From: Cryomorphaceae bacterium BACL11 MAG-121001-bin54
Lineage (GTDB): Bacteria; Bacteroidota; Bacteroidia; Flavobacteriales; BACL11
DNA: 64,000 nucleotides
Reading direction: 5' to 3'
Assembly: GCA_905182255.1 (NCBI GenBank)
Contig: CAJJAH010000002.1
Coordinates: 12,069 to 76,068 of the forward strand
The position numbers and the translations under genes are program-made. The notes below the pieces were generated by a model that did not search any database, had not been told where the DNA came from, and saw only the letters and a list, made by a program, of their open reading frames with translations. Positions 1-64,000 of this stretch are shown here, one piece after another; the first letter of the stretch is position 1; every line of letters starts with the position of its first letter.

Positions 1-1
1 G

Positions 2-433
2 CCATTACTTTTTACAACTTGTAAGAAAGAAGACGAAGAGCCAACATCTATATCAATTCTAGGAAGTTGGGAAAGTATTGAATGGAAAGCCTTATATAGT
101 AGTGGATATTGGACTTCTTTCCCTAACGGACAAAAAGTAATAACATATAATAGCAGTGAAACAGAAGACTTTTGGTTAGATTTAATCTTTTTATCAGATG
201 GTGATGTTTTGGGGATTGATGAAGATGGTTTCTCAATGCCTGGATCTTGGGCTAAAAATGGAAACACTTTAATAATAGATGACAATAACTTTACTATTAC
301 TAATTTAAGTGCTTCATCTTTAACAGTGTATACAACTGAAGCAGATACAAGTACTCCCTATTGGAATCCAATGAATGATACAATATATTTTACTGAACGA
401 ACTGATACAATTAAATGGATAAGAAACAATTAA
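2..433 (+). CDS. Lipocalin-like outer-membrane lipoprotein, 5'-truncated by the window edge
   Basis: The frame of ORF 209..433 is open back to position 2: PLLFTTC-KKEDEEPTSISILGSWES... This shows a lipobox Cys, a K/D/E-rich surface-export-like motif and a lipocalin-like 'ILGSW' motif. Confidence 0.7.
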   Translation, partial: PLLFTTCKKEDEEPTSISILGSWESIEWKALYSSGYWTSFPNGQKVITYNSSETEDFWLDLIFLSDGDVLGIDEDGFSMPGSWAKNGNTLIIDDNNFTITNLSASSLTVYTTEADTSTPYWNPMNDTIYFTERTDTIKWIRNN

Positions 434-475
434 AACAATAGATTAACAATAAACTAAGATTATGAAAAAACTACT
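431..475 (+). repeat. Shared stop-spacer-start module, copy 1
   Basis: taaaacaatagattaacaat (431-450) matches 4852-4871 at 19/20 nt. It is followed by atgaaaaaactact, as at 818 and 4870. Confidence 0.65.
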
Positions 476-752
476 TTACTTAACAATTTTGATATTTAGC
501 CTAACTTCTTGTGTTGATGAAGAAGAGAAGTGCATAGATCAAATAAAATCTTGTATTATTAACAAAGGAGGTGAACTTTGTATTTCTATAGCCATTAATG
601 AATATTGTGGTACAAATTTTGATCCTCATTTTAATGAATGGTGGTATGAAATGCAAGATTGGGCAAAAGAATCTGATTTAAATAAGAAAAAACTAATTAA
701 GCTTGCAAATAAAATAGAGAAAGAAGCAGAAAAACAGTTAGCAAGGAGTTAG
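462..752 (+). CDS. Hypothetical lipoprotein
   Basis: MKKLLYLTILIFSLTSC lipobox followed by acidic VDEEE; no recognisable domain. Confidence 0.7.
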   Translation: MKKLLYLTILIFSLTSCVDEEEKCIDQIKSCIINKGGELCISIAINEYCGTNFDPHFNEWWYEMQDWAKESDLNKKKLIKLANKIEKEAEKQLARS

Positions 753-817
753 ATGAAATTGCTCGCATTTGGATAAAAAAAGAGATTTGTAGAGTTAAAA
801 AATAGATTAATAAACAA

Positions 818-1582
818 ATGAAAAAACTACTAATTATATTACTTTACTTACCTATGATTGGGTTTGGGCAAAACGTAAACATACCTGACGCTAACTTTAA
901 AGCATATTTAGTTGGAGAGCCTTCTATTAATACTAATGGAGATTCTGAGATACAAGTAAGCGAGGCTGCTGCTTTTAATGACACTATTGATTGCGATAAT
1001 AAAAATATTTCTGATTTAACAGGAATTGAATCCTTTACTTTACTTAATGCTCTTAGTTGCAATAATAACAACCTCACTAATCTAGACTTATCTAATAATA
1101 TAGAATTAATTCTTATATATTGCGCGTACAATCAAATTAGCTCTATTAATGTAAGTAATAATGAAGATTTAATTATGTTAGGTGCTGAAAATAATTTACT
1201 TAGCTCCATTGATGTCAGTAATAATACCAATCTAGTCAATTTGATATGTTATTCTAATCAATTACTAAGTGCCGATGTGAGGAATGGAAACAATCAGAAT
1301 GCAGAATGGTATATGTTTAGCGATAATCCAAATTTAGAATGTATTAATGTAGATAATCCAACTTACTCTACTAATAATTGGTTAGTTGCTTTTGGAATGA
1401 TTGATTCATCAATGTATTTTAGTAGTAACTGTAATAACTCAACATTAATTCAAGAACAAACTAAAAACAAAAAACTACTTAAAATTACAGACCTATTAGG
1501 AAGAGAAACAAAACAAATCAACCAACCACTCTTTTACATCTACAATGATAGAACAGTAGAGAAAAGAATAGTTGTAGAATAA
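818..1582 (+). CDS. Secreted leucine-rich-repeat protein with a short T9SS type-A-like C-terminal sorting domain
   Basis: Signal peptide ending FGQ; IPDANFK...N.NGD.EIQVSEA N-cap; LRRs of the LxxLxCxxNxLxxLDLSNN type; tail KLLKITDLLGRET...YNDRTVEKRIVVE. Confidence 0.85.
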   Translation: MKKLLIILLYLPMIGFGQNVNIPDANFKAYLVGEPSINTNGDSEIQVSEAAAFNDTIDCDNKNISDLTGIESFTLLNALSCNNNNLTNLDLSNNIELILIYCAYNQISSINVSNNEDLIMLGAENNLLSSIDVSNNTNLVNLICYSNQLLSADVRNGNNQNAEWYMFSDNPNLECINVDNPTYSTNNWLVAFGMIDSSMYFSSNCNNSTLIQEQTKNKKLLKITDLLGRETKQINQPLFYIYNDRTVEKRIVVE

Positions 1583-1583
1583 A
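1538..1583 (+). repeat. Direct repeat, left copy (3' end of the sorting-signal coding sequence)
   Basis: 42/46 nt identical to 4810-4855, with an exact 29-nt core atgatagaacagtagagaaaagaatagtt (1545-1573 = 4817-4845). Confidence 0.9.
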
Positions 1584-1784
1584 TAATTAAATTTACTTAC
1601 TTTAAAACAATTAGCTAACTTAAATCCCTGTAAATTTTATAAATATATTTAAAGATTTAGAGAGTTATAAAATTGATCTTAAGTGTGAGTGTTTAAGTGT
1701 ATTGCTTGAAGTAGAAGTTGAGGTGTTGTTTACGATATTTAGTTTTTGAACTCTATAAATCAGGCCTATTATCATTAAGTTTAA

Positions 1785-1792
1785 TATATTTG
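1785..1792 (+). promoter_or_regulatory. Bacteroidota housekeeping-sigma -7 element upstream of the SPFH operon
   Basis: TATATTTG matches the TAnnTTTG consensus, about 165 nt upstream of ATG 1957. Confidence 0.55.
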
Positions 1793-1956
1793 CAAAGCAG
1801 GCTATAAATAACTTTATACTCTTGTTAAAAGATGTCCTAATAGGTGCACCTTTAAGAATGTAAAATATAAGTTACTGATAACAAGCAATATACTGGATAG
1901 GTTCATTTCCTGATTCGTATGCTAAAAAATTTAAGTTTTAAAAAACAACTATTATT

Positions 1957-2694
1957 ATGTATAATGAAAAATTTGAAAAATTAATTGAATTAGCCTTAGT
2001 TGATGGTGAAGTTACTGATAAAGAGAAAAATATTCTTTTAAGAAAAGCTGAAGAGAATGGAATTGACCTTGATGAATTTGAAATGGTGCTTGATGCAAAA
2101 TTGTATGAAAAACAGCAAAGTATTAAACAAACAAAACCAGAAGATTCTAATACTGTAAAAACTGATAAATTTGGTGATGTAAAGAAATGTCCTGCATGTG
2201 GTTCAATGATTCAATCTTTTCAAATTAAATGTATTGATTGTGATCATGAATTTTCAAATATTGAGGCAAATACTTCTATTCAAAAGCTTTCTAAATTATT
2301 ATACGAAGCAGAGAGCCAGAGAGATGATAAAGTTACAGCAAGTAGTGTAATTGGTGGGTTATTTAAAAACTCTCTTGGGGGTGGTGCACTATCCAATGCT
2401 TTAGGTGGAGAATCCAAGACTGATAAAAGGAAAAAAGAAATTATTTCTACATTTTCTGTTCCTAACACAAAAGCTGATATTCTAGATTTTTTATCTTTAG
2501 CTTTTCCAAAATCAAAAAGTAAAGGAAATTTTTTTACAAAAAATAATCCAGAATATATAGAACATAATGAGTTTGTATCAGTATGGAAAACAAAGTCTGA
2601 ACAAATAATTATGAAAGCAAGATTTTCAATGAAAGATGATAAAAAAACGCTGGATGAAATTAACTATTATGCTAATCAATTAAAAATATCATAA
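1957..2694 (+). CDS. Protein with a TerB-like N-terminal helical domain and a zinc ribbon
   Basis: LIELALVDGEVTDKEKNILLRKAEENGI is a TerB-like DG..T..E motif; CPACG...CIDC forms a Zn ribbon; the C-terminal domain is helical; no signal peptide. Confidence 0.7.
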   Translation: MYNEKFEKLIELALVDGEVTDKEKNILLRKAEENGIDLDEFEMVLDAKLYEKQQSIKQTKPEDSNTVKTDKFGDVKKCPACGSMIQSFQIKCIDCDHEFSNIEANTSIQKLSKLLYEAESQRDDKVTASSVIGGLFKNSLGGGALSNALGGESKTDKRKKEIISTFSVPNTKADILDFLSLAFPKSKSKGNFFTKNNPEYIEHNEFVSVWKTKSEQIIMKARFSMKDDKKTLDEINYYANQLKIS

Positions 2695-2696
2695 AT

Positions 2697-4052
2697 ATGG
2701 GGTTATTTGGAAAAAAATCAGAAGGTGGATTAATGGATGTTATACGTTGTGATGAACAAGAATATCTTGTTTGGAAATGGCGACCATCTGGAGAAGCAGA
2801 TTTTACAAAAAAGGAAAATGCGATTCGTTATGGTAGTAATCTAAGGATCAAAGATGGAGAGCTTGCTGTTTTTGTATATAAGAAGGATGAAGGTGAAAAT
2901 CAAGATTTTATTATTGGACCTCATGATCAATCATTAAAAACTGCAAACTTCCCTGTTTTAGCAAGTATTGTTGGACTTGCTTTTGGTGGAAAATCCCCTT
3001 TTCAAGCAGAAATATATTTTATAAATCTTTCAGGTAATATTCAAATAAGATTCGGTATTCCGTATTTTGATGTTTTTGATCCTCGATTTATGGACTTTGC
3101 TGTACCTATGGCTGCTAGAGGAACTCTTACATTTAATATTACAGATTATAAAGGTTTTATTAAATTAAATCGCTTAATAAATTTTGAATTGGATAACTTT
3201 AAAAAGCAAATTAAGGATGCTTTAACGAAATATATTAAAGGTGTTGTTACAAATATACCTTCAGATAATGGTATGCCTGTTTTACAGATGGAAAGAAAGA
3301 TGCTAGAAGTTAATGATTTGGTTTCTAAATATTTAGGTCCTCGTTTAGAAGCAGATTTTGGTATTAATATGAAGGCATTAGATATTTCACATTTAGAATG
3401 TGATAAGGATGCAAAGGGATATGCTGAATTAAGAAAAGTTACTTCAGAACAAGTTACTAAAACTATTGCTGGACAGACAGACATTAATATTAAAAATCTT
3501 AAGGATACTCAAGAAATTAATGCAAAAAATATGAATGAAACTTTACGAATTCAAAGAGAAGAAGCACAAAGAGCTCAGAAACTACAGACTGAATCTCAAA
3601 ATATTTCTGTTCATCAGTTGAATCAACAGACAGAAGTAGCAAAAACTGCAGCTGAAAGTATGGGTAAAATGGGTTCTGGTGGCGGAGATGGTTCTGGTGG
3701 AGGTGGCGGTGGCGGAATGATGGATCCTGGATCAATGATGGCAAGTATGGCTATGGGTGGAGCAGTTGGCTCTGGAATGGCTGGTGCTGTTGGTGGGATG
3801 ATGCAAGGCATGAATCAAGATAAACAAACTCCTCCTCCTCCTCCTCAAGTTCAGTATAATATTTCTGTTGGTGGACAAAAGAGTGGCCCTTTTGGTTGGG
3901 ATATATTAAAGGAAATGGTACAAAGCAGTCAAATCACAAAAGACACATATGTTTGGAAACAAGGAATGGAAAAATGGGAGTTTGCAAAAGATGTTGAGGA
4001 ATTATCTTCACTATTTGGATCAATAGCACCTCCACCACCACCATTACCTTAA
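2697..4052 (+). CDS. SPFH (Band-7, YdjI-like) protein with coiled coil, Gly/Met-rich linker, poly-Pro and C-terminal GYF_2 (DUF4339) domain
   Basis: MGLF...DVIRCDE..LVWKW; G.HDQSLKTANFPVL..IVG..FGGKSPFQAEIYFIN (YdjI-type SPFH); C-terminal Y.I...GQKSGPF...TYVWKQGMEKW flanked by PPPPP runs. Confidence 0.85.
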   Translation: MGLFGKKSEGGLMDVIRCDEQEYLVWKWRPSGEADFTKKENAIRYGSNLRIKDGELAVFVYKKDEGENQDFIIGPHDQSLKTANFPVLASIVGLAFGGKSPFQAEIYFINLSGNIQIRFGIPYFDVFDPRFMDFAVPMAARGTLTFNITDYKGFIKLNRLINFELDNFKKQIKDALTKYIKGVVTNIPSDNGMPVLQMERKMLEVNDLVSKYLGPRLEADFGINMKALDISHLECDKDAKGYAELRKVTSEQVTKTIAGQTDINIKNLKDTQEINAKNMNETLRIQREEAQRAQKLQTESQNISVHQLNQQTEVAKTAAESMGKMGSGGGDGSGGGGGGGMMDPGSMMASMAMGGAVGSGMAGAVGGMMQGMNQDKQTPPPPPQVQYNISVGGQKSGPFGWDILKEMVQSSQITKDTYVWKQGMEKWEFAKDVEELSSLFGSIAPPPPPLP

Positions 4053-4075
4053 ATATTAACTAAAATAAATATATT

Positions 4076-4432
4076 ATGAATGATAGTAATTTTTTTTCAA
4101 TGGATAGGTTAGTCGAATTTGGTATGGGTTTAACTGTTGCTCAGCAAATGATTAAAACAATGAATGAATCTATGACAACTATGCATATACCTGGTGCAAT
4201 GAATTCTATGGATAAGCCTCAGCAAATTTTTTTTTATGTAATAATTGAAGATAAGCAAGCAGGTCCTTTTTCTGAAAATGAATTAGCTAGATTAATTTCA
4301 GAAAAAAAAGTTGTTAAAGAAACTTATGTTTGGTTGCCTAGTTTACCAAGTTGGAAAATGGCAGAACAGATTCCTGAAGTTTTAAAATTAGTTGCTCTAG
4401 CTCCACCTCCTTTTAATTTAAATAAATTATGA
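4076..4432 (+). CDS. Small GYF_2 (DUF4339) domain protein
   Basis: FFYVIIEDKQAGPFS..EL......TYVWLPSLPSW motif; Met-rich N-terminal helix; APPPF tail. Confidence 0.8.
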   Translation: MNDSNFFSMDRLVEFGMGLTVAQQMIKTMNESMTTMHIPGAMNSMDKPQQIFFYVIIEDKQAGPFSENELARLISEKKVVKETYVWLPSLPSWKMAEQIPEVLKLVALAPPPFNLNKL

Positions 4433-4773
4433 AATTAAATTTTGTAAATCTTTTTATAGCTCTTTTAATATCTACCTTATTGTCTTGCGGTTTGTTTAGC
4501 TTTAATAAATCAGAAAATGATATGTTATTAACTTTAGGAGGTTTTCTGTGCTTTCTATTAACATTAGTTATTTCAATGGGAGTTGATTTTCAAAGGCTAA
4601 GAACTACAACAAATATTCGTGTTGTTTCTATTTTTTTCTTTTTAATTACCTTAGTAAGTAATTTAATTTTTGCAAATTTTATTTTTAATGTTCCTCTTTA
4701 TATTATTATAAATGGAGTACTTATACTTATTTATATTTTTATTGCAAAATCTATTTACACCTCAAAACAATAA
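4429..4773 (+). CDS. Four-TM membrane protein, translationally coupled to the GYF_2 gene
   Basis: Four hydrophobic stretches in 114 aa; ATGA start/stop overlap at 4429-4432. Confidence 0.75.
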   Translation: MKLNFVNLFIALLISTLLSCGLFSFNKSENDMLLTLGGFLCFLLTLVISMGVDFQRLRTTTNIRVVSIFFFLITLVSNLIFANFIFNVPLYIIINGVLILIYIFIAKSIYTSKQ

Positions 4774-4854
4774 ATAATAAAAACAAAACCCAATATTCCA
4801 TTCATTGAAATCTATGATGATAGAACAGTAGAGAAAAGAATAGTTATTGAATAA
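4774..4854 (+). pseudogene. Orphan C-terminal sorting-signal remnant (no start codon); contains the right direct-repeat copy 4810-4855
   Basis: Reads IIKTKPNIPFIEIYDDRTVEKRIVIE* directly after stop 4773; homologous to the C-terminus of 818..1582. Confidence 0.8.
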
Positions 4855-4869
4855 AACAAAAGATTAACA

Positions 4870-4932
4870 ATGAAAAAACTACTAATTATATTACTTTGTT
4901 TAACTATGATTGGGCTTGAGTTAGAATATTAA
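4870..4932 (+). pseudogene. Orphan signal-peptide remnant, MKKLLIILLCLTMIGLELEY*
   Basis: The first 45 nt are 42/45 identical to the start of 818..1582; the frame stops after 20 codons. Confidence 0.8.
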
Positions 4933-4936
4933 GATT

Positions 4937-5659
4937 ATGTATAAAAAAATAATCTCTTTTATTTTAGTAATAATTTTTATTTATCTGTTATTTTATTTTA
5001 TTCCAATTTATAAAGGCAATTCTAAAGCGATTTTTAATAATTATCAAAAATTATGGGCTCATAGAGTATTGGATGTTAATGATGCTAATAATAAGTTTGT
5101 AAATTTTAAAGGAATAGAGATTGATGTTTTTTTTGAAATAGAAAAAAATGTTTTTGATGTAAGACATCATGGTAAATATAGAGGCAATACTCTATTAAAT
5201 TTTCTAAGGAATATAAATGATAAAGAATTATTTATTTGGATTGATTTAAAAAATCTAAACAATAAAAATGTTCTAGCTATACGTGATAGATTAAGTGTAA
5301 TAATTGATAGTGGTGTAAATAAAGAACATCTATTAATTGAATCTAAGAATATAGAATTGTTAGAGGTATTACAAAATGAAGGGTTTTATGTAAGTTATTG
5401 GTTACCAAATTTTAATCTTATCAAGAGTACCTATGAAGTTTTTCAAGTGAAAAATGATTTAATAAAATATAAACCAAATGCGATATCATGTTCTTATCAT
5501 AATGTTGATTTTTACTCTAGGAAATTCCCAAAATATAATTTACATTGTTGGACAAACGGCCTAGAAGAAGGAAGAGATAACTTGAAAGTTTTTAAAATTA
5601 GCTTAAGGGATAATGTTAAGGTTATCTTAGTAGATTTTGAAAATAATTTTATACAATAA
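4937..5659 (+). CDS. Membrane-anchored GDPD/PLC-like phosphodiesterase-fold protein
   Basis: N-terminal TM helix; KLWAHRV, GIEIDV and FDVRHH motifs typical of PLC-like phosphodiesterase TIM barrels. Confidence 0.55.
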   Translation: MYKKIISFILVIIFIYLLFYFIPIYKGNSKAIFNNYQKLWAHRVLDVNDANNKFVNFKGIEIDVFFEIEKNVFDVRHHGKYRGNTLLNFLRNINDKELFIWIDLKNLNNKNVLAIRDRLSVIIDSGVNKEHLLIESKNIELLEVLQNEGFYVSYWLPNFNLIKSTYEVFQVKNDLIKYKPNAISCSYHNVDFYSRKFPKYNLHCWTNGLEEGRDNLKVFKISLRDNVKVILVDFENNFIQ

Positions 5660-5694
5660 ATTATTTAGTCATTATAAAATCTTAGCATAAATTT

Positions 5695-6261
5695 TTACTG
5701 CTTTCTAAACGAATTAGCCAATATTAAAATAATTATAGACTGTAATACTACTAAAAAGTAATGTAAGATATTAATTTGAATCTTGGCATCATTAATGTTA
5801 AAACCATATTCAAGTGCTTTGTAAAATAAAAAAGAGAGGCCTAATCCTAATAAATAGCCCAATTGCTTATTTATGTCAATTCTTCCTATAAATACTTTAT
5901 CTTTTGCAACTAGAGTTTCTGCTCTAACCAAATACCCTCCAAAAATAAAAGTTAACTGATAGCCCATGTATACTAATAGAGCTGAAGTAAACGTGTATTG
6001 TAAAATCATAAATAGTATTAAAGTAAACAGCATTATTATTTCAACTCCCAATGAGATTTGAAAAAATTTTCTGATATTTAACAATCTGTCATAAAATTTA
6101 GCAATAACTAACATTGCTGCAGCTAGAACAATGCCACCTAAGGAATATATTGAAGGGTCTGAAAGTGGTTGGTAAATAGTAAATAATATACCAATTGATA
6201 AACCTGTAAAAGATGAATTTAGTAATTTATACCAAAGAAAATATTTCTCATTTAACTTCAA
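5695..6261 (-). CDS. Hypothetical integral membrane protein (about 6 TM, half-MFS-like)
   Basis: 188 aa, mostly hydrophobic helices; lies 12 nt downstream of gap on the same strand. Confidence 0.6.
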   Translation of the reverse strand: MKLNEKYFLWYKLLNSSFTGLSIGILFTIYQPLSDPSIYSLGGIVLAAAMLVIAKFYDRLLNIRKFFQISLGVEIIMLFTLILFMILQYTFTSALLVYMGYQLTFIFGGYLVRAETLVAKDKVFIGRIDINKQLGYLLGLGLSFLFYKALEYGFNINDAKIQINILHYFLVVLQSIIILILANSFRKQ

Positions 6262-6273
6262 CTTTAGTGCCTA

Positions 6274-7713
6274 TTAATAGTAGGTTAACCTTCTTACTTT
6301 AGCAATTTGTTTTGCCAGACGTATAACTTGCTTAGTGTAGCCAAACTCATTATCATACCAAATATAAAGTACAATATCTTCACCATCTTCAGTGACAATA
6401 GTCGCTTTACTATCATAAACAGAGCAACAATTATTTCCAATTATATCAGTAGATACTAATTCAGGATCAATTTGATAGTTAATTTGATTTACTAAATTTC
6501 CATTTAGAGCTGCCTCTCTCATTGTTTCATTAATGTCAATTAATGATGTAGGCTTATTTAGGTTAAGTTTTAAAATTGCTAGTGAAACATTTGGTGTAGG
6601 AACGCGAACGGCATTTGCTGAAAGTTTTCCAGCTAAAGAAGGTATTACTTTAGTAACGGCATTACCTGCTCCTGTAGAAGTGATTACCATGTTAATTGCT
6701 GCTGACCTTCCTCTTCTCGGTTTTTTGTGCATATTGTCTAACAAATTTTGATCATTTGTATAAGAATGAACAGTTTCTAAATGTCCTTTGTTTACGCCAT
6801 ATTTGTTTTCTACAACATGCAAAATAGGAGCAATGCAGTTTGTCGTACAAGAAGCTGCTGAAAAAATATCTATTTTATCAACATCAATATCTTTAGAGTT
6901 AATTCCGTAAACTATATTTGGAATTCCTTTTCCAGGAGCTGTTAATAATACTTTACTAACTCCTTTTGATTGTAAGTGTCTTGATAGAGCCTCTTTGTCA
7001 GTAAAAGCTCCAGTATTGTCAATTAATAATGCATTTTCAATTTCATACTTAGTATAGTCAATATCTTCAGGATTACCTCCATCAATAAATTTTATAACTT
7101 GTCCGTTGACAATTATAGCTTGGTTAACTAAATCAACATCAACAACACCTTTAAAAGCTCCATGAACAGAGTCGTTTCTTAATAAATCAGCTCTTTTAAT
7201 AATTTGAGCATCAGATAGTTTTCTTACAACTATAGCTTTTAGCCTTAATTGCTGACCTTTTCCTGCTTGTTTTATAAGCTCTCTAGCAGCTAATCTTCCA
7301 ATTCTGCCGAATCCATAAAGTATAACATCTTTTGGTTTAACATTATGCTTGTCTGGGCCAATAAAGTTAGCAAGTTTTATAGATAGGAAAGAATTCATAT
7401 CTGTGCCTCCTTGCTCAAAATATTCAGCACTCAGCAATCCAATGTCTATTTTTGAAGGAGCCAAGTTAAGTTTTAACATTTCTTCAGCTAATGCAGCGGC
7501 TATTTCAATATTTACTGTTCTGTTTACTACGTTGTTAGAATAAGAAATAGAATTCATTAATTCCGAAACCCCAATTTCTAATAGTTGATTTCTAAAAAGA
7601 ATTAATTCAATTCCTTTATCATACATTAATGTTCCTACAGAGTTTAACAAATTTACTCCTAATTTTTCTTTATTTACCCAATTATTCAATTGTGTTTCAT
7701 AAGATTCTGACAT
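6274..7713 (-). CDS. gap: Glyceraldehyde-3-phosphate dehydrogenase, long form with N-terminal extension
   Basis: YGFGRIGR dinucleotide-binding motif, catalytic ASCTTNC, WYDNEFGY. Confidence 0.97.
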   Translation of the reverse strand: MSESYETQLNNWVNKEKLGVNLLNSVGTLMYDKGIELILFRNQLLEIGVSELMNSISYSNNVVNRTVNIEIAAALAEEMLKLNLAPSKIDIGLLSAEYFEQGGTDMNSFLSIKLANFIGPDKHNVKPKDVILYGFGRIGRLAARELIKQAGKGQQLRLKAIVVRKLSDAQIIKRADLLRNDSVHGAFKGVVDVDLVNQAIIVNGQVIKFIDGGNPEDIDYTKYEIENALLIDNTGAFTDKEALSRHLQSKGVSKVLLTAPGKGIPNIVYGINSKDIDVDKIDIFSAASCTTNCIAPILHVVENKYGVNKGHLETVHSYTNDQNLLDNMHKKPRRGRSAAINMVITSTGAGNAVTKVIPSLAGKLSANAVRVPTPNVSLAILKLNLNKPTSLIDINETMREAALNGNLVNQINYQIDPELVSTDIIGNNCCSVYDSKATIVTEDGEDIVLYIWYDNEFGYTKQVIRLAKQIAKVRRLTYY

Positions 7714-7741
7714 ACGATTTATTTTAGTTATAAAAGAGTTG

Positions 7742-7749
7742 CAAAAGTA
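7742..7749 (-). promoter_or_regulatory. -7 promoter element for gap
   Basis: TACTTTTG on the minus strand, 28 nt upstream of the start codon. Confidence 0.6.
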
Positions 7750-7887
7750 AGTTTTATAAATATATCTACCTAAAGTAACTGAAAAAAATAACTATTTGGG
7801 AAATGCTATTTATTGTTGTCCTTTCATGATTATTAAAAACTAACAACTAATAACTTATAACCAGTAAGTATTTTCTATTTTTACAAA

Positions 7888-8661
7888 ATGATTATAGAAT
7901 TTTACAAATATCAAGGTACAGGAAATGATTTTATCATGATTGATGATAGAGAAAAAGAATTCGACCTTAGCGATAATAATTTGATTGCTGCACTATGTGA
8001 GAGAAGAATGGGAATTGGTGCTGATGGTTTAATTTTATTGCGTGAGCATGAAACCCTTGATTTTGAAATGATTTATTTTAATTCTGACGGAAAGCAGTCT
8101 AGTATGTGTGGAAATGGAGGTAGATGCATAGTTGCCTTTGCTCAAATGTTAGAAATGATTGAAAATGAAACTACTTTTATGGCAATTGATGGTCAGCATA
8201 AAGGTAGATTAATGTATGATGGTATTTATTTACAAATGCAAGACGTTAATCAAATTGAAGGTGTCGGTGATGGCTTAGTATTAAATACCGGATCTCCTCA
8301 TTATATTGAAATGGTTGATGATTTGATGAGTATTGATATTTCTAAACAAGGTAGAAAGATAAGAAATTCATTGCCTTTTAAAAAGGATGGAATAAATGTT
8401 AATTTTGTTTTGGATGCTAATGATTTACAAGTACGTACTTATGAAAGAGGTGTTGAGGAAGAAACATTAAGCTGTGGTACAGGCGTAGTTGCTACAGCTA
8501 TAGCTATGCACTATGCAAAATGTATTGAAGAAAATCTGGTGAATATTAAAACTAATGGGGGAGAGCTGACTGTGAGCTTTGAAGAGTTTAATGGTGGTTA
8601 CCGTAATATTTGGTTGAGTGGAGAGGCTAGTATGGTTTTTGCTGGCGAATTTGCATGTTAG
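7888..8661 (+). CDS. dapF: Diaminopimelate epimerase
   Basis: KYQGTGNDF, GIGADG, MCGNGGRC, TYERGVE.ETLSCGTG. Confidence 0.97.
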   Translation: MIIEFYKYQGTGNDFIMIDDREKEFDLSDNNLIAALCERRMGIGADGLILLREHETLDFEMIYFNSDGKQSSMCGNGGRCIVAFAQMLEMIENETTFMAIDGQHKGRLMYDGIYLQMQDVNQIEGVGDGLVLNTGSPHYIEMVDDLMSIDISKQGRKIRNSLPFKKDGINVNFVLDANDLQVRTYERGVEEETLSCGTGVVATAIAMHYAKCIEENLVNIKTNGGELTVSFEEFNGGYRNIWLSGEASMVFAGEFAC

Positions 8662-9122
8662 AATCTTCTCTAATAAGTCTTAGGACTTTAGAAATTAATG
8701 ATTTAGATTTTCTATTTTCATTAGAAAATGATAAATCAATTTGGTCCGTTAGTGGTACAACTGAACCTTATTCACTAGAACAACTTGCAAACTACATAAC
8801 TCATGCAACTGAAGATATTGCTATTTCTGAGCAATTTAGATTTGTGATTGATTGGAATGGAAAAGCAATAGGTTGTATTGATTTGTATGATTATAATTTT
8901 AAAAAGAAAAATGCAGCTGTAGGAATAGTTATTCTTAAAGAATATAGAAAAAAAGGTTTTGCTAAGCAGTCACTTACTTTACTTGTTAAGTACGCTTGGG
9001 ATAAATTAAATTTGAAGCAATTGCGTACAGAAATTTCTTCTTCTAATAAAGAAAGTTTAGCTTTATTTCATTCCGGAGGTTTTGAGATGGTGCGACATAA
9101 TAATTATATTTTGAATAGATGA
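8655..9122 (+). CDS. GNAT family N-acetyltransferase (RimL/SpeG-like)
   Basis: LRTLEINDL..., IGCIDLYD, YRKKGFA acetyl-CoA motif; the usual dapF neighbour in Bacteroidota. Confidence 0.85.
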   Translation: MLESSLISLRTLEINDLDFLFSLENDKSIWSVSGTTEPYSLEQLANYITHATEDIAISEQFRFVIDWNGKAIGCIDLYDYNFKKKNAAVGIVILKEYRKKGFAKQSLTLLVKYAWDKLNLKQLRTEISSSNKESLALFHSGGFEMVRHNNYILNR

Positions 9123-10963
9123 AAACTAGTTTTTTACTATTTATTTTTTCTATCCTATTGTTTTCCTGTCAAACTGGAGAGGTAAGTAATTATACTGAAT
9201 ATTTAAATCACAATGATACTGTTAAGTATGTTGGTAAACAGGAGTGCAGGGCTTGTCATGCTGAAATCTATGATTCTTATATGCAAACAGGAATGGGGAA
9301 ATCTTTTCACTTCGCAACAAAAGAACATTCGGCTTTAACCGGTACTGAAATGCCAATTATTAATGATACTATTAAAAATTTATCTTACAAACCATTCTGG
9401 AAAAATGATAGTCTATATTTGAAAGAATTTCGAATAAAAGGCAATGATACTACTCATCAACTCATCAAAAAAGTAAATTATAAAATAGGAAGTGGACAAC
9501 ATACAAATTCTCACTTATTTGAAATTAATGGCTATTTACATCAAATGCCATATACTTATTATACCCAAAATAAAATTGCAGATTTACCTCCAGGATTTGA
9601 AAATGGAAATAATACACGTTTTTCACGTGAAATTGGTTTAGAGTGTATAAGTTGCCATAATTCCTACCCTGATCATGTTGATGGCTCACTTAACAAATAT
9701 GATGCTATACCTAGCGGAATAGATTGTGAAAGATGTCATGGGCCAGGCGAGATACATGTAAAACAAAAGTTGGCGGGTAATATTATTGATACTTCGAAGT
9801 ACATAGATTATTCAATTGTAAATCCTAAAAGATTACCATTGGATTTACAGTTTGATGTCTGTCAAAGATGTCATTTACAAGGTACTGCAGTATTGGCTAA
9901 TGGAAAAACATTTACTGATTTTAAACCAGGTAAGCATTTAAATGATGTGATGGATGTCTATCTGCCAAAGTATGAGAATGAAGAGTCATTCATAATGGCT
10001 TCTCATGTAGAAAGATTAAAGCAAAGTGCTTGTTTTAAAACAGCTGAAATAACTTGTATTACATGCCATGATCCACATAATAGTATAAATAATGTATCCA
10101 CAGCCTATTTTGATAACAAATGTATGCAATGTCATAGTGATTGTAAAGACGAGCAAACTCAAAATTGCACTTCTTGCCACATGTCAACGTCAACAACCAC
10201 TGACATACAGCATGTAAGTATTTCTGACCATAAAATATCAATTCCTTCAACTATTAAAAAGAAAAAAGGAAAATTCTTAGGATTGTTTGCCATTAATAAT
10301 GATTTTCCAACTAATTTATCTAAAGCAAAAGCTTATTTAAAGCGTTTTGAAAGTTTTGAGCAAAACCCAATCTACTTGGATAGTGCATTAGTTTATCTTA
10401 ATCTAACAACAATTGACTTCCCTGCTTATATTCAATATTTTTATCTTAAGAATGATGCTAAAGGTCTAGTGAATTTTGTAATGAGTAATACTATTGATAG
10501 TCTAATGTATAAAAAGAGTGACTTGGCATTGGCTTATAGTAGAATGGCTGAAATGTTCGCGTTAAAAAATTTGACATTGGATGCTAAAAGTTATTATGAT
10601 AAGTCAGTTTATCTAATGCCGTTTGTAATAGACTACAAGTTAAAGCTTGGAGCTTTTCTAATTGATAATAATCAAATAATGGCAGCTAAGGTAATTTTTG
10701 AAACTGCATTAGCACTTAATCCAACTCATAAAGAAATACACCTTAATCTAGGATATATATATATATTACAGCAAAATTTTATATTAGCAGATTTGTATTT
10801 GAAACAGGCTATTGCTTTAGATCCTGATTATATATTAGCATATGAAAATTTAGTTCTTTGTGCGCAAATTCAAAATAATTTGATAAATGTAAAAGCGTAT
10901 TTAAATAAAATTTTAGAAATTGTCCCAGATTACAATTCTAGTTTAATTTTAGAAAACCTTTAA
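9119..10963 (+). CDS. Multiheme c-type cytochrome lipoprotein with C-terminal TPR repeats
   Basis: Lipobox LLFSC; seven CxxCH motifs (CRACH, CISCH, CERCH, CQRCH, CITCH, CMQCH, CTSCH); TPR-like ALALNP..., AIALDPDY. Confidence 0.85.
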   Translation: MKTSFLLFIFSILLFSCQTGEVSNYTEYLNHNDTVKYVGKQECRACHAEIYDSYMQTGMGKSFHFATKEHSALTGTEMPIINDTIKNLSYKPFWKNDSLYLKEFRIKGNDTTHQLIKKVNYKIGSGQHTNSHLFEINGYLHQMPYTYYTQNKIADLPPGFENGNNTRFSREIGLECISCHNSYPDHVDGSLNKYDAIPSGIDCERCHGPGEIHVKQKLAGNIIDTSKYIDYSIVNPKRLPLDLQFDVCQRCHLQGTAVLANGKTFTDFKPGKHLNDVMDVYLPKYENEESFIMASHVERLKQSACFKTAEITCITCHDPHNSINNVSTAYFDNKCMQCHSDCKDEQTQNCTSCHMSTSTTTDIQHVSISDHKISIPSTIKKKKGKFLGLFAINNDFPTNLSKAKAYLKRFESFEQNPIYLDSALVYLNLTTIDFPAYIQYFYLKNDAKGLVNFVMSNTIDSLMYKKSDLALAYSRMAEMFALKNLTLDAKSYYDKSVYLMPFVIDYKLKLGAFLIDNNQIMAAKVIFETALALNPTHKEIHLNLGYIYILQQNFILADLYLKQAIALDPDYILAYENLVLCAQIQNNLINVKAYLNKILEIVPDYNSSLILENL

Positions 10964-10964
10964 A

Positions 10965-12035
10965 TTGAAAAGACAAAGAAAATTTAAAAAAAAATCATCA
11001 TTCCGTAAATTCATAACTGCTTTTTTTGTTCTAGTAATAATTGGTTGTATTGGAATGGTTTATGAATTATATTCAAGAGTATATCAACCCAATATAGTGC
11101 TAAATGATAATTCCGAAAAATATATTTATATTCCAAGTAATTCAGAGTTTCCAGATGTTGTAAAAGTACTATTAGAAAATGGATTATTGATAAATGCTAA
11201 TTCTTTCGAATGGTTAGCAAAACAAAAAAAGTATGATACTAATATTAAATCAGGTAGATATAGAATTAATAGGGCATTAAATAATAATGATTTAATTAAT
11301 TTATTGCGTTCAGGCAAACAAACACCAATAAAAGTTACTTTTAATAATTTAAGAAATATAGAACAATTGGCGGGTAGGATTGCTAGTCAAATTGAGGCTG
11401 ACTCTTTATCAATTATTAATTATATTACTGATTCCATATTCTTAGATAAATTAAAACTCAACACTGAAAATGTTGCTTGCTTATTTATTCCAAATACTTA
11501 TGAGTTTTATTGGAATACATCTGTAGAGGGTTTTGTGAATAGAATGATAAAAGAGTATTCAAATTTCTGGAATTCTTCTCGAAGTAAAAAGGCAACTAAG
11601 ATTAAACTTAATTATTATCAGGTTGCTGTCTTGGCTTCAATTGTAGAAAAAGAACAAAGTATAAAAAGAGATGAGCGCCCTGAGATAGCAGGATTATACC
11701 TCAATAGGTTGAAAAAACAAATGAAGTTAGAATCAGATCCAACTCTTATTTTTGCAATAGGTGATTTTACAATAAAGAGAGTTTTGAATAAAGACAAAAA
11801 AGTTAAATCTCCTTATAATACTTATAAAAATAAAGGTTTACCTCCAGGTCCTATCTGTATTCCATCTATTAATGCAATCGACGCTGTTTTAAATGCAAGT
11901 GAACATAAGTATATTTTTATGTGTGCCAAAGAAGATTTTACTGGTTACCATAATTTTGCTAAAACCTATTCAAAACATTTAATAAATGCGCGTAAATATC
12001 AAAAGGCATTAAATAAGCGTAAAATAATGCGTTAA
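10965..12035 (+). CDS. mltG: Endolytic transglycosylase MltG (YceG)
   Basis: N-terminal TM; LASIVEKE; L.SDPT; SPYNTYKNKGLPPGPI. TTG start. Confidence 0.95.
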   Translation: MKRQRKFKKKSSFRKFITAFFVLVIIGCIGMVYELYSRVYQPNIVLNDNSEKYIYIPSNSEFPDVVKVLLENGLLINANSFEWLAKQKKYDTNIKSGRYRINRALNNNDLINLLRSGKQTPIKVTFNNLRNIEQLAGRIASQIEADSLSIINYITDSIFLDKLKLNTENVACLFIPNTYEFYWNTSVEGFVNRMIKEYSNFWNSSRSKKATKIKLNYYQVAVLASIVEKEQSIKRDERPEIAGLYLNRLKKQMKLESDPTLIFAIGDFTIKRVLNKDKKVKSPYNTYKNKGLPPGPICIPSINAIDAVLNASEHKYIFMCAKEDFTGYHNFAKTYSKHLINARKYQKALNKRKIMR

Positions 12036-12078
12036 TTATATAAATTTGCATCCCTTTAAAACTTAAAAATCAAAGAAA

Positions 12079-13479
12079 ATGACTAAAATTAGATTTGGAA
12101 CAGATGGCTGGAGAGCTATTATTGCAAAAGAATATACTACTGATAATGTAGCAAGAGTAAGTATTGCTGTATCTGATTGGTTGAAGGAAAACAGTAAAAA
12201 TCCATCTGTAGTTATAGGGCATGATTGCCGATTTGCTGGTGAGCTTTTTGCTGAAACAGCTGCAAAAGTGTTGGCAAGTAAAGGTGTTTTAGTAAAATTA
12301 GCAAAAGGTTTTGTTTCTACTCCTATGGTTTCGCTAGGCGTTGTTAGTGAAGAAGCATCATTAGGGGTTGTAATTACAGCTTCACATAATCCACCAAGTT
12401 ATAATGGATATAAACTAAAAGGTGATTTTGGAGGACCTTTACTTCCTCATGATATTACTGCTGTTGAAAATAAAATTCCAGATGAAAATTCAGTTGATTA
12501 TAATGCAATAAGTATGAAGGATTTAGTAGCTAAAGGAAAAGTGATTTATGTTGATTTAGAAGAGATGTATTGTAAACATGCAAAGGCTAATTTTGATTTG
12601 GAGGCTATCCGTAGTTCTGATATGAATTTTGCTTATGATGCAATGTTTGGATCAGGTATGAATGTTGTAAAACGTTTGTTACCAGAAGCTACTTTATTGC
12701 ATTGTGATGAGAATCCAGGATTTTTAGGAATTGCTCCTGAACCTATTCATAGAAACTTACAAGAGTTTTCTGATTTGATGAAAAATAATTCTTTGGATTG
12801 TGGTTTGGCTACTGATGGTGATGCTGATAGAATTGGGCTTTATGATAGCAAAGGAAATTTTGTAGATTCTCATCATATCATCCTTTTATTAATTCACTAC
12901 ATGGTGAAATATAAAGGAATAAAAGGTAAAGTGGTCACTGCATTTTCATGTTCAGTAAAAGTAGAACAAATGTGTAAGTATTACGGTTTAGAGCAAGAAA
13001 CAGTTCAGATAGGTTTTAAGCATATTGCTGGTAAAATGATAACTGAAGATGTAATGTTAGGAGGGGAGGAATCAGGTGGTATTGCTATTACAGGTCATAT
13101 TCCTGAGCGTGATGGGATTTGGATGGGATTAATCTTGTTTGAATTTATGGCGAAATCAGGAAAATCACTTGAGGATTTAATAGCAGAGGTATATGATATT
13201 GTAGGTGAATTTGCTTTTGAACGTATTGATTTACATATTGATAATGATACTAAATTAAGAATTATTGAAGATTGTAAGGCAGGGAAATTCACTCAGTTTG
13301 GAAAATATAAAGTGGATAGAATTGAAACGACTGATGGTTTTAAGTTCTTCTTTGATGAAGATACTTGGCTTATGATTCGCCCTTCGGGTACAGAGCCTGT
13401 TTTACGTACTTATGCTGAGGCTTCAGCTCAAGAAAAAGTATTTGATATTTTGGCTGATGCCAAAGCGACTATCTTGTAA
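12079..13479 (+). CDS. Phosphoglucomutase/phosphomannomutase family protein
   Basis: FGTDGWR, TASHNP, DGDADR, GGEESGG, RPSGTEP; promoter TAAATTTG at 12041-12048. Confidence 0.95.
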   Translation: MTKIRFGTDGWRAIIAKEYTTDNVARVSIAVSDWLKENSKNPSVVIGHDCRFAGELFAETAAKVLASKGVLVKLAKGFVSTPMVSLGVVSEEASLGVVITASHNPPSYNGYKLKGDFGGPLLPHDITAVENKIPDENSVDYNAISMKDLVAKGKVIYVDLEEMYCKHAKANFDLEAIRSSDMNFAYDAMFGSGMNVVKRLLPEATLLHCDENPGFLGIAPEPIHRNLQEFSDLMKNNSLDCGLATDGDADRIGLYDSKGNFVDSHHIILLLIHYMVKYKGIKGKVVTAFSCSVKVEQMCKYYGLEQETVQIGFKHIAGKMITEDVMLGGEESGGIAITGHIPERDGIWMGLILFEFMAKSGKSLEDLIAEVYDIVGEFAFERIDLHIDNDTKLRIIEDCKAGKFTQFGKYKVDRIETTDGFKFFFDEDTWLMIRPSGTEPVLRTYAEASAQEKVFDILADAKATIL

Positions 13480-14394
13480 ATGAATCATCTGTTTCTAATA
13501 TTATTTTGTTTCATTTTTATTACTCTTTCAGCTCAGGATTTGAAAACACCTACTTATCAGTATAACGATTTGAATTTAGACTTACCAAGTAGGGTCGACA
13601 AGAAAAAGAGAAACATCTTGCTAATTTCAGAAGCATCTGTTTACACAGGAGCTTTATTAGGTTTAAATAAGCTTTGGTATTTTGAATATCCTAAAAGTAG
13701 TTTTCATTTTATTAATGATAATGGAGAATGGCTACAAATGGATAAATTAGGTCATATGACGACCTCTTACCATAGTGGTGTTGCTGGTATCAAGGCTTAT
13801 AAATGGACAGGTATGAAGCGAATAAATGCGATTTGGTATGGTGGTTTGACTGGTACATTTTTTTTAACAATTATAGAAATTTTGGATGGACATTCTAAAC
13901 AATGGGGTGCGTCTTCAGGAGATCTAATAGCTAATACTACAGGTTCTTTATTAGCAATTGGTCAAGCTCTAAAGTGGAATGAGCAAAGGATACAAATAAA
14001 ATACTCTTACTCTCCATCTGAGTGGGCAAGTGAAAATAGTAAGCAGCTTGGAGAAAACCACTTGCAAAGGGCTTTAAAAGATTATAACGGACAAACGTAC
14101 TGGTTATCGCTTAACCTAAAGTCCTTATTTGACATTCAAACTACCAATTTCCCTAAGTGGTTAAATGTTGCATTAGGACATGGTGCTGATGGAATGGTTA
14201 CTGCTTATCAAAAAGAAAATGATTCTCAAAGAAATAGACAGTTTCTGCTTTCATTAGATGTTGATTTAACAAAGGTAAAAACCAAAAGCAAAATATTGAA
14301 TACAGTTTTACATTCTTTTGGTTTCATAAAATTCCCTATGCCAACTTTAGAGCTTAGTAATGGAAAATTACATGCACATTCAATATATTTCTAA
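13480..14394 (+). CDS. DUF2279 / YfiM-like secreted or outer-membrane protein
   Basis: FHF.ND..EWLQMDK.GH, IEILDG.S..WGAS.GDL.AN, DYNGQTYWLS. Confidence 0.8.
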   Translation: MNHLFLILFCFIFITLSAQDLKTPTYQYNDLNLDLPSRVDKKKRNILLISEASVYTGALLGLNKLWYFEYPKSSFHFINDNGEWLQMDKLGHMTTSYHSGVAGIKAYKWTGMKRINAIWYGGLTGTFFLTIIEILDGHSKQWGASSGDLIANTTGSLLAIGQALKWNEQRIQIKYSYSPSEWASENSKQLGENHLQRALKDYNGQTYWLSLNLKSLFDIQTTNFPKWLNVALGHGADGMVTAYQKENDSQRNRQFLLSLDVDLTKVKTKSKILNTVLHSFGFIKFPMPTLELSNGKLHAHSIYF

Positions 14395-14900
14395 TGCAGT
14401 TTAAACTTGGCGATAAAATTCTTTTCAAAACTGAAAATCATAAAGGAAAAATAGTTAAAATTAATTCTGCCTACAAAGTGACTGTACAGACTGAAGATGG
14501 TTTTGAGATTTTAGCTTTTGTAAAAGATTTAGTGAAAGTTGAAGTAAATACTGATAAGGCCTTGGCTTATGGCAATTACTTTCATATGAAGGATAAGAAT
14601 AATAAGTCAAGTAATTCCTTTAAACGAGATAAAAGTTCTACCATTTTAAAGATCGATTTACATATTGAACTTTTAATTGGTAGTTATCAGTATTTAGATA
14701 ATTTTGAAATTGTTCAGATTCAATTAAATGAGTGTCATTTAAAAATTGAAAAGGCATTAAATAGCAATTATCAAAAACTAATTATTGTACACGGAATAGG
14801 TGCTGGCAGCCTTAAAACTGAAGTGCATAAATTATTACGTAATTATAATTTACGCTTTTATCTGTCTAAGGATGCTGGTGCTACAGAAGTAATGCTTTAG
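14394..14900 (+). CDS. Smr/MutS2 C-terminal domain protein
   Basis: KIDLHIE and IIVHGIGAGSLK Smr motifs; KOW-like N-terminus. Confidence 0.85.
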   Translation: MQFKLGDKILFKTENHKGKIVKINSAYKVTVQTEDGFEILAFVKDLVKVEVNTDKALAYGNYFHMKDKNNKSSNSFKRDKSSTILKIDLHIELLIGSYQYLDNFEIVQIQLNECHLKIEKALNSNYQKLIIVHGIGAGSLKTEVHKLLRNYNLRFYLSKDAGATEVML

Positions 14901-14902
14901 TG

Positions 14903-16402
14903 CTATTTATTATTACCTAATCTTCCAATTATTTCAACAATTTGAGAGTGCGAAATTCTTTTAGCAATTATCTTTTTATCTGCATCTAATAAATAAATAA
15001 CAGGAGTAGAGTAGATATCATATTTATCTCTCCAATCACTACTTGCTACAGGATTTCCTTCTTCATCATGATTGATATCTGAAACATTAATCCAATCACC
15101 AGTTTGTTGATTATTGATGAATTCCTTCCATTCTTTTTTATCAAATTCCGTTGCAACTGCAAAGGTTTCTATATTATAGCCAGAAGAGATTAATGAATCT
15201 ACATCATGCTTTATTTTAGGTATTTCTTCTTTACAATGACCACATGTAGGACCATAAAATACTAGAACTGTATAATCAGAATCAATTTCTGAAAGAGTAT
15301 GAGGAATTCCTAATGTATCCTTCATAAATGCAGTTCCGTAAGCTATAAACTCAGTAGCCTTTCTCCCTATTAGATTAGGTGCAATTTTTTGTGCTCTATC
15401 TTGTAATTTAACTAACTGGGTTGAATCCACCCAATCACATTGATTAGTAATATAGTATTTTTCTACCATGTGAACAAAAACTGCATCCATACCCATTATT
15501 TTTGAACGTTCATAAGTTGATGTAATGTAGGAGACAACATATTGAAAAATGTCCTTATTTTCTTTTGAAAGTTCAATGAGAATATCTGCAGAAACATTGA
15601 TTGAGTCAGGTTGTTTAGCAGTCATTTTATCAAGATATTGATCCATTTTATTAAAAAATATTGGAGTTCTTAGAATTCTCGAATCTGTAAAATCAATATT
15701 ATCCCAGAAATGTTTTTTTGAATAACGATAAGGAAAACTTTTGTCCGGATTTCCATCACTATCTAAAGGAGATTCTGGTATTTCTATTTGTTGATTAGCT
15801 TTTAGAAATTTACTAAAAAATGTTTTTGAATGTTTAGTAATAAAATCGTTAGTATACTCCTTAACAGAAGTGTTTATATTAGAAATTTTACTTTCTATTA
15901 TTTTTCTATCATTATTGTCTAATGAATCAAGTTTATCAGAAAGTTTATTTCTAATCTGTAATTTAGCTTGAATAAATGATTGATATTCTGTAGCAATTGT
16001 ATTGTCAATTGAATTTTCAAAATTTATTGTATTATCAAAATCTTTTATATCAAAAGAGAATGTAAAATTTTGATTCGTAATAAAAAGTGGAAGAAGCATT
16101 CCACCTGTTTGAGGATCAAATATGAAATACATACCCTCATCTAAAGTTGAAATTTTTTTAAATAATATTTTATTATTTATAACTAAGGAGGTGTCAATTG
16201 CAAAGCTTTGAGTACCCTCAAATGTGGCTCGATAAGATGCTAATATAAGTGTATCTTGAGTGCTTTCCAGATTTTTTATATGACCACTTATAGAATAACC
16301 TATTGGTTCAGTAACAACTTTATTTTTACCAAATTTACTTTGAGAAAAAGAAAGTGATGTTATAGTCAAACTAAAGATTAATAATAAATTTATTTTTTTC
16401 AT
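14903..16402 (-). CDS. Secreted thioredoxin-fold (TlpA/redoxin) protein with DUF5106-like middle region
   Basis: Signal peptide from MKKINLLL (likely start 16402); HFWDNIDF..RILRTP; FYGPTCGHC; YSTPVIYLLD. Confidence 0.8.
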   Translation of the reverse strand: MKKINLLLIFSLTITSLSFSQSKFGKNKVVTEPIGYSISGHIKNLESTQDTLILASYRATFEGTQSFAIDTSLVINNKILFKKISTLDEGMYFIFDPQTGGMLLPLFITNQNFTFSFDIKDFDNTINFENSIDNTIATEYQSFIQAKLQIRNKLSDKLDSLDNNDRKIIESKISNINTSVKEYTNDFITKHSKTFFSKFLKANQQIEIPESPLDSDGNPDKSFPYRYSKKHFWDNIDFTDSRILRTPIFFNKMDQYLDKMTAKQPDSINVSADILIELSKENKDIFQYVVSYITSTYERSKIMGMDAVFVHMVEKYYITNQCDWVDSTQLVKLQDRAQKIAPNLIGRKATEFIAYGTAFMKDTLGIPHTLSEIDSDYTVLVFYGPTCGHCKEEIPKIKHDVDSLISSGYNIETFAVATEFDKKEWKEFINNQQTGDWINVSDINHDEEGNPVASSDWRDKYDIYSTPVIYLLDADKKIIAKRISHSQIVEIIGRLGNNK

Positions 16403-16453
16403 TTTTTTTTTTAAGATTACAAAATTAAGAATTGAAACGAATTTCACAAATAA

Positions 16454-17329
16454 CTATTGCCTATTTTTTATGTAGCCATCTAAAAAAACTATTCCAATAA
16501 TAACACAACTACCAAAATAGAAAGAGCTGCTCATTAATTCATTATCACCAAAAATTATTAATGCAAAAATGATACTATATACTGGTTCAAGATTTATTGC
16601 CATTATTAATGAATAAGGAGTTATGTGTCTCATAATTTCTGTTAACCAAACAAAAACCATTGCAGTGCAAAGTGTTCCCAAAATAACAAGATATGATAGA
16701 TCAGTAACAGATATTTTAGTTGTAAATACTGTATAGTCTTGTTGGAAAAATAAAATGCAACTAATAATTATTACACCTGAAAGCATCTCAATCATTGTAA
16801 TTTTGGCAGCTTCAACCTTATTAATATACTTTGCGTTAAATAAAGTAAATAGAGTAGCTAGTAAGGCTGCAATAATACCATAAAAATATCCCCAAAAATA
16901 TTTAGTTTCAGTGCCCATAATAAATGCTAATGCTAGGACAACTAATACACTCATTATTACTTCATAAAAAAGAAATTTTTTTTTGAAAAAAAAGGGCTCA
17001 ATCAATGCTGAAAATAAAGAGGAGGTAGCTAAACAAACTACAGCTACTGATACAGTGGATACTTTTATTGATTCAAAAAAGCATAACCAATGAAAGGTAA
17101 CTAAAGCACCAACTCCTAGAATGCCAAAAAAATCTTTCTTACTAATACTAAATAATTGTTTTTTAAAAGCTAAAAAAATAGCAATACTTACAAAAGCAAT
17201 TCCCATTCTGTACCAAACTAAATGAATTGCACTTAATGAAATTAATTTCCCAAATACTCCAGTTAAACCGAGTATAATTACCATTAAGTGTAATGAAGTT
17301 AGTTTATATTTTTTTAATATGTTATACAT
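16454..17329 (-). CDS. EamA/DMT family transporter
   Basis: About ten TM helices; LVWYRM and AINLEPVYSI motifs. Confidence 0.9.
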   Translation of the reverse strand: MYNILKKYKLTSLHLMVIILGLTGVFGKLISLSAIHLVWYRMGIAFVSIAIFLAFKKQLFSISKKDFFGILGVGALVTFHWLCFFESIKVSTVSVAVVCLATSSLFSALIEPFFFKKKFLFYEVIMSVLVVLALAFIMGTETKYFWGYFYGIIAALLATLFTLFNAKYINKVEAAKITMIEMLSGVIIISCILFFQQDYTVFTTKISVTDLSYLVILGTLCTAMVFVWLTEIMRHITPYSLIMAINLEPVYSIIFALIIFGDNELMSSSFYFGSCVIIGIVFLDGYIKNRQ

Positions 17330-17369
17330 GAATTAAATTGATAATTTTGTGCAATAATACAATATAACA

Positions 17370-18107
17370 ATGAAGATAATTATTTCTCCAGCTAAAAAAC
17401 TTGCTAATGATAATTTTATAAATACTGGAACATCTAATCAGTTCTTAAAAGAGACTAATTATTTAATAAAGGAATTAAAAACCTACTCAGTAAATGATAT
17501 AAAAATATTAATGAAATTAAGTTACAAACTAGCTCAATTAAATTGGCAGAGGTTTCAAGATTGGAATTCTGAAGGTATTGGACAAGCTTTGTTTATGTTT
17601 AAAGGAGATGTTTACAAAGCTTTGAAAGCTGAAACACTTAATGAAAGTGAACTAGATTTTTCACAAGAAAATCTAAGAATTTTATCTGGATTATATGGTT
17701 TATTAAAGCCAAAAGATTTGATTTATCCTTATCGTTTAGAAATGGGTACAAAGTTGAAAACAAAATCGGGAAATAATTTATATAAATTTTGGGAAAATAG
17801 ATTGCATAATGCTTTATTATTAGAATTAGAAAATGGAGAAGAAATTATTAATTTAGCTTCAGAAGAATATAGTAAGGCATTACAAATTAGCAAGTTTAAA
17901 AATCCTGTTATCACTCCTGTATTTAAGGATTTTAAAAATGGAAAATTGAAGGTAATTTCCTTTTTTGCTAAAAAAGCTAGAGGGGAGATGGTAAATTTTA
18001 TTATTAAAAATAAAATAAACAAATCAGAGAATTTAAAATCTTTTTCAAATTTGGGTTATCAATTTAGCGAAGAAACTGAAAAAGGTGAATTATTATTTAC
18101 TAGGTAA
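17370..18107 (+). CDS. yaaA: Peroxide stress protein YaaA (DUF328)
   Basis: MKIIISPAK, LSGLYGLLKP.D.I.PYRLEMG, NLASEEY, AKKARG. Confidence 0.95.
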   Translation: MKIIISPAKKLANDNFINTGTSNQFLKETNYLIKELKTYSVNDIKILMKLSYKLAQLNWQRFQDWNSEGIGQALFMFKGDVYKALKAETLNESELDFSQENLRILSGLYGLLKPKDLIYPYRLEMGTKLKTKSGNNLYKFWENRLHNALLLELENGEEIINLASEEYSKALQISKFKNPVITPVFKDFKNGKLKVISFFAKKARGEMVNFIIKNKINKSENLKSFSNLGYQFSEETEKGELLFTR

Positions 18108-18138
18108 ATTTTATTAACTTTATAATAAATATAAAACA

Positions 18139-18291
18139 ATGGTATTTAATAAAAAGTATTTTTTTAAAGTATTAGCAATTATTAATAAAGTAATTCTACC
18201 TTCTTTAATTACTAAAGATTTATCTAAACTTGTTTGGTACGAAAAATTAATTTTAGGATATAGGTATTGGATTACAAAAAATTGCTTGTAA
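18139..18291 (+). CDS. Small 50-aa protein absent from the ORF track
   Basis: MVFNKKYFFKVLAIINKVILPSLITKDLSKLVWYEKLILGYRYWITKNCL; A-rich start context; fills the gap between yaaA and the convergent gene; resembles, from memory, a small Bacteroidota family (FK.LA.INK.ILPS...G.RYW.TKN.L). Confidence 0.7.
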   Translation: MVFNKKYFFKVLAIINKVILPSLITKDLSKLVWYEKLILGYRYWITKNCL

Positions 18292-18293
18292 TT

Positions 18294-18725
18294 TTATTTT
18301 TTGTTAAAATCATAGTTATAATCAATTATCTCCCATATATTTTTATCATTCTGTTTTAAAAGAATATGTTCATTATGATTTGATGTATTTGTGTAATCAG
18401 TTTCATAATCTATGAAAACATAGAATCCATTCTCCATTCCATCTATTTCAGTTTGGAATCTTTTTTCTATACTATTTCTGCTTACTAATCCTCCAAATTC
18501 AAATATTAACTCATTCATGAGGTTGCACCAGGCTTCTTTCTTGTAAGTGGCTTTAATTTCACTTGAAAGACTCATATAGGCATCCTCATATTGTTTATTG
18601 TTAATGTTCATTAACCATTCATCAGCAATTTTACTTGCATCTAAAAGATATTGATCAGTATATTTTTGTGCACTTACTGAACACATACATAATACTGAAA
18701 AAAGTACTAAGGCTATTTTTTTCAT
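18294..18725 (-). CDS. DUF4019-like secreted protein
   Basis: Signal peptide from MKKIALVLF (likely start 18725); A..WL..I...Y..AY...S; FGGLVSR; YETDY; W.I..Y. Confidence 0.7.
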   Translation of the reverse strand: MKKIALVLFSVLCMCSVSAQKYTDQYLLDASKIADEWLMNINNKQYEDAYMSLSSEIKATYKKEAWCNLMNELIFEFGGLVSRNSIEKRFQTEIDGMENGFYVFIDYETDYTNTSNHNEHILLKQNDKNIWEIIDYNYDFNKK

Positions 18726-18858
18726 GCTATGTTTTAATCTGTAAAAATAGTAATTTCCAAATTGAATCTTTAACAAAACACATTTTTATAGGTTTCAGTA
18801 ATATCATATTGTTTAGAATTTCTATATTAATTGACTAAATTCATAAAATTACAACATA

Positions 18859-19080
18859 AGTTATTAACTACTATACCTAGGGAATAATGTGCTCTTATCT
18901 AGCAATTAATATATTATTTTGTAATATGATAGTTTTATTATAAGTTACTGTTATTTAAGTGTTTATGTAGTATATTATTTTTATTGTTATTTTGATTTCC
19001 AAAGTTATTTTCAAAAGTTATTTTTGTTTTATATTTTATAGTTATTAACAATAATTTTTGCTCTTATCTAGTAATAAATA
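18859..19080 (+). repeat. Composite direct repeats in an AT-rich intergenic region
   Basis: agttattaac at 18859 and 19040; tgctcttatctagYaatWaata at 18890 and 19059; aaagttatttt at 19001 and 19015. Confidence 0.7.
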
Positions 19081-19143
19081 ATTTACGTGATATTTTTTTC
19101 TATATTAGTGCCATTAATAATTTATTAACCAAAAATAAAAAAT

Positions 19144-19368
19144 ATGGCTTATAAGCACACAAACGAAAGAGGAACAACTTACTACTTACACAAGCAAGAA
19201 GTTACTTTAAAATCAACAGGAAATGTACAAACTATATATTTCTTTGCTAAAGAAGAATTAACTGTTTCTAAAAAAGGAAATCCAGTAACTTGTTTAGACG
19301 CTTTACCTGATGGTAAAATGGTTAAGGAAAATAGTAGAACAGGTTTGCCATTTGTTAAAAAGAAATAA
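19144..19368 (+). CDS. Small basic hypothetical protein
   Basis: 74 aa, Lys/Thr-rich, with G.TYYLH...V.L, TIYFF.K and N.RTGLP..KK motifs; followed by its own terminator. Confidence 0.85.
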   Translation: MAYKHTNERGTTYYLHKQEVTLKSTGNVQTIYFFAKEELTVSKKGNPVTCLDALPDGKMVKENSRTGLPFVKKK

Positions 19369-19383
19369 TTTTTTTATAAAAAG

Positions 19384-19415
19384 AAAAGCCCTAACATTTG
19401 TTAGGGCTTTTTTTT
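19384..19415. terminator. Bidirectional intrinsic terminator
   Basis: Inverted repeat aaaagccctaaca / tgttagggctttt with a T-run, between convergent genes. Confidence 0.9.
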
Positions 19416-19432
19416 GCTTTTTATTTTATTGT

Positions 19433-20110
19433 TTAGTCTCTTAACATTGATACATAGTAAAGTAGATATGTTGCTGCTGCTAATGCTGCAACTACGTAAG
19501 TGCTAGCAGCCCATTTTAATGCATCATCTGCGTAATTTAATTCTTGATCGCTTGTTATTCCTGATGAACGTAGCCAAATTAAAGCTCTTCTACTCGCATC
19601 AAATTCAACTGGTAATGTAATTAAAGTAAAAGATGTAACTATAGCTTGTAAAACAATAAATACCATCAGAAGATTAGTAAATCCTAAACCTATATAGCTA
19701 CCACCTATTAGACCAAAAATAAAGACAGTACTCATCATTTTATTACTCATGTTAACTACAGGAACCATCATTGAACGCATTTGTAACCATGAATAAGCAG
19801 TAGCATGTTGAACAGCATGTCCACATTCATGCGCTGCTATAGCAGCCGCGGAAACATGTCTGCCTTGGTAAACATCTGGACTTAGATTAACTGTTCTATC
19901 AACTGGGTTGTAATGGTCAGTCAGTTTTCCAGGAACTGAAATTACTTTTACGTCATATATATTGTTGTCAGCTAACATTTTTTCAGCTATTTCCTTACCA
20001 CTCTTACCAGAAATGGTTGGGATTCTACTATATTTTTTTATTTTAGATTTAAGTCTTGAACTTACAATACCACCAGCAATCATAAAGCCTATCATTATTA
20101 TCCAAATCAT
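19433..20110 (-). CDS. Membrane zinc metallopeptidase (YugP / Zn_peptidase_2 family)
   Basis: LTDHYNP, AAHECGHAVQH, TLPVEFDAS.RAL, AA.TYV.AA. Confidence 0.92.
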   Translation of the reverse strand: MIWIIMIGFMIAGGIVSSRLKSKIKKYSRIPTISGKSGKEIAEKMLADNNIYDVKVISVPGKLTDHYNPVDRTVNLSPDVYQGRHVSAAAIAAHECGHAVQHATAYSWLQMRSMMVPVVNMSNKMMSTVFIFGLIGGSYIGLGFTNLLMVFIVLQAIVTSFTLITLPVEFDASRRALIWLRSSGITSDQELNYADDALKWAASTYVVAALAAATYLLYYVSMLRD

Positions 20111-20209
20111 AATTATATTTTTTAATATTTATTATTATGCAAAATTAGGAAAATTCCTTCGTAGTATACAAAAATAATATAGTAATTTTGCTAAATAAAA
20201 CCTAAACAA

Positions 20210-20977
20210 ATGAAAAGACCATTAATTTTAGTAACAAATGATGATGGTATATCTGCTTCAGGAATACGAAATTTAATTCGAATTATGAATGATTTCGGTA
20301 ATGTTGTTGTTGTAGCCCCAGATGGACCACAATCAGCAATGGGGCATGCTATTACAATTGATTCGGTTTTAAGATGTGATGAAATTATAGTAAATAAAGG
20401 GTCTCAAAAGGAATATTCGTGCAGTGGTACTCCTGTTGATTGTGTGAAATTAGCAATTAATCAGTTGTTAGAGACTAAACCTGATTTATGTGTTTCAGGT
20501 ATTAATCATGGTTCTAATTCTTCTATTAATGTTATATATTCTGGTACTATGTCAGCTGCAGTAGAAGGAGCTTTGGAAGGAATTCCTTCAATTGGATTTT
20601 CATTGTTAGATTATTCTCATGATGCTGATTTTTCTGAAGCAGAACTTTACATAAGAAAAGTAACACAAACAGTTTTGGAACATGGAATGGATAAAGGTGT
20701 TTGTTTAAACGTTAATATACCTAAAGTAATAGAAAATAAAAAAATACAAGGAATCAAGATCTGTAGGCAAGCTAGAGCTAATTGGGAAGAACAGTTTGAA
20801 AAAAGGGTTGACCCTAAAGGCAGAGCATATTATTGGCTTACAGGTAAATTTGTTAATTATGATGAAGGAAAAGATACTGACGAGTGGGCATTAGCAAATC
20901 ATTATGTTTCGATTGTTCCTGTTCACTTTGATATTACTGCTTACCCCTCGATATCATCATTAGCTAAAATTTTCTAA
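20210..20977 (+). CDS. surE: 5'/3'-nucleotidase SurE
   Basis: ILVTNDDG, SGTPVDCV, SGINHG, YSGTMSAA.EG. Confidence 0.97.
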   Translation: MKRPLILVTNDDGISASGIRNLIRIMNDFGNVVVVAPDGPQSAMGHAITIDSVLRCDEIIVNKGSQKEYSCSGTPVDCVKLAINQLLETKPDLCVSGINHGSNSSINVIYSGTMSAAVEGALEGIPSIGFSLLDYSHDADFSEAELYIRKVTQTVLEHGMDKGVCLNVNIPKVIENKKIQGIKICRQARANWEEQFEKRVDPKGRAYYWLTGKFVNYDEGKDTDEWALANHYVSIVPVHFDITAYPSISSLAKIF

Positions 20978-20978
20978 A

Positions 20979-21263
20979 ATGATGAATAAAGATGTTGCTA
21001 AGGGTTTTTCTATAGGAGTATTTGCACCAATTATTGCATTTGTTATTTATGTTGGTTTTTATTTAGAGGTTGAATTTGATTCAGCAATTTACATGATTAA
21101 TAAAATGGGAACTATTACACATCACATTAGTTTAAGTGTATTTTTAACAAATACACTCTTATTTTTTATGCAAATAAAACTATCTAAAGATGAGGCTGCC
21201 AGAGGAATACTTGGTGCTACCATAGTATATGCAATCTTAGTACTTATCTTAATTTTATTTTAA
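20979..21263 (+). CDS. Small three-TM hypothetical protein
   Basis: Hydrophobic, with an ARGILGATI motif; in the surE-lpxB operon. Confidence 0.75.
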   Translation: MMNKDVAKGFSIGVFAPIIAFVIYVGFYLEVEFDSAIYMINKMGTITHHISLSVFLTNTLLFFMQIKLSKDEAARGILGATIVYAILVLILILF

Positions 21264-22345
21264 TGAAGTTCTACATTATTACTGGTGAACCTTCTGGAGA
21301 TTTACATGCTGCTAATTTGGTAGAGGAACTTAAAAAATGTAATAATGAATTAGAGTTTAGAGCTTGGGGAGGAGAACGCTTATTAGCACAAGGAGTTAAG
21401 TTAGCTAAGCACATAAAAGAAACTGCTTTCATGGGGTTTTTGGATGTTTTGAAAAATTTAGGGGCTATAAAGAAAAATTTAAATTATTGTAAGCAAGATA
21501 TTTTAAAATATAAACCTGACGCACTTATTTTAGTTGATTATCCTGGTTTTAATTTAAAGATTGCAAAGTTTGCAAAACAGCAAGGGATAAAGGTATTGTA
21601 TTATATTTCTCCAAAAGTTTGGGCTTGGAATAAAAGCAGAGTAACTAAAATAAAAAGATATGTTGATGAACTTTTAGTAATTTTCCCTTTTGAAGTTGAT
21701 TTCTATCAAAAATATGGAATGAAAGTAACCTATGTTGGGAATCCTCTGTTGGATGAAATTGGCAAGGGAAACTTTAGTTTTTCTTATAGCACTGAAAAAC
21801 CAATAATTGCTTTGTTACCTGGAAGTAGAAAGCAGGAAATAGAAGGTATACTTCCTGAAATGTTAAGGATAGTTAGCCATTACCCGAATCATCAGTTTGT
21901 TATTGCAGCAACTAATAATTTTAGCAAGCAATATTATCACTCTTTCATTAAGGAAAATAATATAAAATTAGTATTTGATGAAACTTATGGTTTACTTTCT
22001 AATGCTACTGCTGCTTTAGTTACTTCTGGTACTGCAACTTTAGAGACTGCATTGTTTAAGGTGCCACAAGTAGTATGTTATAAAACCAATTGGCTTACTT
22101 ATTTTTTAGCAAAAAACCTGATTAAAATTAAGTATTTATCATTAGTAAACATCTTAATGGATAAGTTGGTAGTAATGGAACTTATTCAGAAAGAATTGAA
22201 TAAATATAGGATAAAAGTTGAATTAGATATCCTGTTGAATAATAATAAGAAAATCTTAACTGATTATGAAAAAATTATTGATTTGCTAAACAAAAAAGGG
22301 GCTTCAAAAAATGCTGCTCAATTTATTATTTCTTTTTTTAGATAG
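21263..22345 (+). CDS. lpxB: Lipid-A-disaccharide synthase
   Basis: GEPSGDLHA, DYPGFN, YYISPKVWAW, LLPGSRKQE, TSGTATLE. Confidence 0.97.
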   Translation: MKFYIITGEPSGDLHAANLVEELKKCNNELEFRAWGGERLLAQGVKLAKHIKETAFMGFLDVLKNLGAIKKNLNYCKQDILKYKPDALILVDYPGFNLKIAKFAKQQGIKVLYYISPKVWAWNKSRVTKIKRYVDELLVIFPFEVDFYQKYGMKVTYVGNPLLDEIGKGNFSFSYSTEKPIIALLPGSRKQEIEGILPEMLRIVSHYPNHQFVIAATNNFSKQYYHSFIKENNIKLVFDETYGLLSNATAALVTSGTATLETALFKVPQVVCYKTNWLTYFLAKNLIKIKYLSLVNILMDKLVVMELIQKELNKYRIKVELDILLNNNKKILTDYEKIIDLLNKKGASKNAAQFIISFFR

Positions 22346-22515
22346 AAATCTAATTGGTATGCAGCATATTCATTTGCACCTAAATTTAGTAAATATAAAT
22401 CAACTTCATTTTTTTTTGATTAATAATGCGGCAAAAATAACTTTATTAAATTAAAGTGTTATGCTTAGCATAGTACTTGAGGTTTTACATGAGAAGGGAT
22501 GTGAATGAAAAAATG

Positions 22516-22974
22516 CTACAGCAAGCCAAATTGACTCAAATGATGAATATAATGCTTTCTTTGAAATATTGACCATTGTGCAGCTGTTAATTCCCCAAAA
22601 AAAGGATGGATAGCTTTAAATTCTGTGTTTTCAATTAGAAAGACAAGCATATTATTGCTTGAATTTATTAATTCTGCTTTTAATTCTTCAATGTCCTCAT
22701 TATTATTCGTAAAATTAAACCCTATATCATTTGGAACAACTAACCCTTTTTTTATTGCTTTGTCAGAATATAAAAAGGCAATTGCTTTTTCAACATACTC
22801 TTCTTTAATTAGTAGAGTGTTATTTCCAAAATGCATCATTTTACTGCTTTGTGTTAAATGGATTAGCATTTGTTTGGCAGTCATAGTTCCCCATTTGGCT
22901 TTACTATCTTCTTTTAGGTTTCTTAAAGCATTAGTCAGAGAAGTATCAAAAAAAAGAATTAGTTCTTTTTCCAT
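22516..22974 (-). CDS. DinB-like / DUF1569 protein
   Basis: WGTMTAKQMLIHL; HPFFGELT..QW....KH..HHL.QFG. Confidence 0.8.
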   Translation of the reverse strand: MEKELILFFDTSLTNALRNLKEDSKAKWGTMTAKQMLIHLTQSSKMMHFGNNTLLIKEEYVEKAIAFLYSDKAIKKGLVVPNDIGFNFTNNNEDIEELKAELINSSNNMLVFLIENTEFKAIHPFFGELTAAQWSIFQRKHYIHHLSQFGLL

Positions 22975-23897
22975 TCATTTTGTTCTTTTTTAGTTAGGAA
23001 AGTCCAAGCTACAATTCTGCTAATTTTATTACCAGTACCCATATTAATTGTCTTAACTTCAGATGCTTCTATCTTTTCTAACGAGCTATAAATTCTATTC
23101 AGGTTTTTCTCATTAGAAACTAATGTTGTAAACCATAAGCAGTTTTCAGTATAGTTTACGCTTTCGTTTATCATGTTCTGAATGAATTGCTTTTCTCCAC
23201 CCTCACATATCAGTTCATTTACCATTCCTGAAAAGTTGAGTTGTATTTTTTTTGATCTTTTTCCGGTAAGGTTTCTAACTTTTCGCATGCTACCTTTAAG
23301 GGCTTCTTTTTTTGAAGCATGAAATGGAGGATTACAAATACTAACATCAATTTTATCCTTAGGCTTAATTATTCCTTTAAAGATTTTATTTTCATCTTTT
23401 TGCAATCTGAATTTTACTTTTCCTTTAAGTGTTGGGTTTGCTTTTATGATTTCTTTTGCACAAATAATAGCATCAGCATTTACATCAGAAGCAATAAAAT
23501 TCCATTGGTATTCACTAATCCCCAATATTGGGTAGATGCAGTTTGAACCTACACCAATATCCAAGCAAGTAATATCATTATTTTCCTCTAATAAATCAGA
23601 CATATAATGAATGTAATCTGCTCTACCAGGAATAGGAGGGCATAAATTAGTATCAGGAAAATCCCAATTTTTTATTCCGTAATAATTACTTAAAAGTGCT
23701 TTGTTAAGTAGTTTTACAGCTGCAGGATCAGAAAATCGAATTGAATCCTCTCCATATTTATTTGGTTTTATGTGTTTCTTTAATTTAGGAATTTCCTTTA
23801 GTAGTTCCGCTAAATCATATTGCTCTCTGTTCTTATTTCTTGGGTGCAGATTAGTTTTGATTTTACTTCTTTCGGGTGTTTCCTTTTGTTCTTTCAT
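22959..23897 (-). CDS. rlmF: 23S rRNA m6A1618 methyltransferase
   Basis: LHPRN, LCPPIPGRADYIH, LDIGVG.NCIYP, CNPPF, EL.CEGGE. Confidence 0.95.
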   Translation of the reverse strand: MKEQKETPERSKIKTNLHPRNKNREQYDLAELLKEIPKLKKHIKPNKYGEDSIRFSDPAAVKLLNKALLSNYYGIKNWDFPDTNLCPPIPGRADYIHYMSDLLEENNDITCLDIGVGSNCIYPILGISEYQWNFIASDVNADAIICAKEIIKANPTLKGKVKFRLQKDENKIFKGIIKPKDKIDVSICNPPFHASKKEALKGSMRKVRNLTGKRSKKIQLNFSGMVNELICEGGEKQFIQNMINESVNYTENCLWFTTLVSNEKNLNRIYSSLEKIEASEVKTINMGTGNKISRIVAWTFLTKKEQNEWKKN

Positions 23898-23907
23898 TTC
23901 TTTCTGA

Positions 23908-24249
23908 TTAACCCTTTTTTACAAATTCTGATTTTAGCTGCATAGAACCAAATCCATCAATTTTACAGTTGATATTATGCTCTCCTTCAGTTAAGCGAAT
24001 GTTCTTTACTTTGGTGCCTGATTTTACTGGTTTTGGAGCCCCTTTAACAGGGAGGTTTTTAATAACGATAACGCTATCTCCTGTTTGTAAGCGAGTTCCA
24101 TTACTGTCCAAAACTACAAATCCTCCTTCCATTTCTAATTCTTTAGGGCTCCATTCATTTGCACATTCAGGGCAAGTATAGGAATCATTTCCTGTTGAAT
24201 ATCCATAAGGAGATTCGCAAACAGGACAGGCTTTCATTTCTTCTGACAT
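23908..24249 (-). CDS. phnA: PhnA/YjdM zinc-ribbon protein
   Basis: CPVC...CPECANEW; DSNG..L..GDSV..IK.L.VKG; GTKVKNIRL; LKSEFVKK. Confidence 0.9.
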
Positions 24250-24254
24250 AATTT

Positions 24255-25952
24255 CTAATTTATTTTTGAATTCGTAATTTTCATAATCTCATCTTCCAAG
24301 GTACAAGCGTCATCAACTAATTGTTGTCCTCTTTCCAAAATATCTGCAACAAAGTCTTTTTCCTCACAATCTCCACAATTAATTTTAACATTCAAGAAAG
24401 CACTAATTACAGCAGTACGAGCACAAAGTGCACCAACTCCAGCATCTGTTACTGAGTTAGGGTTTCCAAACTCAGCCATAGCTTTCATTACTTCCATAGA
24501 TGCAAAAGCTATTTCCATAACCTTGAAAGGAGTAAGGATAGCATATTTTGTTGCTGCTTGTATTGCTTCTTCTCTTTTAGATTTATCAGCCTCAGTATCT
24601 TTTGGCAATCGGAAAGCATCCATGATTTTATTAAAAGCATTGGTGTCTTCATCTACTAAATCCAATAATGTATTTTGATAAGCCATCCCTTTTTCTGCCC
24701 AATTAGAAAACTCTTCCCATCTATCGTCCCAACCTCTTTTATGTGCCGAAAGGTTAGCAACCATTGTGCCTAAGGAAATTCCCATAACTCCACAATAAGC
24801 TGCAATAGAACCACCTCCAGGAGCTGGGCTTTCACTTGCCGTTTCATTAGCAAAGTCAGTAAGTGTCATATTTACTAATGGTTTGTTGGTATCATTCTCC
24901 AACATGTATTCAATTATTCTTTCCTGCTGATTAAAAGGAGCTAACTCATCTAATCCTAAGCTTTTGATAGCAATTTTTATGATTTCACTTTCATTTATTC
25001 CTGTTGAGCGTTCTTGTTTTTTAAGGAAGTGTTTTCCGGCATCAATCAATACTTTTTTTGGTACCAGTCCTATTAATTCCGAACCAGTAACTCGCATTCC
25101 TCTTGCAATAGAACGCTCACAAGTTTTGTCGAACACTTCATGTAAAGGTGAAATATTAATATTGGTAAGGTTGTATGAGATTTGAGCAACCCCATATTCT
25201 TCAATATACCAGCCAATTCCTTTTACTGCTTTGAATAGTCCTGGTTCTTTTAGAGGATTTCCATTTTCATCTTTCATTATCTTTCCTGATAATGAATCTC
25301 CTTCTCTTTTTATTCTTCCTGCTTCACGGATGTCAAAAGCTACTGCATTTGCTCTTCTTGTAGATGTAGTATTTAAGTTGATGTTATAGGCTACTAAAAA
25401 GTCACGAGCTGAAATAGCTGTTGCTCCTGATTTTTCTACTGATTTATTAAATTCAGCTGGACCGAAATCTGGTTTCCAATCCGCATCTACTAATTTTTTG
25501 GATAAACCTTCATATTCACCTTGTCGGCAGTTTGCCAAATTTTCACGCTTTTTTTCTTTTGCTGCTGCTTCATAATGATAAACAGGAATTCCTAGTTCTG
25601 TTCCAACTCTTTTTCCTAATTTATGTGCCCACTGTGCACACTGTTCCATACTAATATTAGATATGGGTACAAGCGGACAAACATCAGTAGCTCCCATTCG
25701 GGGATGCTCTCCAGAATGCTTGCTCATATCAATTAATTCTTGTGCTTTTTGTATAAGTAAGAATGCAGCATCAATTACGGATTGTGGTTCGCCAACAAAA
25801 GTAATTACTGTACGGTTAGTTGCTTTTCCTGGGTCTACATTTAATAGCTTGACACCATCAATTTCTTCAACTATTTGTGAGATAATTCTAATTTTATCAG
25901 CATCTCTACCTTCTGATATATTTGGTACGCACTCTATAATTTGCTTGCTCAT
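24255..25952 (-). CDS. ftcD: Glutamate formimidoyltransferase / formiminotetrahydrofolate cyclodeaminase (fused)
   Basis: [22 protein letters not shown]; C-terminal cyclodeaminase motifs SPAPGGGS and [11 protein letters not shown]. Confidence 0.95.
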
Positions 25953-26026
25953 TTTTCTGTTTTTATTATTGCAAACTTAAAGAAATAAATTGCTAAAAAC
26001 TACAAACTAAAAACCAAAAACTATCT

Positions 26027-26034
26027 TACTTTTG
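26027..26034 (+). promoter_or_regulatory. -7 promoter element 5 nt before the queE ATG (probably leaderless transcript)
   Basis: TACTTTTG-tcaat-ATG. Confidence 0.55.
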
Positions 26035-26039
26035 TCAAT

Positions 26040-26672
26040 ATGGATAAACAAACTAAATCAGCAGTGGAAAGTGGAGAGATGCTACCTTTAATGGAAGCAT
26101 TTTATACGATTCAAGGTGAAGGTTATTACTCAGGTAAAGCTGCTTATTTTTTACGCATTGGTGGTTGTGATGTTGGCTGCCATTGGTGTGATGTTAAGGA
26201 AAGTTGGAATGCTGACTTGCATCCACCAACTAGTATTACTGATATTCTAATAGGCATTGCTCAATTTCCTGTGGATACAGTTGTAATAACTGGGGGAGAA
26301 CCCTTAATGTGGAATTTGGATAAATTGACTGCAGCCTTAAAATTGGAGGGTTTAAAAGTACATTTGGAAACTTCAGGAGCCTACCCATATAGTGGTGATT
26401 TTGATTGGGTGTGTATGTCTCCAAAAAAAATGCAAGCGCCCTTGCCAGCAATAAAACCCATAACAAGTGAGTTAAAGGTTATTGTGAATAATAAACATGA
26501 TTTTGTTTGGGCTGAACAGCAAAGGGAAGGATTGACTAATGATTGTAAACTCTACTTACAAGCTGAATGGAGTAAGCGTGAAAAAATAATTCCAATGATT
26601 ATTGATTTTGTAAAAGAAAATAAGGATTGGACCATTTCTTTGCAAAGCCATAAATACATGAATATTCCTTAA
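26040..26672 (+). CDS. queE: 7-carboxy-7-deazaguanine synthase (radical SAM)
   Basis: E.FYTIQGEG, CDVGCHWCD, TGGEP, HLETSG, SLQSHKY. Confidence 0.93.
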   Translation: MDKQTKSAVESGEMLPLMEAFYTIQGEGYYSGKAAYFLRIGGCDVGCHWCDVKESWNADLHPPTSITDILIGIAQFPVDTVVITGGEPLMWNLDKLTAALKLEGLKVHLETSGAYPYSGDFDWVCMSPKKMQAPLPAIKPITSELKVIVNNKHDFVWAEQQREGLTNDCKLYLQAEWSKREKIIPMIIDFVKENKDWTISLQSHKYMNIP

Positions 26673-28282
26673 TGAGATTTTTTCTTGTTATACTATTCTT
26701 GTTTCCTGCAACTTCCTTTGCACAAAAAAAGGATTATAAAACTTATGATAAGGCAGTAAAATATAATAATGAAGGTAATATTAAAAAAGCCATAAAATAT
26801 GCAAATAAAGTCCTTGAGAAATCATCAGATTGGAGTAAACCAAACTTGCTTCTAGCTTCAATTTATGCTAATAATAATCAGATTGAGCTTGCTGCTGATT
26901 ATTTATTAAAGGTTTATGATGAAAATACTCTTAATGATGTAAAAGGAATTGAACAAGTTACTGAACTTTTTTATAATAATGGTTTTTATGAGAAAGCTCT
27001 TTATTACGCTGAAAAAACAATTTCAAATAATATTGAAGAGTACAGGCTAACATCTAAAATTGATAGATATATTGAAAACTGCCAATTTGCAATTAAGGCA
27101 TTAAAAAATCCTATTTATTTTGATGCAACAAATATTGGTGAGCTTGTAAACTCTTCTATGACTGAGTATGTAAATGCAATAACTGTTGATGCAAAAAAAA
27201 TACTTTTTACAAGAAGAATGGAATCGAATCAAAATCGTGATCAAGAGGATCTTTTTGTGTATGATATTCCAAGTAATACAGTAAGTCCTTTACCGTTCAA
27301 TACATTACAAAATGAGGGTGCAATTACGGTTTCTGCTGATGGAACTATGTATGTATATACTGCTTGTGATAGGGCGAACAGTATTGGTGGTTGCGATTTG
27401 TATATCAGACAATATTCCAAGGAGAATGGATGGTCTAAAGAATATAATTTAGGTGAAAATGTTAACACTAATAAATGGGAATCTCAAGCCTGTTTTTCTC
27501 CTGATGAAAAGTATTTGTATTTTATAAGTAATCGTTCTGGTGGTTATGGAAAAGAAGATGTTTGGAGGTCAGAAATTACTAAAAAAGGTTTTATGCCAGC
27601 TAAAAATTTAGGTAGTAGTATTAATACTAATCAAGTTGAAATGTCTCCTTTTTTGCATCCTGATAATTTAACGCTTTATTTTGCCTCAGATGGCCATATT
27701 GGTATGGGTGATGATGATCTATTCGTAAGTAGAAGAGTTAATGCCCAAGAGGATTGGGATATTCCTGAAAATATGGGTTATCCAATAAATACGCACAATT
27801 CAGAAAATTCTTTAATTGTATCAAGTGATGGGAAAACTGCTTATTACACGTCTGATATTAGTGGTTTTGGAAAGGAGGATATCTTTCAGTTTGAATTGCC
27901 TGAAAATTTGCAAGCCGAGCCATTAGCGGATTTAGAATTGGATATCATTACCAACAAAGCAGGAGAGGAGGTAATACTTAAAAATGTAACTTTTGAAAGT
28001 AATTCCTATTCCTTGAAGGAAAGCTCTTTTGATGAATTGAATAAATTAATTATTTATCTTCAAAAGAGCCCGAACTTACAAATTGAAATTCAAGGTCATA
28101 CGGACAATGTGGGTAATGAAACAGATAATAAATTACTATCCAAACAAAGAGCCAAAGTTGTATTTGAATACTTAAGTGCCAAGCTTGAAAATAAATTGAC
28201 CTATAAAGGATTTGGAGAAAGCCAACTTCTAGGAGAGAATAACGATAAGAATAGAAGGACTTCTTTTGTTATTAAAGAGTAA
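26672..28282 (+). CDS. TPR + PD40 beta-propeller + OmpA C-terminal domain protein (PorE-like)
   Basis: N-terminal TPR-like helices; repeated NLG..VNT...E..P; LYFASDGH.G.G; IEIQGHTDNVG...LS..RA..V; NRRT. Confidence 0.85.
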   Translation: MRFFLVILFLFPATSFAQKKDYKTYDKAVKYNNEGNIKKAIKYANKVLEKSSDWSKPNLLLASIYANNNQIELAADYLLKVYDENTLNDVKGIEQVTELFYNNGFYEKALYYAEKTISNNIEEYRLTSKIDRYIENCQFAIKALKNPIYFDATNIGELVNSSMTEYVNAITVDAKKILFTRRMESNQNRDQEDLFVYDIPSNTVSPLPFNTLQNEGAITVSADGTMYVYTACDRANSIGGCDLYIRQYSKENGWSKEYNLGENVNTNKWESQACFSPDEKYLYFISNRSGGYGKEDVWRSEITKKGFMPAKNLGSSINTNQVEMSPFLHPDNLTLYFASDGHIGMGDDDLFVSRRVNAQEDWDIPENMGYPINTHNSENSLIVSSDGKTAYYTSDISGFGKEDIFQFELPENLQAEPLADLELDIITNKAGEEVILKNVTFESNSYSLKESSFDELNKLIIYLQKSPNLQIEIQGHTDNVGNETDNKLLSKQRAKVVFEYLSAKLENKLTYKGFGESQLLGENNDKNRRTSFVIKE

Positions 28283-28347
28283 AACTAAAACTAGGTTTTA
28301 TTATAAATATATTTCTATCGTACTGCTTGTAGTAATCACTTTCCAAG

Positions 28348-30192
28348 CTAAATAGATTCAACAAAATCTAAAAATACTTTTTTATGGTGATCTAAGTCCA
28401 TGTTAGGAGAAAGTGCAACACGAGCAATATAATCTTTATCAACTTCTTTAGTGGTTCCTTGTGTAGATGTAGCGGGAATAGTCCAATAACAGCCGTTTAA
28501 CTGCCCATAACTTACGCAATACTTACTTTCATTAGGAATTTCGGTAATCATCAAATTAATTAATACATGATTTAACTTTCTTTTATATTCTTCTTTTTCT
28601 GTATCAGTAGTTCCTTTAGTAGGTAGGTCTAATGAAAATACTGATGGAGTAAATCCTTGTTGGGCCAATTCTTCTGAGACAAAATTGATTTTTGCTTCTG
28701 GTAGAGTTTTATTAATGAAATTTACAAATTCACGTGTATTCAGGTATGCATCACTAATTCTTTTATTCATAGATGGCATTTGCTTTGCCAAAAGCTCATA
28801 TTGTAGATTTGTTGCCTCATTATCGCAAAGTGTTAAGTGAAATTCTATTTTATCCATTAAGGATTCTGTTCTAGTATTTCCAACACAGTATCCAGCAGTA
28901 CATTTTCCACCACTAGGAAACTTAGATCCACTCACATACGAAATGGTTCTAACTTTTGACAATATTTCATCTTTACCTAAAAAGTGAACATTAGGACAAA
29001 AAGTTTGATCTAATATAAAAACAGGTTCTATAGCCAACTGTCCAGTTACTGTTCTGCGTTCTTGACTTAGCACTTTCTCTAATTGTATTAATTCAGGTAC
29101 TTCAACTCTTGGGTTGGTTGGAATTTCAGCAATGATATAAGGGACGCCATCTTCTTTAGCAATTTCATCTAAAACTACATTAATACTATTTACCATATCA
29201 TTACCACTATCTACTTGTAAATCTACAACTTCAACATTATCAATACAAGCAGCAACTCGTCTTGCTTGATCATTTGTTCCGCCATAACAATTTGGAGGTA
29301 CAATAAATCGGATAGCTCTCCCTTTATGATTTTCTAGAGCATGATGAATAAGTCCCATCATAATTGCATACTGAATAGATAGACCACTAGAACCTACTAC
29401 TGACTTTGTATTTGTTCCGGTAATATCTGCAATTGATTCTAAAACAAGATTTTTATTTGATTCATAATTACTTCTATTATTTTCAAAATTAGATTTATTT
29501 ATAATTGAATTTAAATTAGCAAGACAATTCACTGGTGTCATTGCAATAGTTTCTCTTCTGCGTACATGTTGAATTTCCGAAATATAATTTTTATTTTTAT
29601 CACCATTAATTAATAAAATACTTCCAAATTTTGACTGTATGTTAATAAAGAAGTCAATCTCAGGTTTAAGATAAATATTACTAATTTCATCTTGTTGTGA
29701 AATGAAAACGGTACTTCCATTAAACGCAGAAATATCTTCTACTTTCTCAACTTTTTTTAAATCAAATTTATATCCATAGATATTCTTTAGTACTTTAAAA
29801 TCAATAAACTTTGGCAACTCATCTGTAAAAACAATTTGGGTACTTTTATTAGCTAACAAATTTTTTCTTAGAATTGCCAAAATAGGAATTGTCTTTGATG
29901 AAAAACTTATTACATTTTTTGGTTTTATATTATTTATCTTAGCAATCACCCATTCTAATAAACAAGATAAAGGATGGCCTAATCGTATATAGTCGTAAGC
30001 AGTAGGCAGTTCATTTATTGCTAATGATTCAGAATTATTATTGTTAAATAAGATTTCAAACTTATCTAAGAATTGTGTTTTGGCTAATTTTTCATCAAAA
30101 ATATCTAGTCGATGGGTTGTCAGATTTAGCCAGCTTGATGGCATATTTTCTAATGTATCTTTAATAAAATTTAGCATTTTAATGTCTTTCAT
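28348..30192 (-). CDS. PLP-dependent Cys/Met-metabolism (cystathionine lyase-like) enzyme with long N-terminal extension
   Basis: SSGLS, NCYGGT, AEIPTNP, ILDQTF and SGSKFPSGG (PLP-lysine region) in the C-terminal ~370 aa. Confidence 0.7.
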   Translation of the reverse strand: MKDIKMLNFIKDTLENMPSSWLNLTTHRLDIFDEKLAKTQFLDKFEILFNNNNSESLAINELPTAYDYIRLGHPLSCLLEWVIAKINNIKPKNVISFSSKTIPILAILRKNLLANKSTQIVFTDELPKFIDFKVLKNIYGYKFDLKKVEKVEDISAFNGSTVFISQQDEISNIYLKPEIDFFINIQSKFGSILLINGDKNKNYISEIQHVRRRETIAMTPVNCLANLNSIINKSNFENNRSNYESNKNLVLESIADITGTNTKSVVGSSGLSIQYAIMMGLIHHALENHKGRAIRFIVPPNCYGGTNDQARRVAACIDNVEVVDLQVDSGNDMVNSINVVLDEIAKEDGVPYIIAEIPTNPRVEVPELIQLEKVLSQERRTVTGQLAIEPVFILDQTFCPNVHFLGKDEILSKVRTISYVSGSKFPSGGKCTAGYCVGNTRTESLMDKIEFHLTLCDNEATNLQYELLAKQMPSMNKRISDAYLNTREFVNFINKTLPEAKINFVSEELAQQGFTPSVFSLDLPTKGTTDTEKEEYKRKLNHVLINLMITEIPNESKYCVSYGQLNGCYWTIPATSTQGTTKEVDKDYIARVALSPNMDLDHHKKVFLDFVESI

Positions 30193-30220
30193 AATATCCT
30201 ATATAGGCTGGCAAAGTATA

Positions 30221-31711
30221 TTAATTAAAAATATCTTCTTTGCTTTTTGGTTGCTCAGCACCTCTCCATAAAAAACCTTTCAAGTAACGGTTTTTTTCAT
30301 CAATATCTTTATAAGGCGTAGTAGTAGATTTAGGTTTAACTTCATAGTTAACCTCTTTTAGTTTATTTTCATTAAAGTAGAGAATCAAGTCTGAGCTTTC
30401 GGAGTAATTAAGACCTATTTTATCTTCAGTTTTTTCATCTCTAATTAAAAATGTACTCTGCCCATTCCCATTTACATCAATACGACTCATAATATTATTT
30501 GAAAAATAAGCAGTCATTTCTTTACCTTTTATTTGGTTATAATCTAAAGAATCCTCTTTTAAAACAATCATAGGGTTAGGTTTTAAAAAGATACATGATA
30601 TTTCCCCCTTGTTTATCAAGAATTGTAAGCTATCAGCAGTTATTTGAAAGCCATCTGACCATAAAATAGGTTTGTTAAACATTTCAACTACAGAATCTTT
30701 AGAACTATAGCTTAAAGAATCGCATTTTCCTTGAAAGTCTGTTTTAAAGAATTTTACTTTATCGTATGCAAGTATTTTTTTTTCATCATCATTTTGATTA
30801 TAAACAAATTGCTTGGCATGCATAAATAAACTATCATCTTCAAAAATTAATTTCAGTATAGGAATTCCGCTAATAAGTATTTTTTCTTCTGCTTCAAAAT
30901 ACTCAGCAATTTCTCCATAGACAGTTATATTTTCTATTGTATCAATAAGTTGAACATTACTTAAAGCCTTGCCATATTGTAAATTCTTATTATAATATAG
31001 ACTATCTCCTTTCAATAAGTAATTTTTAGTTTTGATATAGGAGTTTTCTCTAAATTGGGCTATGTCAGTTTTTGTATTATACCAACCATTTTCACAATAA
31101 ATAGTTTTTTTATTAGAAATAATTAAAGATGGACCAAAAAAATAAGTTACCTCATTGTAAGTATTATAGTGCATATTATCAGTAAGTATCTTGTAATCCT
31201 CATTAGTAACAACAACTGAATCTTCAAAAATAAAACTGTGAATATTTGAATTATAAGCACCTTTTTTAGAATTAATTATTTTATCATTATCAGTAATATT
31301 TCCTTGTTTTGGGTAAGAGGCTATATTTGTACTTAAATTATAGAATACTTGTTTAGTTCTTAAGGTCATTTGCTTGTCAATTAGGATTACATCTCCCAAA
31401 ATATCTGCTTTGTTATCTAAACCAAAATAGGTAAGTGTTTTACCTGTAAGAGTAATGCTATCACCTTGGTTAATTTTAATATTACCAAAGGCTTCCATTT
31501 TATTTTCAGTAGTATAATGATAAGCAGAATCACAAGTCATTATAGCATTATTGTGTAAAAAGGAAACATTTCCAATTAATCTCCAATAATCTGGGTGAAT
31601 ATTAGAATTTGCATATGTTTTATCAGCATTTAAAATTTCTATTTTTTTATTTTCCTGAGCAATTAGGTTTGTACTCAATAATAATAGTAAAATATTAAAT
31701 ATAACTTTCAA
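30221..31711 (-). CDS. OstA-like (LptA/LptD N-terminal beta-jellyroll) protein
   Basis: L.GNV.F.H....M.CDSA; EAFGNIKINQGDS; CENGWYNT; QGKCDSL; L.GF.WR. Confidence 0.85.
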   Translation of the reverse strand: MKVIFNILLLLLSTNLIAQENKKIEILNADKTYANSNIHPDYWRLIGNVSFLHNNAIMTCDSAYHYTTENKMEAFGNIKINQGDSITLTGKTLTYFGLDNKADILGDVILIDKQMTLRTKQVFYNLSTNIASYPKQGNITDNDKIINSKKGAYNSNIHSFIFEDSVVVTNEDYKILTDNMHYNTYNEVTYFFGPSLIISNKKTIYCENGWYNTKTDIAQFRENSYIKTKNYLLKGDSLYYNKNLQYGKALSNVQLIDTIENITVYGEIAEYFEAEEKILISGIPILKLIFEDDSLFMHAKQFVYNQNDDEKKILAYDKVKFFKTDFQGKCDSLSYSSKDSVVEMFNKPILWSDGFQITADSLQFLINKGEISCIFLKPNPMIVLKEDSLDYNQIKGKEMTAYFSNNIMSRIDVNGNGQSTFLIRDEKTEDKIGLNYSESSDLILYFNENKLKEVNYEVKPKSTTTPYKDIDEKNRYLKGFLWRGAEQPKSKEDIFN

Positions 31712-31713
31712 AG

Positions 31714-32976
31714 TTATCTGTAAAGAGTTTGATTTCTATCAGGACCAACTGATACAATTGTAATAGGAGTTTCTAACACTTCTTCTAACCATGATATATA
31801 TTCATGTACTTCTTTTGGAGCAAGCGATAAATTTTTTAATTGCATTAAGTCCATTTTCCATCCTTTAAGGTCTTTGTAAATGGGAATAAGATCTTCATTA
31901 TCCTCAAAAGGCAAATAGTCAATTTTTACACCATTTAATTCATAATGTGTACAGGCTTTAATAGTATCAATTCCAGATAATACATCAGCTTTCATCATCA
32001 TTAATTGAGTAACACCGTTAATGTTAATTGCATATTTTAAAGCAGGAATATCAATCCAACCACATCTTCTTGCACGACCTGTAGTTGACCCAAATTCATT
32101 TCCAACTTTTGCTAATTGATCTCCGACTTTATCAAATAGCTCTGAAGGAAAAGGTCCACTACCAACTCTTGTACAGTAAGCTTTAAAAATTCCAAATACT
32201 TCTCCAATTTTATTTGGAGCAATTCCTAAACCCGTACAAGCTCCTGCAGTGATTGTGTTAGAAGAGGTAACAAAAGGATATGAACCAAAATCTATATCTA
32301 ATAATGCACCTTGAGCTCCTTCTGCTAATATCTTTTTATTATTTTTTAAAGCATTATGTATATAATGTTCACTTTCAATATGAGCAAAACTTTTTAAAGT
32401 TTCTAATGAGTCAAACCAAGCTTTTTCTAGTTTTTCTAATTCATATTCAAAATCGAAGAAATTAAGCAACTGAATATGCTTTTGTTTTAGTTTTTCATAT
32501 CTTTTTTTAAAATCAATAGCAGAAATATCACCAACTCTAAGTCCGTTACGTCCCGTCTTATCCATGTAAGTTGGGCCAATTCCTTTTAAAGTAGAACCAA
32601 TTTTTTCTTTTCCTTTTGCCTTTTCACTTGCAGCATCTAATAATTTGTGTGTAGGAAGTATAAGATGTGCCTTTTTAGAAATTAACAACTCAGACATTGG
32701 AATATTAAGGGCTTTAATATCAATTATTTCTCTTTCAAAAATAACAGGATCAATTACAACACCATTTCCAATTAAGTTGATAACACCAGGGTGAAAAATA
32801 CCTGAAGGAATAGTGTGTAATACATGTTTTATTCCATTAAACTCAAGAGTGTGACCAGCATTTGGCCCACCTTGAAAGCGTGCAATTATATCATATTTTG
32901 ATGTTAATACATCAACAATTTTTCCTTTTCCCTCATCCCCCCACTGGAGTCCTAATAAAACATCTGCTTTCATCAA
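31714..32976 (-). CDS. purA: Adenylosuccinate synthetase
   Basis: GLQWGDEGKGK, RFQGGPNAGHT, EFGSTTGRARRCGW, SVGPDR. Confidence 0.98.
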   Translation of the reverse strand: MMKADVLLGLQWGDEGKGKIVDVLTSKYDIIARFQGGPNAGHTLEFNGIKHVLHTIPSGIFHPGVINLIGNGVVIDPVIFEREIIDIKALNIPMSELLISKKAHLILPTHKLLDAASEKAKGKEKIGSTLKGIGPTYMDKTGRNGLRVGDISAIDFKKRYEKLKQKHIQLLNFFDFEYELEKLEKAWFDSLETLKSFAHIESEHYIHNALKNNKKILAEGAQGALLDIDFGSYPFVTSSNTITAGACTGLGIAPNKIGEVFGIFKAYCTRVGSGPFPSELFDKVGDQLAKVGNEFGSTTGRARRCGWIDIPALKYAININGVTQLMMMKADVLSGIDTIKACTHYELNGVKIDYLPFEDNEDLIPIYKDLKGWKMDLMQLKNLSLAPKEVHEYISWLEEVLETPITIVSVGPDRNQTLYR

Positions 32977-32990
32977 TTATTTTGAAATTA

Positions 32991-33449
32991 CTAGTTATTT
33001 AACTTAATTTGACAATCTTGACACAGGCCATATAAATTCAGAGCATGTCTACTTATTTTAAAACTCATGACTTCTTCAATTACATTTTTAATTCCTTGTA
33101 TTCTTGGATCACAAAACTCAATTACCTTATCGCAGCTTGTACATATTAAGTGATCGTGCTGACGGTTAGAATATGATTTTTCGTATTGCGCTTGTGCCTT
33201 GCCAAACTGGTGCTTTCTAATCAAATGACAATCTAGTAAAATTACTACTGTGTTATAAAGAGTGGCTCGACTAACACGGTATTTTTTGTTTTTCATTTGA
33301 ATATACATTGATTCAATATCAAAATGACCTTCAAAATCGTAAATTTCTTTTAAAATTGCATAGCGCTCAGGAGTTTTCCTTTGCTTATTAACATTTAGAT
33401 ATTCTGTAAATATCTCAGAAACAGTTTCAATTATTTTTTTGTCTGACAC
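32991..33449 (-). CDS. fur: Fur family transcriptional regulator
   Basis: RKTPER, VSRATLYNT, HDHLIC..C, LYGLC..C. The likely start is GTG 33449, because the listed TTG start overlaps a TATTTTTG promoter (33468-33475). Confidence 0.9.
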   Translation of the reverse strand: MSDKKIIETVSEIFTEYLNVNKQRKTPERYAILKEIYDFEGHFDIESMYIQMKNKKYRVSRATLYNTVVILLDCHLIRKHQFGKAQAQYEKSYSNRQHDHLICTSCDKVIEFCDPRIQGIKNVIEEVMSFKISRHALNLYGLCQDCQIKLNN

Positions 33450-33525
33450 AATATTTATATTAAAAAACAAAAATATAAAAAATTGGTATTTAGTAAAGGT
33501 AAATACTTAATAATGATTAATAAAT

Positions 33526-35727
33526 TTAGCTGTGTTTATAAGTTCGAGTAATTGAAGTGATCGCTTCAACTTTTTGAAGTTTTGTTGTAAGTTCTTTTAA
33601 GAACGCTACATTATGTACTTTTAAGGTTATAATTCCTTCAAATACGCCATCATCACTTGTTATATTTATTGATTTTATATTTACATTCATTTGATTAGAT
33701 ATGATCTGAGTGACTTTGTTCATAAGGCCTAAACTGTCTATTCCTTTTATGCTTATTGTAGCAATGAAGTCAATCTCATCTTTATTAACCCAATTGGACT
33801 TTAAAATTCGGTAAGCGTAGTTTGCCCTTAACTGAATTGCATTTGGACAATCAGACCTATGAATTTTTATGCCATCAACAACTGTTAGAAAGCCAAATAT
33901 AGTATCCCCAGGAATTGGATTGCAGCACTTAGCCATACCATAGTCTAATACTTGATCATTATCATTAAAAACAATCAGTTTTCTATCATCTTTAACTTTC
34001 GTTAGAAAAACTGGAGGACCGTAGATCTTGTTTTTAATTGTTTGATACCATCCTCTATTTTTAAGTTTAGAAAATTGTTTTATTTCAGTATTAGAGATTG
34101 CTCCAGTACCAAACCTAAAGTATAATTCTAAAGATGTGCCAGCATTAAAGTGTTTTATAAGCTCAGTTTCTGTTTGCTTAGAAAATTTAATTTTTAAGTG
34201 TCTTAATTTGCGCTCTGCTATTTCTTTTCCAATTTTAGAAATTCTTTTTTTATCTTCTTTTAAGGCTGATTTTATTTTTGACTTTGCTCTAGATGTGATG
34301 ACAAATCTAAGCCAATCTTTTCGTGGTCTTTGTTTAACTGATGTGATTACTTCTACTTGATTTCCACTATTTAATTGATGACTTAACGAAACTAGTTTAC
34401 TATTTACTTTTACACCCATACATTTTAAACCTACATCTGTATGTATTGAAAAAGCAAAATCAAGAGCTGTAGCTCCTTTGGGTAAAGTTTTTAAGTCACC
34501 TCCAGGAGTAAATACATATATCTCACCAGAATATAAATTTAATTTAAAATCATCAATAAAATCAATAGCATTAGTTTCAGGATTTTCTAAAAGTTCACGT
34601 ATGTTATCAATCCATACGTCTAAAGAATTCTCCTTACTTCCCTCTTGTTTGTATTTCCAATGTGCAGCATATCCTTTTTCTGCAATCTCATCCATTCTTC
34701 TACTTCTTATTTGTACCTCAACCCATTTTCCATCATCTCCCATTACAGTAGTATGTAAAGATTCGTATCCATTGGCTTTAGAAGTAGAGATCCAATCTCT
34801 TAATCGATCAGGATTTGGCTTATAAAAATCAGTAACAATGGAATAGACTTTCCAGCAATCCGATTTTTCATTTTCGTTAGTCGAATCTACTATAACTCGA
34901 ATTGCAAATTTGTCAAATACATTATCAAAATTAACACCTTTACTTACTATTTTATTTCGTATTGAAAAAATAGACTTAGGCCTTCCTTTAATTGAAAAAT
35001 CTAAGTTATTCTCTTTTAATTTATTTCTAATAGGTCGGCAGAATTTTCCAATATACTTTGTTCTTTCTTCTTTTGATTCATTTAAGCTTACAGCAATTGC
35101 CTTATAAACTTCTGGTTTAGTAAATTTTAGTCCTAAATCCTCCATTTCAGTTTTAATAGAATATAGTCCTAATCTGTGAGCTAATGGTGCATAAAGATAA
35201 AGAGTTTCAGATGCTATTTTTAGCTGCTTTGCTTTAGTCATAGCATCTAAAGTCCTCATATTGTGTAGCCTATCAGCTAGCTTTATCAATATGACTCTAA
35301 CATCATCTGACAGTGTAAGAAGCATCTTTCTAAAATTTTCAGCTTGCATTGATACATTTTTATCAAATACGTCCTGAATTTTAGTTAATCCATCAATTAT
35401 TTTAGAAACTTTTTTGCCAAATAATTTTTCTATATCATTTAAAGTATAATTAGTATCTTCTACAACATCATGTAAAAGTGCACATATAATTGAAGTAGTT
35501 CCAAGACCAATTTCTTTTGCTGCAATATGTGCAACAGCAATAGGGTGATAAATATAAGGTTCTCCAGATTTTCTGCGCATATTTTTGTGCGCTTCAACCG
35601 CCAGATTAAATGCTGCTCTTATTTCTTTCTTATCTTGCTTGTTTGTCTTGTCTGCACATGCACGCAAAAGTGATTTATACTTATTAAGTATTTCCTTTTT
35701 TTCCTTTTCAAAATCAATTGGATGCAT
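33526..35727 (-). CDS. relA: Bifunctional (p)ppGpp synthetase/hydrolase (long RSH)
   Basis: Intact hydrolase motifs RKSGEPY..HP and LHDVVEDT; synthetase motifs RPKS and EVQIR; TGS and ACT domains. Confidence 0.95.
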   Translation of the reverse strand: MHPIDFEKEKKEILNKYKSLLRACADKTNKQDKKEIRAAFNLAVEAHKNMRRKSGEPYIYHPIAVAHIAAKEIGLGTTSIICALLHDVVEDTNYTLNDIEKLFGKKVSKIIDGLTKIQDVFDKNVSMQAENFRKMLLTLSDDVRVILIKLADRLHNMRTLDAMTKAKQLKIASETLYLYAPLAHRLGLYSIKTEMEDLGLKFTKPEVYKAIAVSLNESKEERTKYIGKFCRPIRNKLKENNLDFSIKGRPKSIFSIRNKIVSKGVNFDNVFDKFAIRVIVDSTNENEKSDCWKVYSIVTDFYKPNPDRLRDWISTSKANGYESLHTTVMGDDGKWVEVQIRSRRMDEIAEKGYAAHWKYKQEGSKENSLDVWIDNIRELLENPETNAIDFIDDFKLNLYSGEIYVFTPGGDLKTLPKGATALDFAFSIHTDVGLKCMGVKVNSKLVSLSHQLNSGNQVEVITSVKQRPRKDWLRFVITSRAKSKIKSALKEDKKRISKIGKEIAERKLRHLKIKFSKQTETELIKHFNAGTSLELYFRFGTGAISNTEIKQFSKLKNRGWYQTIKNKIYGPPVFLTKVKDDRKLIVFNDNDQVLDYGMAKCCNPIPGDTIFGFLTVVDGIKIHRSDCPNAIQLRANYAYRILKSNWVNKDEIDFIATISIKGIDSLGLMNKVTQIISNQMNVNIKSINITSDDGVFEGIITLKVHNVAFLKELTTKLQKVEAITSITRTYKHS

Positions 35728-35734
35728 GATATAA

Positions 35735-37006
35735 TTAAGCGAAAATAGGGTATTTATTCATTAGCTCATTTACTGATTTTTTAACTTCAGTAATTACAAT
35801 ATTATCTTCATAGTTCATAATTACTTTGTCAATTAGCTCTACTATGTAAGGAATTGTTTCTTCATTCACTCCTCTAGTAGTTATTGCAGGAGTTCCTACT
35901 CTAATTCCTGAAGTTATAAATGGAGATTGAGTGTCAAAAGGAACCATATTTTTATTTGCAGTAATGTCAGCAAGAACTAAAGCATTTTCCGCATCTTTTC
36001 CTGTTATATTTTTATTTCTTAAATCAATAAGCATACAATGATTTTCAGTTCCTCCTGAAATAATTTTATAATCTCTTTTTATAAATTCCTCAGCCATTAG
36101 TTTAGCATTCTTTAAAACTTGTTTGCTATAAATTTTAAACTCTGGTTTTAAAGCTTCACCAAAAGCAATAGCTTTAGCAGCAATTACATGTTCTAACGGA
36201 CCACCTTGTGATCCTGGAAATACTCCTGAATTTAGAATTGCAGACATCATTCTAGTCTTTCCTTTAGGTGTTTTTAATCCCCACGGGTTTTCAAAATCTT
36301 TACCCATCATTATCATTCCTCCTCTTGGACCTCTTAAGGTTTTATGAGTTGTTGTAGTTAAAATATGACAATGTGGTGCAGGGTTATTAAGTAATTTAGC
36401 AGCAATTAGTCCAGAAGGATGTGCAATATCACCCATTAATATAGCTCCTACTTTATCAGCAATATCTCTAAAACGAGCATAATCCCAATCTTGAGAATAA
36501 GCTGAACCTCCACAAATAATTAACTTGGGTTTTTCAATAATAGCAATTTCTTCTAATTTGTTATAATCTACCTTACCAGTTGACTTCTCAACATTATAAA
36601 AAGAAGTAGTGTAAAGTTTACCTGAAAAATTAACAGGTGATCCATGAGTTAAATGTCCTCCATGAGAGAGGTTAAATCCTAATATTTTATCGCCGGCATT
36701 TAAACAAGCTAAAAATACAGCAGAATTAGCTTGAGATCCTGAATGAGGTTGCACATTTGCATACTCAACTCCAAATAATTCCTTAGCTCTATCAATAGCT
36801 AATTGCTCAACTTTATCTACCACTTCACATCCTCCATAATACCTTTTACCTGGATATCCTTCAGCATATTTATTGGTTAAACATGAGCCGAGAGCTTGCA
36901 TTACCTCATCACTAACAAAGTTTTCTGAAGCAATTAATTCAATACCATTTCTTTGCCTTTTATCTTCTTTTTTAATTAAATCAAAAATTATTTGATCATT
37001 TTTCAT
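35735..37006 (-). CDS. glyA: Serine hydroxymethyltransferase
   Basis: [36 protein letters not shown]. Confidence 0.98.
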
Positions 37007-37060
37007 CTGATAATTTATTTAAATTTATATTTTCGTGAACGCAACAAATGTATATATTTT

Positions 37061-38014
37061 ATGAATAGAATAAACGAACTTTTCGGAATAAAATACCCAA
37101 TCATTCAAGGTGGAATGATATGGTGTAGTGGTTGGGAATTGGCCTCTGCTGTAAGTAATGCAGGGGGATTAGGTATAATTGGTTCAGGATCAATGTATCC
37201 AGATGTATTAAGGTTGCAGATTAGAAAATGCAAACAAATGACAGATAAACCTTTTGGTGTAAACATTCCACTTTTATATCCTGATATTGAAGAGCATGTA
37301 AAAATAATAATAGAAGAAGGAGTTAAATTCATATTTACTTCAGCAGGTAATCCAAAGAAATATACTTCAAGATTGCAAAAACATGGAATTAAAGTTGTGC
37401 ATGTTATTGCAAATAAGAAATTTGCATTAAAATCTATTGAAGCTGGGGTAGATGCAATTGTTGCTGAAGGATTTGAAGCTGGAGGACATAATGGAGTTGA
37501 AGAAATTACCACAATGTGTCTGATACCTATGATTAAAGATATAGTTAATATACCAATAATAGCAGCTGGAGGAATATCTAGTGGTAGAGCTATGTTAGCT
37601 GCAATTGCACTTGGAGCTGATGCCGTGCAGATAGGAAGTAGATTTATAGCATCTAATGAGTGTTCTGCTCATATTAATTTTAAAAATAAAGTTGTTAATT
37701 CTGATGAAGGGGAGACAGATTTAACCTTAAAAGAACTAACAGCAGTTCGATTAATGAAAAATAAATTTTATTATCAAATACAAGACGCATATGCTAAAAA
37801 TGCAAGTAAAGATGATTTGAGGTTATTGTTAGGAAGAGGAAGAGCTAAAAAAGGTATGTTTGAGGGAGATTTGGAAGAAGGTGAATTAGAAGTTGGGCAA
37901 GTTTCAGCAATGATAAATAAAATTATTTCTGTTGAAGAGATTATAAAAGAAATTACTGAAGAATATGAGTTAGAGAGAAAAAATATAGTTTCTTTAAAAG
38001 ATTTAGGTCTATAA
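37061..38014 (+). CDS. Nitronate monooxygenase / FabK-like flavin oxidoreductase
   Basis: YPIIQGGM, EGFEAGGH, IAAGGI, GSRF. Likely start MNRINELF at 37061. Confidence 0.9.
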   Translation: MNRINELFGIKYPIIQGGMIWCSGWELASAVSNAGGLGIIGSGSMYPDVLRLQIRKCKQMTDKPFGVNIPLLYPDIEEHVKIIIEEGVKFIFTSAGNPKKYTSRLQKHGIKVVHVIANKKFALKSIEAGVDAIVAEGFEAGGHNGVEEITTMCLIPMIKDIVNIPIIAAGGISSGRAMLAAIALGADAVQIGSRFIASNECSAHINFKNKVVNSDEGETDLTLKELTAVRLMKNKFYYQIQDAYAKNASKDDLRLLLGRGRAKKGMFEGDLEEGELEVGQVSAMINKIISVEEIIKEITEEYELERKNIVSLKDLGL

Positions 38015-38082
38015 GATATTAATATTTAAAAATCATTTCCAAAATTTATTTTTTGTAAATTTGTAGATAAATATTTAACTTT

Positions 38083-41000
38083 ATGAAACGTATATTACTT
38101 TTTTTATTATTATCAATTTTTTCATTCAACTTATCTGCTTCGCATTTTGTAGGAGGTGAAATCACATGGGAATGTAATACTGACCCTTTAAGTGTTGATT
38201 ACGGAAAGTATACATTCTTTTTAACGATTTATCAAGATTGTGACGGAATAGACTTCAGTTCTTCTTATGATATTACTGTTCATAATCATCCTTCTTTATC
38301 TTCAATTAATTTACCTTTAATATCTACATCTGATATCTCGCCAACTGGTATAGCTAGTTCTGTGCCTTGTTATAATTGTGATAATCAGCCTTTTGGTGGA
38401 TTTGGAGCTGTTAAGCAATGGAGCTATGTTTCTTCGCCGATTACTATTATAGGAACTCCTCCTGCAAATGGATGGCATTTTACCTGGGGTTCATGTTGTA
38501 GAAGTGGAGCAATAGTGAACATACCAACTCCAGATAGCGAAGATTGGACTGTAAGATCAGTTATGTATCCTTATACTGACCCTAATGGAAACGTTTTTCC
38601 TAATGGAAATTTGTGTCATGATAACTCTCCAATCTTTAAGGAAGAGCCTAAATCAATTTTATGTACAGGTTATCCATTTTCGTATAGTCATCTAGCTTTT
38701 GATGTTGAACTTGATTCATTAAGCTACAGCTGGGCAGAACCTTTGGACGATAATTTTAATTATAATCCAGCTAACCCAAGTGCAAGTGCATTAACATATT
38801 CTCCTCCTTACACAGTCAATTCGCCAATTCCAGGTAATCCAACTTTGAATAATGAAAATGGTGAAATCTCATTTCTTTCATTTACATCAGGAGTTTTTGT
38901 TACAGTGATAAAAGTTGAAGCTTTTAAATGCGGACAACTAGTTGCAGAAGTATTTAGAGACGTTAATGTTGCACTTTTAGGCTGTGGAACGTTACCAAAT
39001 GGTGCACAAAATTTACCACCTGTAATTACAGCTCCATTAGGACCCCAAGATTGGATTACAAATTTAAATATTTCAACCGGATTACCTTCTTACGAAACTA
39101 CAATTATGGCTGGTGAATTAGTAAGTTTCTCAGTAGTTGCTACAGATAATGATATAAATACAACAGGTAATTTGCAAGGATTATCTTTAGAAGTTGAGGG
39201 TGGACAATTGGATCCTGCTTACGCTTTAAGTAATCCAGCAACATTTACTGTTATATCTTCAACTCCAGGAAATATATCTGGAGATTTTTTATGGCAGTCA
39301 AACTGTGATCATATGCAAGACTATGGGTGTGGTAGACAAGGAGGAGCCTTTACTTTTAATATGAAAGCTTACGATGATTTTTGCCCAGCAAATGGAATTG
39401 TAATAGCAACTATTACAATTAATGTAATTCCACCTAGACCTGATTTGAGATGTCTTGCAGTCGATTCTATTGGAGGAGTAGAATTATCTTTTGTTTTCCC
39501 TGAAGGTGTCGTAGATACAAATATTAAATATGATATTTATCATTCAAAACAATTTGCAGGAAATTATATTTTACTTGACAGTGTCTATTATCCAGAAACT
39601 AATTATTTACATATTAATTCTAATGCTAATACTTCTCAAAGTTTTTATTATTTATTAGGCACAGTAAATTGTGGAACAGGAATTTCAGGAGGAAATGATT
39701 CTCTTTTGTTTTCCGATACTTTAAGTACGATTTTAATGAATTCAACTGCTGTTAATATGGGCGTTACAGCTGACCTGAACTGGAACTCGATGCATGATCC
39801 ATTAATAACTTCATCATCAACAGATTACTTCTTGCATTATGTTAATAATGATGATATTGATATTGTTTTTTCAATACTAACAGATACTTTTTCTCAATTT
39901 GATGGAGATCACTGCGATTACATTCCTGGTTTTTATGTAGAGATTTCTGATGCTAGTGGATGTACTTCAAAATCATCTGTCTCTTCGCTAAATTTATTAG
40001 ATACTATATCTCCTCAAAAAGTAGTTATTAAAGATGTATCTGTTAATCCATTAGGTAAGTCAGTCATTAGTTGGCTTCCATCTACAGGGACAGATTATTA
40101 TATTGTTTACATGGAGGATGATAATGGGGCTTGGATAACTATTGATACTGTTCCTTTATCTATTAATTCTTATGAAATTACTAGTTCTTCAGCTTTTCAA
40201 AAAATAGAAAAATTTAGTGTCAGGGCAGTTGATAGCTGTGGAAACACAAGAGAAAGATCCTTAGGTCATAATTCTATTTTCTTGCAAAATAGTTCTGATG
40301 TATGTGACTATTCAATTTCATTAAATTGGAATAATTATATAAATTGGATAAATGGCGTTAGTCATTATAAAGTTTTTTTGTTAGAAATAGATCAAAATAA
40401 TGTTTCTATTGATTCTGAAATAAGAGTTTCAACAGATACAGAATTACTACTAAATAATATTAATTCACAATCTAATTATTCTGTTTATATTCAAGCATAC
40501 AATATTGACTCAACTTTCATTGCAAAATCAAATGTTTTAAATCTTGATATTGACATTCCAAATAGGCCAATATTTAATTATTTAGAATTTGCTACAGTTA
40601 ATCTTGATAATGGATTAATTGAAATAAATTGTATGGTTGATAATAATGCAGTTATTGATCATTACGACATTTATAGAACTGAAGAATTTGATATTAATGG
40701 TGTGGGCTTAAATTTCTCTAAAATTGATGAAGTTACTTTCGAAGGAAATTCAAATTTTATTTATATTGATAATTCAGCAAATTCAAATATAAAATCATAT
40801 AGATATAAAGTTTATCCAGTAGATACCTGTGGAGTTAGTTTAACTCCTCCGACTGTAAATAGTCCTTCTTACTTAAATGATATTTCATATGCTCAAACAA
40901 TTCTACTTAATTTAGAAAAGAATATTGATTATTCAGATATTTCAACTTTATCAAGTGAGTATACAAATACTTTATTTTTTAATGAATATGAAAAATGGCT

Positions 41001-41526
41001 AGGAGAGGTTTCTAAATATGAATTATACCGATCAGTAAATAATGAACCGTTTAATCTATTACCAATACACACATGGAATAGAAATACTAATTCAGATGAA
41101 GAGTTAAATTACATTGATATTGTAACAAATGAAGGGAAAGGAAATGGTAAATTCTGTTACTATATTAAGGCTAGTGAAGGAAATAACACACCATATGGAT
41201 CTACTCTCTTAGGTAGTTATTCTAATATTACATGCATATCACAAACTCCGGTTATTTATGTACCTAATACATTCACACCTAATAGTGATGACCACAATGA
41301 AATTTTCAAACCATTTACGTATTTTGTTTCTGAAAAGGGTTATTTATTTTCAATTTACAATAAGCAAGGAATAAAATTATTTGAAACAAATAACCCACTA
41401 AAAGGGTGGGATGGAACATTTAAGAATTATCCAGTTCAAAATGATAATTATGTTTATTATTTAAAATACATAAATGGTGTTAGTGAACTAACTGAAAATA
41501 CTGGAGTTATTACTCTAGTAAGATAA
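38083..41526 (+). CDS. Large secreted protein with a T9SS type-B (gliding-motility-associated) C-terminal domain
   Basis: Signal peptide then ASHFVGGEITW; CCR motif; FN3-like repeats; C-terminal YVPNTFTPN.D..NE.F...WDG...Y.Y...G.ITLVR. Confidence 0.9.
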   Translation: MKRILLFLLLSIFSFNLSASHFVGGEITWECNTDPLSVDYGKYTFFLTIYQDCDGIDFSSSYDITVHNHPSLSSINLPLISTSDISPTGIASSVPCYNCDNQPFGGFGAVKQWSYVSSPITIIGTPPANGWHFTWGSCCRSGAIVNIPTPDSEDWTVRSVMYPYTDPNGNVFPNGNLCHDNSPIFKEEPKSILCTGYPFSYSHLAFDVELDSLSYSWAEPLDDNFNYNPANPSASALTYSPPYTVNSPIPGNPTLNNENGEISFLSFTSGVFVTVIKVEAFKCGQLVAEVFRDVNVALLGCGTLPNGAQNLPPVITAPLGPQDWITNLNISTGLPSYETTIMAGELVSFSVVATDNDINTTGNLQGLSLEVEGGQLDPAYALSNPATFTVISSTPGNISGDFLWQSNCDHMQDYGCGRQGGAFTFNMKAYDDFCPANGIVIATITINVIPPRPDLRCLAVDSIGGVELSFVFPEGVVDTNIKYDIYHSKQFAGNYILLDSVYYPETNYLHINSNANTSQSFYYLLGTVNCGTGISGGNDSLLFSDTLSTILMNSTAVNMGVTADLNWNSMHDPLITSSSTDYFLHYVNNDDIDIVFSILTDTFSQFDGDHCDYIPGFYVEISDASGCTSKSSVSSLNLLDTISPQKVVIKDVSVNPLGKSVISWLPSTGTDYYIVYMEDDNGAWITIDTVPLSINSYEITSSSAFQKIEKFSVRAVDSCGNTRERSLGHNSIFLQNSSDVCDYSISLNWNNYINWINGVSHYKVFLLEIDQNNVSIDSEIRVSTDTELLLNNINSQSNYSVYIQAYNIDSTFIAKSNVLNLDIDIPNRPIFNYLEFATVNLDNGLIEINCMVDNNAVIDHYDIYRTEEFDINGVGLNFSKIDEVTFEGNSNFIYIDNSANSNIKSYRYKVYPVDTCGVSLTPPTVNSPSYLNDISYAQTILLNLEKNIDYSDISTLSSEYTNTLFFNEYEKWLGEVSKYELYRSVNNEPFNLLPIHTWNRNTNSDEELNYIDIVTNEGKGNGKFCYYIKASEGNNTPYGSTLLGSYSNITCISQTPVIYVPNTFTPNSDDHNEIFKPFTYFVSEKGYLFSIYNKQGIKLFETNNPLKGWDGTFKNYPVQNDNYVYYLKYINGVSELTENTGVITLVR

Positions 41527-41542
41527 ATCAAGTTAAGCTTTG

Positions 41543-41573
41543 TAAAATAGTCTCTTTTAAAGAGACTATTTTA
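41543..41573. terminator. Intrinsic terminator-like inverted repeat after the T9SS gene
   Basis: taaaatagtctcttt-t-aaagagactatttta, 15-nt arms. Confidence 0.75.
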
Positions 41574-41618
41574 TTATATAATATGTTAATTTTGCAAACT
41601 TATTTAAATACTGCAACT

Positions 41619-43079
41619 ATGAATAATAAAATAATGAAAGAGGGACTAACCTACGATGATGTTTTAGTAATCCCTGCATATTCTGAAGTATTACCTAGCA
41701 TGGTGAGTACAAATACTCAATTTACAAAAAATATTAATTTAAAAATTCCAATTGTTTCTGCAGCAATGGACACTGTTACAGAATCTAGAATGGCAATTGC
41801 AATAGCACAAGAAGGAGGAATTGGAGTTTTACATAAAAATATGAGTATTGAACATCAAGCTCTAGAAGTTAGAAAAGTAAAACGTTCAGAGAGCGGAATG
41901 ATTCTTGATCCAATCACATTAACTTTATCTGCAACTGTGGGAGATGCATTTGCTTTAATGCGCGAAAATAAAATTGGAGGCATTCCTATTGTTGATAAAG
42001 ATTTAAAGCTTTTAGGAATTATAACTAATAGAGATTTAAGATTTGAAAAAGATATGAATCTTTCTATTTCTGCTGTAATGACAACATCAAAATTAGTTAC
42101 TACAGAATTAAAAGATTTAAAAAATGCAGAAAGCATTTTAAAAGAAAATAAAATTGAAAAACTACCTATTGTTAATTCTGAAAATAAACTTGTAGGGTTA
42201 ATTACATTTAAAGATATAATAAAAAACAGAATGCGTCCTAATGCTTGTAAGGATCAATATGGTAGATTAAGAGTTTCAGCTGCTGTAGGTGTAACAGATG
42301 ATGTATTAGAAAGAGTTAAAGCTCTTTATAATGTTTCTATAGATGCTATTATTATTGATACTGCTCACGGACACACCAAAGGAGTTGTTGATGTTCTTAA
42401 AAAAATTAAATTAAATTTTCCTAAATTAGATGTTGTAGTAGGTAATATTGCTACTGGATCTGCTGCTAAAGCATTAATTGAAGCTGGAGCGGATGCAGTA
42501 AAAGTTGGTATAGGTCCAGGATCAATTTGTACAACTAGAGTTGTAGCAGGAATTGGTGTTCCGCAATTAACAGCTATTATGGATGTTGCTGAAGTTACAA
42601 ATAAATATAATATTCCATTAATAGCTGATGGTGGTATAAGATATTCAGGAGATATAGTGAAAGCTTTTGCAGGAGGAGCTAATACAGTAATGCTAGGATC
42701 TATAATTGCTGGAGTTGAAGAGGCTCCAGGAGAAACAATTATTTTTGAAGGTAGAAAATTTAAAACCTACAGAGGTATGGGATCAATTGATGCCATGCAA
42801 GATGGTTCTAAAGATAGGTATTTCCAAAGTGGTGAAGTAGATGTTAAAAAATTGGTGCCTGAAGGAATTGTTGGAAGGGTAGCTTATAAAGGAACCTTGA
42901 GAGAAGTGATTCATCAAATGATGGGTGGCTTAAGAGCGGGTATGGGTTATACTGGTTCTGCAACAATAAAGGATTTAAGTAAAGCTGAGTTCTTAAAAAT
43001 CACGTCAGCTGGGGTAACAGAAAGTCATCCTCATGATGTGACAATTACTAAGGAAGCTCCAAATTATAGTAGAAAATAA
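41619..43079 (+). CDS. guaB: IMP dehydrogenase
   Basis: GLTYDDV, VSAAMDTVTE, CBS pair, GIGPGSICTT, YRGMGS. Start placed downstream of the TAATTTTG promoter (41587-41594). Confidence 0.97.
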   Translation: MNNKIMKEGLTYDDVLVIPAYSEVLPSMVSTNTQFTKNINLKIPIVSAAMDTVTESRMAIAIAQEGGIGVLHKNMSIEHQALEVRKVKRSESGMILDPITLTLSATVGDAFALMRENKIGGIPIVDKDLKLLGIITNRDLRFEKDMNLSISAVMTTSKLVTTELKDLKNAESILKENKIEKLPIVNSENKLVGLITFKDIIKNRMRPNACKDQYGRLRVSAAVGVTDDVLERVKALYNVSIDAIIIDTAHGHTKGVVDVLKKIKLNFPKLDVVVGNIATGSAAKALIEAGADAVKVGIGPGSICTTRVVAGIGVPQLTAIMDVAEVTNKYNIPLIADGGIRYSGDIVKAFAGGANTVMLGSIIAGVEEAPGETIIFEGRKFKTYRGMGSIDAMQDGSKDRYFQSGEVDVKKLVPEGIVGRVAYKGTLREVIHQMMGGLRAGMGYTGSATIKDLSKAEFLKITSAGVTESHPHDVTITKEAPNYSRK

Positions 43080-43096
43080 AATTTAAATTAAAAAAA

Positions 43097-45022
43097 ATGA
43101 AAAAAATTATACTAAGTTTTTTATTCAGTGCTAGTGCACTGGTAATTATTGCTCAGAATGTGTTAACAATCGATGATCAAAATATATCGTTAGATGAATT
43201 TAAAAATATTTTTTATAAGAACAATAATAATATAGAATTCACAAAAGAATATTTAGATGAGTACATGAATTTATTTGTTAATTTTAAATTAAAAGTCAAG
43301 GAAGCATATGATTTAAATTTAGATACTATTCTTGCATTTAAAACTGAGTTAGATGGATATAAAAAACAATTAGCAAAACCATATTTGAAAAATAAGAAGT
43401 TTGATAATAATATGCTATCTGAAGCTTATGAGAGAATGAAACAAGACATTAAAGTTAGTCACATTTTAATTGCACTTGATGAAACTTCTTCTATTCAAAA
43501 AGAGAAACTGGCTTATGATAAAATTCTATCAATTCGATCATCAATTTTAGATAGTTCCATTTCTTTCGAAACTGCTGCAAAAAATAATTCAGATGATAAA
43601 TCAGCTTTAGCTAATGGAGGTGATTTAAGTTACTTTACTGCGTTTATGATGGTGTATAATTTTGAGTCTGCAGCTTACTCCACAAAAATTGGTGAAATCT
43701 CAATGCCTATTAGAACTAAATATGGCTATCACATCATTTCAGTTACTGACAAACGTAAGGCTTCAGGAGAAGTTAAAGTTGCACATATTATGTTTAAATC
43801 AGGTGAAGGATCAGATAATAATAAAATAAATGAAGCGAAAGATAATATTTATAAAATAGCTGAACTGCTTAAAAATGGTGAAGTATTTTCTGATGTTGCT
43901 GAGCGTTTTTCAGAAGATCGATCAACTGCTGTGAAAGGTGGTAATCTTCCAGCATTTGGTGTTGGAAAAATGGTGCCAGAATTTGAATTAGCTGCATTTG
44001 GATTAAAGGAAATAGGTGAAGTTTCTTCTCCTTTTCGCACTCAATATGGATGGCATATAATAACTTTATTAGAAAGAAAAGGAATTCCTTCTTTTGAAGA
44101 GATAAAATCAGAGCTAAAAAGGAAAATTGAAAGTGATTCTAGAGGTGAGTTAAGTAAAGTGGCTTTATATGCTAAACTTCGTAAAACTTATAAAGTTAAA
44201 AACAATCCACAAGTTTATACAGCTTTTCGTAAAAATTCTGCAAATGCAATAGCTTTAGGAAAATTTAAATCTTTTTCTAAAGGTAATTCTAAACTAGTTA
44301 CTATTAATGGAAAATCAATTTATGTCAGTTCATTTATAAATTTTATTTTAATTAATCAAAAGTTAGGAAGTAATATTGATAATATGTATTTAGATTTTGT
44401 TAATGAGGAATTATTAATATATGAGGAAAGTCAATTGGAGATAAAATATCCTGAATACAAAGCACTATTACAAGAATATCGCGAAGGCATTTTGCTTTTT
44501 GATTTAACAAATGCTAAAGTATGGAATAAGGCAGTTGAAGATACTGTTGGATTACAAAGTTTCTATAATTCAAATATAAACAATTACAAATGGGAAGAAA
44601 GAGTTGATGCTTCAATATACAGATGTATTGATTTAGTGACTGCTAAGACAGTAAAAAGAGCAATACACAAAAAACATAGAGGTAATATTAACAATGCTGA
44701 AATATTAATCAAAGCAAATGAAGGAGCACCTTTAAGTTTACAAATAAATTCCAAGAAATTTGTTAAAGGAGAAAATAAGTATATTGATTCTATAAATTGG
44801 AAAGTAGGTATATCTAAAGACATAAAGACGAGTGATGGTAGTTATATAATTATTGATATTAACGAAGTACTTGAACCTAGATCAAAAACCTTAAATGAAA
44901 ACAGAGGAAAAGTTATTTCTGATTATCAGAATATTCTTGAGAAAGAGTGGATTGTTTTATTGAAAGAAAAATACAAAGTTAAAGTAAATAAAGATGTATT
45001 ATATAAACTTATTAAACAATAG
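43097..45022 (+). CDS. Periplasmic parvulin-type peptidyl-prolyl isomerase with two PpiC domains
   Basis: VSHIL...SDD...GGDL; VAHIM...SED...GGNL; T.YG.HII twice. Confidence 0.9.
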   Translation: MKKIILSFLFSASALVIIAQNVLTIDDQNISLDEFKNIFYKNNNNIEFTKEYLDEYMNLFVNFKLKVKEAYDLNLDTILAFKTELDGYKKQLAKPYLKNKKFDNNMLSEAYERMKQDIKVSHILIALDETSSIQKEKLAYDKILSIRSSILDSSISFETAAKNNSDDKSALANGGDLSYFTAFMMVYNFESAAYSTKIGEISMPIRTKYGYHIISVTDKRKASGEVKVAHIMFKSGEGSDNNKINEAKDNIYKIAELLKNGEVFSDVAERFSEDRSTAVKGGNLPAFGVGKMVPEFELAAFGLKEIGEVSSPFRTQYGWHIITLLERKGIPSFEEIKSELKRKIESDSRGELSKVALYAKLRKTYKVKNNPQVYTAFRKNSANAIALGKFKSFSKGNSKLVTINGKSIYVSSFINFILINQKLGSNIDNMYLDFVNEELLIYEESQLEIKYPEYKALLQEYREGILLFDLTNAKVWNKAVEDTVGLQSFYNSNINNYKWEERVDASIYRCIDLVTAKTVKRAIHKKHRGNINNAEILIKANEGAPLSLQINSKKFVKGENKYIDSINWKVGISKDIKTSDGSYIIIDINEVLEPRSKTLNENRGKVISDYQNILEKEWIVLLKEKYKVKVNKDVLYKLIKQ

Positions 45023-45859
45023 ATGAGTAAACAACAAATTTTTTTAATATTAGTATTTCTTACTTTTAGTGTTTCATGTTATAATAATAATGATAAACTA
45101 ATCATTGCTAGTGTTAATGAAAAAAAATTACTTTTATCAGAAGTAACAAAAGAAATGCCTAAAGAAATTGAAGATAGCACTTTTTTTATTGACCAATACA
45201 TGAACCTTTGGATAAGAAAACAATTAATGATTTATCACGCCGAAATAAATTTAAATAGTGATTTATTAGACTATGAGACACAGATTTCAGAGTATCGTTC
45301 TTCTCTTTTAATTTATGCGTATCAACAAGAACTGATCAATCAGAATTTTGATACAAGTATTTCATTAAAAGAAGTGTCACACTATTATAATATATACAAA
45401 GAGGATTTTAAACTATTTAAAAATATATTTAAGGGAAGGTATATTGTACTAGATAAATCTGCTCCAAAATTAAAAAGTTTTGAAAAATGGTATAAATCAG
45501 AAGACCCCAAAGATTTAGAAAGATTAGCAGATTATTGTAATCAATTTGCAAAAGAATACTATTTATCAGATACGAGTTGGCAATATTTTTCCAGAATTAA
45601 CAACAAATTACCAAAACTTATAAATGAAGAAGAATATTTTTTAAAGAATACTAAAAGTATTTGGTTTGAAGACATTCAATATCGTCATTATATTTACATT
45701 AAAAATTATCAAATAAAAGGAAGTGTTAGTCCGTTAACACTGGAAAGTGAAAAAATTCGTAACGTTTTACTAAATAAAAACAAAATACAATATTTAAAGC
45801 AACTTGAGGATGAATTATATCAGAATGCTTTAGATTTGAAAAAAATTAAAATATACTAA
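45023..45859 (+). CDS. Lipoprotein of the PPIase cluster (SurA N-terminal-like)
   Basis: Lipobox SVSC; IASVNEK.L; WI..QL; Y...LLIY.YQQ.L. Confidence 0.7.
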   Translation: MSKQQIFLILVFLTFSVSCYNNNDKLIIASVNEKKLLLSEVTKEMPKEIEDSTFFIDQYMNLWIRKQLMIYHAEINLNSDLLDYETQISEYRSSLLIYAYQQELINQNFDTSISLKEVSHYYNIYKEDFKLFKNIFKGRYIVLDKSAPKLKSFEKWYKSEDPKDLERLADYCNQFAKEYYLSDTSWQYFSRINNKLPKLINEEEYFLKNTKSIWFEDIQYRHYIYIKNYQIKGSVSPLTLESEKIRNVLLNKNKIQYLKQLEDELYQNALDLKKIKIY

Positions 45860-47184
45860 TGAATAAATTATCTTTCTTTCTATTTTTACTCCTAACCAGT
45901 TTTGGTTTATCAGCTCAATCAATTGATAAAATAGAAGCAGTAATTGGTGAAGAAATCATTCTTACATCAGAAATTGAGTCACAATATCTACAGTTCCTAT
46001 CTCAAGGAAACACAAGTTCAAATAATATTAGATGTCAAATTGTAGAGGATTTATTATTTCAAAAGCTTTTAGTAAACCAAGCAAAGTTTGATAGTTTAAT
46101 TGTCTCTAATGATGAAGTTGAAGATGAAGTTAGTAAACGACTAACTTATTTTGAAAATCAATTAGGCTCTTTACAAAAAGTAGAGAATTATTTTGGGAAA
46201 TCTAAAACAAAAATAAAAATTGAACTTTCAAAAGTTATAAAAGATCAATTTATGGCACAAAAGATGCAGACTAAATTAACTTCATCAATAAAGGTAACCC
46301 CGTCAGAAGTAAAAGAATCCTATGAATTACTTTCTGATACTGATATCCCAATTATGCCAACTCAAGTAGAAGTTGCTCAAATCGTTATTAAGCCAGAAAT
46401 TACAGATAATCAAAAAGATAACATCAGAAAAAAACTAAATAGCTTTAGAGATAGAGTCTATAAAGGAGAAGATTTTAAAATGTTAGCTACATTATATTCA
46501 GATGACCCTGGATCAGCAACAAAAGGGGGAGAACTTGGCTTTGTAAATAGAGGGGATTTAGTTCCTGAATTTGAAAGAGCTGCTTTTCGTTTAAAAGAGG
46601 GTGAAATTTCAGAAATTGTAGAATCAAAATTTGGATATCATATTGTACAGTTAATTGAAAGAAGAGGAGAGCAAATTAATGTAAGACATATTCTTATTAA
46701 AACAAAAGTAACAGCTACAGCTTTATATGCTGCAAAAACTAAAATGGATAGTATTGCAAAAGAAATAAATGAAGAAAAAATTACTTTTGACAACGCTGTA
46801 ATTAAATATTCTGATGATGAAAATAAGAACAATGGAGGATTGCTATTAAATCCAAATACTATGTCTAATTCTCATACGCTTGAAGATATGGCTCCAGCTT
46901 TAAGATTAGTAGTTAATAAATTAATTGAAAATCAAGTTTCTTCTCCTACTGTTATACAAATGGAAGACGAAAATAAAGCTTATCGTATTTTAAGGCTTAA
47001 CAGTAGATCCGAAGAGCATAAAGCAAACTTAGTTGATGATTTTGCAAAAATTAAAGAATATTCAATAAATACTAAGAAACAATTGATACTTGAAAAATGG
47101 TCAAATAAAGCAATTGCAAATACCTATATAAGATTATCTTATGATTTATCAAACTGTGAGTTAGCAAAAAAATGGAGTAAATAA
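45859..47184 (+). CDS. surA: SurA-like chaperone/PPIase
   Basis: IDKIEAVIGEEIIL.SE; VTPSEV; YSDDPGS...GGELG; FGYHIVQ; VRHIL. Confidence 0.85.
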   Translation: MNKLSFFLFLLLTSFGLSAQSIDKIEAVIGEEIILTSEIESQYLQFLSQGNTSSNNIRCQIVEDLLFQKLLVNQAKFDSLIVSNDEVEDEVSKRLTYFENQLGSLQKVENYFGKSKTKIKIELSKVIKDQFMAQKMQTKLTSSIKVTPSEVKESYELLSDTDIPIMPTQVEVAQIVIKPEITDNQKDNIRKKLNSFRDRVYKGEDFKMLATLYSDDPGSATKGGELGFVNRGDLVPEFERAAFRLKEGEISEIVESKFGYHIVQLIERRGEQINVRHILIKTKVTATALYAAKTKMDSIAKEINEEKITFDNAVIKYSDDENKNNGGLLLNPNTMSNSHTLEDMAPALRLVVNKLIENQVSSPTVIQMEDENKAYRILRLNSRSEEHKANLVDDFAKIKEYSINTKKQLILEKWSNKAIANTYIRLSYDLSNCELAKKWSK

Positions 47185-47185
47185 T

Positions 47186-48142
47186 ATGAATAATGAAGTT
47201 AATGAAATAGATAAATTTGTTGTTAAATACAATGAATTTAAGAATGAAATAGCAAAGATTATAGTTGGACAGGATGCTGTTATTCAACAAGTATTGATAT
47301 CTATTTTCTGTAATGGACATTGTCTTTTAGTAGGTGTTCCTGGTTTAGCAAAAACCTTACTGGTACAAACTATTTCTGATTCTTTAGGTCTTAATTTTAA
47401 CCGTATTCAGTTTACACCCGACTTAATGCCTTCAGATATTGTTGGCGCTGAAATACTAGACGAAAACAGAAATTTTAAATTTGTAAAAGGACCATTATTT
47501 GCTAATATTATTCTTGCAGATGAGATAAATCGTACACCTCCTAAAACTCAATCAGCTTTGCTGGAAGCTATGCAGGAAAGATCTGTAACCAACTCAGGAA
47601 ATAAATATGAACTGGATAAACCTTTCTTTGTTTTAGCAACTCAAAACCCTATTGAACAAGAAGGAACTTATCCATTACCTGAAGCACAACTTGATAGATT
47701 TATGTTTAATGTAATTTTAGATTACCCTTCATTCGAAGAAGAACTTCAGATTGTTAAACAAACTACTGTTAAGAATAATGTTCATTTAAATACCATTATG
47801 ACTGCAAATGAAATTTTGGAATGTCAGGAAGTTATTACAAAATTACCCGTAACTAACAATGTATTAGAATACAGTGTTAATTTAGTTGCTAAAACTAGAC
47901 CAAAATCAGAAAAAGCTGCTGAATTAGTGAAACAATATATTGAATGGGGTGCTGGACCTAGAGCATCTCAGTTTATGCTTATGGCCGCTAAGTGTCATGC
48001 AGCAATAAATGGAAAGTATGCTCCTGACATTGAAGATGTAAAAGCTGTTGCTAAGCCAATTTTACGACATAGAATTGTTATGAATTATAAAGCAGAAGCA
48101 GAAGGAATGAGTGTAGATAAAATTATCGAATCAATACTCTAA
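47186..48142 (+). CDS. MoxR family AAA+ ATPase
   Basis: GVPGLAKT, RIQFTPDLMPSD, DEINR, ATQNPIEQEGTYPLPEAQLDRF. Confidence 0.95.
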   Translation: MNNEVNEIDKFVVKYNEFKNEIAKIIVGQDAVIQQVLISIFCNGHCLLVGVPGLAKTLLVQTISDSLGLNFNRIQFTPDLMPSDIVGAEILDENRNFKFVKGPLFANIILADEINRTPPKTQSALLEAMQERSVTNSGNKYELDKPFFVLATQNPIEQEGTYPLPEAQLDRFMFNVILDYPSFEEELQIVKQTTVKNNVHLNTIMTANEILECQEVITKLPVTNNVLEYSVNLVAKTRPKSEKAAELVKQYIEWGAGPRASQFMLMAAKCHAAINGKYAPDIEDVKAVAKPILRHRIVMNYKAEAEGMSVDKIIESIL

Positions 48143-48702
48143 TGATATTACCAATAGTAGCTTTCGGATCAGCAGTTTTAAGAAAAAAATGTTCTAATAT
48201 TTCCTCAGACTACCCTGAAATTGATACAATTCTTGCAAATATGTGGGAAACAATGTATGAAGCTAATGGTGTAGGTTTAGCGGCTCCTCAAATTAATAAA
48301 GGGATACGCCTTTTTTTAATTGATACAACACCTTTTTTTGAAGAAGAAAATGAAGAAAATGAGGTAATTGTTAAGCAAGCATTTATAAATGCTAGAATTA
48401 TTGAAGAATCGGGTGATGAATGGGAATTTAACGAGGGCTGTTTGTCTATTCCTGATTTAAGAGAAGATGTTATTAGAAAGTCAATAATTAAGATTGAATA
48501 TCTTGATGAAAACTTTAAGAAACATATTAAAACTTATGATGGTTTAACTGCTAGGGTTATACAACATGAATATGACCATATTAATGGAATTCTTTTTACA
48601 GATAAATTAACAGCATTACGTAAAAGAATGATTAAAGGAAAACTAATAGATATAAGTAAAGGTAGAGTTAGTGCTAAATATAAAATGCGATTTCCTAGGT
48701 GA
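48142..48702 (+). CDS. def: Peptide deformylase
   Basis: GVGLAAPQ, EGCLSIP, QHEYDH. Confidence 0.97.
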   Translation: MILPIVAFGSAVLRKKCSNISSDYPEIDTILANMWETMYEANGVGLAAPQINKGIRLFLIDTTPFFEEENEENEVIVKQAFINARIIEESGDEWEFNEGCLSIPDLREDVIRKSIIKIEYLDENFKKHIKTYDGLTARVIQHEYDHINGILFTDKLTALRKRMIKGKLIDISKGRVSAKYKMRFPR

Positions 48703-48703
48703 A

Positions 48704-49315
48704 TTATTTTACTAAAACCGTAAGCATCTCTTGTTTACTAATAAATCCCTTTAATTTATCTCCAGATTTCACAGATCCAACTCCTTCAGGAGTTCCAGTA
48801 TAAATTAAATCTCCAATTTTTAAAGTGTAAAATTTTGATATATAAGAAATAATAAAATCAAAGTTAAAACACATATCTTTACTGTTTCCTATTTGTACTT
48901 GTTTTGAATTCTTATGTAAACTAAAAGAAATGTTATTTAAATCCAAATTTGATTTATCTATAAATACTCTACTAATTTGAGCTGAACCATCAAATCCTTT
49001 CGCTTTTTCCCAAGGAAGACCTTTTTTCTTACATTCTTTCTGAATATCTCTTGCAGTAAAATCAATTCCTAACCCAATCTCGGAATAATAGTTGTGTGCA
49101 AAACGTTCTTCAATGTGTTTTCCTGCTTTATTTATTCTAATTACTAATTCGACTTCATAGTGAATGTCATTCGAGAAAAAAGGAATGAAAAATGGGTGCC
49201 CCTTGGGCTGTATTGCAGTATTAGGTTTTAGAAAGAATAAAGGCTCAATAGGTAAAGAATTACCTAATTCCTTAGCATGATTTATGTAATTACGACCAAT
49301 GCAAATTATTTTCAT
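48704..49315 (-). CDS. Fumarylacetoacetate hydrolase family protein
   Basis: KIICIGRNY..H, HYEVEL, DFTARD, KGFD, TGTPEGVG. Confidence 0.92.
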   Translation of the reverse strand: MKIICIGRNYINHAKELGNSLPIEPLFFLKPNTAIQPKGHPFFIPFFSNDIHYEVELVIRINKAGKHIEERFAHNYYSEIGLGIDFTARDIQKECKKKGLPWEKAKGFDGSAQISRVFIDKSNLDLNNISFSLHKNSKQVQIGNSKDMCFNFDFIISYISKFYTLKIGDLIYTGTPEGVGSVKSGDKLKGFISKQEMLTVLVK

Positions 49316-49318
49316 GTG

Positions 49319-49681
49319 TTAATTTTTTAATCTGTTTCCTTCTTTATCAAAGACCTTATTTATTTCAATTTCAGTTTTCCATATACTTAATCCAAGAGAA
49401 ATAATAAGAAAACCATAACTGAGTGGAAGAAAATCTTCACTAGTGTAGTTTAAAATAATGCCTAAAAGTTGAAATATAATTGTAGCTAAAGAAGCTATAA
49501 TCATATACTTTGCACTTTCTTTATTTGCAAATTCCCAGATATCATTATTACACATACTTGTTGTTGTTCTGTACCCGTAAATAGTGCTGATTTCTTTAGG
49601 TTGGTATTTTAAGTAAATAAAACTAAAAAATAACATCAAGGGACCGCATGCGAGCTGTCCTGCAATTAAATCAGATGACAT
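49319..49681 (-). CDS. SdpI-like membrane protein
   Basis: P..I...YGYRT..SM.N...W..AN motif with three TM helices. Confidence 0.75.
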   Translation of the reverse strand: MSSDLIAGQLACGPLMLFFSFIYLKYQPKEISTIYGYRTTTSMCNNDIWEFANKESAKYMIIASLATIIFQLLGIILNYTSEDFLPLSYGFLIISLGLSIWKTEIEINKVFDKEGNRLKN

Positions 49682-50466
49682 TAGTTTTTAAACTTTTTTT
49701 CTAACTTCATTTTTGTTGCAAAATTACGCATTACATTTTTTGTGTACAAAGGGAAATCTGCTTGGTTAATCCATGAAAAATATCCAGGATTATCTTTCCA
49801 TATTTGAGCTAAAGTTACATCACGGTATTTTCCAAAACTTAGTACTTCTTCTCCTTTATCATTAAAACGAACAAAACCTGCCATATCTGCAAACTTTCCT
49901 CCTCTTTGAGAAAATTCTGAAAGAAAGTTAACATCATTTTCTAGTTCATCATATTTATCCAATTGAGCCAATAACACCTCAAATGTTGCTGTTGTATCAG
50001 CTTCAGCTGAATGGGCATTGGTTAAGTCTTTATCACAGTAAAACTTATAGGCAGCAACTAATGTTCTTTGTTCTAGTTTATGGAATATATTTTGAATGTC
50101 TACCGCTTTTCTGTTTTCCATACTAAAATCAATTCCTACTCTTAAAAATTCTTCAGCTAGTAAAGGAATATCAAATTTATTAGAATTGAATCCTGCTAAA
50201 TCACAATTATGAATAAGTTCAAATATTTCTACAGCCAATTGATCAAAAGTAGGTTCGTTTGCTATTTTTTCATTAGTTATTCCGTGTATAGCTGTTGTTA
50301 CTTCAGGAATAGGGATAGTAGGATTTACCAACCAAGTTTTACTTTCTTTATTTCCATTTGGGAAAACTTTTAAGATAGATATCTCTACAATTCTATCTTT
50401 AGCAACTTGAACTCCAGTTGTCTCCAAATCAAAGAATACTATAGGTTTTTCTAGTTTTAAATTCAT
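49681..50466 (-). CDS. DEDDh 3'-5' exonuclease (DNA polymerase III epsilon-like)
   Basis: FFDLETTG, GFNS..FD, AHSAEAD, C-terminal FGKY. Likely start MNLKLEKP at 50466. Confidence 0.9.
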   Translation of the reverse strand: MNLKLEKPIVFFDLETTGVQVAKDRIVEISILKVFPNGNKESKTWLVNPTIPIPEVTTAIHGITNEKIANEPTFDQLAVEIFELIHNCDLAGFNSNKFDIPLLAEEFLRVGIDFSMENRKAVDIQNIFHKLEQRTLVAAYKFYCDKDLTNAHSAEADTTATFEVLLAQLDKYDELENDVNFLSEFSQRGGKFADMAGFVRFNDKGEEVLSFGKYRDVTLAQIWKDNPGYFSWINQADFPLYTKNVMRNFATKMKLEKKFKN

Positions 50467-50477
50467 AATATAAATGT

Positions 50478-50507
50478 AAAAAAGCCTCAAGAAAACTTGA
50501 GGCTTTT
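50478..50507 (-). terminator. Intrinsic terminator after the E2 gene
   Basis: Hairpin aaaagcctcaag-aaaa-cttgaggctttt with a T-run on the minus strand. Confidence 0.85.
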
Positions 50508-50524
50508 GATATTGTTAGTTATAT

Positions 50525-51830
50525 TTAAACAATTGTATTTGTATCGAACTGTTCTAAGTAATCAGCAACTCTTCTCACAAACTGACCTCCTAAAGCTCCA
50601 TCGACAACTCTATGATCATATGACAATGATAAGAACATCATGTGTCTAATTGCAATAACATCTCCTTCAGTAGTTTCTAATACAACTGGTTTCTTTTTGA
50701 TGATACCACAAGCTAAAATAGCTACTTGAGGTTGGTTAATAATAGGAGTCCCCATTAAATTTCCAAAAGTACCCACATTAGTCATGGTGATAGTACCACC
50801 TTGAATATCGTCTGGTTTTAACTTTCCGCTTCTAGCTCTTACAGCTAAATCATTTACTGCTTTAGTAATTCCTACTAAGTTTTTATTTTGCGTTTCTTTA
50901 ATAACAGGAACAATAAGGTTTCCATCAGGTAGGGCAGCTGCCATACCGATATTTACATTTTTATGAATATGAATGTTTGTTCCATCTACTGAAACATTAA
51001 TCATTGGGAAATCCTTAACCGCTCTTGCCATTGCTTCAATTATAATAGGAGTAAAGGTGATGTTTTGTCCTTCTCTCTTTTTAAAATCAGATTTTACTGA
51101 ATTTCTCCAGTTTACAATGTTTGTCATATCTGCTTCAACAAAAGAAGTTATATGTGCTGAAGTTTGTTTTGACATAGTCATGTGAGCAGAAATTAACTTT
51201 CTCATTCTGTCCATTTCAACAATCTCAGTACCACCCGTATTAGGAATATTTACTGGAGTTGGTGTTGGTGCAGTAGGCGTAGTTTTTTTAGCTTCTACTT
51301 TAGCAGGAGTTATTGTTGGAGCTGCTGTTCCTCTAGTTTTTAAATAAGTAATCATATCTGATTTTGTAACTCTACCATCTTTACCATTTCCAGGAATAGT
51401 TTCTAATTCAACCATTTCAATTCCCTCTTCAGAAGCCATACTTCTTACTAATGGAGAGTAGAATCTATCTCCTTCATTAGTTATAGTTAGTTGGATTATT
51501 TTGGCGCTAATTATAGTTGCTGCCTTCTCAACTACTGCAGTTGCAGTAGGTGTTGCAGTTTCTACTGATACAGGAGTACTCATCTCCACCTTCAGTTTCT
51601 AATATAGCAAATGGTTCACCAACTTGTACAACATCATCCGCTTCAAATAATTTTTCTACTAATTTTCCTTCATGAGTAGATGGTACTTCAGAATCTACTT
51701 TATCAGTAGCTATCTCAACAATAGTTTCGTCTAACTCTATCATTTCACCAACCTCCTTAGCCCATGTAATTATAGTTGCTTCCGAAACACTTTCTCCCAT
51801 TTTGGGCATAATCAATTCTACTCTAGCCAT
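50525..51830 (-). CDS. 2-oxoacid dehydrogenase E2 (dihydrolipoamide acyltransferase), one frameshift near 51582
   Basis: Lipoyl domain (MPKMGES...ATDKVDSEVP) in one frame; E3-binding domain (YSPLVR..A..GI; G.G.DGRVTK.D) and catalytic core (SYDHRVVDG) in another. Confidence 0.9.
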
Positions 51831-51877
51831 AGTCTTATTTATTTTTGGCAAAATTAAGAAAAGTAAATAAATTGCAA

Positions 51878-52495
51878 CTATTTTGCTAAAGAGTTTTCAT
51901 AAGGCATTCTACTAGATAGAGCAGTGCCTAAAGTAAGTTCATCTGTATATTCTAATTCATCACCAATAGCAATTCCTCTTGCAATTGATGATATTCTAAC
52001 TCCACTATCTTTCAAACGCCTAAAAAGATAATAATTGGTAGTATCTCCTTCCATTGTGGTGCTTAGTGCAAATATTACTTCATTAATATTTCCATTCTCT
52101 ACCTTTTTTATTAATTCCTCAATACGTAAATCGTTAGGACCAATGCCATCCATTGGTGAAATAAGCCCTCCTAAAACATGATAGATTCCTTTGAATTGCA
52201 TAGTACTTTCTATAGCCATCATTACTCTAACATCTTCAACAACACATACAGTTTTTTGCTCTCTTTTTTTATCAGCACAAACTTCACATAAATGGCTGTC
52301 AGCAATGCTATAACAAGATGAGCAATATCTTATTTTTTGGATTAGTTGAATAAAAGAATCTCCAAATTGTTCTACTGATTTTTCTTCTTGTTTTAAAAGA
52401 TGTAAAACAAGACGTAAGGCTGAACGCTTTCCAATACCCGGAAGACGCGAAAGCTGTTCAACTGCATTTTCTACTAGTTTGGATGGAAAATTCAT
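51878..52495 (-). CDS. recR: Recombination mediator RecR
   Basis: LPGIGKRSA.R, C4 zinc finger, YHVLGG.ISPMDGIGP, EGDTT, IARG. Likely start MNFPSKL. Confidence 0.97.
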   Translation of the reverse strand: MNFPSKLVENAVEQLSRLPGIGKRSALRLVLHLLKQEEKSVEQFGDSFIQLIQKIRYCSSCYSIADSHLCEVCADKKREQKTVCVVEDVRVMMAIESTMQFKGIYHVLGGLISPMDGIGPNDLRIEELIKKVENGNINEVIFALSTTMEGDTTNYYLFRRLKDSGVRISSIARGIAIGDELEYTDELTLGTALSSRMPYENSLAK

Positions 52496-52552
52496 AGTTG
52501 CAAAGTTAACATTATTCAATAATACTTATAGATTTGTAAAAAACAAATTTTT

Positions 52553-53965
52553 ATGTCATCAACATTAATTGTAATTGTAATAATTATCTATTTTTTAGTA
52601 TTAGTAGGAATTTCTTTTATCACAGGAAAATCAGATAGTAATGCATCTTTTTTTAGTGGTGACAAACAATCTCCATGGTATATAGTTGCTTTTGGAATGA
52701 TAGGTGCATCATTATCAGGTGTAACATTTATATCTGTTCCAGGATGGGTAGCTGTTAGTGAGTTTTCATATATGCAAATGGTATTTGGTTATCTTTTAGG
52801 ATACTTGGTAATTGCTACTGTACTTATGCCAATGTATTATCGAATGAATTTAACATCTATATATGGATATTTAGAAAGTAGGTTTGGAAATTCATCTTAT
52901 AAAACTGGGGCAATTTTTTTTATAATTAGTAGAGTAATAGGTGCATCTTTTAGACTATATTTGGTAGCCAACGTTCTTCAAATGGCAATTTTTGATTCTT
53001 GGGGTGTTCCTTTTGAAATGACTGTAGTTGTTACCATTTTACTTATATGGGTTTACACTTTTAGGAGTGGAATTAAAACTATTATCTGGACAGATACATT
53101 ACAAACATTATTTATGTTAGTTGCAGTTGGTTTAAGTGTATACTTGATATCAGTTGATATGAATTTGAACTTTACATCTTTACTAAGTACAATTAGAGGA
53201 AGTGATTATTCACAAATATTTTTTTGGGATGGGAAACAGCACTTTATAAGACAGTTTCTTTCAGGTGCATTTATGGCAATTGTAATGACAGGCCTAGATC
53301 AAGATATGATGCAAAAGAATTTAAGTTGCAAAAGCTTAGCTGATGCAAAAAAAAATATGTTTTGGTTTAGTATTGTCTTGGTATTTGTGAATTTATTATT
53401 TTTATCTTTAGGAGCATTGCTTTACATGTATGCGGAAACTCATGGAATATCATTTAATAAGGCAGACGATTTGTTTCCTGCAGTAGCACTAAATGGTGGG
53501 CTTGGTATTGGAGTAGGGGTGTTGTTCATTTTGGGACTAATTGCTGCGGCATACTCTAGTGCAGATTCAGCACTAACATCATTAACTACTTCTTTTTGTA
53601 TAGATTTATTAGGTTTTAATATAGATTCAGGTTTAAAAGAAATTAAACAAAGAAAATTAGTTCATTTAGGATTTTCAATATTATTAGTATTAGTAATTTT
53701 AGTATTCAAATCAATTAATGATGAAAGTGTAATTTCTTCATTATTTAAAGTAGCAGGTTACACATACGGTCCATTATTAGGAATGTATGCTTTTGGATTG
53801 TTTACTAAGCTAAGTGTAAAAGATAATTGGGTGCCCTTAGTAGCTATTTTATCTCCTGTAGCTTGCTATTTAATTCAGATATATATTCCTTTTGGTTTTG
53901 AATTATTAATATTAAATGGTCTAATTACCTTTGTGGGATTATATTTTCTTAGAATCTCTAAGTAA
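52553..53965 (+). CDS. Sodium:solute symporter family transporter
   Basis: GMIGASLSGVTFISVPG, G.K.IIWTD.LQ, GLDQDMMQK, AAAYSSADS. Confidence 0.92.
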   Translation: MSSTLIVIVIIIYFLVLVGISFITGKSDSNASFFSGDKQSPWYIVAFGMIGASLSGVTFISVPGWVAVSEFSYMQMVFGYLLGYLVIATVLMPMYYRMNLTSIYGYLESRFGNSSYKTGAIFFIISRVIGASFRLYLVANVLQMAIFDSWGVPFEMTVVVTILLIWVYTFRSGIKTIIWTDTLQTLFMLVAVGLSVYLISVDMNLNFTSLLSTIRGSDYSQIFFWDGKQHFIRQFLSGAFMAIVMTGLDQDMMQKNLSCKSLADAKKNMFWFSIVLVFVNLLFLSLGALLYMYAETHGISFNKADDLFPAVALNGGLGIGVGVLFILGLIAAAYSSADSALTSLTTSFCIDLLGFNIDSGLKEIKQRKLVHLGFSILLVLVILVFKSINDESVISSLFKVAGYTYGPLLGMYAFGLFTKLSVKDNWVPLVAILSPVACYLIQIYIPFGFELLILNGLITFVGLYFLRISK

Positions 53966-55097
53966 ATACATACTTGAAATTATACCAATAAATACTAGGC
54001 AAGCTGATATAATTTCAGCTTGTGTAATACCTCCTAAAATATTGTATTCTGTATTGACTCTTATTTTTTCAATTAAAAAACGCTCAATACCATTTAGAAT
54101 CCAAGATAAATACAAAATAGTAATCCCGGGACTCTGTTATAGTTTTACGAATAGCCCACATAAAAATAAAAATTAAGTAGAGCACATAATTACTTCATAA
54201 AAGGCAGTTGGCCAAACAGGATTAGATAATTCACTGCAAAAATTACCAACACAACCTTTAATAAGCACATCCTGAATTAATAACATTATTTGGAAATGTA
54301 TAACTCCACATCCAGTCAGGTAGAATTGTTAGCCATCCTCTGGCTTGGGGGATAAGTTATCAACTCCCCAATCACCATCTCCTGACATTTGACAGCCAAT
54401 ACGACCAATCCCATATGCTAGAATTAATGCTGGAGCAGCAGCATCAATCAATTGTAATGTATTTATTTTATATTTTTTAGTATACCAAATTACAGAAAAT
54501 GCACCTGCAATTAGATCCACCATAAAAAGTAAGTCCACTAAAAGATATAAGCTGACTAATAGGATCAGCTAAAAATGCATCAAAGTTTTCTAAATTATGA
54601 AAAAATTTAGCTCCTATAATTCCTGAAATAGCAGCAATCATTGTTATATTTCCCACTAGTTCATGAGGGTGAACAGTTTTTTTAATTTCCTTTGGTGTAA
54701 CTAATCTTGTTTTTTTATTTTCATTCCATTTAAAATAAACAGATAAAATTGAAATAAAGATACCACCAATAAGACTACCTCGTGTTGAAAGGATGAATTC
54801 TTGAGGATTAGCAACTAAATCTGTATAGTGAAAGACAGCCTCAATTAATTTAAAACCAATCAAGAAACCTGAAAAAAGGCTGCTTAATAATTCATAAGTA
54901 CTTAATGATTTACCAATCGTTATCTTTACAATGCTTGAATTAAGAAAACCTTCCTCTTCTTTTCTTTTTAATTCTTTAGTAATTACATATGAGGCTGCTA
55001 AGAAAGCAATAGCAACCCAGAATCCAAAGGTTTGAATAGGAAGAGGAATATTAATTCCAAATAGATCAAAAAGTAAATGGCTTATTGTTGGATACAT
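53939..55097 (-). CDS. lgt: Prolipoprotein diacylglyceryl transferase family protein, interrupted by about six frameshifts
   Basis: Manual translation across frames gives MYP...GLTFYGG/LIAG...GRIGCQMSGDGDWG...P/WL..LPDWMWSYTFPNNV...PTAFYE...PGLLFCIYL/ILNGIERFLIEKIRVN...TQAEIIS, with the stop at 53939. Confidence 0.85.
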
Positions 55098-55112
55098 ATA
55101 ATTATAGTTTAT

Positions 55113-56412
55113 TTATGCAATTTCTGCTTTCATTATTCCATCATCATCTATTGCAATTAATTTAACTTGCTTTTTTGCTCTGCAATAATTATCATTAAAT
55201 GGAGTTTTTATTTTAATGTAGTTATCTGTAAATCCAAATAAATATCCCATGCTTATCTTCTTGTTCAAAGAGAGCTGTATGTTCTGTATCAAGATATTTT
55301 TCATAAAATGCTCGTTGCAATTTATTTGAAAGAATTCTTAATTGTTTACTTCTATCTGCCCTATCTGTTTTTGAAACTACTCCATCCATATTTATTGCTG
55401 TAGTGTTTTCTCTTTCAGAATAAGTAAATACATGCAAATATGATAGTGGTAAATCTTTGATAAAATGAAGTGTTTTCTGAAATTCTTCATTAGTTTCTCC
55501 TGGAAAACCAACAATTACATCAGCTCCTATACAGACATCTTTTACCTCACTAACAATTTTTTCAATCTTAGATCTATACAATTTTGTTTGATACCGTCTT
55601 TTCATCTTTCCTAATACTAAATCAGATCCTGATTGCATTGGTATATGAAAATGAGGCATAAACTTTTTAGAATTTCTTACTAATTTTATTACTTCATCAC
55701 TAATTAAATTTGGTTCAATAGATGAAATTCTATAACGTTCAATTCTTTCAACTTTATCTAACTCTTTTACTAAATCAGAAAAATTTCTATTGTCATTCTT
55801 ATCTTTAAACTCGCCAATATTAACTCCAGTAATAACAATTTCTTTTATCCCTTTATCTGCAATGTCATTTGAATTTTTTATAATGTTTTCTATGCTATCA
55901 CATCTACTTTTACCTCTAGCTAGAGGTATGGTGCAGTAAGTACATGGGTAGTCACAACCATCTTGTATCTTCATGAATGAACGTGTACGATCAGTAAGTG
56001 AATAGGATGAAAAATAGTCTAATTTATTGATTTCACATCCATGAACTTGAGTAGTTTCAACAGTATTTAAATCAGTAAGTAACTGTGGTAAATTAAATTT
56101 TTCGTTAGCACCAACTACCATATCAACTCCTTTAATATCACTTATTTCTTTTGGCTTTAATTGAGCAAAACAGCCTGTTACTACTATAAACGATTCTGGT
56201 GAATTCTTTTTTGCTTTCCTAATTATTCTTCTACACTCTCTATTTGCATTCTCAGTAACAGAGCAGGTATTAATTATATATAAATCTGCTTTATTATCAA
56301 AATCAGTTTTAATAAAACCAATATCAGCTAATTGTCTTCCAATAGTCGAAGTTTCTGAAAAGTTAAGCTTACAGCCCAAAGTATAGAAGGCAACTTTCTT
56401 ATTATTAAACAT
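55113..56412 (-). CDS. mtaB: tRNA threonylcarbamoyladenosine methylthiotransferase, one frameshift near 55245
   Basis: TLGCKLN, INTCSVT, KIQDGCDYPCTYC, ISSIEP; the G.TDNYI C-terminus continues in the 55113..55304 frame. Confidence 0.92.
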
Positions 56413-56515
56413 TATGCAAAAGTAGAAAATCAAAAGGGGATATAGAAATTGTAACTTAATATTTTTTCATCCGTTAATCTAAGTAGTTTAATAACGCTAA
56501 TTAACATTTTAATTT

Positions 56516-56770
56516 ATGACATTCATTATAATTAGTTTTCTATCAAAATATAGATTAAATTTATTTAAAAATAAATTTATAAACCTTTTCTTAATCCTTG
56601 TAGCCATGCTCATTTCCGTTAGTGCATACCCTCAATCAATTACTGACTTTACGACATTTTCAGTTAATACAAGCTATGGATCATTAATACTTAATTTTCA
56701 TTATTAATCACTATGAATTTTAAATACATGGCTCTTGGATTTTGGAAACGTTAATCTTTATAACTTATAA
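56516..56770 (+). pseudogene. Decayed N-terminal relic of a secreted PKD-domain protein
   Basis: In-frame reading ...LILVAMLISVSAYPQSITDFTT..NTSYGSLILNFHY*SL*ILNTWLLDFGNVN..NL* matches a signal peptide plus the PKD pattern F.DLS.G....W.WDFG.G, with stops at consensus L, G and Q positions. Confidence 0.6.
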
Positions 56771-56832
56771 TGAATAAATTAAGCTTAAGAGCTAATATTA
56801 AATCCTTAAATTAGCCAACTTAAAACTTAATT

Positions 56833-58407
56833 ATGAAGTTGAAAGTCTGCTTTTTTATTTTCACATTTTTTTTAACTGCTTGCTCAAAAAATTACGATAA
56901 TAATGCATTATCTATTTTTAAGTATAATGAATCAGCAGGAATATCAACTCTAGATCCTATCTTTGCTAGAGACCAAGCTACAATTTGGGTAACTAATCAG
57001 TTGTTTAATGGTTTAGTTCAACTTGATAATGATTTAAATGTTAAAGCTTCAATTGCAAAAAACTGGCACGTTTCAGATAATGCTTTAATGTATACTTTCT
57101 TTATGAGAGATGATGTCTTTTTTCATGAAGATAAATTATTTAATAATGGTATGTGTAGAAAAGTGATTGCTCAAGATTTTGAGTATTCATTCAATAGATT
57201 GCTAGACAAAAATTTAGCTGCTCCTGGTGCTTGGGTATTGTCAAATGTAAGAAGTTTTAAGGCCGAAAATGATTCTACATTTATAGTTAATTTAAAAAAA
57301 CCCTTTCCTGCATTTTTATCATTATTAAGTATGCAGTACTGCTCAGTCGTTCCAAGAGAAATTGTAGAGGCAAGAGATTTTAACAGATATCCTGTTGGAA
57401 CAGGACCCTTTCAATTCCAATTATGGAAAGATGGTGTTAAATTAGTACTTAGAAAAAACCATAACTATTTTGAAAAGGAAAAAGGAAAACCATTGCCTTT
57501 TTTGGATGCAATAGCCATAACATTCATAAAAGATAAGCAATCAGCTTTTTTACAATTTATTCAAGGAAAGTTGGATTTTATTTCAGGAATTGATGCAAGT
57601 TACAAAGATGAAATTTTGACTAATAAAGGAGAGTTGCAAGAAAAATATAAGGATAAAATAATCTTACAATCTGAGCCTTTTTTAAATACAGAATACCTAG
57701 GTTTTTTAATGGAAACACCTTTACCTTTAAAGATTAGGCAGGCAATTAATTATGGTTTTGACAGAGTGAAAATGCTTAAATATCTAAGAAATAATATAGG
57801 CACACCAGCTAATCAGGGATTTATTCCTTTGGGATTGCCTTCTTTTTCTAAAAAATTAAATGGTTACAGCTATAATCTAAAAAGGGCAAGGCAGTTAGTT
57901 ATAGAAGCTAAAAGTGAGAATGCTTTTGATACTGATAAAGAAATTATATTATCTACCACATCTTCTTACTTAGACTTGTGTGAGTATATTCAAAATCAAT
58001 TACAAGATATCGGCTTAAAAGTTAGAGTAGAAGTAAGCCCTGCATCTACACATAGGCAAATGGTTGCAACATCTAAGCTTAATTTCTTTAGAGGAAGTTG
58101 GATAGCTGACTATCCTGATGCAGAAAACTATCTTTCTCTTTTTTATAGCAAGAACTTTTGTCCAAATGGACCAAATTACACGCACTTTAAGAATGAAGGA
58201 TTTGATCTTTTATATGAAAAATCTTTATCGGAAAATAATATATTGACTAGATATTCATATTATCAACAAATGGACGAAATAATTATTAAAAATGCAGTTA
58301 TAGTTCCATTGTACTATGATAGGGTTTTACGTTTTACAAATAAAAATATTTCAGGTTTTGAAAGTAATGCAATGAATTTACTTGATTTAAAAAGAGTTAG
58401 TAAGTAA
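56833..58407 (+). CDS. ABC transporter substrate-binding lipoprotein (family 5)
   Basis: Lipobox LTAC; TLDP..A; LFNGLV; VGTGPF; WIADYPDAENYL.LFYS. Confidence 0.9.
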   Translation: MKLKVCFFIFTFFLTACSKNYDNNALSIFKYNESAGISTLDPIFARDQATIWVTNQLFNGLVQLDNDLNVKASIAKNWHVSDNALMYTFFMRDDVFFHEDKLFNNGMCRKVIAQDFEYSFNRLLDKNLAAPGAWVLSNVRSFKAENDSTFIVNLKKPFPAFLSLLSMQYCSVVPREIVEARDFNRYPVGTGPFQFQLWKDGVKLVLRKNHNYFEKEKGKPLPFLDAIAITFIKDKQSAFLQFIQGKLDFISGIDASYKDEILTNKGELQEKYKDKIILQSEPFLNTEYLGFLMETPLPLKIRQAINYGFDRVKMLKYLRNNIGTPANQGFIPLGLPSFSKKLNGYSYNLKRARQLVIEAKSENAFDTDKEIILSTTSSYLDLCEYIQNQLQDIGLKVRVEVSPASTHRQMVATSKLNFFRGSWIADYPDAENYLSLFYSKNFCPNGPNYTHFKNEGFDLLYEKSLSENNILTRYSYYQQMDEIIIKNAVIVPLYYDRVLRFTNKNISGFESNAMNLLDLKRVSK

Positions 58408-58457
58408 TCTATAAATATTAATACTATTACTATTTTTGCAAAAATTCAATTTACACT

Positions 58458-60881
58458 ATGAACATATCATACAACTGGCTTAAAAACTATTTAGACCTTA
58501 ATCTTTCTACAGAAGAAATTTCTCAACTACTAACTGATATAGGATTGGAAGTAGAGGGAGTAAAGTTAATAGAGAGCGTAAAGGGAGGCTTAAGAGGAGT
58601 CATAATTGGTGAAGTAATTACAAAAACTCAACATCCAAATGCTGATAGATTAAGTCTTACTACGATTGATGTGGGGGAGGACCATCTAATACAAATAGTT
58701 TGCGGGGCACCCAATATTAATGTTGGTCAAAAAGTGCCAATAGCGACAGTTGGAACTTGGCTTTATGATGGTGATAATAAATTTAAAATTAAAAAAGGTA
58801 AAATAAGAGGAGAGGAATCAATAGGAATGGTTTGTGGAGAAGATGAATTAGGTCTTGGAGAAGATACTGATGGAATTATGGTTTTAGACTCTACTGCAAA
58901 AGTGGGTATTCCTGCTAGTGAATATTTTAAGTTAGAATCTGATATAGTATTTGAGATTGGCTTAACACCAAACCGATCGGATGCTATGGGGCATATAGGT
59001 GTTGCTCGTGATTTATTGACTATACTTAATCACAAAGGAAGTAAATTGCAAATGTGCAAACCTTCTACTAAAGATTTTAAGTTAGATAACAGAGATAAAA
59101 ATATTGAAGTTGAAGTTGAAGACCATAAAATATGCCCAAGGTATTCAGGTTTAAGTATTAGTGGAATTAAGGTTGCTACATCTCCTAATTGGTTACAGAA
59201 TAAACTAAAAGCAATTGGGATAACTCCTACAAATAATGTTGTAGATATCACAAATTATGTGTTACATGAAATTGGACAACCATTACATGCTTTTGATTCT
59301 AATAAAATTGAAGGAAACAAAATAGTTGTTTCTTGTGTAAAAGAAAAAACAAAGTTTACTACTTTGGACGAAATTGAAAGAGAACTTTCTAGCGATGATT
59401 TAATGATTTCTGATGCTAAAAAACCACTTTGTATTGCTGGAGTTTTTGGTGGATTAGATTCGTCAGTAACCGATAGTACAACAGAAATATTTTTAGAATC
59501 AGCTTATTTTAATTCAGTAAGCATACGTAAATCAGCCAAGCGACATAATTTAAATACTGATGCATCATTCCGTTTTGAAAGAGGTTGTGACCCTAATAGT
59601 ACTGTTTATGCTTTAAAACGAGCAGCTTTATTAATTACAGAAATTTGTGGAGGAAAAATTTCATCAGAAGTTATTGATATTTATCCAAATCCTATTGCTA
59701 ATTTTCCTGTGGAACTTACCTATACAAAAATGGACAGTTTAATTGGAGAAAAAATTGATAGACAAGTAGTAAAAAATATTCTTAATGATTTAGAAATTGA
59801 AATTTCAAAAGAAAAAATTGAAGGTTTAAGTTTATTGGTACCTCCATTTCGAGCTGATGTAAAAAGAGAAGTAGATGTAATTGAGGAGATACTAAGAATT
59901 TATGGGTATAATACAATTTCAATACCTTTAAAAATTAATACTAATATTTCCCATAATAATGATGTTAACAATGAACAAATTAGAAATGTAATTTCTGATT
60001 TACTTTCCAGTACAGGTTTTAATGAGGCAATGAATAATTCTCTGACAAAACAGGCATTTACTGATTTGATTCCTGATTTAAGCAAAGAACAGAATATAAC
60101 TCTATTAAACCCCTTGTCACAAGACTTGAATGTAATGCGTCAATCTCTCTTGTTTAGTGGTTTGGAAAACATTGCTTATAATCAGAATAGAAAAAATACT
60201 GATATTAAATTTTATGAATTTGGCAAAACATATCATAAGACTGAAAAAGGAAATATTGAAAATCAACATTTACAGATTTTAGTCAGTGGAAGAATTCAGG
60301 CCGAGAATTGGAATACAAATGATGATAAAGCAGATTTTTATTTTATAAAAGAAAGAGTAGAGCACATCTTAAATAGATTAGGAATAAAGAAAGTAAACTC
60401 AGAAACATTAAATACTTATGGTTTTGAAGAAGGATTAATATATACTTTTAAAAAGAAAAGATTGGTTAGCTTTGGAAGATTGAATGCTAAATTAGTTAAA
60501 TCATTTGATGTAAAGTCAACTGTATATGCAGCTGATTTTAATTGGGATTTAATGTTGGAAATAGCTGGATATACAAAAATTAAATATAGAGAATTCTCAA
60601 AGTTTCCTGAAGTGCGTAGAGATTTATCTCTTTTAGTTAATAAATCAGTATCGTTTGATGAGTTAAAGAAAATAGCTGTTGAAAGTGATAATAAAATATT
60701 AAAATTAGTAAATCTTTTTGATGTTTATCAAGGAGATAAATTACCTGAGGGCAAAAAATCTTATGCTTTATCTTTTATTATGGCAGATGATACTAAGACC
60801 TTAACTGACACATATGTTGATAAGGTAATGGAAAAATTGATGAAATCATTTACTGATAAAGCAGGAGCAGAGATTAGATAA
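58458..60881 (+). CDS. pheT: Phenylalanine--tRNA ligase beta subunit
   Basis: M.ISYNWL, HPNADRL, VCGAPN, LTPNRSD, RFERG.D, FPEVRRDLS; promoter TATTTTTG at 58431-58438. Confidence 0.98.
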   Translation: MNISYNWLKNYLDLNLSTEEISQLLTDIGLEVEGVKLIESVKGGLRGVIIGEVITKTQHPNADRLSLTTIDVGEDHLIQIVCGAPNINVGQKVPIATVGTWLYDGDNKFKIKKGKIRGEESIGMVCGEDELGLGEDTDGIMVLDSTAKVGIPASEYFKLESDIVFEIGLTPNRSDAMGHIGVARDLLTILNHKGSKLQMCKPSTKDFKLDNRDKNIEVEVEDHKICPRYSGLSISGIKVATSPNWLQNKLKAIGITPTNNVVDITNYVLHEIGQPLHAFDSNKIEGNKIVVSCVKEKTKFTTLDEIERELSSDDLMISDAKKPLCIAGVFGGLDSSVTDSTTEIFLESAYFNSVSIRKSAKRHNLNTDASFRFERGCDPNSTVYALKRAALLITEICGGKISSEVIDIYPNPIANFPVELTYTKMDSLIGEKIDRQVVKNILNDLEIEISKEKIEGLSLLVPPFRADVKREVDVIEEILRIYGYNTISIPLKINTNISHNNDVNNEQIRNVISDLLSSTGFNEAMNNSLTKQAFTDLIPDLSKEQNITLLNPLSQDLNVMRQSLLFSGLENIAYNQNRKNTDIKFYEFGKTYHKTEKGNIENQHLQILVSGRIQAENWNTNDDKADFYFIKERVEHILNRLGIKKVNSETLNTYGFEEGLIYTFKKKRLVSFGRLNAKLVKSFDVKSTVYAADFNWDLMLEIAGYTKIKYREFSKFPEVRRDLSLLVNKSVSFDELKKIAVESDNKILKLVNLFDVYQGDKLPEGKKSYALSFIMADDTKTLTDTYVDKVMEKLMKSFTDKAGAEIR

Positions 60882-60954
60882 CAAGAAATAAGAAGCTAAT
60901 TTTACAATAAATATTATTAGAAATTATTCATTAATCTACCATTTAGACGAGGGT

Positions 60955-62496
60955 TTAACATTTATCTGCACATTTCTCTCCATCAATTGCTGCAGATATA
61001 ATTCCTCCTGCAAATCCAGCACCTTCTCCGCAAGGATATAAGCCTTTTATTTGTGGATGCTCAAAAGTTTCTCTATCTCTTGGAATACGAACTGGGGAAG
61101 AGCTTCTACTTTCAGGAGCATGAACAACAGCTTCATTTGTAAAGTACCCTTTCATTTGCTCTCCCATTTGCCTTAATCCTTCTTGTATATTCTCTCCAAC
61201 AAAATCAGGGAGTATAGTATTTATTACTGCAGATGTTGTACCAGGAATATAAGAGGTTTTAGGAATGTCGGCAGATAAAATATTATTTGTATAATCAACA
61301 AGCCTTTGTGCTGGAACTTTTTGAGTCTCACCACCTAGTTTCCAAGCACTTTGTTCAATTTCTTTTTGAAATTGTAAACCTGCTAAAGGTCCATATTTTT
61401 CATATTTAACAAAATCTTCTAACTTTAGTTCCATTACTATTCCTGAATTAGAAGTTGGATAATCTCTTTTTGAAGGCGACCAGCCATTAGTTACAACTTC
61501 TCCAGGCTTAGTGGCACAAGGAGCTATAATTCCACCAGGACACATACAAAAGGAATAAACACCTCTACCTTTAACTTGCTTTACAATTGAGTAGGGAGCA
61601 GGTGGTAGAAATTCACCTCTATTTTTACATCGATATTGTATTTGATCAATTAATTTTTGAGTATGTTCAACTCTTACGCCAATAGCAAATGCTTTAGCTT
61701 CAATAGCTACTTCTTTTTTATGTAATAATTCAAATATATCACGAGCTGAATGTCCAGTTGCTAATATGATTTTTTTAGTTTCAAAGCGGGAACCATCTTG
61801 TAATTCCACTCCATTAACGACATTATTTTTGATAAGAATATCAGTAACTCTACTGTCAAAAATTACTTGCCCTCCATACTGAATAATAGTTTCACGAATT
61901 GCTTGAATAATTTTTGGAAGCTTATTAGTTCCAATATGAGGGTGTGCATTTATTCTTATTTCTTCTGTTGCTCCATGTTGGACTAATATGTCTAGTATTT
62001 TATTAACATCTCCTCTTTTTTTACTCCTTGTATATAGCTTACCGTCAGAATAAGTGCCAGCACCACCTTCACCAAAACAATAATTTGAATCCTCATTTAC
62101 TATGTGGTTTTTTGTAAGGTTAGCTAAATCTCTTCTTCTTGATCTTACATCTTTTCCTCTCTCTAGTATAATAGGTCTTAAACCTTTTTCTATTAGCTTT
62201 AAAGCGGCAAATAGTCCAGCTGGACCTGCTCCAATTATAATTACTTCTTCCTTTCCCGTTACATCATTATATTCAGGAATATCCTCTTCCTTTTTAACAA
62301 AACCTTCTCTAATGTATACCTCAACCTTAAGATTAATTTTGATTTCTCTTTGCCTGGCATCAATTGATCGTTTTAAAATCTCAATATGATTGATATCTTT
62401 CTCAGGTATATTTAATTTTTTGGCAATTGAACTTTTTAGTAATTTATCCGTAGAAGCTACTTCAGGAATTACTTGAATCTGCAAATTGTTTATCAT
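60955..62496 (-). CDS. NAD(P)/FAD-dependent oxidoreductase (uncharacterised FAD-binding family)
   Basis: IIGAGPAGL, FGEGGAGTYSDGKL, PHIGT, FCMCPGG, GEGAGFAGGI.SAA.DG. Confidence 0.9.
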   Translation of the reverse strand: MINNLQIQVIPEVASTDKLLKSSIAKKLNIPEKDINHIEILKRSIDARQREIKINLKVEVYIREGFVKKEEDIPEYNDVTGKEEVIIIGAGPAGLFAALKLIEKGLRPIILERGKDVRSRRRDLANLTKNHIVNEDSNYCFGEGGAGTYSDGKLYTRSKKRGDVNKILDILVQHGATEEIRINAHPHIGTNKLPKIIQAIRETIIQYGGQVIFDSRVTDILIKNNVVNGVELQDGSRFETKKIILATGHSARDIFELLHKKEVAIEAKAFAIGVRVEHTQKLIDQIQYRCKNRGEFLPPAPYSIVKQVKGRGVYSFCMCPGGIIAPCATKPGEVVTNGWSPSKRDYPTSNSGIVMELKLEDFVKYEKYGPLAGLQFQKEIEQSAWKLGGETQKVPAQRLVDYTNNILSADIPKTSYIPGTTSAVINTILPDFVGENIQEGLRQMGEQMKGYFTNEAVVHAPESRSSSPVRIPRDRETFEHPQIKGLYPCGEGAGFAGGIISAAIDGEKCADKC

Positions 62497-62604
62497 GCCT
62501 CAAAAATACAGATTGAAATTGAACGAATAAGTTTTTTAAAATTTAATTCTGATATAATAATAATACGTATTATCAATTGTATCTTTGTAAAAACAAAATT
62601 ATAA

Positions 62605-64000
62605 ATGAAAAATATATTTTTATTTACTCTCTCTTTATCTTTTTCTTTATTTGGATTTGCTCAGGATAATATAATAAAATTAAAGTCAGGAGAATTAAAT
62701 TTATCTACTGATAAACAATTAGAAAGAGTTGATAATATAAAGTATTACTTTATGTTATTTAGTGATATCCCATCAATTTACAAAAGGAATAAAATAGCTG
62801 ATTTAGGAGTTAAATTTTTAGAGTATATTCCAAGTAAAACCTATATAGTAAACCTTGATAAAGAATGTAAATTATCGGATTTAGTAAATTATGGTATTAT
62901 TGCTTTATCACCAATTGAAGGAAAACATAAATTAGACCCTAAAATTCAAAATAATAATTATCCACAGTGGGCAATTAAGCATGGGCAATTATCTATAAAA
63001 GTTCTGCTCTATAAAGATGTAAACACTTCTGTTACCCATGAGATATTTAAAAGTAAGGGATATAAGATTGATGATATTTCACTACTTAGTAATAGAATCA
63101 CGATTACGATTAAACCTTCTGACTTAGGCACAATAGCAAATATGAGTTCGGTTTGGTTTATTGAACCAATTGATCCTCCTTCAAAAAAAGAAAATAAAAC
63201 AGCTAGAACATTACATAGATCAAATACAATAAATACAGAATATGCTAGTGGTAGACATTATAATGGTCAGGGAATAAATATCATGATGCAAGATGATGGA
63301 ATCATAGGACCTCATATTGATTATCAGGGTAGAATTGATCAGTCAAATTGTGGTGGCTGTAGTATTAGTTTATCAGATACACATGGTGATCATGTTGCAG
63401 GTACAATAATGGGTTCAGGAAATTTAGATCCTATTGCTGCAGGAATGGCAAATGCATCTTTTTTATATGTTTACAGTTCATCTAACAATAATTATTCAAA
63501 TGCTTTTCCATCATTGTATCTTAATGATGATGTAGTTATTACTTCAAAATCATATGGAAACGGATGTAATGCAGGTTATACCTCCTTATCTCAAGAATTG
63601 GATCAACAGATAAATTTATATCCTGCATTAATTCACGTTTTTTCAGCTGGTAATAGTGGATCTGATGACTGTGGTTATGGAGCAGGTAATAATTGGGGAA
63701 ATGTAACTGGTGGTCACAAGCAAGGGAAAAATGTTATTGCAGTAGCAAGCTTAAATTCTTCAGGAGATTTGGCTAGCTACTCTAGCAGAGGACCTGCAGC
63801 TGACGGAAGAATTAAGCCTGATATTGGAGCCAAGGGAAGTAATGTGAATTCAACTGTACCAACTAATGACTATGATTCTTTTAGTGGAACTTCAATGGCC
63901 TGCCCAGGAATTGCTGGTATAATGGGTCAATTATATCAAGGTTATAAAGAGCTAAATGGAGGAGTTAATCCAAATTCTGCTTTGATGAAAAGCGTTTTAT
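62605..64000 (+). CDS. Secreted subtilisin-like (S8) serine protease, 3'-truncated by the window edge (not in the ORF track)
   Basis: Signal peptide MKNIFLFTLSLSFSLFGFAQ; catalytic motifs MQDDG (Asp), HGDHVAG (His), SAGN (oxyanion) and SGTSMACP (Ser); promoter TATCTTTG at 62580-62587. Confidence 0.93.
   Translation, partial: MKNIFLFTLSLSFSLFGFAQDNIIKLKSGELNLSTDKQLERVDNIKYYFMLFSDIPSIYKRNKIADLGVKFLEYIPSKTYIVNLDKECKLSDLVNYGIIALSPIEGKHKLDPKIQNNNYPQWAIKHGQLSIKVLLYKDVNTSVTHEIFKSKGYKIDDISLLSNRITITIKPSDLGTIANMSSVWFIEPIDPPSKKENKTARTLHRSNTINTEYASGRHYNGQGINIMMQDDGIIGPHIDYQGRIDQSNCGGCSISLSDTHGDHVAGTIMGSGNLDPIAAGMANASFLYVYSSSNNNYSNAFPSLYLNDDVVITSKSYGNGCNAGYTSLSQELDQQINLYPALIHVFSAGNSGSDDCGYGAGNNWGNVTGGHKQGKNVIAVASLNSSGDLASYSSRGPAADGRIKPDIGAKGSNVNSTVPTNDYDSFSGTSMACPGIAGIMGQLYQGYKELNGGVNPNSALMKSVL

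Follow-up and report, generated by a model that had tools for sequence, protein, structure and literature searches.

Integron cassette arrays consist of tandem, co-oriented, promoterless genes with a recurring short element between them, and their content varies among relatives; the integrases act on attC, which is a folded site. In Borrelia, the erp/elp/mlp genes encode unrelated mature lipoproteins with common upstream homology boxes and leader peptides, are carried on mobile (prophage) replicons and are shuffled by recombination.

For three further systems we draw on parts of the published reports. In the vpma genes of Mycoplasma agalactiae and the vsp genes of M. bovis, the 5' untranslated region and the signal-peptide part are conserved and the rest differs; recombination takes place at sites in the interval from -72 to the start codon, next to the locus is a gene for a tyrosine recombinase, and Xer1-dependent inversions move a single promoter between oppositely oriented genes, resulting in phase variation (PMC2268961). 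The potempin/KLIKK-peptidase operons of Tannerella forsythia encode small lipoproteins with 4–14% identity and strikingly similar or identical signal peptides; these genes adjoin type IX cargo, and further, 'orphan' ORFs for small lipoproteins bearing that signal peptide are present at other places in the genome (PMC9890683). In Porphyromonas gingivalis, domain rearrangement and allelic exchange have been described for T9SS surface proteins (PMC5266723).

Organization of the island

The window, i.e. the whole 64,000-nt stretch analysed, belongs to contig CAJJAH010000002.1 (C2) of the metagenome-assembled genome (MAG) under study (G000), from the BACL11 group of Flavobacteriales. Its positions 1-5690 form the right end of a variable island extending upstream (C2:1-17.7 kb; limits are approximate), and 431-4939 is part of this hypervariable, horizontally exchanged island of secreted-protein genes. 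The island genes are short and co-oriented, and encode unrelated secreted proteins and lipoproteins. They are joined by a module of 55–80 nt composed of TAA, an A-rich spacer, ATG and the first 12–18 signal-peptide codons (the head); the spacer core is 16 nt, with or without a 12-nt extension, a 22–30-nt leader is sometimes present 5' of the spacer, and a subset of genes has a common C-terminal tail of about 40 aa. The features in window coordinates are as follows.

2..433, + strand: last 143 codons of a 154-aa lipoprotein gene (ORF lists)
431..461, + strand: junction, long form; stop codon TAA, 16-nt spacer core and 12-nt extension up to ATG
462..752, + strand: gene for a 96-aa Cys-rich small lipoprotein; the head is a module variant with lipobox
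797..817, + strand: spacer variant 5' of the LRR gene (D5; 88% to the reference copy)
818..1582, + strand: gene for a 254-aa LRR protein; module head at 818-871 (MKKLL...GFGQ type), with an nhmmer module match
1583..1956, + strand: non-coding island element; 1609-1910 is 88% identical to a stretch of genome G010
1957..4773, + strand: foreign four-gene SPFH/GYF operon (Pfam)
4777..4854, + strand: tail stump of a lost gene; last 25 tail codons and stop (81% to the LRR tail)
4852..4869, + strand: junction, short form; TAA and 15-nt spacer
4870..4932, + strand: orphan head; ATG, 19 more signal-peptide codons and TAA (nhmmer E=2.9e-14)
4937..5659, + strand: 240-aa accessory gene with an N-terminal hydrophobic segment

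The 154-aa lipoprotein gene, which has a module head and encodes a lipobox Cys, begins at C2:12037, 32 nt outside the left edge of the window; the 96-aa lipoprotein gene has an nhmmer module match at C2:12498-12578. Searches of Pfam and NCBIfam gave no family match for the 154-aa, 96-aa and 240-aa proteins. The label 'LRR' given in the initial annotation agrees with Pfam/NCBIfam matches, but all of these are below the curated cut-offs; the tail of this protein is encoded at about 1460-1582. In G010, more copies of the central part of the 1583..1956 element are found directly 5' of leader, spacer and cassette. Within this element, TATATTTG at 1785-1792 matches the Bacteroidota -7 promoter consensus and constitutes a putative promoter; the consensus TTTG/TANNTTTG is taken from the relevant part of a published study (PMC6847099). 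Upstream of the 240-aa accessory gene, related DNA shows four different contexts.

The further cassettes sought upstream of the window are present on C2. The junction is multi-copy (21 nhmmer matches in G000, a MAG that is 53% complete), and its copies are clustered in two arrays, at sites where gene order is not conserved. Independent assemblies show the same arrangement (L075).

Shared DNA of the module

The start module ATGAAAAAACTACT is found at 462, 818 and 4870, i.e. three matches against 0 expected, and none of 100 shuffled sequences had any. Between 817-866 and 4869-4918, 46/50 nucleotides are identical (92%); the spacers at 431-453 and 4852-4874 are 91% identical, with a third copy at 797-813 (families D5 and D8), and the end modules at 1507-1596 and 4779-4868 agree at 74% of positions, and fully in a core at about 1545-1575 (D1). 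The start context TAAGATTATG is present at 455 and 4930 as had been described, but its frequency is not above chance, 14/100 shuffles giving at least two matches. The DNA identity exceeds what amino-acid constraint and codon bias explain: the heads at 818 and 4870 share all 11 same-residue codons (4.8 expected), and the tails at 1538 and 4810 share 11/12 (6.1 expected from codon bias). The mature parts are unrelated; BLASTP among the 13 array proteins of C2 gave only 2/78 pairs at E<=0.01, one being a true family (C2:12037 and its paralogue in the second array, C2:182290, 50% identity) and the other a local match of 33 residues only.

The view that the tails are sorting signals was not supported, the T9SS family cut-off being reached by 0/4 tails tested. 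The best score against the T9SS models was obtained for one tail (E=0.16, 12 bits; cut-off, 23 bits), and hhalign gave 55% probability for the LRR tail against canonical tails; the secretion route of the tailed proteins is a presumed one.

A model (R1) was built from an alignment (A1) of 27 junctions, i.e. 431..461 and 26 others. It matches all 24 family genomes, with 4–40 matches each; genomes of 16 other families have 0–11 weaker matches each (at least one in 14/16), with best E values of 5e-8 to about 4e-3. The exact 27-mer junction (short form, as at 4852..4869) occurs in 14/24 family genomes from 7 genera and in 0/16 of the others, and the reversed 27-mer used as control had 0 matches.

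Synonymous-site identity is above expectation also for the GFGQ-type heads of G000, which share 132/189 same-residue codons (70% against 46% expected). Minor codons dominate 80 heads selected at the DNA level from 15 genomes (CTA 59/66, ATA 54/57, TGC 40/46 and GGG 31/33). When 15 ORFs were picked by protein pattern alone, CTA was found at Leu4 in 8 and at Leu5 in 6; its share among Leu codons genome-wide is 12%.

Mosaic exchange, stumps and a foreign operon

Pieces of the island are 89–95% identical to other species for which core DNA is only 73–87% identical. C2:11360-11786 is 93.7% identical to G007 (core DNA, 73–77%), C2:11738-12013 is 94.9% identical to G010 (core mostly 86–87%), C2:7073-9258 is 88.6% identical to G015 (core 75–82%), and C2:9388-10364 is 90% identical to G014 and G004, the adjacent core locus having 77% in the same search. 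In the alignments, identity starts about 20 nt 5' of a gene's ATG or at the ATG, and ends within the next gene's head. We examined 8 inter-genome blocks (>=90% identity, >=200 nt) at loci chosen for holding modules, and found 6/16 ends within 60 nt of a module ATG against 0.68 expected, a count reached in 0/2000 randomisations. Block ends thus fall at the modules more often than chance, in line with the proposal of the initial annotation; the other 10/16 lie away from them, and a block shared by G015 and G001 (97.3%, 1547 nt) instead overlaps terminator repeats at each of its G015 ends. Among the genomes compared, all from different species, no clean gain or loss of DNA had both of its breakpoints in modules. 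Two G000 contigs sharing 10.4 kb at 99.78% diverge in a terminator-like palindromic repeat and not in a head or tail, a point that could be an assembly branch. In four homologous between-species gene pairs, heads are 78–98% identical, the last 120 nt 83–98% and middles 58–91%, a pattern that purifying selection on the ends would also give.

The segment 4774-4932, treated as a junction in the initial annotation, has turned out to be no working junction but a decayed remnant (4777-4932) composed of a 25-codon tail stump, a spacer and a 20-codon orphan head. The tail stump abuts the stop of the operon's last gene, and it recurs in an independent metagenome contig with 96.5% identity over 1.4 kb. 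The orphan head is the best module match in G000, and a contig of 87% identity has a diverged orphan head 5' of the homologous downstream gene. Such stumps recur: of 81 heads in the loci examined, 12 are followed by fewer than 40 codons, another 5 have no ATG at the start position, and an intact 676-aa LRR gene in G015 corresponds to a frameshifted 108-nt head fragment at C2:9151 in G000. A derived AGA (Arg) codon is common to the G000 LRR tail and the stump tail, GGA (Gly) being found at this position in the same stump of the 96.5%-identical contig and in other tails; to judge from these codons, gene conversion is possible.

The LRR gene and the remnant are separated by 3.2 kb that hold no cassette but an SPFH/GYF operon of foreign origin (1957-4773), which has neither head nor tail. 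Its products are TerB/zinc-ribbon-like, SPFH (Band_7_1) plus GYF_2, GYF_2 and small membrane proteins (Pfam). The operon is kept together in other Bacteroidota, homology to it breaking off at about 1939-1956 and 4772-4785, and no module match was found in 80 such operon loci. In 15 same-genus genomes there is no close relative of the SPFH protein, the only match being a weak one in G004. Metatranscriptome contigs cover C2:14795-16473.

Possible mechanisms

Recombination at the modules is supported, and the proposal of the initial annotation is borne out in this part; none of the results demonstrates a site-specific, integron-like mechanism. Many genes and species carry almost the same module DNA, which could therefore provide homology that is portable: by homologous recombination or gene conversion within heads, spacers or tails, whole secreted-protein genes would be added, removed or replaced, each mature domain staying behind a working start and export signal. 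The exchange might occur within one genome or following transfer on integrative elements, a vehicle suggested by the integrases near modules in relatives (see below), and failed or later-eroded events would leave stumps such as 4777-4932. We regard this reading, with moderate confidence, as the most probable, with general (RecA-type) recombination presumably acting rather than a dedicated recombinase. The foreign operon, which entered without using a head or tail, counts against it.

Module conservation may be partly functional, because the junctions are unusually unstructured, like a good Bacteroidota translation-initiation region, and the spacer probably doubles as such a region. It is conceivable, if rather unlikely, that this is the main explanation, purifying selection at the nucleotide level maintaining the shared DNA as an expression signal (a 5'-UTR or intercistronic initiation region, together with the best start for a signal peptide) during ordinary duplication and divergence, with recombination incidental. 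The junction is rich in A, including positions -3 and -12, and folds no better than shuffles, which fits Flavobacterium johnsoniae, where, in the part of the study used here, initiation is raised by low structure and upstream adenines (PMC6847099); the exact maintenance of the spacer core across 7 genera and the stronger conservation of heads and tails than of middles in the four gene pairs agree with this too. However, T at -6 and C at -13 are unlike the reported positive determinants, and expression constraint does not predict that unrelated genes should share one particular minor codon at each of about 10 positions, nor does it predict the highly similar blocks between species with diverged core DNA, or block ends at modules; the sequence is moreover retained in dead stumps (15% of heads). 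Mis-assembly or chimeric binning of a low-quality MAG is very improbable. The MAG is incomplete and internally redundant, C2:1-10364 duplicating the terminal part of C3 at 99.78% and C1 ending with the sequence that opens C6, at 99.88%, and contigs of public runs break at modules; against this, the independent contig reproduces 1.4 kb across the stump, contigs from three further DNA runs of other studies tile the array at >=99%, and the module and array layout is present throughout the 24 family genomes, including one-contig and two-contig ones.

We consider it improbable, more so than expression constraint, that an array-adjacent tyrosine recombinase acts on a leader/spacer/head site, excising and integrating single genes, much as integron integrases do at attC or Xer1 at its sites in the vpma 5' regions. 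In five relatives, a module lies no farther than 5 kb from 8/15 non-Xer tyrosine integrases, against an expectation of 7.7% (binomial p about 5e-6, for genomes that are kin and not independent), and most of these integrases are upstream of, and co-oriented with, the array; the relatives' arrays come after integrase, HTH_17 and Rep-like genes. The leader (22–30 nt) and 16-nt core are near-identical after tails, a DUF5681 fragment and a Rep-like gene, orphan heads recur, and the modules within an array are all direct repeats, so that excision would be possible. On the other hand, the tyrosine recombinase sought upstream of the window is missing, with no integrase within about 100 kb of array 1 on C2 and the nearest PF00589 match (C2:117586) being Xer-like, 7/15 non-Xer integrases in the relatives have no nearby module, and most arrays have no nearby integrase. 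The integrases near arrays are Arm-type and diverse; seven compared are 21–58% identical, except one syntenic pair at 85%. There is no single dedicated enzyme. Neither an IntI-type integrase nor attI was identified. The junctions lack the hairpin or dyad potential of attC-like sites, folding no better than shuffles (z = 0.35, -0.27, 0.36, 0.72) and in one case clearly less well (z = 2.28; none of the 200 shuffles was worse). Block ends are found at several positions (-33 to +48), not at one crossover point.

Comparison with known systems

Like integrons, the island has tandem co-oriented promoterless genes, a short recurring element, variable content and, in some genomes, association with a tyrosine recombinase, whereas the element here is the 5' end of each gene, partly coding, and not a folded attC. 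With Borrelia erp/elp/mlp it shares upstream DNA and leader peptides common to unrelated mature lipoproteins; those belong to another phylum and vehicle and do not form tandem arrays with a 15-nt intercistronic spacer.

For the other systems, our comparison is with what the cited parts of the reports describe. The conserved 5' region and signal-peptide coding part with a divergent remainder resemble vpma/vsp (PMC2268961); unlike them, the BACL11 array genes are co-oriented, have no conserved dedicated recombinase and give no sign of switching, and their mature products represent unrelated folds, those of vpma/vsp being variants of a single type of lipoprotein. The P. gingivalis case is similar in that recombination among conserved parts of Bacteroidota secreted surface-protein genes yields diversity, but it concerns large adhesin/protease paralogues of one species, not small unrelated genes with a stop-spacer-start-signal module (PMC5266723). 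The potempins are likewise a Bacteroidota case of dissimilar lipoproteins with a shared signal peptide, described at the protein level for a few operons of one pathogen; the shared spacer, the array, the family-wide DNA repeat and the between-species exchange found here are not among the features reported in that account (PMC9890683).

Layout of the arrays

The genome under study (G000) is a MAG of 1.04 Mb in 7 contigs, 53% complete and with approximately 30% G+C, and the window corresponds to C2:12069-76068 in it. The repeated unit, hereafter the module, consists of a TAA, an A-rich spacer, an ATG and the first 12–18 codons of a signal peptide (the head); a 22–30-nt leader sometimes precedes the spacer, and the tail is a C-terminal stretch of ~40 aa. 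The ORFs of contig C2 to the left of the window have revealed that the window array is the right-hand portion of a longer co-oriented array, and the further cassettes that the initial annotation proposed to look for upstream are present there. The module opens each of the five close-packed genes in C2:11382-13650, and its strand is uniform, i.e., all + in array 1 (C2:7958-16989) and all − in array 2.

Features of the arrays and their surroundings (C2, contig coordinates; w, window coordinates)
C2:7182-7955, protein with canonical Por_Secre_tail, 50–53 bits on T9SS tail models
C2:7979-9127, gene with CAP domain and short tail
C2:9151, 21-codon orphan head (a leftover gene start), followed by a patatin gene and a RibD_C gene
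C2:10903-11342, block of multi-copy non-coding elements
C2:11382-13650, five close-packed genes (119, 90, 154, 96 and 254 aa), the last three being w2-433, w462-752 and w818-1582
w1583-1956, non-coding stretch, 88% identical to a stretch of the relative G010
w1957-4773, four-gene operon: TerB/zinc-ribbon-like, SPFH (Band_7_1) + GYF_2, GYF_2, small membrane protein
w4777-4854, last 25 codons of a tail
w4852-4869, TAA and 15-nt spacer
w4870-4932, 20-codon head ending in TAA
w4937-5659, accessory gene
w5692 rightwards, core genome, conserved in every searched genus member
C2:179.3-183 kb, minus strand, array 2, with the same leader, spacers and heads and two more orphan heads
C2:27-106, 921-1004, 1741-1820, 9290-9377 and 10305-10385, further copies of repeats of the C2:10903-11342 block (terminator-like palindrome, multi-copy elements)

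In G000, the assembly does not reach the left end of the island, and no tRNA gene that might serve as its anchor was found in C2:1-20000. G000 holds duplicate DNA (C2:1-10364 versus C3:126181-115819, 99.78%; C1:374760-416977 versus C6:1-42217, 99.88%), which represents either co-assembled strains or unresolved assembly branches; the point where C2 and C3 diverge falls within a copy of the terminator-like repeat. Related metagenome contigs (loci L075-L080) show the 240-aa gene of w4937-5659 behind four different upstream neighbourhoods and ahead of two or more downstream ones, and these several contexts mark it as a shuffled accessory gene itself.

Junctions shared at the DNA level

All repeats named in the initial annotation are present in the sequence. 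The start module ATGAAAAAACTACT is found at w462, 818 and 4870 (three matches, 0 expected, and any match in 0 of 100 shuffles); the heads at w817-866 and 4869-4918 are identical at 46 of 50 nt, the spacers at w431-453 and 4852-4874 agree at 91% and recur once more at 797-813, and the end modules at w1507-1596 and 4779-4868 are 74% identical with an identical core. The start context TAAGATTATG, noted at w455 and 4930, is at chance level, since at least two matches appear in 14 of 100 shuffles. The TATATTTG element is a candidate transcript start, as is the leader. When the expectation is taken from genome codon usage, the same-residue sites share 11 of 11 codons in the heads (4.8 expected) and 11 of 12 in the tails (6.1 expected), and on account of this excess of identical codons the similarity is one of DNA and not of protein only. 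The mature parts are unrelated, as had been claimed: when 13 array proteins were compared in all 78 combinations, two matches reached E<=0.01, and just one of these is a full-length family. By inspection, the short spacer has stop codons in all three frames; this carries no weight, because such stops are expected fairly often in DNA of 30% G+C.

Copies of the junction beyond the window, which the initial annotation proposed to count, are abundant: the profile model R1, built on the basis of sequence alone from 27 junctions (alignment A1), matches 24 of 24 family genomes, 4–40 times each, and gives only weaker matches outside the family. An exact 27-mer (TAA, spacer, ATG and two Lys codons) is present in 15 of 41 searched genomes, i.e., in 14 of 24 other family genomes (7 genera) and in 0 of 16 genomes of other families, with 0 for the reversed control. 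In fully read junctions, an identical spacer and head start lies downstream of very different genes, and one spacer plus the first 36 nt of the head precede both SPase-I-type (…GFGQ) and lipoprotein-type (…C) signal peptides. Minor codons are fixed across 80 heads of 15 genomes, a count biased in that heads were picked by DNA similarity.

Minor codons fixed in heads (position and codon; heads; genome share for the residue)
Leu4 CTA; 59/66; 12%
Ile7 ATA; 54/57; 30%
Cys10 TGC; 40/46; 24%
Gly17 GGG; 31/33; 11%

Among 15 G000 ORFs picked by a protein pattern (start M[KR]KLL), CTA is used at Leu4 in 8 and at Leu5 in 6. All 56 MKK-type heads of G000 have a small excess only (3998 of 6960 same-residue codons identical, 57% versus 50% expected), and the excess of codon identity belongs to array genes. 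A Sec signal peptide has a basic n-region and a hydrophobic core, followed by ...GFG/Q, A/Q or a lipobox Cys. The putative signal peptides of the 73 heads that are intact were sorted by inspection into 39 SPI-like ones, 20 with a lipobox and 14 others; for the Q-rule of Bacteroidota SPase I signal peptides, we refer to PMC5837995 and PMC10653852.

Gene remnants and a foreign operon

The junction at w4774-4932, which had been put forward as a recombination substrate, turned out to be dead and not a working one: it consists of a tail end, a spacer and a 20-codon head. At C2:9151, only 108 nt are left of a 676-aa LRR gene, with a 1-nt deletion, and in the relative G015 a spacer and then the intact 676-aa LRR gene come after the CAP-tail homologue; from this comparison, orphan heads are the residue after loss of a gene body. 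Fewer than 40 codons follow the head in 12 of 81 heads of the loci examined, and 5 more heads lack ATG. The window stump (the leftover gene end and start) recurs in the independent metagenome contig L075, 96.5% identical over 1415 nt. An 87%-identical contig has a diverged orphan head with GTG for ATG, still upstream of a homologue of the w4937 gene, and two 92.5%-identical contigs have another cassette at the position of the stump, where the homology stops at the ATG.

The operon at w1957-4773 is foreign to the array. A search of 15 same-genus genomes with its SPFH protein returned no close relative and one weak match of 23% identity; 147 relatives of the protein are scattered across Bacteroidota and beyond. 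At the best 80 of these 147 loci, the DNA homology extends from ~w1939-1956 to 4772-4785, that is, exactly the four genes, and no module was found there. The operon has been kept as a unit at ~66–79% DNA identity in very different Bacteroidota (72–85% protein identity for the closest SPFH homologues) and is also found in single MAGs of Puniceicoccales, Oxalobacteraceae and Ignavibacteria; this patchy spread suggests horizontal transfer. PADLOC gave nothing meaningful for the SPFH operon and the w4937 gene. Metatranscriptome contigs cover C2:14795-16473, a cover to be read as presence only, the uncovered parts carrying no evidence.

Since tails flank the operon, a Campbell-type entry via tail-tail recombination was considered and rejected: the homology runs from the first gene to the last stop codon, and the 375 nt upstream are an island element that elsewhere precedes leader and cassette. 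In G010, more copies of the central part of w1583-1956 are located directly before leader, spacer and cassette. The limits of the operon homology and the upstream island element agree better with the loss of most of an earlier tailed gene to the incoming DNA, and the operon seems to have replaced the leader, head and body of that gene while sparing its last 25 codons.

Exchange between species

Pieces of the island match different genomes best, with identities well above those of the core.

Best matches of island pieces (piece; relative and identity; core identity)
C2:11360-11786; G007, 93.7%; 73–77%
C2:11738-12013; G010, 94.9%; mostly 86–87%
C2:7073-9258; G015, 88.6%; 75–82%
C2:9388-10364; G014 and G004, 90%; 77%, adjacent core locus only

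In the alignments of C2:11360-11786 and 11738-12013, identity starts at the ATG or ~20 nt before it, spans gene and spacer, and stops 30–48 nt into the next head, beyond which the mature parts are unrelated. Eight inter-genome blocks with at least 90% identity over at least 200 nt have been found, and a module ATG is no more than 60 nt away from 6 of their 16 ends, where 0.68 are expected and 6 were reached in 0 of 2000 randomisations; this count leaves out blocks made mostly of multi-copy elements and concerns few blocks, kin genomes and loci chosen for their modules. In one block, both of the ends in G015 instead overlap terminator-like repeats. The initial annotation proposed to test whether breakpoints between strains fall inside the repeats; the block ends compared here are between different species and may reflect such breakpoints. 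Within G000, the tails of the LRR gene and of the stump both have AGA at a site where the stump of L075 and the other 12 listed G000 tails have a Gly codon or another residue, which hints at gene conversion inside G000.

Contig joints from public runs, for instance 9124->11340 and, from two studies, 11366->12037, were considered as deletions of cassettes between spacers and discounted: their shorter side is only 23–27 nt of a repeated module, so that the joints may derive from other loci or organisms. Within the phenylacetate (paa) gene cluster, a 679-aa gene of G010 carries a head of the module type and the short tail (L047, G010:C2 9440-11660), and the counterpart in G008 is a small lipoprotein gene (L046, G008:C1 8540-8800), of which only the part downstream of the signal peptide is left in G010. 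A gene has been inserted at this site, one of the breakpoints falling at a signal peptide.

Integrases and other repeats

The initial annotation also proposed a search for a tyrosine recombinase upstream of the window. PF00589 gives 5 matches in G000; the nearest to array 1 (C2:117586) is Xer-like and 100 kb off. The integrases of the relatives are of the Arm-DNA-bind_5 / Phage_int_SAM_5 type, and a module is found within 5 kb of 8 of 15 non-Xer integrases in five relatives (7.7% expected). Apart from the G010/G004 pair, the 7 compared integrases adjoining arrays have 21–58% mutual identity; in G010 and G004, an 85%-identical integrase adjoins the same conserved 403-aa flanking gene and the cargo differs. 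In G002 and G001, the arrays start directly after integrase, HTH_17 and REP_ORF2-G2P-like genes. The relatives thereby show the features of cargo on an integrative mobile element or additive genomic island, which has an integrase together with excisionase-like and replication-like genes at one end, variable cargo and conserved chromosomal flanks. G000 keeps mobile-element fragments only, namely a DUF5681 fragment and a leader at C2:11141-11342, its left island end being unassembled.

Between integrase/HTH_17 and the first cassette, ORFs of 131 aa (L086:4077-4472 and L084:10487-10882) and 129 aa (L093:10664-11053) have been found; the former two, on which Pfam was run, just reach the REP_ORF2-G2P model of a rolling-circle replication protein, and in L086 the leader overlaps the end of the Rep-like ORF. 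The 131-aa protein has no relative in a viral contig collection. Module-headed genes also occur ~800 nt from Xer-type recombinase genes at G010:C1:767623 and G015:C2:640798, which looks like conserved synteny rather than an island.

The islands further hold the terminator-like palindrome, after which comes a conserved GGTGGGCC...TTCGAA stretch. They also contain two multi-copy elements (~160–220 nt), one being the 5' part of a DUF5681 gene. All these repeats are many per genome across the genus, with 85–96% identity, and often flank arrays. The leader is up to 100% identical between species. An Rfam search of C2:1-20000 gave no match that reached its gathering score; most of the weaker ones were "leader" matches located on the terminator-like palindrome.

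The short tail and secretion

A type A C-terminal sorting domain of the T9SS is defined by a match to curated models over ~70–80 residues. The initial annotation regarded the shared end module as a sorting signal, and the curated models do not support this identification: none of the 4 FYIYDDGTVEK-type tails tested, nor the 1 stump, reaches the cut-off of TIGR04183/PF18962, the best score being E=0.16 and 12 bits against a cut-off of 23 bits, which the neighbouring C2:7182-7955 passes. The type A, B and C models do not recognize the short tail, a ~40-aa C-terminal motif family that ends in ...LFYIYDDGTVEKKIIIE and is carried by 12 G000 proteins (e.g., C2:7979-9127, C2:12886-13650 and C2:180524-182287). 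The hhalign comparison of the 12 short tails with 13 canonical G000 tails gave a probability of 55% and E=1.2e-4 over 39 columns, in the C-terminal half only. The short tail is possibly either a sorting domain in truncated form or a separate kind of signal. SprA_N (PF14349), of the T9SS translocon, occurs in G008 and G015, the two complete genomes of the genus, and a search of the 53%-complete G000 did not find it; T9SS sorting of the tailed proteins is plausible.

Mechanism and comparison with known systems

We consider it fairly probable that the module acts as portable homology. Whole genes would be added, deleted and swapped in frame when heads, spacers or tails undergo homologous recombination or gene conversion, integrative elements would carry arrays between species, and erosion would leave the stumps. 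Selection at the nucleotide level for expression would also maintain shared DNA, and it agrees with junctions without structure, with A at -3 and -12 (PMC6847099), and with ends that are more conserved than middles in 4 homologous pairs; we regard it as unlikely to be the explanation. That all this is an artefact appears very improbable.

A site-specific cassette system, to which the association of integrases with arrays and the invariance of leader and spacer would point, seems doubtful indeed, as the adjacent integrases are diverse, no integrase is near array 1 in G000, attC-like folding is absent and the block ends vary. With just as little probability, the family of these small-genome marine Bacteroidota would possess a cassette system undescribed so far, with a recombination site inside the stop-spacer-start-signal-peptide junction and capture and excision catalysed by the Arm-type tyrosine integrases that adjoin many arrays; each captured gene would then gain a start site and an export signal automatically, because the site is embedded in the junction, and the system would be comparable in function to integrons and serve the secretome alone.

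If the module is the unit by which genes of secreted proteins are exchanged, this would explain how streamlined marine bacteria with genomes of ~1–2 Mb keep a fast-turning, strain-specific surface and secretome; any incoming mature domain would gain expression and export immediately on recombining at a head. The 27-mer or R1 also offers a simple tag for locating such variable islands in metagenomes, in which assemblies are prone to breaking.

An integron consists of IntI, attI and attC cassettes, in which attC, an imperfect palindrome folding as single-stranded DNA, ends each cassette. The outcome here resembles integrons, as the initial annotation had proposed, but two defining features, an integron-type integrase adjoining the array and attC folding, were looked for and not found; for five junction stretches folded as DNA, z was 0.35, -0.27, 2.28, 0.36 and 0.72 against shuffles. 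The full-text literature searched, which has most subscription journals outside its range, contains no description of the module in Flavobacteria-like bacteria. Multigene families with common 5' ends are known in Mycoplasma and Borrelia pathogens.

The nearest analogue is the vpma/vsp system of Mycoplasma (PMC2268961), in which 5' UTR and signal peptide are conserved, recombination sites lie at -1 to -72 and the gene of the Xer1 recombinase is adjacent; oppositely oriented genes there have one promoter, and the adjacent dedicated recombinase brings about inversions. The module has the conserved 5' UTR and signal-peptide region in common with it (alignment A1 and codon analysis), whereas the modules here are co-oriented within each array and G000 has no adjacent recombinase. 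Within Bacteroidota, the nearest case is that of the Tannerella potempins, which PMC9890683 describes as unrelated small lipoproteins with near-identical signal peptides that adjoin T9SS cargo and have orphan copies elsewhere.

Follow-up and report, generated by a model that had tools for sequence, protein, structure and literature searches.

A conserved four-gene operon of Bacteroidota encodes an SPFH–GYF_2 protein, a small GYF_2 protein, a zinc-ribbon protein and a membrane protein with four hydrophobic spans

SPFH proteins are present in every domain of life, and the partners that bacterial SPFH proteins enclose or regulate are, to our knowledge, mostly unknown. The closest studied system to the operon analysed here, as a preliminary description of the locus had suggested, is pspA-ydjGHI (pspA-samGHI) of Bacillus subtilis, judged by the accessible parts of the articles on it (PMC8581546, PMC13713150). 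The SPFH protein of this system, SamI/YdjI, appears in the available text as a soluble Band_7_1 protein with a low-complexity region (PMC8581546). An example of a bacterial GYF domain that binds a proline-rich sequence is given by GltJ–AglZ in the available sections of PMC11135422. Bacterial GYF domains with flanking proline tracts and transmembrane neighbours were described by Balaji and Aravind in 2007, and a figure legend in the accessible portion of that article gives an SPFH/Band 7+GYF architecture, which is the layout of protein p2 of the operon (PMC2034487). Beyond this architecture, the literature searches yielded no account of the four-gene operon, and the accessible portion of PMC2034487 describes neither where it occurs nor its partners. 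A distant membrane-stress system of Bacillus is the only studied counterpart of the four-gene set.

The window is a stretch of 64,000 nucleotides from the genome of Cryomorphaceae bacterium BACL11 MAG-121001-bin54. It contains four co-directional open reading frames, p1 to p4 (Table 1), whose coordinates and tight linkage agree exactly with the preliminary description. The stop codon TAA of p1 (2692–2694) is separated by the dinucleotide AT from the start codon ATG of p2 at 2697, a spacer of 23 nt (4053–4075) lies between p2 and p3, and the start of p4 overlaps the stop of p3 in the sequence ATGA (4429–4432). The promoter that had been assigned to the operon is less secure. The motif TATATTTG is present 164 nt upstream of p1 and is the sole plus-strand copy in the spacer upstream of p1, but TAnnTTTG occurs at chance frequency in the 4.35-kb locus (7 found, 8.1 expected). 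Therefore, TATATTTG is a mere promoter candidate, compatible with a promoter but not evidence of one. A scan for sigma-70 promoters and terminators, which does not model Bacteroidota promoters, remained at chance level and found no terminator, and an Rfam search over window positions 1–6500 gave no credible match. Contigs from RNA libraries of four studies match parts of all four genes with identities of 90–99%. They give a weak hint that the module is expressed; DNA carry-over or close relatives could also explain them. None of the contigs convincingly spans two genes of the operon, and the uncovered parts carry no information.

Table 1 Features of the operon and its borders in the window
Feature	Position (nt)	Residues	Strand	Basis
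3' end of upstream T9SS-tail/LRR surface-protein gene, repeat family D1	1507..1596		+	repeat comparison
Candidate promoter motif TATATTTG, match to Bacteroidota -7 motif TAnnTTTG	1785..1792		+	motif match
p1, 245 aa, Zn-ribbon protein with weak partial TerB-like N-terminus	1957..2694		+	profiles, alignment, hydropathy
p2, 451 aa, soluble Band_7_1 SPFH protein ending in GYF_2	2697..4052		+	profiles, hydropathy, structure model
p2 SPFH core	2802-3395	36-233	+	Band_7_1 profile
p2 long helix		240-322	+	structure model
p2 Gly/Met-rich disordered region		323-383	+	structure model
p2 conserved PPPPP		379-383	+	alignment
p2 GYF_2	3861-4004	389-436	+	profile
p2 C-terminal tract PPPPPLP		p2 end	+	alignment
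p3, 118 aa, small GYF_2 protein	4076..4432		+	profile, alignment, hydropathy
p3 GYF_2	4235-4378	54-101	+	profile
p4, 114 aa, 4-TM protein of no known family	4429..4773		+	ORF, hydropathy
Surface-protein gene relics at right operon boundary, families D1 and D2	4779..4918		+	repeat comparison

The assignment of p2 as an SPFH–GYF_2 protein is borne out by scores of 84.3 bits against Band_7_1 (PF13421, cut-off 24; 86.6 bits in the genome search) and 58.7 bits against GYF_2 (PF14237, cut-off 25.8). Compared with other Bacteroidota Band_7_1 proteins, which score 205–323 bits, p2 with its 84 bits is a divergent member of the family. In the structure model, an SPFH alpha/beta core is followed by an 83-residue helix, a disordered region and the GYF domain. 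A Foldseek search with the model gave 41 matches at E ≤ 0.001, and those listed are all SPFH or vault proteins. The top matches are cages of flotillin, erlin, HflK/C, stomatin and prohibitin, with QmcA-YbbJ lower down; HflK/C-FtsH and a solved structure of a stomatin cage with bound aquaporin 1 also belong to the fold matches. The hydropathy scan detects no hydrophobic span in p1, p2 or p3, and four in p4. The earlier view of p2 as a soluble SPFH cage protein is in accord with the missing hydrophobic span and with the resemblance of its model to cage-forming SPFH proteins, the cage itself being predicted. The polyproline tracts P379–P383 and P445–P448 are nearly invariant in the alignment, and p2 sequences from different orders are 57–85% identical. 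A match of residues 245–343 to Snf7/ESCRT-III (E 9.6e-5) was rejected, as its alignment passes through poly-glycine and a low-complexity coiled coil.

Protein p3 is the p2 tail in free-standing form, aligning to p2 residues 365–441, and its GYF_2 domain scores 49.8 bits (cut-off 25.8), as expected for the separate GYF_2 protein recognised before. Its Met-rich N-terminus is conserved, as is the motif APPPF at its C-terminus, in which P110–P112 are nearly invariant; its identity across orders is 37–82%. The polyproline tracts of p2 and p3 may be bound by the GYF_2 domains that the two proteins carry. The hydrophobic spans of p4, at about residues 5–23, 32–50, 68–86 and 88–106, make it the sole membrane-embedded member of the module and agree with its initial reading as a 4-TM protein. 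Spans 2 and 3 are joined by the conserved basic loop RTTTNIR. Family searches with p4 gave no match in Pfam or NCBIfam, and p4 lacks a soluble domain. The ESM Atlas offered YijD as a lead for p4 at a score of 0.87, which is under the trust level, and otherwise unnamed Bacteroidota clusters. The search of longer proteins gave no p3–p4 or other fusion; the one match, encoded on a 1.4-kb contig, has an N-terminal domain of the SNF2 family (PF00176).

Protein p1 starts with a three-helix unit that contains a TerB-like DGE..E hairpin (residues 1–58) and is followed by a disordered linker, the zinc ribbon CPxC...CxxC (residues 76–98) and a C-terminal helical bundle (residues 100–245). Of the two domains originally ascribed to p1, the zinc ribbon stands, as CPxC...CxxC is invariant across 45 homologues; 38 of them match Zn_ribbon_3, for which the window copy scores 17.1 bits, below the cut-off of 27. 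The TerB domain, in contrast, is sub-threshold and partial in the window copy, which reaches 13.6 bits against TerB (PF05099, cut-off 24.4) and covers only profile positions 79–114 of 118. Weak TerB matches are found in 31 of the 45 family members, and three long paralogues score 27.5–28.8 bits. Residues D16, G17, E21 and E23 are invariant or nearly so. The top 19-residue hydropathy of p1 is just 0.83, so p1 has no TM segment. Two or three p1 genes occur in 7 of 66 loci, complete copies range from 177 to 536 aa, and some paralogues carry extra zinc ribbons, TPR or TM-like segments. The Foldseek comparison, which placed p2 among the SPFH cage proteins, gave no specific fold for p1 (zero matches at E ≤ 0.001). 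The best VIA match of p1 (Z 7.8) is to designed helical proteins and lies within the noise for helical bundles; the VIA rows mostly span residues 100–245 and barely sample the N-terminal unit. Comparison of the p1 profile with PDB sequences yielded ribosomal bL32-type zinc ribbons and nothing else, and the ESM Atlas returned only unnamed Bacteroidota clusters.

The comparison of the operon covered 80 related loci belonging to several orders of the Bacteroidota, in which gene order and strand are maintained. Co-conservation and patchy distribution, both raised in the preliminary description, are observed. All four genes are retained in 38 of the 43 loci that have both flanks long enough. Where 1600 nt or more of upstream sequence are available, p1 is present in 65 of 66 loci, and where 3200 nt or more are available downstream (50 loci), p3 is present in 46 and p4 in 48. 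In most cases, p3 and p4 either overlap by 4 nt or are separated by 4 nt. The module is carried by 2 of 400 other genomes of the phylum, 3 of 400 other genomes of the order and none of 15 sister species. It is an accessory module that has spread horizontally, as judged from its variable flanks and from a tree in which orders are intermixed. The placement of the operon in an accessory island also holds, as DNA synteny with five same-genus genomes begins only at window position 5692, and G015 has nothing syntenic to the 17.7 kb on the left, which extend as far as the start of the contig. Surface-protein gene fragments border the operon. The segment 1507–1596 is repeated at 74% identity directly downstream of the operon and is multi-copy in sister genomes. 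The downstream relics consist of a 3' end (4779–4868) and a signal-peptide 5' start (4869–4918) that is 92% identical to positions 817–866. A search for PspA_IM30 (PF04012) was negative in five carrier genomes and positive in 9 of 14 control genomes, in agreement with the proposed PspA-less nature of the module; the genome of the window itself is only 53% complete. Plasmid carriage was considered and rejected: the 30 plasmid records all have less than 60% identity, and 23–28% among the matches listed.

Genes for cation channels adjoin the module in 12 of the 80 loci, in 8 of these within 250 nt and on the same strand, and often directly after p4. The channels are of the Castor/Pollux-RCK type in nine loci, the iGluR type in four and the Ion_trans type in one (L032). 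The window itself has no channel gene beside the module. Other neighbours include YidD in five loci, bPH_1 in four and a Bax1-I family protein in one (L050); YidD also adjoins a distant Bacteroides SPFH/Zn-ribbon operon. Three features go beyond the first reading of the locus, namely the polyproline tracts matching the GYF domains, the recurrent channel neighbours and the multiple, variable Zn-ribbon genes.

The best explanation, to which we assign about an even chance, is that the module forms a PspA-independent, SamI/YdjI-like SPFH scaffold beneath the membrane, with GYF–polyproline contacts on p4 and exchangeable Zn-ribbon adaptors. The observed basis of this reading is the gene order, co-conservation, domains, fold class of p2, absence of PspA, rarity, mobility and channel neighbours. 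The SPFH domain and long helix of p2 would mediate its oligomerisation into a ring or cage on the cytoplasmic side of the inner membrane. Lacking its own membrane anchor, p2 would be held there by p4, the only integral membrane protein. The link to the membrane may be multivalent, formed where the GYF_2 domains in p2 and p3 contact the polyproline tracts of these proteins, and the likely bridge is p3, which is a free copy of the p2 tail and is presumably translationally coupled to p4. Protein p1 could be the exchangeable part, an adaptor or sensor through which a cue or client is connected with the scaffold. Membrane proteins, recurrently cation channels, are the probable clients, so that the role of the module would be to organise or gate membrane proteins and the flux of ions when the membrane is under stress. 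Several observations speak against this explanation. The rarity and mobility of the module are unusual for general membrane homeostasis and also fit conflict systems. The TerB likeness of p1 is sub-threshold and partial, its fold matches are generic helical ones, p1 of the window lacks the TM segment of SamG and p4 lacks the TPM domain of SamH, and channel genes adjoin only a minority of the loci. The absence of a convincing fused form among longer proteins is weak evidence against it.

The same rare, patchy and horizontal distribution, together with the variable region in which the operon lies here, would fit an anti-phage or abortive-infection system, in which the SPFH cage and p3 restrain p4 until a phage cue sensed through p1 frees it and the membrane is depolarised. 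This is unlikely in our estimate. PADLOC models match at E ≤ 1e-20 within 7 kb of the module in 18 of 59 loci, a raw count without a background rate, from a scan of all but 56 of the 334 representative flanking proteins, in which many of the matches are to candidate (PDC) or generic-enzyme models. The matches include a Type I REase (L020), AbiEi (L024), a Type II MTase (L030), PbeC (L033), PD-T4-3 directly upstream of p1 (L036) and mad3/mad8 (L045). A PvuRts1I-like nuclease (L085), a PemK toxin (L031) and recombinases or transposases (six loci) are among the nearest neighbours, but the majority of those that can be named are housekeeping or surface-protein genes. The multiple copies and variability of p1 are expected of a diversifying sensor, whereas p2 and p3 are strongly conserved across orders and the module contains no enzymatic effector. 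None of the four proteins is credibly matched by a PADLOC-DB 2.0 model; the best matches (E 0.0047–0.073) are to homing-endonuclease or KwaB models over short stretches, and that at E 0.0047 falls on the zinc ribbon. The earlier statement that the module corresponds to no named system remains valid. A pattern scan of IMG/VR found no copy of the module. The only phage record, an UNVERIFIED 'Bacteriophage sp.' entry with a p2 of 54% identity, is a contig that looks bacterial: it contains genes for an ABC transporter and for two-component, GGDEF and bactofilin proteins, but none of phage type.

Stomatin-family proteins regulate eukaryotic ion channels. The module could accordingly serve ion flux directly, with the scaffold clustering or gating cation channels, p4 acting as a channel subunit or dock, and the p1 hairpin reading a divalent cation; we regard this as improbable. 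The channel and Bax1-I neighbours, the invariant or nearly invariant p1 residues D16, G17, E21 and E23, and the aquaporin-bound stomatin cage among the p2 fold matches are consistent with such a role, but 68 of the 80 loci, including the window, have no adjoining channel gene, p4 matches no channel family, and the putative metal binding of p1 derives from a sub-threshold match. A further proposal with a low probability is a mobile alarm module, in which a GYF–polyproline-assembled SPFH cage would sit over a p4 that controls ion flux and swappable TerB/Zn-ribbon adaptors would set the trigger, for example cation influx upon membrane damage or phage entry. If true, it would be a PspA-free response to membrane damage or a new kind of abortive infection. 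A chaperone for membrane-protein biogenesis or quality control, similar to HflK/C-FtsH or QmcA-YbbJ and with p4 as a caged NfeD-like TM partner, is slightly less probable still. The fold matches of p2 to these complexes and the recurrence of the membrane-insertion factor YidD speak for it; against it stand the absence of a protease and an NfeD domain in or beside the module, a p4 without a soluble domain and a rare, mobile distribution that is odd for quality control.

Under the preferred reading of a sub-membrane SPFH scaffold, the module would represent an anchorless, PspA-independent scaffold with built-in polyproline/GYF pairs and minimal fixed partners, namely one 4-TM protein and one free GYF adaptor, combined with exchangeable Zn-ribbon proteins. 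It would provide a compact, testable system for the recruitment of a soluble SPFH protein to the membrane, for the ligands of bacterial GYF domains, and for the regulation of cation channels by bacterial SPFH cages, as is thought for animal stomatins. Its rarity and mobility mean that it may have a role in phage conflict.

The module resembles several described systems in part. In the cages of flotillin, stomatin, prohibitin, erlin, HflK/C-FtsH and QmcA-YbbJ, as in p2, the SPFH core continues into a long wall helix. However, these proteins are held in the membrane by their own TM helix or hairpin, neither of which is present in p2, and they have neither a GYF/polyproline tail nor a Zn-ribbon partner. 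The ZnR-linker-GYF switch of Myxococcus GltJ, in the available sections of PMC11135422, shares with the module a zinc ribbon and a GYF domain at the inner membrane face, and the GYF region of p2 weakly matches the solved GltJ GYF chain 7z3c (E 0.053). In GltJ, both domains belong to one TM protein of a motility machine, whereas in the module they are in separate proteins that would be attached to an SPFH scaffold, and the Mgl/AglZ context is missing around it.

The comparison with SamGHI/YdjGHI draws on the accessible text of PMC8581546 and PMC13713150. The C-terminus of p2 is a GYF_2 domain, whereas that of SamI is a Zn finger, and the module adds the small GYF protein p3. Unlike the membrane-anchored zinc ribbon SamG, p1 of the window has no TM segment and has a TerB-like N-terminus, and p4 is a bare 4-TM protein without the TPM domain of SamH. 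The pspA gene of the Bacillus operon is absent from the module and from the five carrier genomes. Both systems nevertheless have a Band_7_1-type SPFH protein without its own anchor, which in p2 is soluble and contains a disordered Gly/Met-rich region, and both encode this protein in a membrane-linked operon together with a zinc-ribbon protein and a membrane protein.

The four genes p1 to p4, which encode a Zn-ribbon protein, an SPFH protein with a GYF_2 domain, a small GYF_2 protein and a membrane protein, form a real, conserved and mobile unit. Relatives of p2 are abundant (7992 of 7999 scored candidates at E <= 0.001), and the best 120 have 81-97% identity and contain both the Band_7_1 and GYF_2 domains. 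A scan of species-representative genomes with p2 identified 147 relatives; open reading frames were called in the best 80 of these 147 loci and scored against the four window proteins. Where 1600 nt or more of upstream sequence is available, p1 precedes p2 on the same strand in 65 of 66 loci; where the downstream sequence extends to 3200 nt or more, p3 follows in 46 and p4 in 48 of 50 loci. The preliminary description had named a lack of co-conservation beforehand as evidence against a module, and the outcome is in its favour: all four genes occur in 38 of the 43 loci having both flanks. Because this order is kept while the flanking genes are highly diverse (550 clusters from 977 called genes), the four genes constitute one unit. 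The spacing of p3 and p4 is mostly 4 nt or a 4-nt overlap, p4 has 114 aa in most loci, and p3 has about 117 aa.

ORF calling exactly reproduced the described gene positions and their tight linkage, with the junctions TAA-AT-ATG between p1 and p2, a 23-nt spacer between p2 and p3, and ATGA between p3 and p4. The proposed TAnnTTTG promoter holds in part: the motif is present upstream of p1, but its matches are at chance frequency (7 observed versus 8.1 expected), and TATATTTG is therefore a promoter candidate at most, with which the data are only compatible. A sequence scan found no terminator-like sites, and an Rfam search of the operon region gave no match. The part of the p1 upstream spacer that includes the motif (1785-1910) has an 80% match at G001:C6:9781-9918, in a sister genome that lacks the module. 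This spacer may be a leader or promoter cassette common to surface-protein genes.

Coordinates of the module genes and of flanking sequence features in the window
Feature	Position	Strand	Size or identity	Basis
p1	1957-2694	+	245 aa	ORF
p2	2697-4052	+	451 aa	ORF
p3	4076-4432	+	118 aa	ORF
p4	4429-4773	+	114 aa	ORF
TAnnTTTG match, TATATTTG	1785-1792	+		motif scan
Surface-protein gene 3' end repeat	1507-1596 vs 4779-4868		74% identity	repeat comparison
Signal-peptide 5' start repeat	817-866 vs 4869-4918		92% identity	repeat comparison

In Pfam searches, p2 matches Band_7_1 with residues 36-233 (84.3 bits, cut-off 24) and GYF_2 with residues 389-436 (58.7 bits), and p3 matches GYF_2 (49.8 bits). 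The AlphaFold model of p2, based on a 51-sequence alignment (mean pLDDT 66), is confident in the SPFH core, a single helix of residues 240-322, and the GYF domain, whereas the Gly/Met-rich residues 323-383 are disordered. Foldseek gave 41 matches of the model at E <= 0.001; the best are the flotillin, erlin, HflK/C, stomatin and prohibitin cages, with QmcA-YbbJ lower in the list. The polyproline tracts P379-P383 and P445-P448 of p2 are nearly invariant. Protein p3 starts with a conserved Met-rich N-terminus and ends in a nearly invariant PPP, with the GYF domain between them; it aligns with p2 residues 365-441 and is thus a separately encoded copy of the p2 tail. Met and Gly are unusually abundant, in MxxM-like runs, in window 3663-3845 (p2 residues 323-383) and 4076-4210 (p3 N-terminus). 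Amphipathic membrane contact, binding of hydrophobic segments, and metal binding are possible functions of these regions.

Of the four proteins, only p4 has hydrophobic spans in a hydropathy scan, four in total, in agreement with its assignment as the 4-TM protein. The basic loop between p4 spans 2 and 3 (R58, T59) is conserved. Protein p4 belongs to no Pfam family, and NCBIfam added nothing above cut-offs to the Pfam results for the four proteins. The description of p1 as a TerB-like/Zn-ribbon protein stands for the ribbon, the CPxC...CxxC of which is invariant in the aligned family. The TerB part is weaker: p1 itself has only sub-threshold Pfam matches (Zn_ribbon_3, 17.1 bits; TerB, 13.6 bits), and the TerB match of the family is confined to the last hairpin of the profile, although three long paralogues exceed the cut-off. 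Among 45 aligned p1 proteins, 38 match Zn_ribbon_3, 31 TerB (weakly), and 13 DUF533. The p1 model (pLDDT 80) contains a three-helix N-terminal unit, a disordered linker, the Zn ribbon, and a helical bundle; residues D16, G17, E21 and E23 show no or almost no variation. Within the module, it is this protein that varies: 7 of 66 loci contain two or three copies of it, the lengths of complete copies span 177-536 aa, and some copies have additional Zn ribbons, TPR repeats or TM-like segments.

The rarity of the module, the mixed orders in its tree, and its variable flanks identify it as a rare, horizontally spread accessory cassette. By record title, the best 80 loci (77 tree rows) belong mainly to Flavobacteriales (37/77) and Bacteroidales (14/77), with further loci from Saprospirales, Chitinophagales, Cytophagales and Kapaibacterium, and from single bins of Ignavibacteriota, Verrucomicrobiota and Pseudomonadota. 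The distribution is patchy, as had been proposed: among sampled genomes, and with the own genome 53% complete, p2 matches were found in 2 of 400 others across the phylum (E <= 1e-30), in 3 of 400 others across the order, all three from one genus, and in none of the 62 genomes of its own family in the order-wide sample. In 15 other species of the genus and nine other genera of the family, the p2 query detected no close homologue, only a Band_7_1 paralogue with 23% identity. In a FastTree phylogeny of 77 p2 proteins the orders are intermixed; well-supported branches need at least four label changes for Flavobacteriales and at least three for Bacteroidales, a mixing that could be inflated by mis-binned contigs. 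A Saprospirales/Chitinophagales pair and a Lentimicrobiaceae row are positioned within a Flavobacteriales set with 99% support. Among nearest neighbours (118 proteins scanned, representing 128), recombinase, transposase or integrase domains occur in six loci and T9SS-tail proteins in six; the remaining nameable neighbours are for the most part housekeeping enzymes, besides a few nucleases and one PemK toxin.

Synteny at the DNA level with five sister genomes starts at window position 5692, and the 17.7 kb from there leftwards to the contig start, rich in T9SS-tail surface-protein genes, have no syntenic counterpart in sister genome G015, which bears out the accessory-island setting. The operon is bracketed by relics of such surface-protein genes, a 3' end and a signal-peptide 5' start, and each of the five sister genomes searched has multiple copies of these ends. 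Arrays of T9SS-tail surface-protein genes may act as recombination hot spots that take up cargo. Directly downstream of the operon and outside the module, a 240-aa ORF (4937-5659) with a hydrophobic N-terminus and no family has a 77%-identical homologue elsewhere in G015 (C2:846024-846766). Nearly identical versions of the stretch occur in marine and seawater metagenomes from several studies. RNA-library contigs from four studies match parts of each of the four genes with 90-99% identity, and none convincingly bridges two of them; they are a weak hint of transcription, as DNA carry-over or close relatives could also give such contigs.

In 20 of 70 loci, more than 300 nt separate p2 and p3, and these long spacers hold small genes, including those of bPH_1 proteins in four loci. 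Cation-channel genes adjoin the module in 12 of 80 loci (L013, L016, L017, L025, L032, L035, L039, L042, L047, L062, L063, L064): Castor/Pollux-RCK in nine, iGluR-like in four, and Ion_trans in L032. In eight of these cases, the channel gene shares the strand of the module and is no more than 250 nt away. Five loci have YidD as a neighbour. The window locus has none of the channel, bPH_1 and YidD extras. A Bax1-I family protein adjoins the module in L050.

For the contacts and physiological role of the module, we infer a PspA-independent SPFH scaffold, a proposal with about an even chance of being correct. Protein p2 would form a ring beneath the membrane, anchored by p4 through GYF-polyproline contacts of p3 and the p2 tail, and the p1 paralogues would be exchangeable adaptors or sensors. 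The clients are likely membrane proteins, in keeping with the recurrent channel neighbours. A bacterial GYF domain binds a proline-rich sequence in the case of GltJ-AglZ, and about 44% of bacterial GYF proteins have an adjacent Zn ribbon (PMC11135422).

A defence role is improbable. The rarity of the module and the variability of p1 are consistent with it, as are PADLOC-model hits (E <= 1e-20) in the flanks of 18 of 59 loci, a raw count, uncorrected for background, over 278 of the 334 flanking representatives with 150 aa or more. The clear hits are Type I REase, AbiEi, Type II MTase, PbeC, PD-T4-3 and mad3/mad8, and many of the remainder are candidate (PDC) or generic-enzyme models. However, p2 and p3 are strongly conserved, the module has no enzymatic effector, and a PADLOC search of its four proteins returned nothing credible. 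Nothing points to carriage by phages. The sole 'Bacteriophage sp.' record (MT835670.1, UNVERIFIED; locus L087) encodes SPFH-GYF_2 together with a double-Zn-ribbon protein and a 108-aa protein; the genes around them are of ABC transporter, two-component, GGDEF and bactofilin types, none is a phage gene, and the record is probably a bacterial contig. A pattern scan of IMG/VR found no module. Plasmid records contain distant SPFH relatives only (23-28% identity among the matches listed); on a Vibrio coralliilyticus plasmid (L091), the gene of a distant SPFH-GYF protein, paired with a hypothetical gene, adjoins TIR-domain and TRAFs-binding-domain genes.

The module is a new variant among SPFH scaffolds. 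It remains unmatched to a named system, as first described: NCBIfam and PADLOC gave no assignment, and a literature search found no printed description of the four-gene operon. A 2007 paper (PMC2034487) pointed out the SPFH+GYF architecture as well as flanking proline tracts and TM neighbours; two PSP comparative-genomics papers (PMC11237479, 10.1101/2021.02.15.431232), searched by term or by passage, do not mention GYF or TerB in such a context. Related arrangements include a distant Band_7_1+SHOCT paralogue whose small operon also encodes a TPR protein (L003, in G004, a sister species of the genus), a distant Band_7_1+GYF_2 paralogue followed by a Zn-ribbon protein (L002, in G036, from another family), and a Bacteroides operon of HTH, YidD, SPFH, hypothetical and Zn-ribbon proteins. 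C-terminal adaptor modules seem to be exchanged on the SPFH core.

In the pspA-ydjGHI (samGHI) operon of B. subtilis, two membrane proteins, SamG with a Zn finger and SamH with a TPM domain, recruit the SPFH protein SamI, which is required for PspA foci (PMC8581546, PMC13713150). Common to both systems are a soluble Band_7_1 protein, a low-complexity region, and partners of two kinds, a Zn-ribbon protein and a membrane protein. However, the p2 tail is a GYF domain instead of a Zn finger, p1, unlike the membrane protein SamG, is devoid of TM segments, and p4 lacks the TPM domain of SamH. In addition, PspA_IM30 was found in none of five carrier genomes, whereas the same search was positive in 9 of 14 controls, in line with the module having been described as PspA-less. 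Since these four defining features do not hold, the module is not a member of SamGHI; at most, it may function like SamGHI.
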